DNA of 4,947 bases from a virus (lineage: Duplodnaviria; Heunggongvirae; Uroviricota; Caudoviricetes). The stretch lies in the IMG/VR virus record IMGVR_UViG_2740892439_000004, positions 1 through 4,947 of that record. One strand, 5' to 3'. The notes under the pieces were generated by a model. That model worked only from the letters and a program-made list of their open reading frames with translations, was not told where the DNA came from and did not search any database. Made by a program: the position numbers and the translations under genes. This document shows, piece by piece, positions 1 through 4,947 of this stretch (position 1 is the first letter of the stretch; every line of letters begins with the position of its first letter).

Positions 1-51
1 GGACGCAATGCCTGAAATAATTTTTTTGCAAATCACAAAGTCCATTTAATG

Positions 52-76
52 AGCCTCGCGATGCGGGGCTTTTTTT
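52..76 (+). terminator. rho-independent (intrinsic) terminator
   Basis: Inverted repeat agcctcgc / gcggggct (8 bp stem with one G-U pair, 3-nt loop gat) at 52-70, followed directly by a T-run at 70-76. The U-tract exists only on the + strand, so it ends a rightward transcript coming from upstream of the window. Confidence 0.6.
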
Positions 77-225
77 ACATCTGAATTTCACAGCGCATCT
101 CACGCGCATATTACATCACCCGAGCCTTTCAGAAAGTTGAGCCTGAGAACTGCCGTATATGGTGGCGACCATCTCGGGGCGGCTTTTCTGTGAGACAGGC
201 TCACTTTCTAAAAGGTAAAGACGCT

Positions 226-714
226 ATGAACCAATTAGAAGAAAAGCTTCAAAGAATGATTTCCTTATACAAGGAAGATAACTGCCAAAAAGTTCCTGAA
301 AACATCGCAGAGTTAATGGAATTGGCAAGTGAATTTTCTGGCATGCTTAAGTCGTCAGGTGTTCGGTCAGCGTTCTTTGTTGAAATGCTGATGCACGGCG
401 GACTTATGGCAACAATGAGACGTGTAATGGAAGACCAGAGAAAAGAACCTCCTCAGGTATACGTTTTGTCATCGAAGAAAACTGGGCTAACCAAAATTGG
501 GTATTCATCCAACATTCCACAACGCATCAAATCGCTTGGCAACTCTGGACCAGACTGCTTGAAGCTTGAGTGCCTGATCCCTGGTGGAAGAGAAACTGAA
601 AACATGCTTCATCGCAAATTTGCCGCAAAGAGAAAGCACGGTGAATGGTTCGCCCTGTCCAAGGATGACATTGAGGGATTGAAATCTGTAGCGATTACTT
701 CTGATGGCTATTAA
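226..714 (+). CDS. T5orf172 / GIY-YIG-like domain protein with an uncharacterised N-terminal helical domain (163 aa)
   Basis: ORF-track frame 190..714. I prefer the ATG at 226 (MNQLEEK...) because AAGG at 212-215 sits about 10 nt upstream, whereas 190 is a GTG with no RBS. The C-terminal half carries the motif series VYVL...GLTKIGYS...RIKSL...ENMLHRKF...GEWF that I recognise as the T5orf172 (PF10544-type, GIY-YIG-related) fold. Very AT-rich codon usage compared with the lambda structural genes downstream. Stop TAA at 712-714. Confidence 0.75.
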   Translation: MNQLEEKLQRMISLYKEDNCQKVPENIAELMELASEFSGMLKSSGVRSAFFVEMLMHGGLMATMRRVMEDQRKEPPQVYVLSSKKTGLTKIGYSSNIPQRIKSLGNSGPDCLKLECLIPGGRETENMLHRKFAAKRKHGEWFALSKDDIEGLKSVAITSDGY

Positions 715-753
715 TGCTTGTTTAGAGCAATTTTCATAACAACTCTTCATTAC

Positions 754-783
754 AAAGCCCATCTACTGGTGGGCTTGATAATG
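754..783. repeat. hairpin repeat copy 1 (stem aagccca/tgggctt, then gataatg)
   Basis: 7-bp stem 755-761 pairs with 770-776 around an 8-nt loop, followed by GATAATG at 777-783. Lies between the convergent 226-714 gene and the minus-strand region. A second copy with the same architecture is at 1111-1143. Confidence 0.4.
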
Positions 784-1028
784 AAACCGTGATTTACATC
801 CCCACAATCCGGGTATGTAAAAGATAGTTCAGGCGAGAACGGATTTAACTAAATCTGTGCGCCACCAGTTAACGGCAGTACCACGAAACAACCCAAGCCA
901 GTAAGTGGGGAAATAACACCGGCAGCCACTGAAAGATGAACCTCCTGCCTTATGGCAAAAAAGATTCTTTGTGGTGGCGGACTGATGGAAAGACATCCTA
1001 ATTTCAGCCAAACATTGAAGGAGTTGTT

Positions 1029-1100
1029 ATGTCAGCAGAAGGTTTCAATAACCCATCAAAATTCCGGGATGAGTGGGATAGCAGCGTAAAGAGTAAGTGA
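1029..1100 (+). CDS. candidate small ORF (23 aa, MSAEGFNNPSKFRDEWDSSVKSK) with a strong Shine-Dalgarno
   Basis: GAAGGAG at 1017-1023 lies 5 nt before the ATG at 1029, the best SD match in the window. Stop TGA at 1098-1100. Too short for compositional evidence and no clear promoter found. Confidence 0.2.
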   Translation: MSAEGFNNPSKFRDEWDSSVKSK

Positions 1101-1110
1101 TGCCATCACA

Positions 1111-1143
1111 AAAGCCATTCCCTACAGAGTGGCTTTGATAATG
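1111..1143. repeat. hairpin repeat copy 2 (stem aaagcca/tggcttt, then gataatg)
   Basis: 7-bp stem 1111-1117 pairs with 1130-1136 around a 12-nt loop, followed by GATAATG at 1137-1143. Same flanking words as copy 1 (cat-aca-aagcc on the left, gctt-gataatg on the right). On the minus strand the stem is followed by a U-rich run (uuuugugau), so it may terminate the minus-strand genes upstream of it. Confidence 0.4.
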
Positions 1144-1182
1144 GCTTATACCCTACACGGGATAACTTAACTGATATCCCTT

Positions 1183-1347
1183 TTAAAGGATAAAGGTATT
1201 CAAGCCTGACACATCATGCGCTGTATCGTCGCCGTATTCCCGTATTAACAGAGACCGTAGCCCGACGGGGAACTCCTTCTGCGCGAGTGTGCGGGAATAA
1301 TCAAAAACGATGCACACCGGGGTTACCGGGTACACATATTTCATCAT
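1183..1347 (-). CDS. candidate small ORF (54 aa) or gene remnant, below the ORF-track cutoff
   Basis: Minus-strand ATG at 1347 to TAA at 1185-1183 (MMKYVYPVTPVCIVFDYSRTLAQKEFPVGLRSLLIREYGDDTAHDVSGLNTFIL), found by manual translation. Sits 45 bp downstream of the 136-aa gene in a locally GC-richer islet (about 1200-1392). No convincing RBS. Confidence 0.2.
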   Translation of the reverse strand: MMKYVYPVTPVCIVFDYSRTLAQKEFPVGLRSLLIREYGDDTAHDVSGLNTFIL

Positions 1348-1392
1348 GCCAGCGAGTCCGGTTCTGGCACGGAAGAAACCGGACGTTATGAT

Positions 1393-1803
1393 TTAGTGCG
1401 GAAATATTTGTGTAGTGTTCTGAATGTTCTCAGTAAAGAGTAATGAATTATCAAAGGTATAGTAATACCTTTTGTTTTCGTGGATATTTGTAATCCATCT
1501 GAAAACCCCTGCTGTAGCAAGATTTTTCCTGTATTCGTAAAATGATAACTCTCCTGATTTGAATCCTTTTAATGTGGCTTCTATAAGGCATTTATTTTTT
1601 GAAAATCTTACATTTACAACCTTACCCTGTCCTTTTATTAAAACCGTATTATCGTTTTCAAGAACAAGATGAATATTCTCTGTGGCTAAATAGTAAATGT
1701 AATGTGAGACATTGTGACGTTTTAGTTCAGAATAAAACCAGTGATAGTTTAAATTATTTCGCACTTTATCGAATATTTGTTTAAAAATGGCAACCTGAGC
1801 CAT
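1393..1803 (-). CDS. hypothetical protein (136 aa), Tyr/Asn-rich, no family recognised
   Basis: ORF-track frame 1393..1818. I prefer the second Met (MAQVAIFKQ..., ATG at 1803) because GGAAGG lies 7 nt upstream on the minus strand. A 400+ nt open frame in very AT-rich DNA, where stops are frequent, argues for real coding. The antisense + ORF 1599..1784 is treated as a shadow. Confidence 0.6.
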
Positions 1804-1860
1804 TGTAGTACCTTCCATGTGATATGAGGGTACCTAGTCTGCACGATTATCTAAATTGCT

Positions 1861-2094
1861 TCAATCTGGTCTGACCTGCTTTCTGAGCAATTCAGTAATG
1901 TCACTCTTTTCTTTGTTTGCTTCAGGCGAAACTCTTTTTTCTGAGCACAGTCTTCGGCGGCAGGCTTCAATGACCCAGGCTGAGAAGTTCCCAGACCCTT
2001 TTTGATCAAGAGCGATGTTAATTTGTTCAATCATTTGGTTAGGAAAGCGGATGTTGCGGGTTGTTGTTCTGCGGGTTCTGTTCTTCGTTGACAT
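1861..2094 (-). CDS. ribbon-helix-helix (Arc/CopG-like) DNA-binding protein (77 aa)
   Basis: The N-terminal region reads as a beta-strand (RNIRFP), helix A (NQMIEQINIALDQKG), a G-x-N turn, then helix B (NFSAWVIEACRRRL), matching RHH architecture. It is preceded by a basic Arg/Thr-rich tail and followed by a charged C-terminal extension. It lies 57 bp upstream of, and co-oriented with, the 136-aa gene. Confidence 0.6.
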   Translation of the reverse strand: MSTKNRTRRTTTRNIRFPNQMIEQINIALDQKGSGNFSAWVIEACRRRLCSEKRVSPEANKEKSDITELLRKQVRPD

Positions 2095-2163
2095 GAGGTT
2101 GTCCCGTATTCAGTGTCGCTGATTTGTATTGTCTGAAGTTGTTTTTACGTTAAGTTGATGCAG

Positions 2164-2196
2164 ATCAATTAATATGATACCTGCGTCATAATTGAT
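2164..2196. promoter_or_regulatory. imperfect inverted repeat (ATCAATTAatATGA ... TCATAATTGAT), candidate operator upstream of the RHH gene
   Basis: Arms at 2164-2177 and 2186-2196 are reverse-complementary except for a 2-nt indel, centred on tacctgcg, and sit about 70-100 bp upstream of the minus-strand RHH start in AT-rich DNA. No promoter hexamers could be assigned confidently. Confidence 0.25.
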
Positions 2197-2242
2197 TATT
2201 TGACGTGGTTTGATGGCGTAGATGCACGTTGTGACATGCAGA

Positions 2243-2465
2243 TGATAATTATTATCATTTTGCGGGTCCTTTCCGGCGATCCGACAGGTTACGGGGCGGC
2301 GACCTCGCGGGTTTTTGCTATTTATGAAAATTTTCCGGTTTAAGGTGTTTCCGTTCTTCTTCGTCGTAACTTAATGTTTTTATTTAAAATACCCCCTGAA
2401 AAGAAAGGAAACGACAGGTGCTGAAAACGAGCTTTTGGGCCTTTGTCGTTTCCTTTCTCTGTTTT
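2243..2465 (+). other. cos: lambdoid cohesive-end site cos (cosQ-side sequence, cosN, cosB with R3-I1-R2-R1)
   Basis: 2262-2293 reads ttgcgggtcctttccggcgatccgacaggttacg, the lambda right end with two mismatches. 2294-2305 is GGGCGGCGACCT, the lambda 12-nt cohesive end, followed by cgcgggtttttgctatttatgaaaattttccgg. R3-like gtttccgttcttc lies at 2347-2359 and an A/T-rich I1 region at about 2367-2391. R2 (2402-2416, agaaaggaaacgaca) and R1 (2444-2458, tgtcgtttcctttct) are an exact 15-bp inverted repeat. About 95% identical to the lambda sequence as I recall it. A palindrome GATAATtATTATC sits at 2243-2255. Confidence 0.9.
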
Positions 2466-2482
2466 TGGCCGTGGAATGAACA

Positions 2483-2671
2483 ATGGAAGTCAACAAAAAG
2501 CAGCTGGCTGACATTTTCGGTGCGAGTATCCGTACCATTCAGAACTGGCAGGAACAGGGAATGCCCGTTCTGCGAGGCGGTGGCAAGGGTAATGAGGTGC
2601 TTTATGACTCTGCCGCCGTCATAAAATGGTATGCCGAAATCTGGCGGATCCGGCGCGTGAGTTCACCATGA
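2483..2671 (+). pseudogene. nu1: terminase small subunit Nu1, truncated after codon 52 by an internal deletion
   Basis: MEVNKKQLADIFGASIRTIQNWQEQGMPVLRGGGKGNEVLYDSAAVIKWYAE matches the lambda gpNu1 N-terminus (winged-HTH DNA-binding region). After nucleotide 2639 the frame reads IWRIRRVSSP and stops at 2669-2671. Confidence 0.85.
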
Positions 2672-2736
2672 TTCAGTCAGCACCGCTGATGCTGCTGGCT
2701 GACCCTGATGAGTTCGTGTCCGTACAACTGGCGTAA
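2640..2736 (+). pseudogene. E: 3-prime remnant of major capsid gene E (last ~32 codons)
   Basis: The frame ending at TAA 2734-2736 reads ...LADPAREFTMIQSAPLMLLADPDEFVSVQLA, matching the lambda gpE C-terminus (...DPAREFTMIQSAPLMLLADPDEFVSVQLA). It has no start codon and is out of frame with the Nu1 stub. Confidence 0.7.
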
Positions 2737-2777
2737 TCATGGCCCTTCGGGGCCATTGTTTCTCTGTGGAGGAGTCC

Positions 2778-3176
2778 ATGACGAAAGATGAACTGATTGC
2801 CCGTCTCCGCTCGCTGGGTGAACAACTGAACCGTGATGTCAGCCTGACGGGGACGAAAGAAGAACTGGCGCTCCGTGTGGCAGAGCTGGAAGAGGAGCTT
2901 GATGACACGGATGAAACTGCCGGTCAGGACACCCCTCTCAGCCGGGAAAATGTGCTGACCGGACATGAAAATGAGGTGGGATCAGCGCAGCCGGATACCG
3001 TGATTCTGGATACGTCTGAACTGGTCACGGTCGTGGCACTGGTGAAGCTGCATACTGATGCACTTCACGCCACGCGGGATGAACCTGTGGCATTTGTGCT
3101 GCCGGGAACGGCGTTTCGTGTCTCTGCCGGTGTGGCAGCCGAAATGACAGAGCGCGGCCTGGCCAGAATGCAATAA
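2778..3176 (+). CDS. FI: head-tail joining / DNA packaging protein FI (132 aa)
   Basis: MTKDELIARLRSLGEQLNRDVSLTGTKEELALRVAELEEELDDTDETAGQDTPLSRENVL... matches lambda gpFI almost exactly. GGAGGA lies 4 nt before the ATG at 2778. The ORF-track start at 2739 is an upstream in-frame extension. Stop TAA at 3174-3176. Confidence 0.9.
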   Translation: MTKDELIARLRSLGEQLNRDVSLTGTKEELALRVAELEEELDDTDETAGQDTPLSRENVLTGHENEVGSAQPDTVILDTSELVTVVALVKLHTDALHATRDEPVAFVLPGTAFRVSAGVAAEMTERGLARMQ

Positions 3177-3187
3177 CGGGAGGCGCT

Positions 3188-3541
3188 GTGGCTGATTTCG
3201 ATAACCTGTTCGATGCTGCCATTGCCTGCGCCGATGAAACGATACGCGGGTACATGGGAACGTCAGCCACCATGACATCCGGTGAGCAGTCCGGTGCTGT
3301 GATACGTGGTGTTTTTGATGACCCTGAAAATATCAGCTATGCCGGACAGGGCGTGCGCGTTGAAGGCTCCAGCCCGTCCCTGTTTGTCCGGACTGATGAT
3401 GTGCGGCAGCTGCGGCGCGGCGACACGCTGACCATCGGTGAGGAAAACTTCTGGATAGACCGGATTTCGCCGGATGATGGCGGAAGCTGTCATCTCTGGC
3501 TTGGGCGGGGCGTACCGCCTGCCGTTAACCGTCGCCGCTGA
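3188..3541 (+). CDS. FII: head completion protein FII (117 aa)
   Basis: MADFDNLFDAAIACADETIRGYMGTSATMTSGEQSGAVIRGVFDDPENISYAGQGVRVEGSSPSLFVRTDDVRQLRRGDTLTIGEENFWIDRISPDDGGSCHLWLGRGVPPAVNRRR matches lambda gpFII with a few substitutions. GTG start with GGGAGG 4 nt upstream. Confidence 0.9.
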   Translation: MADFDNLFDAAIACADETIRGYMGTSATMTSGEQSGAVIRGVFDDPENISYAGQGVRVEGSSPSLFVRTDDVRQLRRGDTLTIGEENFWIDRISPDDGGSCHLWLGRGVPPAVNRRR

Positions 3542-3552
3542 AAGGGGGATGT

Positions 3553-4130
3553 ATGGCCATAAAAGGTCTTGAGCAGGCCGTTGAAAACCTCAGCCGTATC
3601 AGCAGAACGGCGGTGCCCGGTGCCGCCGCAATGGCCATTAACCGCGTTGCTTCATCCGCGATATCGCAGTCGGTGGTACAGGTTGCCCGTGAGACAAAGG
3701 TACGCCGGAAACTGGTAAAGGAAAGGGCCAGGCTGAAAAGGGCCACGGTCAAAAATCCGCAGGCCAGAATCAAGGTTAACCGGGGGGATTTGCCCGTAAT
3801 AAAGCTGGGTAACGCGCGGGTTGTCCTGTCCCGACGCAGGCGTCGTAAAAAGGGGCAGCGTTCAGCCTGAAAGGTGGCGGCAGTGTGCTTGTGGTGGGTA
3901 ACCGTCGTATTCCCGGCGCGTTTATTCAGCAACTGAAAAACGGCCGGTGGCATGTTATGCAGCGTGTGGCCGGGAAAAACCGTTACCCCATTGATGTGGT
4001 GAAAATCCCGATGGCGGTGCCGCTGACCACGGCGTTTAAACAGAATATTGAACGGATACGGCGTGAACGTCTTCCGAAAGAGCTGGGCTATGCGCTGCAG
4101 CATCAACTGAGGATGGTAATAAAGCGATGA
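3553..4130 (+). pseudogene. Z: tail completion protein Z, disrupted by a 1-nt frameshift
   Basis: 3553-3870 encodes the gpZ N-terminus (MAIKGLEQAVENLSRIS...RRRRRKKGQRS) and then stops. 3885-4130, in another frame, encodes the gpZ C-terminus (LVVGNRRIPGAFIQQLKNGRWHVMQR...HQLRMVIKR). The total span is 578 nt, one short of an intact 579-nt Z, placing a single-base deletion near 3862-3867. Confidence 0.8.
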
Positions 4131-4522
4131 AACATACTGAACTCCGTGCAGCCGTACTGGATGCACTGGAGAAGCATGACACCGGGGCGACGTTTTTTGA
4201 TGGTCGCCCCGCTGTTTTTGATGAGGCGGATTTTCCGGCAGTTGCCGTTTATCTCACCGGCGCTGAATACACGGGCGAAGAGCTGGACAGCGATACCTGG
4301 CAGGCGGAGCTGCATATCGAAGTTTTCCTGCCTGCTCAGGTGCCGGATTCAGAGCTGGATGCGTGGATGGAGTCCCGGATTTATCCGGTGATGAGCGATA
4401 TCCCGGCACTGTCAGATTTGATCACCAGTATGGTGGCCAGCGGCTATGACTACCGGCGCGACGATGATGCGGGCCTGTGGAGTTCAGCCGATCTGACTTA
4501 TGTCATTACCTATGAAATGTGA
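4127..4522 (+). CDS. U: tail terminator protein U (131 aa)
   Basis: MKHTELRAAVLDALEKHDTGATFFDGRPAVFDEADFPAVAVYLTGAEYTGEELDSDTWQAELHIEVFLP... matches lambda gpU. Its ATG overlaps the Z stop (ATGA at 4127-4130), as in lambda. Confidence 0.9.
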   Translation: MKHTELRAAVLDALEKHDTGATFFDGRPAVFDEADFPAVAVYLTGAEYTGEELDSDTWQAELHIEVFLPAQVPDSELDAWMESRIYPVMSDIPALSDLITSMVASGYDYRRDDDAGLWSSADLTYVITYEM

Positions 4523-4529
4523 GGACGCT

Positions 4530-4550
4530 ATGCCTGTACGGAAACATTGA
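4530..4550 (+). pseudogene. V: remnant of major tail protein gene V (start plus 2 codons, then deletion junction)
   Basis: GAGGA RBS followed by atgcctgtac, identical to the lambda V start (MPV). The sequence diverges from lambda at 4540 and the frame stops at 4548-4550 (MPVRKH*). Confidence 0.6.
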
Positions 4551-4947
4551 CTTTATCGAGATCTCGGCGCGCGGTCTGCCTTCTTCGCTTACTGCTGATA
4601 ATGTATCTCGTTACCTGAGTATACGCCGTTTAGGGCCAACCGGGCTAATCAATAGCATGCAAATGCGTTACGGCCTGGTTAAAGATGATGGCTTTATTGA
4701 GGTTTGGGCCTTCCAGCGTGCATTTATCAACGGCGCAAAGGTTGCGGTACTGGCGCAGACGGCACGCACGGAATTATACATTCCAGACGGATTTGTTAAG
4801 CAAACCGCCGCGCCTTCTGGATATGTTGAAAGCCCCGTTGTAAGGATTTACGACCAGTTAAACAAGCCGACTAAAGCAGATTTGGGTCTTTCTAATGCTA
4901 TGCTTACAGGCGCTTTCGGTCTTGGCGGTAGCGGGATAGCAACAACC
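4540..4947 (+). CDS. 5-prime-truncated ORF fragment of unknown function (136 codons, runs off the window end), fused at the V deletion junction
   Basis: Frame 1 is open from 4516 to the window end (...GNIDFIEISARGLPSSLTADNVSRYLSIRRLGPTGLINSMQMRYGLVKDDGFIEVWAFQRAFINGAKVAVLAQTARTELYIPDGFVKQTAAPSGYVESPVVRIYDQLNKPTKADLGLSNAMLTGAFGLGGSGIATT). All three minus-strand frames are interrupted by stops every 180 nt or less here. No start codon with an RBS, and I do not recognise it as a lambda protein. The first in-frame ATG (4657) has no SD. Confidence 0.45.

Follow-up and report, generated by a model that had tools for sequence, protein, structure and literature searches.

In the free-standing homing endonuclease genes of T4-type phages, such as I-TevI and the seg genes, hairpins sequester the ribosome-binding site and thereby limit translation. 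The T5orf172 domain was first predicted to bind DNA, from its association with Bro-N and KilA-N (PMC8096241), and has long been linked with the Bro-N/KilA-N/Rha network (PMC8096241; PMC10111431). Odn of phage ICP1 is a T5orf172 protein and a proven DNase; it has kept the conserved Arg and Glu, and without the Glu it does not cleave (PMC8263062). T5orf172 genes have been classed as homing-endonuclease-type and lie at boundaries of genetic exchange, mostly near terminase genes (PMC10448857). These nucleases are coming to be recognised as a driving force in phage mosaicism, and work on them to date has dealt almost entirely with lytic vibriophages. In phage phi80, the slot considered below accommodates two genes: taiEcA, which confers immunity and is expressed by the lysogen, and atiEcA, which acts in counter-defence and depends on Q (PMC11364771).

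The locus examined here lies in a stretch of 4,947 nucleotides, referred to as the window (IMG/VR virus record IMGVR_UViG_2740892439_000004, positions 1 to 4,947). In lambdoid phages an accessory cassette situated between the lysis and packaging genes is exchangeable, and the T5orf172 gene of the window is one of its alleles (Table 1). A tentative reading, which appears quite possible although short of probable, is that the gene specifies a late-expressed, dispensable, free-standing nuclease of the homing or conflict type, and that the window holds a cassette allele fossilised in a cryptic prophage.

A T5orf172 gene between lysis and packaging genes

Over its full length the window is 100.0% identical to E. 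coli strain 300081, in which the matching stretch of the record is one base longer, and its source is a DLP12-like cryptic prophage adjoining tRNA-Arg. Decay of the prophage is evident from an IS3 that splits quuD, the antiterminator gene, from the truncation of essD and Nu1, and from the absence of the majority of the head genes. Since the Q gene is split, the T5orf172 gene is probably silent in the strain 300081 prophage. The succession of lysis gene and cassette is identical in phages HK106, HK620, JEP4, and g341c, and the annotation of HK106 places a rho-independent terminator at the equivalent of the terminator found here. RefSeq labels the same open reading frame "GIY-YIG nuclease family protein" at identical coordinates. 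Its product is that of HK106 gp64 and belongs to phrog_4284, a family of unknown function that is matched along the full length of the protein; among NCBIfam models, none covers the 162-residue protein. HK106 is a viable HK97-like phage in which gp64 is placed after Rz and a terminator and before an HNH gene and cos. A GTG at position 190 was considered as an alternative start and rejected, because the ATG at 226 is common to the alternative KilA-N and Rha cassette genes; the GTG falls within the leader hairpin.

The earlier note, written from the letters of the window, had described an AT-rich accessory gene in the slot where lambda carries bor, and both parts of this description agree with the present analysis. 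The GC content of the gene is 42.9%, whereas that of FI, FII, Z, and U is 55-59%, and at the equivalent place K-12 DLP12 has borD, on the opposite strand, after rzpD. The suggested position "immediately upstream" of cos stands insofar as the gene occupies a slot after the lysis genes and before cos, but the wording is loose, because 1.6 kb and two minus-strand genes separate the gene from the downstream cos core (GGGCGGCGACCT, at 2294).

Table 1. Features of the cassette region, in window coordinates
Feature	Coordinates	Strand	Basis
3' end of Rz-like spanin (lysis) gene, preceding the cassette	1..20	+	RefSeq "lysis protein" CDS end at L001 12020 = window 20
Intrinsic terminator 3' of the lysis genes	51..78	+	Terminator scan; 9-bp stem with 6 G-C pairs, then T run
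Small palindrome/hairpin GCGCATCTCACGCGC, 5' end of leader	93..107	+	Read from leader sequences and alignment
Conserved extended leader hairpin	124..216	+	MFE, RNAalifold, covariance model
ORF of 162 aa with HkbL-like and T5orf172 domains; ATG start, TAA stop (712-714)	226..714	+	
N-domain, residues 1-76, acidic (pI 5.4), three-helix bundle	226..453	+	AlphaFold2, HkbL homology
C-domain, residues 77-162, basic (pI 9.4), T5orf172/MUG113 type	454..711	+	Pfam
Conserved right flank of the slot	748..997	+	96% identity to HK620 and JEP4 beyond their different cassette genes
3' boundary hairpin AAGCCCA-N8-TGGGCTT	755..776	+	

The C-terminal half of the protein had been assigned to a T5orf172/GIY-YIG-like type on the motifs VYVL, GLTKIGYS, RIKSL, ENMLHRKF, and GEWF, all of which are in the translation. 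The Pfam search set beforehand as a check on this assignment bears it out, with significant matches over residues 78-151 to both MUG113 (PF13455; E 6e-15, 56 bits for a cutoff of 22.3) and T5orf172 (PF10544; E 2.8e-10, 41 bits for a cutoff of 20); PF01541, the general GIY-YIG profile, stays below threshold (12.5 vs 22.6 bits). Among 64 homologues Y79, K90, I91, G92, R100, and E125 are invariant, and H129 and the segment G139-F142, including E140, nearly so. The second Tyr of the GIY-YIG set, that of "YIG," corresponds to Lys90, inside the invariant K90-I91-G92. An alignment with the GIY-YIG domain of UvrC, weak (E 0.24) and confined to the first half, matches Y79 and R100 to the catalytic Tyr and Arg. 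The predicted order of secondary structure elements is strand, strand, helix, strand, helix, and GIY-YIG folds were absent from the top matches of structure searches. The T5orf172 domain, which Pfam places in the GIY-YIG clan and which retains the Arg and Glu of catalytic type, most likely cuts DNA.

The gene is dispensable in the laboratory, as can be seen from a published construct in phage HK106 that replaces it with phi80 atiEcA. In this chimeric HK106 (strain JP24743) atiEcA was placed exactly at the gp64 ATG (PMC11364771). The upstream primer junction (PMC11364771 Table S8) maps to window 202-228 and ends at the ATG, and the downstream junction maps to 715-740 and starts at the first base past the stop; the replaced open reading frame is therefore HK106 gp64. 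The replacement phage was viable and plated normally, with no growth defect reported for the loss of gp64 on the laboratory host E. coli 594 (PMC11364771). AtiEcA made from the gp64 position was functional during infection (PMC11364771), and thus the leader in front of the gene permits expression during infection. A packaging accessory role like that of the HK97 gp74 HNH protein was rejected, given that the gene is optional, that HK106 remains viable after its replacement, and that its carriers have different packaging modules.

The N-terminal domain and HkbL

The N-terminal region had been described as about 85 residues, helical, and matching nothing. AlphaFold2 confirms its helical nature, with three long helices at residues 3-20, 23-43, and 49-71/73 (pLDDT 91-93), and moves the domain boundary to about residue 76, not 85. 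Searches with the isolated domain gave no Pfam match, generic helical bundles only in structure comparisons, and no similarity to replication-initiator or known target-mimicking domains. When the N-domain profile was run exhaustively with HMMER on 1.84 billion representatives, it recovered its own family only. The view that it matches nothing has nevertheless to be given up. The domain is homologous, on the evidence of profile comparison, to the free-standing HkbL-like phage proteins of phrog_875, the similarity extending over the whole domain. At about 27 bits HkbL was too weak a match for the exhaustive search at that database size.

The link to HkbL was first suggested by synteny, and profile-profile comparison then bore it out. 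The corresponding slot of HK620 contains hkbK, which encodes a KilA-N protein, followed by the 85-residue hkbL, and hkbL scores 27 bits against the N-domain profile (hmmsearch). The family member gp65 (161 aa) of Salmonella phage g341c bridges the N-domain and hkbL (LRRNGCVNSIFF vs LRLNGCVNHHFV). When nine fused N-domains were aligned by hhalign with 21 free-standing HkbL-like proteins, the probability was 97.5% (E 7e-12, 71 columns); with the clade of the window alone it was 93.7% (E 2e-7), and a reversed control gave 0.8%. Searches of the PHROG profiles, which are independent of these alignments, cross-match in both directions, with hkbL matching phrog_4284 (4e-6) and g341c gp65 matching phrog_875 (1.4e-6).

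In four phage backbones the free-standing HkbL-like genes overlap by 4 nt a preceding gene for a KilA-N-ORF11CD3 protein, and KilA-N precedes HkbL in 79 of 80 IMG/VR loci. One HkbL-like gene lies behind a Rha-ANT gene in a P22-like immI region. From this synteny the N-domain emerges as a partner that recurs with the Bro-N/KilA-N/Rha network. No sequence-specific DNA-binding domain was found alongside the nuclease domain, the N-domain being acidic, lacking a Pfam match, and resembling only generic helical bundles; DNA might still be bound by another route. Most likely this acidic domain, which does not look DNA-binding, either mediates oligomerisation or provides a protein partner by which the target is set.

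The cassette slot and its leader

Pairwise comparison shows the left flank of the slot conserved to about window 230-233, that is, to the start codon, and the right flank conserved again from 748, 34 nt past the stop. Between these flanks HK620 carries KilA-N and hkbL, JEP4 carries Rha-ORF11CD3, and HK106 and the window carry the T5orf172 gene. The left flank was found in 253 phage records, including those of Stx, P22-like, Klebsiella, and Actinobacillus phages, and in all listed records annotated at that place it is followed by some cassette gene. The segment around the 3' boundary hairpin (748-789) is conserved in HK97, HK022, Stx, and P22-like phages and directly follows hkbL wherever hkbL is present; because no T run follows it, the hairpin is not a canonical terminator. 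Further along the right flank, about 868-1000 corresponds to the P22 sncRNA P22G (sequence from PMC13397905), as located in P22 and compared by eye.

The gene was found in 82 of 5426 complete E. coli genomes, always as a single copy and with at least 99% identity, and family members occur in only five distinct phages among 50,697 records (HK106, Chlobot, g341c, epsilon34, and NM-3) and at 45 IMG/VR loci. It is clearly not a conserved core gene of lambdoid phages. In 42 near-identical copies (at least 98%) the identity of the leader ranges from 86 to 100%, and the downstream ybcV/ylcI/Nu1 region of the DLP12 type is present in about half of the copies and absent from the rest. Recombination therefore breaks at the boundaries of the gene. 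Copies at least 98% identical reside both in lambda/DLP12-like backbones and in others without those downstream markers, and viable carriers include HK106. Homologues in Salmonella and Klebsiella (76-83% identity) and at 49% identity keep the position after the lysis genes and before terminase, and the one in Klebsiella shows translational coupling to an Endonuclease_NS gene. A homologue with 51% identity, together with a leader and a terminator of its own, makes up a clean insertion of about 654 bp between the tail genes V and G. The insertion is absent from the related Providencia phage PSTCR8lys, and its edges are the T runs of two terminators; here, then, the unit comes and goes at one exact position flanked by conserved genes. 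Every homologue points in the same direction as the late genes.

Upstream of the start codon the transcript is predicted to fold into a long hairpin (MFE -44.3 kcal/mol, z -4.2) in whose basal helix GCCUUU (124-129) pairs with the Shine-Dalgarno sequence AAAGGU (211-216). The small palindrome at the 5' end of the leader is replaced in other leader variants by GCGCA-N6-TGCGC or GTGC-N7-GCAC. MFE folds of five other, highly divergent leaders each contain an extended hairpin, and the base that pairs with the Shine-Dalgarno sequence is kept in four of them (L019, Klebsiella L012, L006, and L010), the HK97 fold differing there. RNAalifold identifies seven compensatory pairs. In the alignment of the covariance model, R1, the paired fraction of cells is 92.5%, and double changes occur in 29 of 34 pairs (137 doubly changed cells, vs 36±4 in shuffles), with slid controls at 36-47% paired; this alignment is fitted to the model, and the independent single-sequence folds agree with it. 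R1 matches the leader upstream of T5orf172, KilA-N, and Rha genes and of two unknown genes, and also finds it before four HNH_3 genes, one with an AP2 domain, all of which are homing-endonuclease-type genes. No match in Rfam at E<=1 was obtained anywhere in the window. A counterpart has been seen in P22 infection, where the 89-nt sncRNA P22F was detected just upstream of rha (PMC13397905). The leader model matches P22 at 838-950 of its record (L152; 46.5 bits), P22F occupies 851-939, and by this mapping the leader element coincides with P22F.

Terminators lie on both sides of the unit. A consensus scan of the + strand detected no sigma-70-like promoter in 78-225 or in the V-G insertion (L010), so that the promoter of its own that would accompany the terminator of a moron was not found. 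Since no such promoter was detected, the gene would be transcribed only by the antiterminated late transcript, a conclusion drawn from a simple consensus promoter scan and analogy with phi80. Control of the leader by IHF, an idea that goes back to earlier studies of rha, was rejected: consensus sites are no more frequent than expected by chance, and the leader contains none.

Explanations for the cassette gene

According to the favoured explanation, the gene would encode a two-domain protein in which the T5orf172 domain cuts DNA and the HkbL-like bundle oligomerises or recruits a partner that sets the target. Its mRNA would come solely from the antiterminated late transcript, and the long leader hairpin, paired with the Shine-Dalgarno sequence, would throttle translation, as expected for a toxic product. 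The nuclease would cut competing DNA, either co-infecting or resident lambdoid genomes with another allele, or satellites, and the cutting of rivals would promote the spread of the gene itself, via recombination through the conserved flanks. The homing or conflict nuclease is preferred over a defence function in the lysogen because of the nuclease-competent motifs, the portable unit of terminator, leader, open reading frame, and terminator, the insertion between conserved late genes, and a leader common to HNH homing-type genes. Of the options named in the earlier note, that of a homing-type nuclease thus comes out ahead, through the portable unit, the late-gene insertion, and the shared leader. 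The homing reading has its weak points, in an N-domain with no evident DNA-binding fold and in the lack of an empty post-lysis slot: none was found among the 50,697 phage records, in which the joined flanks never match in one piece.

That note had also set the gene in the context of defence islands, as a plausible single-gene anti-phage or exclusion effector with an undescribed sensor or partner domain. Taken as anti-phage defence or superinfection exclusion by the lysogen, in which the N-domain would act as sensor, this proposal is disfavoured here and seems improbable. The slot after lysis and before packaging is, it is true, a recognised hotspot for morons and immunity genes (lambda bor, phi80 taiEcA), and the gene remains intact in the 82 E. 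coli genomes, cryptic prophages included. The sole match in PADLOC-DB v2 is to the candidate system PDC-S57, a weak one (E 7e-6) limited to the nuclease domain (residues 73-146 vs profile positions 3-83 of 212), and no full-length defence-system match with cognate partner genes was obtained in that database. Against the proposal, no promoter was detected, a terminator stands upstream, and the ribosome-binding site is sequestered. The genes of the slot that are expressed by lysogens (bor, ybcV-like, and ylcI-like) are on the opposite strand, and this one follows the late operon. Homologues with the same leader are found between tail genes as well. The contexts examined are phage late operons in 14 of 14 cases, with no homologue in a non-phage defence island, and the island framing does not hold for them.

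The gene might instead encode a non-catalytic member of the Bro-N/KilA-N/Rha network that uses T5orf172 as a DNA-binding module, a late regulatory or antirepressor-like function equivalent to that of the cassettes it replaces. The original prediction of DNA binding (PMC8096241) fits this proposal, as do the allelism of the gene with KilA-N-ORF11CD3 plus HkbL and with Rha-ORF11CD3, down to the same start codon, and an N-domain homologous to a protein that follows KilA-N and Rha-ANT. It is nonetheless rather unlikely, in that 64 diverse homologues show no variation in the Arg and Glu of catalytic type or in the rest of the motif set, which is unexpected for a purely binding domain, in that the sole characterised T5orf172 protein cuts DNA (PMC8263062), and in that bona fide HNH nuclease genes have the same leader. 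A late weapon that benefits the phage, rather than a selfish homing gene, would be directed against satellites, host defence, or host DNA, or would serve counter-defence, for which ICP1 Odn, acting against PLE with an identical domain order, provides a precedent (PMC8263062). The phi80 slot upstream of the packaging module holds the Q-controlled counter-defence gene atiEcA (PMC11364771), HK106-type phages are helpers of E. coli PICIs, and the coupling of the Klebsiella homologue to an Endonuclease_NS gene points the same way. Yet the N-domain resembles neither a replication-initiator domain nor one known to mimic a target, non-nuclease cassettes freely take the place of this rare gene, and HK106 lost gp64 without a reported growth defect on E. 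coli 594 (PMC11364771), so a weapon of this kind is as doubtful as lysogen defence. More speculative still, and very unlikely as a whole, is a reading in which the HkbL-like domain would be an adaptor docking on the KilA-N/Rha-ORF11CD3/ANT protein encoded upstream. The fusion would then recruit cutting to rival DNA bound by the Bro network, as a protein-guided homing or allelic-exclusion nuclease, and the portable leader that sequesters the Shine-Dalgarno sequence, in use both at this slot and elsewhere in late operons, would mark a whole class of toxic or selfish late cassettes (T5orf172, HNH-AP2, KilA-N, and Rha). If so, the nuclease would compete for a single shared cassette slot.

As a homing or conflict nuclease, the family would widen the range of T5orf172 nucleases to lambdoid phages with a temperate life cycle, in E. 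coli, Salmonella, and Klebsiella, and targeting would fall there to a domain other than a Zn finger. The HkbL link ties the nuclease to the poorly understood Bro-N/KilA-N/Rha network and offers a handle on the role of those very common cassettes. The shared structured leader, experimentally visible as P22F in P22 and absent from Rfam, suggests that toxic accessory genes of phage late operons, Stx phages among them, come under a common translational control. With the HK106 replacement mutant ready-made, the key experiments are cheap.

Comparison with described systems

The closest likeness in the protein is to ICP1 Odn (Gp88) and the T5orf172 homing endonucleases of the ICP1/T5 type, which also have a C-terminal T5orf172 domain with the conserved Arg and Glu (Barth et al. 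2021 and 2023; PMC8263062, PMC10448857). In Odn an N-terminal targeting domain precedes the T5orf172 domain, and the N-domain is the variable part that defines the target (PMC8263062). The ICP1/T5-type genes are likewise phage-borne and free-standing, at mosaic boundaries near packaging genes (PMC10448857). They differ in the N-domain, which here is an acidic three-helix bundle, neither RepA_N-like nor a CapR, DUF723, or DUF4397 Zn finger. The carrier, unlike ICP1, is a temperate lambdoid phage and not a lytic one, and its protein is a predicted nuclease.

Like the T4-type homing endonuclease genes, the gene is a putative nuclease gene inserted between conserved phage genes with a hairpin over its Shine-Dalgarno sequence, a comparison offered as a lead; the leader itself is different, and there is no evidence of an internal late promoter to relieve the occlusion. 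With the lambdoid morons (lambda bor, DLP12 borD, phi80 taiEcA and atiEcA) it shares the slot, low GC content, optional presence, and flanking terminators. A classical moron brings a promoter with it and is expressed by the lysogen, whereas no promoter was found for this gene, the orientation of which matches the late operon, as does that of phi80 atiEcA. The KilA-N/Rha and HkbL cassettes use the same slot, leader, start codon, and 3' hairpin (PMC8096241; PMC10111431). There the part of effector is taken by a DNA-binding domain, KilA-N or Rha, to which ORF11CD3 is fused; the present protein has no KilA-N, Rha, or ORF11CD3 domain. In the KilA-N cassettes HkbL is a separate gene product with a basic tail, whereas here it is fused to a nuclease-type domain.

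The leader hairpin and the start sites downstream of it

The Shine-Dalgarno sequence of the T5orf172 gene is sequestered by a conserved leader hairpin of roughly 95 nt, which shows strong covariation and recurs at several other loci (see table). The genes found 3' of this hairpin are unrelated accessory genes set in lambdoid late operons, and include T5orf172, KilA-N, Rha, HNH_3 with or without AP2, and two unknown genes. Rfam holds no match for the leader hairpin; its counterpart in phage P22 is the small noncoding RNA (sncRNA) P22F. At its 5' end the leader carries a small palindrome whose arms covary among leader variants (GCGCA/TGCGC, GTGC/GCAC); this palindrome could form a hairpin or serve as a protein-binding site.

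The annotated start of P22 rha (ORF201) falls inside the leader hairpin (L152 876, equivalent to P22 NC_002371.2 39575). The register of the covariance model, together with the 3' end of P22F, suggests that the true start would lie about 70 nt downstream, near L152 945 (NC_002371.2 ~39644). Several T5orf172 gene calls, namely P0001 (224 aa) and P0003/P0004 (174 aa), look over-extended in a similar way.

Features of the window and further copies of the leader hairpin
Feature	Position	Strand	Remark
Small palindrome GCGCATCTCACGCGC	93-107	+	5' end of leader
Leader hairpin, ~95 nt	124-216	+	SD-sequestering; conserved, covarying
Conserved element, 40 nt	748-789	+	3' slot boundary; hairpin AAGCCCA-N8-TGGGCTT at 755-776
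P22G-matching stretch	868-1000	+	part of conserved right flank
DUF1398 (YbcV-like) gene	1393-1818	-	31.5% GC
YlcI/YnfO-like gene	1861-2094	-	
Nu1	2483-2671		truncated after ~52 residues
FI	2739-3176		
Z-like tail gene	3553-3870 and 3885-4130		two ORFs (span 3553-4130)
Other leader hairpins	L014 3415-3522; L021 101-210 and 1165-1280; L022 1185-1296		
Further leader hairpins	L020 5028-5122; L063 633-744; L152 838-950		

The 3' boundary and the interval to cos

The 3' boundary of the slot is marked by a short element that is kept at this position in HK97, HK022, Stx and P22-like phages, and hkbL also lies directly 5' of it. No T run follows its hairpin, so that instead of a terminator the element may represent a stabiliser or a handle for recombination. 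Further into the right flank, a stretch that is noncoding except for short unsupported ORFs matches P22G, a 204-nt sncRNA of P22 (PMC13397905). Between the cassette and cos the DUF1398 and YlcI/YnfO-like genes occupy the opposite strand, an orientation typical for lysogen-expressed morons.

Decay of the packaging and tail genes

Genes A through E are deleted in the window, with the truncated Nu1 joined nearly straight to FI, and tail gene V breaks off near position 4540, where unrelated tail-fibre DNA takes over. The prophage is unable to make particles. In the RefSeq record that matches best, which has one extra base across the window, the lambda Z-like gene is annotated as one intact 192-aa protein; the split of this gene comes down to either a 1-nt indel or a difference in sequencing. 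A 2.9-kb contig (JAEWTL010000129.1, L068) with the label 'MAG: Bacillota bacterium' also contains the window's E. coli phage segment at 100% identity, most likely as an artefact of binning or contamination.

Relatives of the cassette genes

In a Klebsiella prophage (L012 6489-7187) the T5orf172 homologue extends by 4 nt into the beginning of a gene for an Endonuclease_NS (non-specific nuclease), and in Salmonella the homologue is likewise overlapped by a 47-aa ORF. HK97 p61 (L016 1241-1474; 77 aa), preceded by the gene for a longer KilA-N protein of 242 aa, is identical to hkbL over about 54 residues and divergent thereafter, and seems to be an HkbL that has been frameshifted or truncated. The KilA-N protein HkbK (L004 3076-3573) and JEP4 Rha (L005 2579-3097) carry homologous ORF11CD3 domains at their C-termini, both with IPGLPG/K at the end, and the swap between the two is limited to the N-terminal DNA-binding domain.

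Follow-up and report, generated by a model that had tools for sequence, protein, structure and literature searches.

A lambda-type cos site joined to the 3′ end of capsid gene E in a very probable decayed DLP12-family prophage at Escherichia coli argU

The window analyzed here is a stretch of 4,947 nucleotides (IMG/VR record IMGVR_UViG_2740892439_000004, positions 1–4,947) in which a lambda-type cos site and the first codons of Nu1 are followed, with a GGATCC on the joint, by the 3′ end of the major capsid gene E. The locus raises the question of whether this joint was made by assembly, by cloning or by natural deletion, and of whether the remnant around cos still has a function. The evidence below indicates, with high probability, that the window is a decayed allele of a DLP12-family lambdoid cryptic prophage at E. 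coli argU, from which spontaneous illegitimate recombination removed about 6.7 kb. A deletion of this kind is already known and is textbook prophage decay.

The left flank of the joint (window 1–2639) had 100% identity with a full-length prophage that occupies the corresponding chromosomal site in E. coli EM18-18-42 (NZ_CP063473.1, referred to as L006), and the portion 1932–2639 was 95.6% identical to lambda. The right flank (2647–4539) aligned with lambda 7071–8964 at 98.2% identity and with L006 9362–11252 at 97.0%. Unlike the window, L006 continues beyond the shared left flank with a complete head module, comprising full nohD/Nu1, A, W, B (the portal gene, frameshifted), C, D and E. There follow FI, FII, Z and U in the same order as in the window and a complete tail module from V through J and lom to stf, then tfa and appY; the cos site is also the same. 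The L006 prophage represents the undeleted form, as a relative and not as the literal parent, since its right flank is only 97% identical. The window lacks lambda 348–7070, a span of 6723 bp (6722 bp when L006 is the reference), and with it the remainder of Nu1, genes A, W, B, C, Nu3 and D, and the greater part of E. The loss of these genes had been put at roughly 6.5–7 kb in the first-pass annotation, an estimate that the lambda alignment bears out. Its reading of the locus as a defective prophage deprived of terminase and head genes by a natural internal deletion likewise agrees with the alignments to lambda and to the same-site full-length prophage, and with the recurrence of the junction. 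The features at and to the right of the joint are as follows.

2483–2639, + strand: Nu1′ (TerS), codons 1–52 plus 1 nt, 100% identical to lambda 191–347 (Nu1 nt 1–157)
2638–2648, + strand: 11-nt scrap of E, AATCTGGCGGA, equal to lambda 6432–6442 (codons N100-L101-A102-D103) and to L006 8723–8733
2646–2651, no strand assigned: GGATCC, made by the E(103)/E(313) joint from GCG-GA (codons 102–103) and T-CCG (codons 313–314)
2647–2736, + strand: E′, codons 313–341 and stop (2734–2736) of major capsid gene E, aligning from lambda 7071
2778–4522, + strand: retained genes FI (2778–3176), FII (3188–3541), Z (3553–4130) and U (4127–4522), in the stretch 98.2% identical to lambda 7071–8964
4530–4539, + strand: V′, codons 1–3 of the major tail gene V, ending at a second deletion joint (4539/4540) into the 3′ part of a side-tail-fibre gene

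In the window Z is frameshifted at 3866–3868 by a 1-bp deletion in a CCC run, which leaves ORFs at 3553–3870 and 3885–4130. The CCC is kept in the near-identical records L001 (strain 300081) and L010, and Z of L001 is intact at 579 nt; the frameshift may be genuine, or it may stem from a sequencing error in the homopolymer. The second deletion, at 4539/4540, removed V to J. The C-terminal side-tail-fibre part joined to V′ (window 4530–4947; L001 24520–27150) was T5 pb1-like with an S74 peptidase domain, and its closest phage match was the stf gene of vB_EcoS-640R1 (95.5%). L001 has an ORF of 876 aa here, which starts with a GTG at 24520 that overlaps the U stop and ends at 27150; RefSeq annotates only 25273–27150 of it.

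On the left side of the joint, the Nu1′ ORF (2483–2671) retains its native ribosome-binding region and encodes 62 aa in all. After residue 52 it is out of frame and closes with 10 non-Nu1 residues (IWRIRRVSSP) before a stop at 2669–2671. The product matched PF07471 at positions 1–52 of 164 (E = 4.7e-30), and its residues 1–52 were identical to the solved TerS DNA-binding domain in PDB entries 7LW0 (56-residue chain) and 1J9I (68-residue chain). The ORF belongs to the N-terminal winged-HTH DNA-binding domain of TerS, minus the last few residues of the crystallized domain. The first 52 codons had been described beforehand as lambda-like and as the DNA-binding domain; the likeness is complete over nt 1–157, and the 52 codons cover most of that domain, not the whole of it as crystallized in the 56- and 68-residue constructs. 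TerS is laid out as a DNA-binding domain, a central oligomerization domain and a C-terminal TerL-binding domain (PMC9026076). The latter two are absent from the Nu1′ ORF, where Nu1 sequence ends after residue 52, and because they are missing Nu1′ is a TerS pseudogene rather than a TerS. RefSeq flags it as an incomplete DNA-packaging protein and annotates both halves, Nu1′ and E′, as incomplete pseudogenes.

On the right side, E′ has no start codon of its own and matched PF03864 at positions 301–328 of 329 with 19.4 bits, under the gathering cut-off of 22.9. A full HK97-fold capsid protein (341 aa) was not found in the window, where only codons 313–341 and a 4-codon scrap of E are left. Nu1 lies in frame 2 and the E remnant in frame 1, and an in-frame Nu1–E fusion protein was rejected because these frames differ. 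The fusion of Nu1 to the 3′ end of E described in the first-pass annotation is thus correct for the DNA and incorrect for a protein. The jump placed there at 2639/2640 does lead to the 3′ end of E, with the number of E codons to be reduced from about 32 to 29 plus the stop, counted from 2647.

The lambda alignment, proposed earlier as a check, identified 2647–2736 as E-derived and also disclosed the source of the bases at the joint itself. A 7-nt stretch, TCTGGCG (2640–2646), is in register with neither flank. The 11-nt scrap spans this filler and 2 nt of microhomology at each end, so that the junction reads Nu1 (to nt 157)/E codons 100–103/E codons 313–341. At the first joint, between Nu1 and E codon 100, the microhomology is AA; at the second, between E codons 103 and 313, it is GA and lies inside an imperfect direct repeat. 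The two copies of this repeat, GCG-GAC-CCG-GC and GGC-GAT-CCG-GC, both encode D-P-A and are exactly 630 bp (210 codons) apart. When random 7-nt fillers were placed between the real flanks and matched against the deleted interval, the 11-mer covering the filler found a match there in 1.4% of trials (p ~0.014). A chance origin is made still less likely by the six bases that follow the 11-mer in E (CCCGGC in lambda), which match the right-hand parent (TCCGGC) at 5/6 positions in lambda and 4/6 in L006. On the 11-mer match and the random-filler control, an untemplated filler was rejected and templating from E codons 100–103 favored.

This structure also accounts for the GGATCC at 2646–2651, the only BamHI site in the window. 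Both lambda and L006 read GGCGATCC at the corresponding position. The peptide ADPAREF across the joint is chimeric (N-L-A-D from E codons 100–103, D-P-A-R-E-F from E codons 313–318), and its E-like appearance comes from the two in-frame E segments that it combines. The site had been regarded as natural on the ground that it falls inside in-frame E-type codons. Natural it is; native E sequence it is not, as the joint itself creates it.

The distribution of the joint was determined by sequence search. Of 5426 complete E. coli genomes, 11 contain the full 111-nt junction segment (2590–2700) without a single mismatch, and a 36-mer spanning the joint matched 2 IMG/VR contigs exactly; the exact junction had no match in GTDB species representatives or JGI metagenomes. 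The carriers, sampled in Africa, Europe, Asia and North America, have human, pig, chicken and frog-farm origins. In all of them the junction lay at the same chromosomal locus, with differing structures downstream. In sister strain GPEC206-621, only ~30 codons of Z remain before a joint into an Rhs/VgrG region, and the appY-ompT-envY-nfrAB segment is absent; in sister strain ES2, Z extends to about codon 116, where a tail-fibre fragment takes over. Since these sisters share the Nu1/E joint and differ downstream, the joint predates the secondary deletions. The further deletions that begin inside Z in sister strains are at L009 9553–10442 and L010 9553–11022; Rhs/VgrG denotes type VI secretion.

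Among complete E. coli genomes searched by megablast, strain 300081 (GCF_052907845.1; human stool, Mozambique) gave a near-identical match to the whole window, with one mismatch and one 1-bp indel, and five further genomes matched at least 80% of its length. The neighborhood in 300081 begins with fimZ, tRNA-Arg, a truncated integrase gene, exo-bet-gam-kil-cIII, IS1, nin-region fragments, rusA and ylcG. It continues with quuD split by IS3, a porin gene, truncated essD, the window, a tail-fibre remnant, appY, ompT and envY. The prophage is therefore inserted between argU (tRNA-Arg) on one side and appY-ompT-envY on the other, which is the DLP12 site of K-12 MG1655. Its backbone is also that of DLP12: rusA, ylcG, quuD, an nmpC-type porin gene, essD, ybcV/DUF1398, ylcI and a Nu1 homologue. 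In the annotation of the 300081 prophage the integrase is truncated and A, W, B, C, D and E are absent; neither a repressor nor O/P genes are annotated. Together with the truncated essD and the IS1 and IS3 insertions, of which the latter splits quuD, these features predict from sequence a prophage defective in excision, replication and particle formation.

DLP12 (qsr′) of E. coli K-12 shares with the window the argU/appY-ompT-envY site, the genes rusA, ylcG, quuD, nmpC, essD, ybcV and ylcI, the cos site with alleles C53T, A73G and T102C, and the Nu1 homologue. The two differ in what each has lost. In K-12, nohD is full-length and part of A survives (aaaD), followed by tfaD, with FI to U gone, an independent deletion from aaaD to tfaD (L008 17355–18098). 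In the window, by contrast, Nu1 is cut at codon 52, the E tail, FI, FII, Z and U are kept, V is joined at codon 3 to the side tail fibre, and a GIY-YIG/T5orf172 gene stands in place of bor. Independent deletions in the head module were also found from Nu1 to D in N1193 (L003 4382–5097) and from A to E in CUPS03 (L004 4284–6476). The N1193, CUPS03 and K-12 deletions and the full-length L006 form a decay series for the DLP12-site prophage, and the head-gene region of this family has evidently been lost repeatedly. The window adds a further deletion allele to a textbook cryptic prophage and matters little beyond bookkeeping. The decay series that it makes with its full-length relative and sister alleles is base-resolved and could mark lineages, and the junction is a natural example of a two-jump, microhomology-mediated deletion that created an engineered-looking restriction site by accident.

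The part of the packaging apparatus that the deletion left behind is the cos site, which comprises the following elements.

2264–2270, + strand: cosQ, GGGTCCT, identical to lambda and 30 bp upstream of cohesive-end base 1, the lambda spacing (we take cosQ in lambda to be 48473–48479)
2294–2305, + strand: cosN core, the 12-nt cohesive end GGGCGGCGACCT, identical to lambda bp 1–12
2343–2358, + strand: cosB R3, 15/16 to lambda bp 50–65, with C53T
2359–2401, + strand: R3–R2 interval, which in lambda holds IHF site I1, with 2 substitutions (A73G, T102C)
2402–2417, − strand: cosB R2, 16/16 to lambda 109–124, in inverted orientation
2443–2458, + strand: cosB R1, 15/16, with C151T at its first base

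The flanks of the cohesive end were identical to lambda for 16 bp to the left and 10 bp to the right, in agreement with the earlier view that cosN is intact. The interval from cosN to R3 has no indel relative to lambda and its spacing is preserved, whereas the R2–R1 spacer has 1 bp fewer than in the phage, a feature common to K-12 DLP12 and the rest of the E. coli prophage copies that were aligned. Across lambda bp 48471 to 176, 11 differences (substitutions or indels) were counted, all 11 of them common to the full-length L006, and several, C53T included and C151T not, are also present in K-12 DLP12. The phage and the window thus share cosQ, the cohesive end, R2, the cosQ–cosN and cosN–R3 spacings, Nu1 residues 1–52 and E residues 313–341, and they differ in the 11 cos-region changes, among them edge bases of R3 and R1 and the shorter spacer, and in the absence of lambda 348–7070 from the window.

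All cosB R-sites had been called intact. This is so for R2; R3 and R1 each carry one edge substitution, and both substitutions are present in L006. R3 occupies bp 50–65, of which TerS contacts bp 55–63 (Murialdo and Feiss, PMC9026076), and changes that make packaging defective lie at bp 56, 58 and 59 (PMC9026076). In the window bp 55–63, including these three positions, are unchanged, and C53T, which is common to K-12 DLP12 and L006, falls outside them. The 7-bp cosQ is a conserved site (PMC4669245), and I1 sits between R3 and R2 (PMC4669245, PMC9026076); a scan with a strict IHF consensus, run on the window without lambda as a control, printed no site in 2359–2401. With cosQ at the correct distance, a 12-nt cohesive end and cosB in the order R3-R2-R1 with R2 inverted, a lambda-type cos is retained at the level of sequence.

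The deletion from Nu1 codon 53 to E codon 312 would have arisen by spontaneous illegitimate recombination, most likely in one template-switching event during replication that made two jumps, each at a 2-nt microhomology. The first of these would have led from Nu1 nt 157 to E codon 100, where some 9–11 nt were copied, and the second would have left E codon 103 for E codon 313 within the imperfect D-P-A repeat. Its product would be an intact cos, the 62-codon Nu1′ ORF, the 29-codon E tail and FI, FII, Z and U, with the terminase, portal, protease/scaffold, decoration and capsid genes gone. The allele would since have been inherited vertically in one E. coli lineage, where it has gone on eroding. 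Both the one-step mechanism and the vertical inheritance are what we infer from the structure and distribution of the joint.

Other origins of the joint were considered. Misassembly into a collapsed or chimeric contig is plausible in principle where a genome holds multiple lambdoid prophages, and the source record has 8 matching places. The chance of such an artefact, which the first-pass annotation had named as an outcome that would overturn its reading, is nevertheless close to nil: 11 complete genomes assembled independently of one another, and 2 IMG/VR contigs, share this very junction, at one locus and with varied structures downstream. A BamHI cloning joint, left by a lambda vector or another laboratory construct, is suggested by a GGATCC that lies exactly on the joint and is missing from parental E. 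E codons 102–103 (GCG GA) and 313–314 (T CCG) fully account for this site, however, and restriction and ligation could not have produced the joint because BamHI sites are lacking at both breakpoints in both parents. The carriers, which came from stool, pigs, chicken and frog-farm sediment, are moreover wild strains, and the left flank is chromosomal DLP12-type DNA, not vector, so that engineering is to be regarded as extremely improbable. The joint is real and natural. A less extreme alternative holds that two deletions followed each other, one an in-frame loss of 630 bp between the D-P-A repeats of E and the other a loss that began at Nu1 codon 53 and reached E codon 100. The joint inside E preserves the frame exactly (210 codons) and sits in an 8/9-nt imperfect direct repeat typical of simple slippage; many independent deletions accumulate in this prophage family, and two steps would leave the same sequence as one. 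Against this, the second deletion would by coincidence have had to end within 11 nt of the first joint, and synthetic queries for each joint alone found neither intermediate among the 5426 complete E. coli genomes. One 100%-coverage match to a synthetic query was dismissed, as it consisted of two pieces spanning 672 bp inside a capsid gene. Because the joints are only 11 nt apart and single-joint intermediates were not found in these genomes, a single event is favored, and two successive deletions are considered rather unlikely.

A further alternative concerns not the origin of the remnant but its maintenance. The cos-Nu1′ block could have been selected and domesticated, either as a packaging signal used in cis by a helper phage, in the manner of a PICI or of 'doc' particles, or as a Nu1 fragment that binds cosB as a decoy. 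The identity to lambda of cosQ, cosN, R2 and Nu1 nt 1–157, the native ribosome-binding region and the presence of nearly the whole crystallized DNA-binding domain in residues 1–52 point in this direction, and the perfect conservation of Nu1 nt 1–157 and of the cos core can be taken as a sign of selection instead of a recent origin. Infecting lambda is moreover known to engage the cos region of DLP12: viable recombinants arise between the phage and the K-12 cos-nu1 region, with junctions concentrated at cos, and the nu1 gene of DLP12 is functional in lambda (PMC3945230). Recency explains the conservation equally well, however, and no special selection is needed because the full-length prophage has the same cos sequence. 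Purifying selection is not inferable because all 11 junction copies are identical over the 111 nt. The Nu1 fragment lacks the end of the dimerizing domain and both downstream domains, quuD, which is needed for late transcription, is split by IS3 in 300081, and no Rpp-like gene, intact integrase or replication module is annotated. Domestication is accordingly given little credence. By analogy with lambda, a terminase of lambda specificity supplied by a co-resident or infecting phage could still bind cosB and nick cosN in cis, and the lambda-like flanks could remain recombination substrates for infecting lambdoid phages, as K-12 DLP12 is (PMC3945230). That such a terminase would go on to start packaging or breaks at cos, or that the 62-aa Nu1 fragment would act as a cosB decoy against lambda-type packaging, is thought very improbable. 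In the former case, packaging or double-strand breaks would proceed to the right, across FI-U and into appY-ompT-envY, a 'doc'-type or lateral-transduction-like mobilization, and in either case the remnant would be a functional, selected element instead of debris. As debris of a decayed DLP12-family prophage, it most likely does nothing.

The window resembles cos-type PICIs of the EcCICFT073 kind in being chromosomal, in lacking its own terminase and heads, and in carrying a lambda-like cosQ and cosN (PMC9026076). PICIs have no lambda cosB, retarget the helper TerS by means of Rpp, and possess a working integrase and replication module (PMC9026076). In the window, by contrast, cosB is lambda-like and truncated Nu1 follows cos, and the integrase of the prophage is truncated. 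Membership among the PICIs or other satellites was rejected on the lack of Rpp, the presence of a lambda-type cosB and the truncated integrase.

Some further observations concern the surroundings of the cos-Nu1′ block. Upstream of the window, the lysis cassette of strain 300081 (L001 19534–20020) has a truncated essD that runs into an Rz-like 'lysis protein', and no rrrD lysozyme gene is annotated in L001, whereas rrrD is present in L006 and K-12. Between the Rz-like lysis gene and ybcV, window 190–714 holds the GIY-YIG/T5orf172-domain gene (PF13455, PF10544), in the place taken by bor/borD in lambda and K-12 DLP12. The only substitution relative to L001, the closest record, is at window 3016, where the window has C and L001 has A; it alters residue 80 of FI, which is S in the window, as in lambda, and Y in L001.

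Follow-up and report, generated by a model that had tools for sequence, protein, structure and literature searches.

The window, the whole stretch of 4,947 nucleotides that was analysed, matches NZ_CM128587.1 from E. coli strain 300081 at 99.96%. Comparison of the RefSeq annotation with K-12 places fimZ and a tRNA-Arg gene (argU) on one side of the locus, and appY, ompT and envY on the other, which is the insertion position of the cryptic prophage DLP12. The late region also follows DLP12 in its order (rusA, ylcG, quuD, porin, essD, ybcV, ylcI, cos, Nu1 homologue), and window positions 1932-2639 show 96.6% identity to DLP12 of K-12. The remnant is ~20 kb in size. Its integrase is annotated in RefSeq as a partial pseudogene without the N-terminus, and the 54 features annotated at the locus include no xis, cI/cro repressor or O/P replication genes. 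According to the annotation, quuD is interrupted by IS3 and the early region carries IS1. The following features were identified in the window:

1393-1818, minus strand: ybcV-like DUF1398 gene; 31.5% GC, Pfam DUF1398 3e-43, phrog_413, RefSeq annotation
1861-2094, minus strand: YlcI/YnfO-family (DUF3950) gene, also present in K-12 DLP12 and at the right end of lambda
2264-2270, plus strand: cosQ heptamer GGGTCCT, identical to lambda in the alignment, as is its distance from cosN
2292-2307, plus strand: cosN, the cohesive-end sequence GGGCGGCGACCT at 2294-2305 with 2 bp of flank on either side
2343-2458, plus strand: cosB, comprising R3, the I1 IHF region, inverted R2 and R1
2483-2671, plus strand: truncated terminase small subunit (Nu1), codons 1-52 at 2483-2638, then 10 out-of-frame codons and a stop; RefSeq pseudogene
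2639-2649, no strand: deletion junction 1, where Nu1 codon 52 is fused to the 3' end of E
2643-2736, plus strand: 3' fragment of E (major capsid), last ~30 codons and stop
2778-3176, plus strand: FI (DNA-packaging chaperone), intact; Pfam Packaging_FI 5e-59
3188-3541, plus strand: FII (head-tail joining protein), intact
3553-4130, plus strand: Z (tail completion), intact in the RefSeq copy and frameshifted in the window copy, where one C is missing at 3865
4127-4522, plus strand: U (tail terminator), intact; Pfam Phage_tail_U 8e-62
4530-4947, plus strand: V start codon and 2 codons, then a 5'-truncated tail-fibre gene; deletion junction 2 at 4539/4540

The loss at junction 1 corresponds to lambda ~348-7060 and takes in the C-terminus of Nu1, A, W, B, C, Nu3, D and the greater part of E. 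Microhomology at this imprecise junction is at most ~4 nt, and a few mismatched bases and one extra base distinguish the junction from all E alleles examined. The second deletion spans V through J, from V codon 3 into a side-tail-fibre gene, and the truncated fibre reading frame (876 codons, with an S74 peptidase domain at its end) runs past the window. Two illegitimate deletions would account for the loss of the terminase, portal, protease/scaffold, decoration, capsid and tail-tube-to-tip genes, and cos, directly to the left of the first, would owe its survival solely to that position. The locus was found to lack A, W, B, C, Nu3, D, an intact E and the V-J genes. A first-pass annotation of this DNA had described an element devoid of any gene for building a head or cutting cos; terminase, A-E and V-J are indeed gone, but FI, FII, Z and U remain, at ~98% identity to lambda. 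Its description was correct as to cos and the Nu1 stub, and incorrect in passing over these morphogenetic genes and the position of the AT-rich genes on the cosQ side.

The Nu1/E junction is found in 11 of 5,426 complete genomes. GPEC206-621 shares it and has Z' fused to Rhs/T6SS DNA, while in ES2 the same junction is accompanied by Z' joined to a fibre fragment, followed by tssI. Because these sister genomes carry different further deletions, the locus is still eroding. The Nu1/E fusion is a rare, recent deletion, and selection for the element is unsupported. At the same locus, ETEC6 has a complete Nu1-to-J module, and its YlcI, FII, Z and U proteins are identical. Its cosQ and cosN are identical as well, with a divergent cosB and Nu1 that exemplify a different specificity; the packaging-specificity module has been exchanged cleanly here, with the break precisely at the cosN/cosB boundary. 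The 300081 locus represents a further lineage-specific path of DLP12 decay, and documents an ancestor with a complete lambda-like head and tail module.

With good confidence, we regard the region as the decaying late segment of a DLP12-family cryptic lambdoid prophage in tRNA-Arg argU of E. coli 300081, in which cos is a passive relic from which any packaging would proceed without termination at cos.

The cos site

Window positions 1990-2293 align with lambda 48199-48502 and positions 2294-2639 with lambda 1-347, lambda nucleotide 1 falling at 2294. Identity is ~95-97% across roughly 650 bp, and homology of this extent rules out a chance resemblance. The 12-nt 5' cohesive-end sequence GGGCGGCGACCT is present and the surrounding 26 bp are those of lambda; cosN is the same in lambda, K-12 DLP12 and four isolated phages. 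Judged from the sequence, nicks are expected at 2293/2294 on the top strand and at 2305/2306 on the bottom strand. The cosQ heptamer corresponds to lambda 48473-48479. cosQ is required for termination of packaging (PMC4669245).

Within cosB, the I1 IHF-site segment between R3 and R2 is identical to lambda, as is the inverted R2 (2402-2417). R3 (2343-2358) differs by one base, a T at 2346 that corresponds to C>T at lambda bp 53, and the sole difference in R1 (2443-2458) is C>T at its first base (lambda bp 151). The extent of R3 (bp 50-65) was taken from PMC9026076, and R2 and R1 were located through the shared 16-mer. The R sites keep the order and orientation of lambda, the spacing between cosN and R3 is unchanged, and the stretch from cosN to R2 is free of indels; a 1-bp deletion relative to lambda lies between R2 and R1, and the spacer carries one substitution, C>T at lambda bp 23. 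The elements of a lambda-type cos are thus all present: the cohesive end in cosN, cosQ upstream, and a cosB of the form R3-I1-R2(inverted)-R1 with the specificity of lambda, not of phage 21. The fully formed packaging site noted in the first-pass annotation is borne out, with cosQ, cosN, I1 and R2 as in lambda and R3 and R1 each one base off.

It is unlikely that the changes at R3 bp 53, spacer bp 23 and R1 bp 151, together with the 1-bp deletion between R2 and R1, abolish recognition by terminase. R3 is the most critical R site, its contact segment is bp 55-63, and deleterious R3 mutations are known at bp 56, 58 and 59 (PMC9026076). All three R sequences of lambda share the C found at bp 53, and the bp 23 change was absent from every functional phage examined, both of which would fit a dead site. 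However, C53T falls outside the contact segment, away from the known harmful mutations, and is common to K-12 DLP12 and phage 2H10; the distance from cosN to R3 is that of lambda; and all substitutions in cos except that at bp 23 recur in the isolated phages PhiR26_1, 2H10, PhiR42_1 or PhiR49_1. The 1-bp deletion is likewise present in viable phages and in K-12 DLP12, whose cos/nu1 region is functional in lambda hybrids. On sequence grounds, the cos of the 300081 remnant looks like a competent substrate for a terminase of lambda specificity, which makes cleavage and the start of packaging in trans plausible.

Initiation, direction and termination of packaging

In a cell that contained proheads and a terminase of the lambda type, the enzyme would bind R3, R2 and R1 together with IHF and nick cosN at the two positions given above. 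Translocation proceeds from the cosB-bearing end (PMC4669245). Terminase would be kept on that end, and packaging would run rightward via FI-U, the fibre remnant, appY, ompT, envY, nfrAB and cus toward ent/fep. The AT-rich ybcV-like gene sits on the cosQ (left) side of cosN, so that translocation would lead away from the AT-rich genes and leave them unpackaged. The suggestion that they would travel as cargo is not supported.

A search with ACGGGGCGGCGACCTC, allowing up to 3 mismatches, found no other cos in the 64 kb upstream or the 65 kb downstream, and the ~129 kb covered contain just this one site. Termination by a cos terminase requires a second cos, and DNA protruding from the head blocks tail joining; cos phages are generally deemed non-transducing for this reason. 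Packaging may therefore start but not finish. Termination by cos cutting would be impossible, as there is no other cos within reach and the element is unable to form concatemers through excision or replication, and the expected products would be one-cos, tail-less, essentially non-infectious filled heads rather than transducing satellite particles. Of the earlier proposal that a helper phage could package this DNA in trans, cleavage and initiation are plausible from the sequence, whereas termination fails on the single cos between -64 kb and +65 kb.

A resident helper was sought in about 0.5 Mb of the 4.7 Mb chromosome of 300081, and no Nu1-family TerS was found at the sites inspected. The prophage at the attλ site looks complete, and its TerS/TerL, portal and capsid module is non-lambda. 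At the Qin site, the cos of the prophage is gifsy-like (GGGTCCT ... GGGCGGGAGCGT), its TerS belongs to DUF1441 and shows no relationship to Nu1 (E 4.6), and its Q gene is disrupted by IS3. No packaging genes were present in a Rac-like remnant, and three other 50-kb probes contained no lambdoid prophage. Two further short matches to Nu1 or E occur elsewhere in the chromosome.

One-ended packaging, resembling that in 'doc' particles or lateral transduction, could in principle give rare but real transfer of the rightward genes (appY, ompT, envY, cus, ent/fep). We consider this improbable. The cosN and cosB sequences needed for initiation are present, and a step in Fels-1 coverage downstream of cos has been attributed to immature virions, as in excision-defective lambda. 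Very low rightward transfer would also be in keeping with historical reports of 'doc' particles from excision-defective lambda lysogens; these one-cos particles, reportedly studied by Sternberg and Weisberg in 1975, are said to carry host DNA. Against such transfer stand the need for a second cos, the obstruction of tail attachment by protruding DNA, the general view of cos phages as non-transducing, and the fact that the chromosomal copy is not amplified. The realistic and already demonstrated route for DNA beside the DLP12 cos is homologous recombination into an infecting lambdoid phage, stimulated by cos cutting.

The Nu1 stub and the satellite reading

Residues 1-52 of the stub are those of lambda TerS, and the tail IWRIRRVSSP followed by a stop brings the total to 62 residues. 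PDB entries 7LW0, 1J9I and 6HN7_B each align over residues 1-52, and the Pfam Phage_Nu1 match covers profile positions 1-52 of 164. With the TerS domain layout taken from PMC9026076, the stub contains the N-terminal wHTH DNA-binding domain and lacks the central oligomerisation and C-terminal TerL-binding domains, the Nu1 frame being left after codon 52. All of the homodimer-interface residues (I11, F12, G13, S43, A44, I47 and A51) are kept. The 52-residue DNA-binding stub reported earlier was thus recovered with a complete wHTH core.

Since the entire DNA-binding fold of TerS is retained, interference with a helper is conceivable. The 62-residue product, if expressed, might disturb lambda-type packaging by occupying the cosB R sites or by forming heterodimers with helper TerS at the interface of the DNA-binding domains, in the manner of Rpp, which blocks packaging through mimicry of the TerS DNA-binding domain. 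Helices a1 and a2, the wing and a3 up to residue 52 are retained, as are the interface residues and Y50, and crystallised constructs of the TerS DNA-binding domain comprise only 54-56 residues. The stub gave a marginal match to RppC (E 0.009). Such interference is nevertheless highly unlikely. The stub originated in a rare deletion, ends in an out-of-frame tail and is called a pseudogene by RefSeq, and late transcription is crippled because IS3 splits quuD. The window holds 3 promoter-like matches against 5.2 expected from shuffled sequence, and neither promoter nor terminator counts rose above shuffles; a single 10/12 promoter-like site at 2231-2258, upstream of cos, was accordingly rejected as evidence of stub expression. 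The predicted affinity of the DNA-binding domain homodimer is weak, and in vitro TerS binds DNA weakly and with little specificity. Nothing in the window matched Rfam at E<=0.1.

The stub also matched mad1 of the MADS system in PADLOC (1.8e-11). Assignment to mad1 was rejected, as full-length lambda Nu1 and K-12 NohD score equally, which indicates generic wHTH similarity. In MADS, mad1 lies within a mad1-8 operon with mad6-8 mandatory, and no mad genes were annotated near the stub; mad1 is moreover accessory and dispensable for defence. It is similarly very doubtful that the stub, as a DNA-binding and dimerisation core without oligomerisation and TerL-binding domains, poisons an incoming terminase as an Rpp-like anti-packaging defence, possibly with the chromosomal cos as a terminase sink. 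If true, this would be a defence born of simple truncation, but nothing here supports inhibition of lambda packaging.

Transfer in the manner of cos-type satellites, in which a lambdoid terminase would package the element and its accessory genes into helper capsids, is exceedingly unlikely: an apparently intact cos, the precedent of a defective prophage packaged through a shared cos in O157 Sakai and the transfer by lambda of plasmids bearing a cloned lambda cos speak for it, but the cargo genes are on the unpackaged side, cos is single, and nothing in the ~20-kb remnant would generate multimers. Phage-inducible chromosomal islands (PICIs) have a functional integrase with excision, whereas here the integrase is a partial pseudogene and xis is missing; alpA, pri-rep and replication origin genes are missing from the annotated locus features, and in PICIs delta-int and delta-alpA mutants yield <1 transductant. 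Rpp is missing too, the only wHTH protein is the truncated Nu1, and cosB is of the lambda phage type, whereas PICIs have a specific cosB that is distinct from the helper's. Membership among PICIs or satellites was rejected on these grounds. Of the earlier interpretation, the competent-looking lambda-type cos and the wHTH of the stub stand, while satellite transfer, termination, cargo and selection are unsupported.

The locus is an ordinary prophage relic without satellite mobility, because it has no way to excise, replicate or complete packaging. Its importance is slight beyond correct annotation. It illustrates that a prophage remnant stripped of everything needed to use a lambda-type cos can still keep the site intact; before such a site is taken as a sign of satellite-like mobility, excision, replication and the presence of a second cos (or concatemers) should be checked too.

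Comparison with known systems

The closest counterpart, DLP12 of K-12, has the same argU site, flanking genes and order of quuD, porin, lysis genes, ybcV, ylcI, cos and Nu1 homologue, and the cos regions, 96.6% identical, have four differences from lambda in common. K-12 DLP12 recombines with lambda at cos and supplies a functional nu1; recombination of lambda with DLP12 at cos is already published. Unlike the 300081 remnant, the K-12 prophage has a full-length nohD, followed by an A fragment (aaaD) that leads directly to tfaD. In 300081, Nu1 is cut at codon 52, E', FI, FII, Z, U and the fibre remnant are kept, a T5orf172/GIY-YIG-like gene replaces bor, quuD is split by IS3 and the porin is intact.

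Packaging of a defective lambdoid prophage by the terminase of another through a shared cos is also published. In O157 Sakai, Sp4, in which Nu1 is disrupted, is packaged by the Sp14 terminase (Asadulghani et al. 2009, PMC2669165). Sp4 resembles the present element as a lambdoid prophage without an intact terminase, in which cos is the same as in a co-resident phage. It differs in being excised and amplified, through regional replication driven by Sp5, before packaging (PMC2669165), whereas the 300081 element lacks both a functional integrase and a source of amplification, and the sites inspected contained no resident prophage of Nu1 specificity. Gram-negative PICIs with cos, such as EcCICFT073, have a lambda-like cosQ/cosN, no capsid genes, dependence on helper TerS/TerL and a small TerS-like wHTH protein (PMC6092414, PMC6739421). 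They carry int, alpA, pri-rep, Rpp and a cosB of their own and undergo excision and replication, all of which is absent here, where cosB is the phage's own type.

Cosmids demonstrate that a bare cosQ-cosN-cosB cassette suffices for packaging by lambda, but they are multicopy, and their multimers set two cos sites a headful apart, which a single chromosomal copy does not. The 'doc' lambda lysogens share with the 300081 locus a single chromosomal cos, from which, in the work attributed to Sternberg and Weisberg in 1975, packaging reportedly ran unidirectionally into host DNA without a terminating cos. In those lysogens, however, the prophage supplies the terminase and replicates in situ, whereas at the present single-copy locus everything would have to come from another phage.

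The DLP12 prophage of strain 300081 and its erosion

Over its entire span the window aligns with the chromosome of an E. coli isolate from human stool in Mozambique, strain 300081 (NZ_CM128587.1), differing from it at two positions only, 3016 (C vs A) and 3865 (one C missing). The C at 3016 is the lambda allele, RefSeq having A, while at 3865 a CCC run is one C short, which frameshifts gpZ in the window copy only; the intact Z protein is the same in RefSeq and in strain ETEC6. Both probably represent assembly-version or homopolymer differences. Gene order in the 45-kb context is fimZ, tRNA-Arg (argU), lambdoid prophage remnant, appY, ompT, envY, ybcH, and nfrA, and both position and gene neighbourhood are exactly those of the K-12 cryptic prophage DLP12. 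As a DLP12 cryptic prophage the element is of a known kind; what is new is its state of decay. It aligns to lambda in three blocks.

Correspondence of the window to lambda
1990-2293: equivalent of lambda 48199-48502
2294-2639: equivalent of lambda 1-347
2643-4539: equivalent of lambda 7068-8964 (98.2% identity)
4540 onward: tail-fibre DNA

Two deletions interrupt this correspondence: the first fuses Nu1 codon 52 to the final ~30 codons of E, and the second fuses V codon 3 to a point midway along a side-tail-fibre gene. The first-pass annotation held that every gene needed to build a head or cut cos was gone; FI, FII, Z, and U survive between the deletions, but none of what remains could make a capsid or cleave cos. 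At the same locus, ETEC6 (NZ_CP041627.1) has the module Nu1-A-W-B-C-D-E-FI-FII-Z-U-V-...-J-lom-stf in full. It shares identical YlcI, FII, Z, and U proteins with strain 300081, and its E'-U DNA matches the window at 99.5% identity; the locus therefore descends from a complete lambda-like morphogenetic region. The Nu1/E junction was found in 11 of 5,426 complete E. coli genomes. Among its sharers, GPEC206-621 has Z interrupted at window 3652 by a join to Rhs/T6SS DNA and has lost appY, ompT, and envY, and ES2 has Z cut at window 3900. Such differing extra deletions are the pattern of continuing neutral erosion, and because the junction is also rare, the locus is without sign of selection. In strain N1193, a different lambdoid prophage (L006 10382-11097) has independently undergone a deletion that joins the small-terminase gene to part of D (head decoration); A, W, B, and C are again gone, and cos persists. 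Lambdoid prophages may repeatedly lose their terminase-portal block.

Several neighbouring genes differ from current annotation or from K-12. On the chromosomal stretch around the window (L001), an 876-codon ORF (24520-27150; window 4520 onward) extends from the V' deletion junction across a tail-fibre body to a C-terminal S74 peptidase (intramolecular chaperone); RefSeq annotates its last 625 codons only, and its 5' portion is a fibre gene that is truncated and has no start of its own. A 162-aa T5orf172/MUG113 (GIY-YIG-like) protein at 226-714 (+) replaces bor of lambda and K-12 DLP12; it matches phrog_4284 strongly and the PADLOC candidate defence model PDC-S57 weakly (7e-6). Its gene is a possible moron or defence determinant. 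In strain 300081, IS3 splits quuD, the antiterminator gene of DLP12 (L001 16029-17673), whereas the sisters GPEC206-621 and ES2 have quuD intact. Beside it, an nmpC-like porin gene (L001 17863-18960) is intact, the K-12 copy being IS5-disrupted.

The cos site and the Nu1 stub

A full packaging site had been described from sequence, with packaged DNA expected to start at 2294. Alignment to lambda bears out the site and its coordinate: cosQ, cosN, and cosB are all in place and correctly located, and 2294 is lambda nucleotide 1.

Elements of the cos site
2264-2270: cosQ heptamer GGGTCCT
2294-2305: cohesive-end sequence GGGCGGCGACCT
2343-2358: R3
2402-2417: R2, inverted
2443-2458: R1

The bases flanking cosN are those of lambda, R3, R2, and R1 are ordered as in lambda, and the stretch from cosN to R2 is without indel. 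Substitutions fall at lambda bp 23, 53, 73, 102, 134, 145, 151, and 176, and bp 138 is absent. The bp 53 change lies in R3, outside the segment thought to contact TerS (bp 55-63), and does not coincide with bp 56, 58, or 59, where changes are known to be deleterious (PMC9026076). K-12 DLP12 has the bp 53, 73, and 102 changes and the bp 138 deletion in common with the window, and lambda-DLP12 recombinants that acquired the region next to cos, nu1 included, from DLP12 are viable (De Paepe et al. 2014). Of the cos alleles in a phage collection, the nearest are those of the isolated phages PhiR26_1 (98.8%), 2H10, PhiR42_1, and PhiR49_1, and bp 23, in the cosN-R3 spacer, is the sole substitution absent from all four. 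Since every other substitution occurs in at least one isolated phage, the cos is very probably competent for a terminase of lambda specificity.

Compared with the window (2243-2660), ETEC6 (L010 6789-7210) has the same cosQ and cosN up to ~lambda bp 44; beyond that point its cosB and the N-terminus of its Nu1 are wholly unlike those of the window and may be phage-21-like. This amounts to a clean exchange of packaging-specificity modules exactly at the cosN/cosB boundary. As ETEC6 shows, these modules differ sharply even among close relatives.

The 52-residue Nu1 DNA-binding stub was also correctly recognized: ORF 2483-2671 is identical to lambda TerS over residues 1-52 and ends in the tail IWRIRRVSSP. 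Within these residues fall the recognition helix (17-24) and wing (31-39) (PMC9026076), as well as the homodimer interface (I11, F12, G13, S43, A44, I47, and A51) known from structural literature. Because residues 52-65 are mobile in solution according to the same literature, and crystallised DNA-binding-domain constructs are 54-56 residues long, the stub keeps its core for DNA binding and dimerisation whole. Missing from it are the oligomerisation and TerL-binding domains. Interference by the stub with packaging is structurally conceivable but improbable. The 60-position PADLOC mad1 profile PDLC04133 matches the stub (2483-2638), lambda Nu1, and K-12 NohD each at ~1e-11; it is effectively a profile of the TerS DNA-binding domain, so any small terminase of lambda type will be called mad1 in defence-system scans.

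Sources of terminase

We inspected three of the other lambdoid prophages of strain 300081 as resident helpers, and none of the three offers lambda-type cosB specificity. The attλ-site prophage looks complete, with a TerS/TerL, portal, and capsid module differing from the lambda type. The prophage at the Qin site combines a full head-tail module with a gifsy-like cos whose cosQ is conserved (L019 8460-8520; GGGTCCT ... CACGGGGCGGGAGCGTCGCGG), upstream of a small terminase of the DUF1441 family, unrelated to Nu1; its cohesive end differs from that of lambda at four positions (7, 8, 9, and 11), and its Q gene is disrupted, truncated beside IS3. The Rac-like remnant lacks packaging genes. Two further short Nu1 or E matches lie elsewhere in the chromosome. 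A superinfecting lambda-like phage would in any case be the more likely source of terminase. A DUF4942 gene (L021 48974-50000) directly follows tRNA-Ser serW in strain 300081, and coordinate bookkeeping against K-12 suggests an inserted island of ~45-50 kb at this site, probably of CP4 type and not lambdoid.

Packaging in trans compared with known systems

The first-pass annotation proposed a cos-type satellite transferring AT-rich cargo. The integrase is annotated as a partial pseudogene, no xis, repressor, O/P, or other replication gene is among the annotated genes of the locus, and IS1 lies in the early region while quuD is split by IS3; the element is thus without autonomy. Lambda-type terminase starts at cosN and cosB and finishes at a downstream cosQ and cosN (PMC4669245), and when the terminal cut is missing, protruding DNA is reported to prevent tail attachment. 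No second cos was found as a match to ACGGGGCGGCGACCTC at ≤3 mismatches across 64 kb upstream and 65 kb downstream. Because terminase remains on the cosB-bearing end after nicking and translocates that DNA (PMC4669245), packaging from this cos would proceed rightward via FI-U, the fibre remnant, appY, ompT, envY, nfrAB, a T6SS vgr gene, and cus, toward ent/fep. The ybcV-like gene (31.5% GC), supposed AT-rich cargo, lies on the opposite side of cosN, as does the GIY-YIG-like gene. The pseudogene integrase, missing replication genes, lone cos within the flanks scanned, and cargo on the unpackaged side argue against a cos-type satellite, and with no sign of selection either, satellite-like mobilisation is not supported.

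Packaging of a terminase-defective lambdoid prophage in trans via a shared cos is already documented: in O157 Sakai, defective Sp4 is packaged by the Sp14 terminase, although there excision and amplification come first (Asadulghani et al. 2009, PMC2669165). The cos PICIs, packaged by lambda and phage 80, require int, alpA, pri-rep, and Rpp, and their delta-int and delta-alpA mutants show no transfer (PMC6092414, PMC6739421). One-cos packaging from unexcised lambda prophages is cited as known since 1975. The DLP12 cos region is a known hot spot of recombination with infecting lambda (De Paepe et al. 2014), and such recombination is the realistic route by which genes beside cos could move.

Follow-up and report, generated by a model that had tools for sequence, protein, structure and literature searches.

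At the right end of the window (the whole stretch of 4,947 nucleotides that was analysed), a lambda-type gene V begins and, after three codons, gives way to an open frame of another gene, which raises the questions of what this downstream gene is and how it came to stand behind the start of V. In one junction alignment, we compared the window with the U-V sequences of phage lambda and of the lambda-type prophage L004 (from CUPS03), and with the side tail fibre (stf) genes of E. coli HS, phage Ayreon and CUPS03. The features concerned are as follows:

4127..4522, plus strand: U, the tail terminator gene, intact (131 aa), a listed ORF annotated as 'phage minor tail U family protein' in locus L001 of E. 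coli strain 300081 and the last complete lambda-type gene before the scar.
4521..4550, plus strand: V remnant, with the RBS GAGGA at 4521-4525, the ATG at 4530, and a 6-codon ORF (MPVRKH) closed by TGA at 4548-4550; identical to the V start of lambda and L004 through 4539.
4537..4539, no strand: probable deletion junction, a TAC microhomology of 3 bp (V nt 8-10 and stf codon Tyr389), from the three-way alignment.
4540..4947, plus strand: 5'-truncated stf, codons 390-525 of 1258, a T5 pb1-like shaft module identified by tblastn, blastp and PHROGs; the ORF runs past the window to residue 1258 in L001.

In a base-by-base comparison, the lambda-type U–V sequence extends to 4539 (ATGCCTGTAC) and divergence sets in from 4540, as the first-pass annotation had it. 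Window positions 4400-4539, which take in the 3' end of U, have an identity of 100% with L004 and of 99.3% with phage lambda, and the RBS, the ATG and the first 10 nt are those of the gene for lambda gpV (NP_040592.1), of which only 3 codons remain here. On the other side, nucleotide alignment from 4537 gave 99.8% identity to E. coli HS stf and 99.0% to phage Ayreon stf, and megablast of 4400-4947 found, from about 4533-4537 on, 99.5-99.8% identity to a gene that many genomes of E. coli carry, its annotation being either "prophage tail fiber N-terminal domain-containing protein" or "pyocin knob domain-containing S74 family peptidase". The V parent reads ...ATGCCTGTAC|CAAATCC, the stf parent ...GGCTCCCCTTAC|GGAAACATTGAC, and the window ATGCCTGTACGGAAACATTGAC. 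The TAC at 4537-4539 is common to V and stf, so that the stf-like sequence starts already at 4537, and 5/7 bases of 4533-4539 match between both parents. No IS end, filler or other foreign DNA is present in the alignment at 4539/4540, and an IS-mediated origin of the junction was rejected on the absence of IS sequence there. Translation bore out that the V frame, cut after three codons, stops after MPVRKH and that the frame of 4540 has no stop for 136 codons, up to the window end. Since TAC is codon Tyr389 in stf and straddles codons 3 and 4 in V, the stf frame lies +1 relative to the V ATG. The V–stf join is out of frame by one base and makes no translational fusion, and the first-pass annotation, which called V fused to the fragment, is not borne out in that sense.

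The homology search proposed for the 136-aa fragment, whose coding nature had been read from the letters alone, gave it a name. It is 99% identical to the Stf of the Qin prophage of E. coli HS, and tblastn against phage genomes matched it to the 'side tail fiber protein' of phage Ayreon (98.5%), to vB_EcoS-640R1 (90%) and to the L-shaped tail fibre protein pb1 of T5 (64%), in which it corresponds to residues 264–399. Among the PHROGs profiles, it matches phrog_24369 (tail fiber; E 2e-57, profile positions 264-399), and a Pfam search with the fragment alone gave no match. In strain 300081, which allowed the window to be extended rightward, the frame of 4540 continues as an 876-codon ORF that reaches residue 1258 and is followed by tfa' and a methyltransferase gene; blastp of this ORF against HS Stf gave 863/870 identical residues over 389-1258, and the full remnant matches phrog_24369 with E 8e-220 at positions 263-809. 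To judge from these matches, the open frame 4540-4947 is residues 390–525 of the 1258-aa product of a lambdoid side tail fibre gene, an identity that we regard as settled because the annotated relatives are near-identical. A tblastn of the fragment against lambda 1-23000 returned nothing below E 1 (best E 1.4), neither in V nor in the rest of that range. An indel within V, the reading under which the fragment would align in frame with a V-family protein, was rejected on this result, and so was the middle region of a lambda-type Stf. The same lack of similarity explains why a reader with lambda PaPa in mind did not recognise the fragment.

The remnant is no member of the gpV family, for gpV is about 246 aa long and only ATG CCT GTA C is kept here, in a V frame of 6 codons. 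Its homology to annotated Stf proteins (98.5% to Ayreon; 863/870 in HS) places it with the latter. Like the Stf of E. coli HS (WP_000290867.1, 1258 aa; 99% at the amino acid level over 389-1258) and of Ayreon (ATP61598.1), it ends in a C-terminal Peptidase_S74 domain (PF13884; residues 733-784 of the L001 remnant, E 6e-12, beyond the window), but unlike them it lacks its own start and residues 1-388, which hold the Ala/Ser-rich repeats and PF08400, the prophage tail fibre N-terminal domain for tail attachment (residues 1-134 of full HS Stf, E 2e-72; absent from the 876-aa remnant). Because the PF08400 domain is deleted, we take the remnant as a fragment of an Stf family member and not as a functional member. 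A PDB sequence search with the remnant gave only a weak match to 6f45 (E 1e-4) on the S74 region, and no pb1 structure was matched.

The first-pass annotation had also suggested a tail-fibre gene of another phage lineage, or a captured gene. The tail-fibre part of this suggestion stands; an origin by capture or from an unrelated phage does not, as stf sits ~12 kb downstream of V in intact lambdoid phages of this type. The likeness to another lineage holds for the shaft module only. Full Stf is a mosaic of four parts, namely the PF08400 N-terminus (1-134), Ala/Ser-rich repeats, a shaft like that of pb1 (55% identical over 790 residues), and a distal part of its own kind that closes with the Peptidase_S74 autochaperone. 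The fragment and the remnant both match the pb1-type shaft profile (phrog_24369), and the fragment resembles residues 264-399 of T5 pb1 (Ltf, YP_006961.1, 1396 aa) at 64%. Full Stf can be aligned with pb1 (55%) over Stf 177-943 and pb1 34-806 only, apart from a weak match in the S74 region. The N-termini differ, pb1 having a collar-binding end and full Stf the lambda-type PF08400, and so do the distal receptor-binding parts, so that neither a pb1-type N-terminus nor a pb1-type receptor-binding tip is found in Stf.

We then located the prophage that carries the window. Megablast against complete E. coli genomes matched strain 300081 over the full length at an identity rounded to 100% (two differences); five other genomes match 80% or more of the window. 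The window genes are, in order, the 5' end of nu1, the 3' end of E, FI, FII, Z, U and the start of V. In strain 300081, the left flank holds argU, int', exo-bet-gam-kil-cIII, IS1, the nin genes, rusA and quuD split by IS3, followed by a porin gene, the lysis genes, a GIY-YIG nuclease gene, a DUF1398 gene, ylcI/ynfO, nu1', E', FI, FII, Z and U; past the junction come the tail-fibre gene, tfa', a methyltransferase gene, another tfa remnant, appY, ompT and envY. This annotation has both marks of DLP12, a lambdoid remnant at argU and a right end at appY-ompT-envY. On gene content and flanks, then, we assign the window to the late-gene remnant of a lambda-type cryptic prophage, which in strain 300081 is DLP12 at argU. 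That lambdoid prophages decay by deletion and keep tail-fibre remnants is textbook knowledge (DLP12, Rac, Qin), and the present locus resembles the DLP12 of K-12 as well as the decayed Rac and Qin in its truncated nohD/nu1, its tail-fibre gene remnants and its IS insertions, and DLP12 also in the argU ... appY-ompT locus (strain 300081). In K-12 DLP12, nohD is presumably followed by tail-fibre-assembly remnants; compared with it, the present variant has kept more of the late genes (E', FI, FII, Z, U, V') as well as a large piece of stf.

An earlier scar lies upstream within the same late-gene remnant (window 2483-2736, junction 2639/2647), where nu1 (= lambda 191-347) runs, across a filler of about 7 nt (TCTGGCG) that creates a GGATCC site, into the final 90 nt of E (= lambda 7071-7160). 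This deletion took the rest of nu1, A, W, B, C, nu3, D and most of E. The proposal that V was joined to the fragment by a second deletion accords with it, the first being the one at about 2639-2647 between nu1 and the 3' end of E.

The gene order of intact relatives suggests how V and stf were brought together. Lambda, CUPS03 (L004) and Ayreon carry U-V-G-T-H-M-L-K-I-J-lom-stf in one late operon, and between the V break-point and stf codon 389 lie 11.9 kb in CUPS03 and 12.35 kb in Ayreon. In E. coli HS, the 1258-aa stf of the Qin prophage directly follows J' and lom, and in Ayreon stf follows J and lom, whereas the remnant here is preceded by U and V', with J and lom deleted upstream, and is followed by a tfa remnant (in L001). 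Because intact relatives carry V and stf in that order, a single deletion of about 12 kb accounts for the junction. The window junction is very probably a decay scar of this kind, a ~12-kb deletion in a lambda-type cryptic prophage that left an stf pseudogene fragment. The ancestor would have been a lambda-type prophage with the canonical order U-V-G-T-H-M-L-K-I-J-lom-stf-tfa, in which one illegitimate deletion of about 12 kb, with its end-points in the TAC microhomology (3 bp), would have taken V from the 4th codon onward, G, T, H, M, L, K, I, J, lom and stf codons 1-388. Left behind would be the V RBS and ATG, heading the 6-codon ORF MPVRKH, and, one base out of frame, stf codons 389-1258, of which 390-525 are visible in the window. 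We infer one microhomology-mediated deletion inside one prophage, and the 3-bp microhomology is weak evidence for any particular mechanism. Among the genomes retrieved, no argU prophage has this exact stf allele with an intact V-to-stf interval. The one-step, single-prophage origin is hence the parsimonious reading and not a direct one, because the intact comparators sit elsewhere (CUPS03 at att-lambda, HS in Qin) or are free phage. L004 of CUPS03 was rejected as an intact DLP12, since it adjoins bioA/ybhB (att-lambda), and serves only as a gene-order comparator.

Conceivably, the junction could instead have arisen by a crossover between two prophages in one chromosome, DLP12 contributing V and Qin or another lambdoid prophage contributing stf. 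The remnant is indeed 99.8% identical to the Qin-prophage stf of strain HS, and stf alleles do exchange patches, as the O9:H10 remnant carries about 190 bp like the CUPS03 allele. Nevertheless, both flanks of the junction are of DLP12 context and in the same orientation, the right side running into tfa', a ybcY-like gene, a tfaX-like gene and appY, and a crossover between prophages would delete or invert the chromosome between the two loci. Homologous recombination as the mechanism is ruled out by the 3 bp that V and stf have in common at the junction. We consider such a crossover very improbable beside the single deletion.

The remnant left by that deletion has neither its own start nor its own RBS nor the PF08400 attachment domain, and none of the tail-shaft and tail-tip genes are left in the prophage. 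As start and N-terminal domain are lost and no tail genes are there to use it, we regard the remnant as a pseudogene fragment without structural function that is probably not expressed as a useful protein. The stf-frame ORF of 876 codons is nevertheless uninterrupted in four of the six genomes that carry the junction (including L001, L009 and L010), a state that most likely reflects a recent deletion. Read differently, this open frame would speak for a truncated Stf (389-1258) that is expressed and serves the host as a free glycan-binding protein or adsorption decoy, with a start by GTGA reinitiation, at the internal ATG 4657 or later. Such a protein would keep the receptor-binding distal part and the S74 autochaperone, and PGAP does annotate internal-start products (625 aa or 453 aa). 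The stf-frame ORF opens at GTG 4519, which overlaps the U stop codon (GTGA), but this overlap is native sequence present in lambda too, which marks it as a chance feature and not an adaptation, and no Shine-Dalgarno sequence precedes the GTG. The promoter and terminator scan found neither promoters nor terminators near the junction, and in L001 an IS3 interrupts quuD, the gene for the late antiterminator. The remnants of L001 and L009 differ by 2 synonymous and 6 non-synonymous changes, very small numbers with a ratio about neutral, which fits relaxed constraint. In two of the six carriers the remnant is truncated by IS3, and in the sister variant L011 it is shorter and frameshifted; these IS3 cuts and the other end-points in sister variants are evidence that the remnant is dispensable. 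An expressed, host-serving Stf is on this balance highly unlikely. The same small probability attaches to the more specific proposal that Stf 389-1258 (distal shaft, tip, S74) would be made by coupling to U at GTGA and kept as a free trimeric surface-glycan-binding protein or phage-adsorption decoy, or be kept as a host-range cassette for superinfecting lambdoid phages by recombination.

Six complete genomes of E. coli share the identical V/stf junction; the strains were isolated in Mozambique, Canada, Malawi, Hong Kong and Ireland, and their hosts are humans and pigs. The 60-nt junction sequence occurs verbatim in all five carrier loci that were fetched, and in megablast the match of the sixth genome (H61, a sister of L010) runs through the junction; a search of the metagenome contigs (metagenome_contigs) for the exact 34-nt junction found no copy. 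Lambdoid late genes are repeated in E. coli genomes, at a median of 3 places per genome, and can mislead assemblers, yet a chimeric join of two phage-like repeats by assembly or sequencing has a practically negligible chance of being the explanation, because the junction is identical in six independently sequenced complete genomes from five countries.

Around the shared junction, the carriers have continued to diverge. IS3 cuts the remnant to 499 codons in 13P484A and EC190486 (L007 7620-8809 and L008 6620-7809, respectively). In EC190486, IS3 is directly followed by ybcH, with tfa', appY, ompT and envY gone, and this loss looks like an IS3-adjacent deletion. The O9:H10 strains (L010 5197-5383, equal to window about 4596-4782) have a patch of ~190 bp in which 15 of the 18 substitutions agree with the CUPS03-type stf. 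The patch indicates that stf alleles have recombined or undergone gene conversion about a junction that is otherwise the same, and its likeness to the CUPS03-type allele would agree with exchange among stf copies. The nu1/E junction is annotated alike in every fetched DLP12 variant, as a packaging protein without its C-terminus beside a fragment without its N-terminus, and some variants that have it end elsewhere: in Z at 3652, where Rhs/T6SS genes follow; in Z at 3900, where a shortened, frameshifted piece of stf follows (L011); or in U at 4314, beside IS26.

In essence, the junction is ordinary prophage decay, known in kind, and creates no new gene. The locus adds one exactly mapped step, with a 3-bp microhomology, to the nested deletions of decaying DLP12-type prophages, and beyond annotation the junction is of little importance. 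Experiments have demonstrated that defective prophage remnants recombine with infecting lambda and are documented donors (PMC3945230); remnants such as this one can donate tail-fibre alleles to incoming lambdoid phages by recombination, which is likewise documented in kind (PMC3945230). Regarding annotation, RefSeq treats the same remnant inconsistently, as a 'pyocin knob domain-containing S74 family peptidase' of 625 aa from an internal ATG in L001 (17273-19150) and as a 'hypothetical protein' from ATG 4657 in L007 (6258-7619). None of the RefSeq annotations of the remnant labels it as a 5'-truncated stf pseudogene, and the region from 4540 on should be relabelled so, in place of a hypothetical protein or a stand-alone peptidase.

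Several smaller observations concern the rest of the window. Of its two differences from strain 300081, one is at 3016 in FI (C in the window, A in the strain) and the other is in Z. Window Z (3553-4130) is frameshifted at about 3866 by the loss of one C from a CCC run, which splits it into the ORFs 3553..3870 and 3885..4130; Z is annotated as intact (579 nt) in strain 300081 and in four other fetched junction carriers, and the frameshift is either a real further step of decay or a homopolymer sequencing error in the window source. At 2293-2306, ahead of the truncated nu1, the window keeps the cos cohesive-end sequence of lambda, GGGCGGCGACCTCG. An ORF of the GIY-YIG nuclease family (226-714, plus strand; WP_016245257.1 in L001), flanked by the lysis genes on one side and the DUF1398/YlcI genes on the other, resembles a moron-like insertion in the stretch from the lysis genes to cos.
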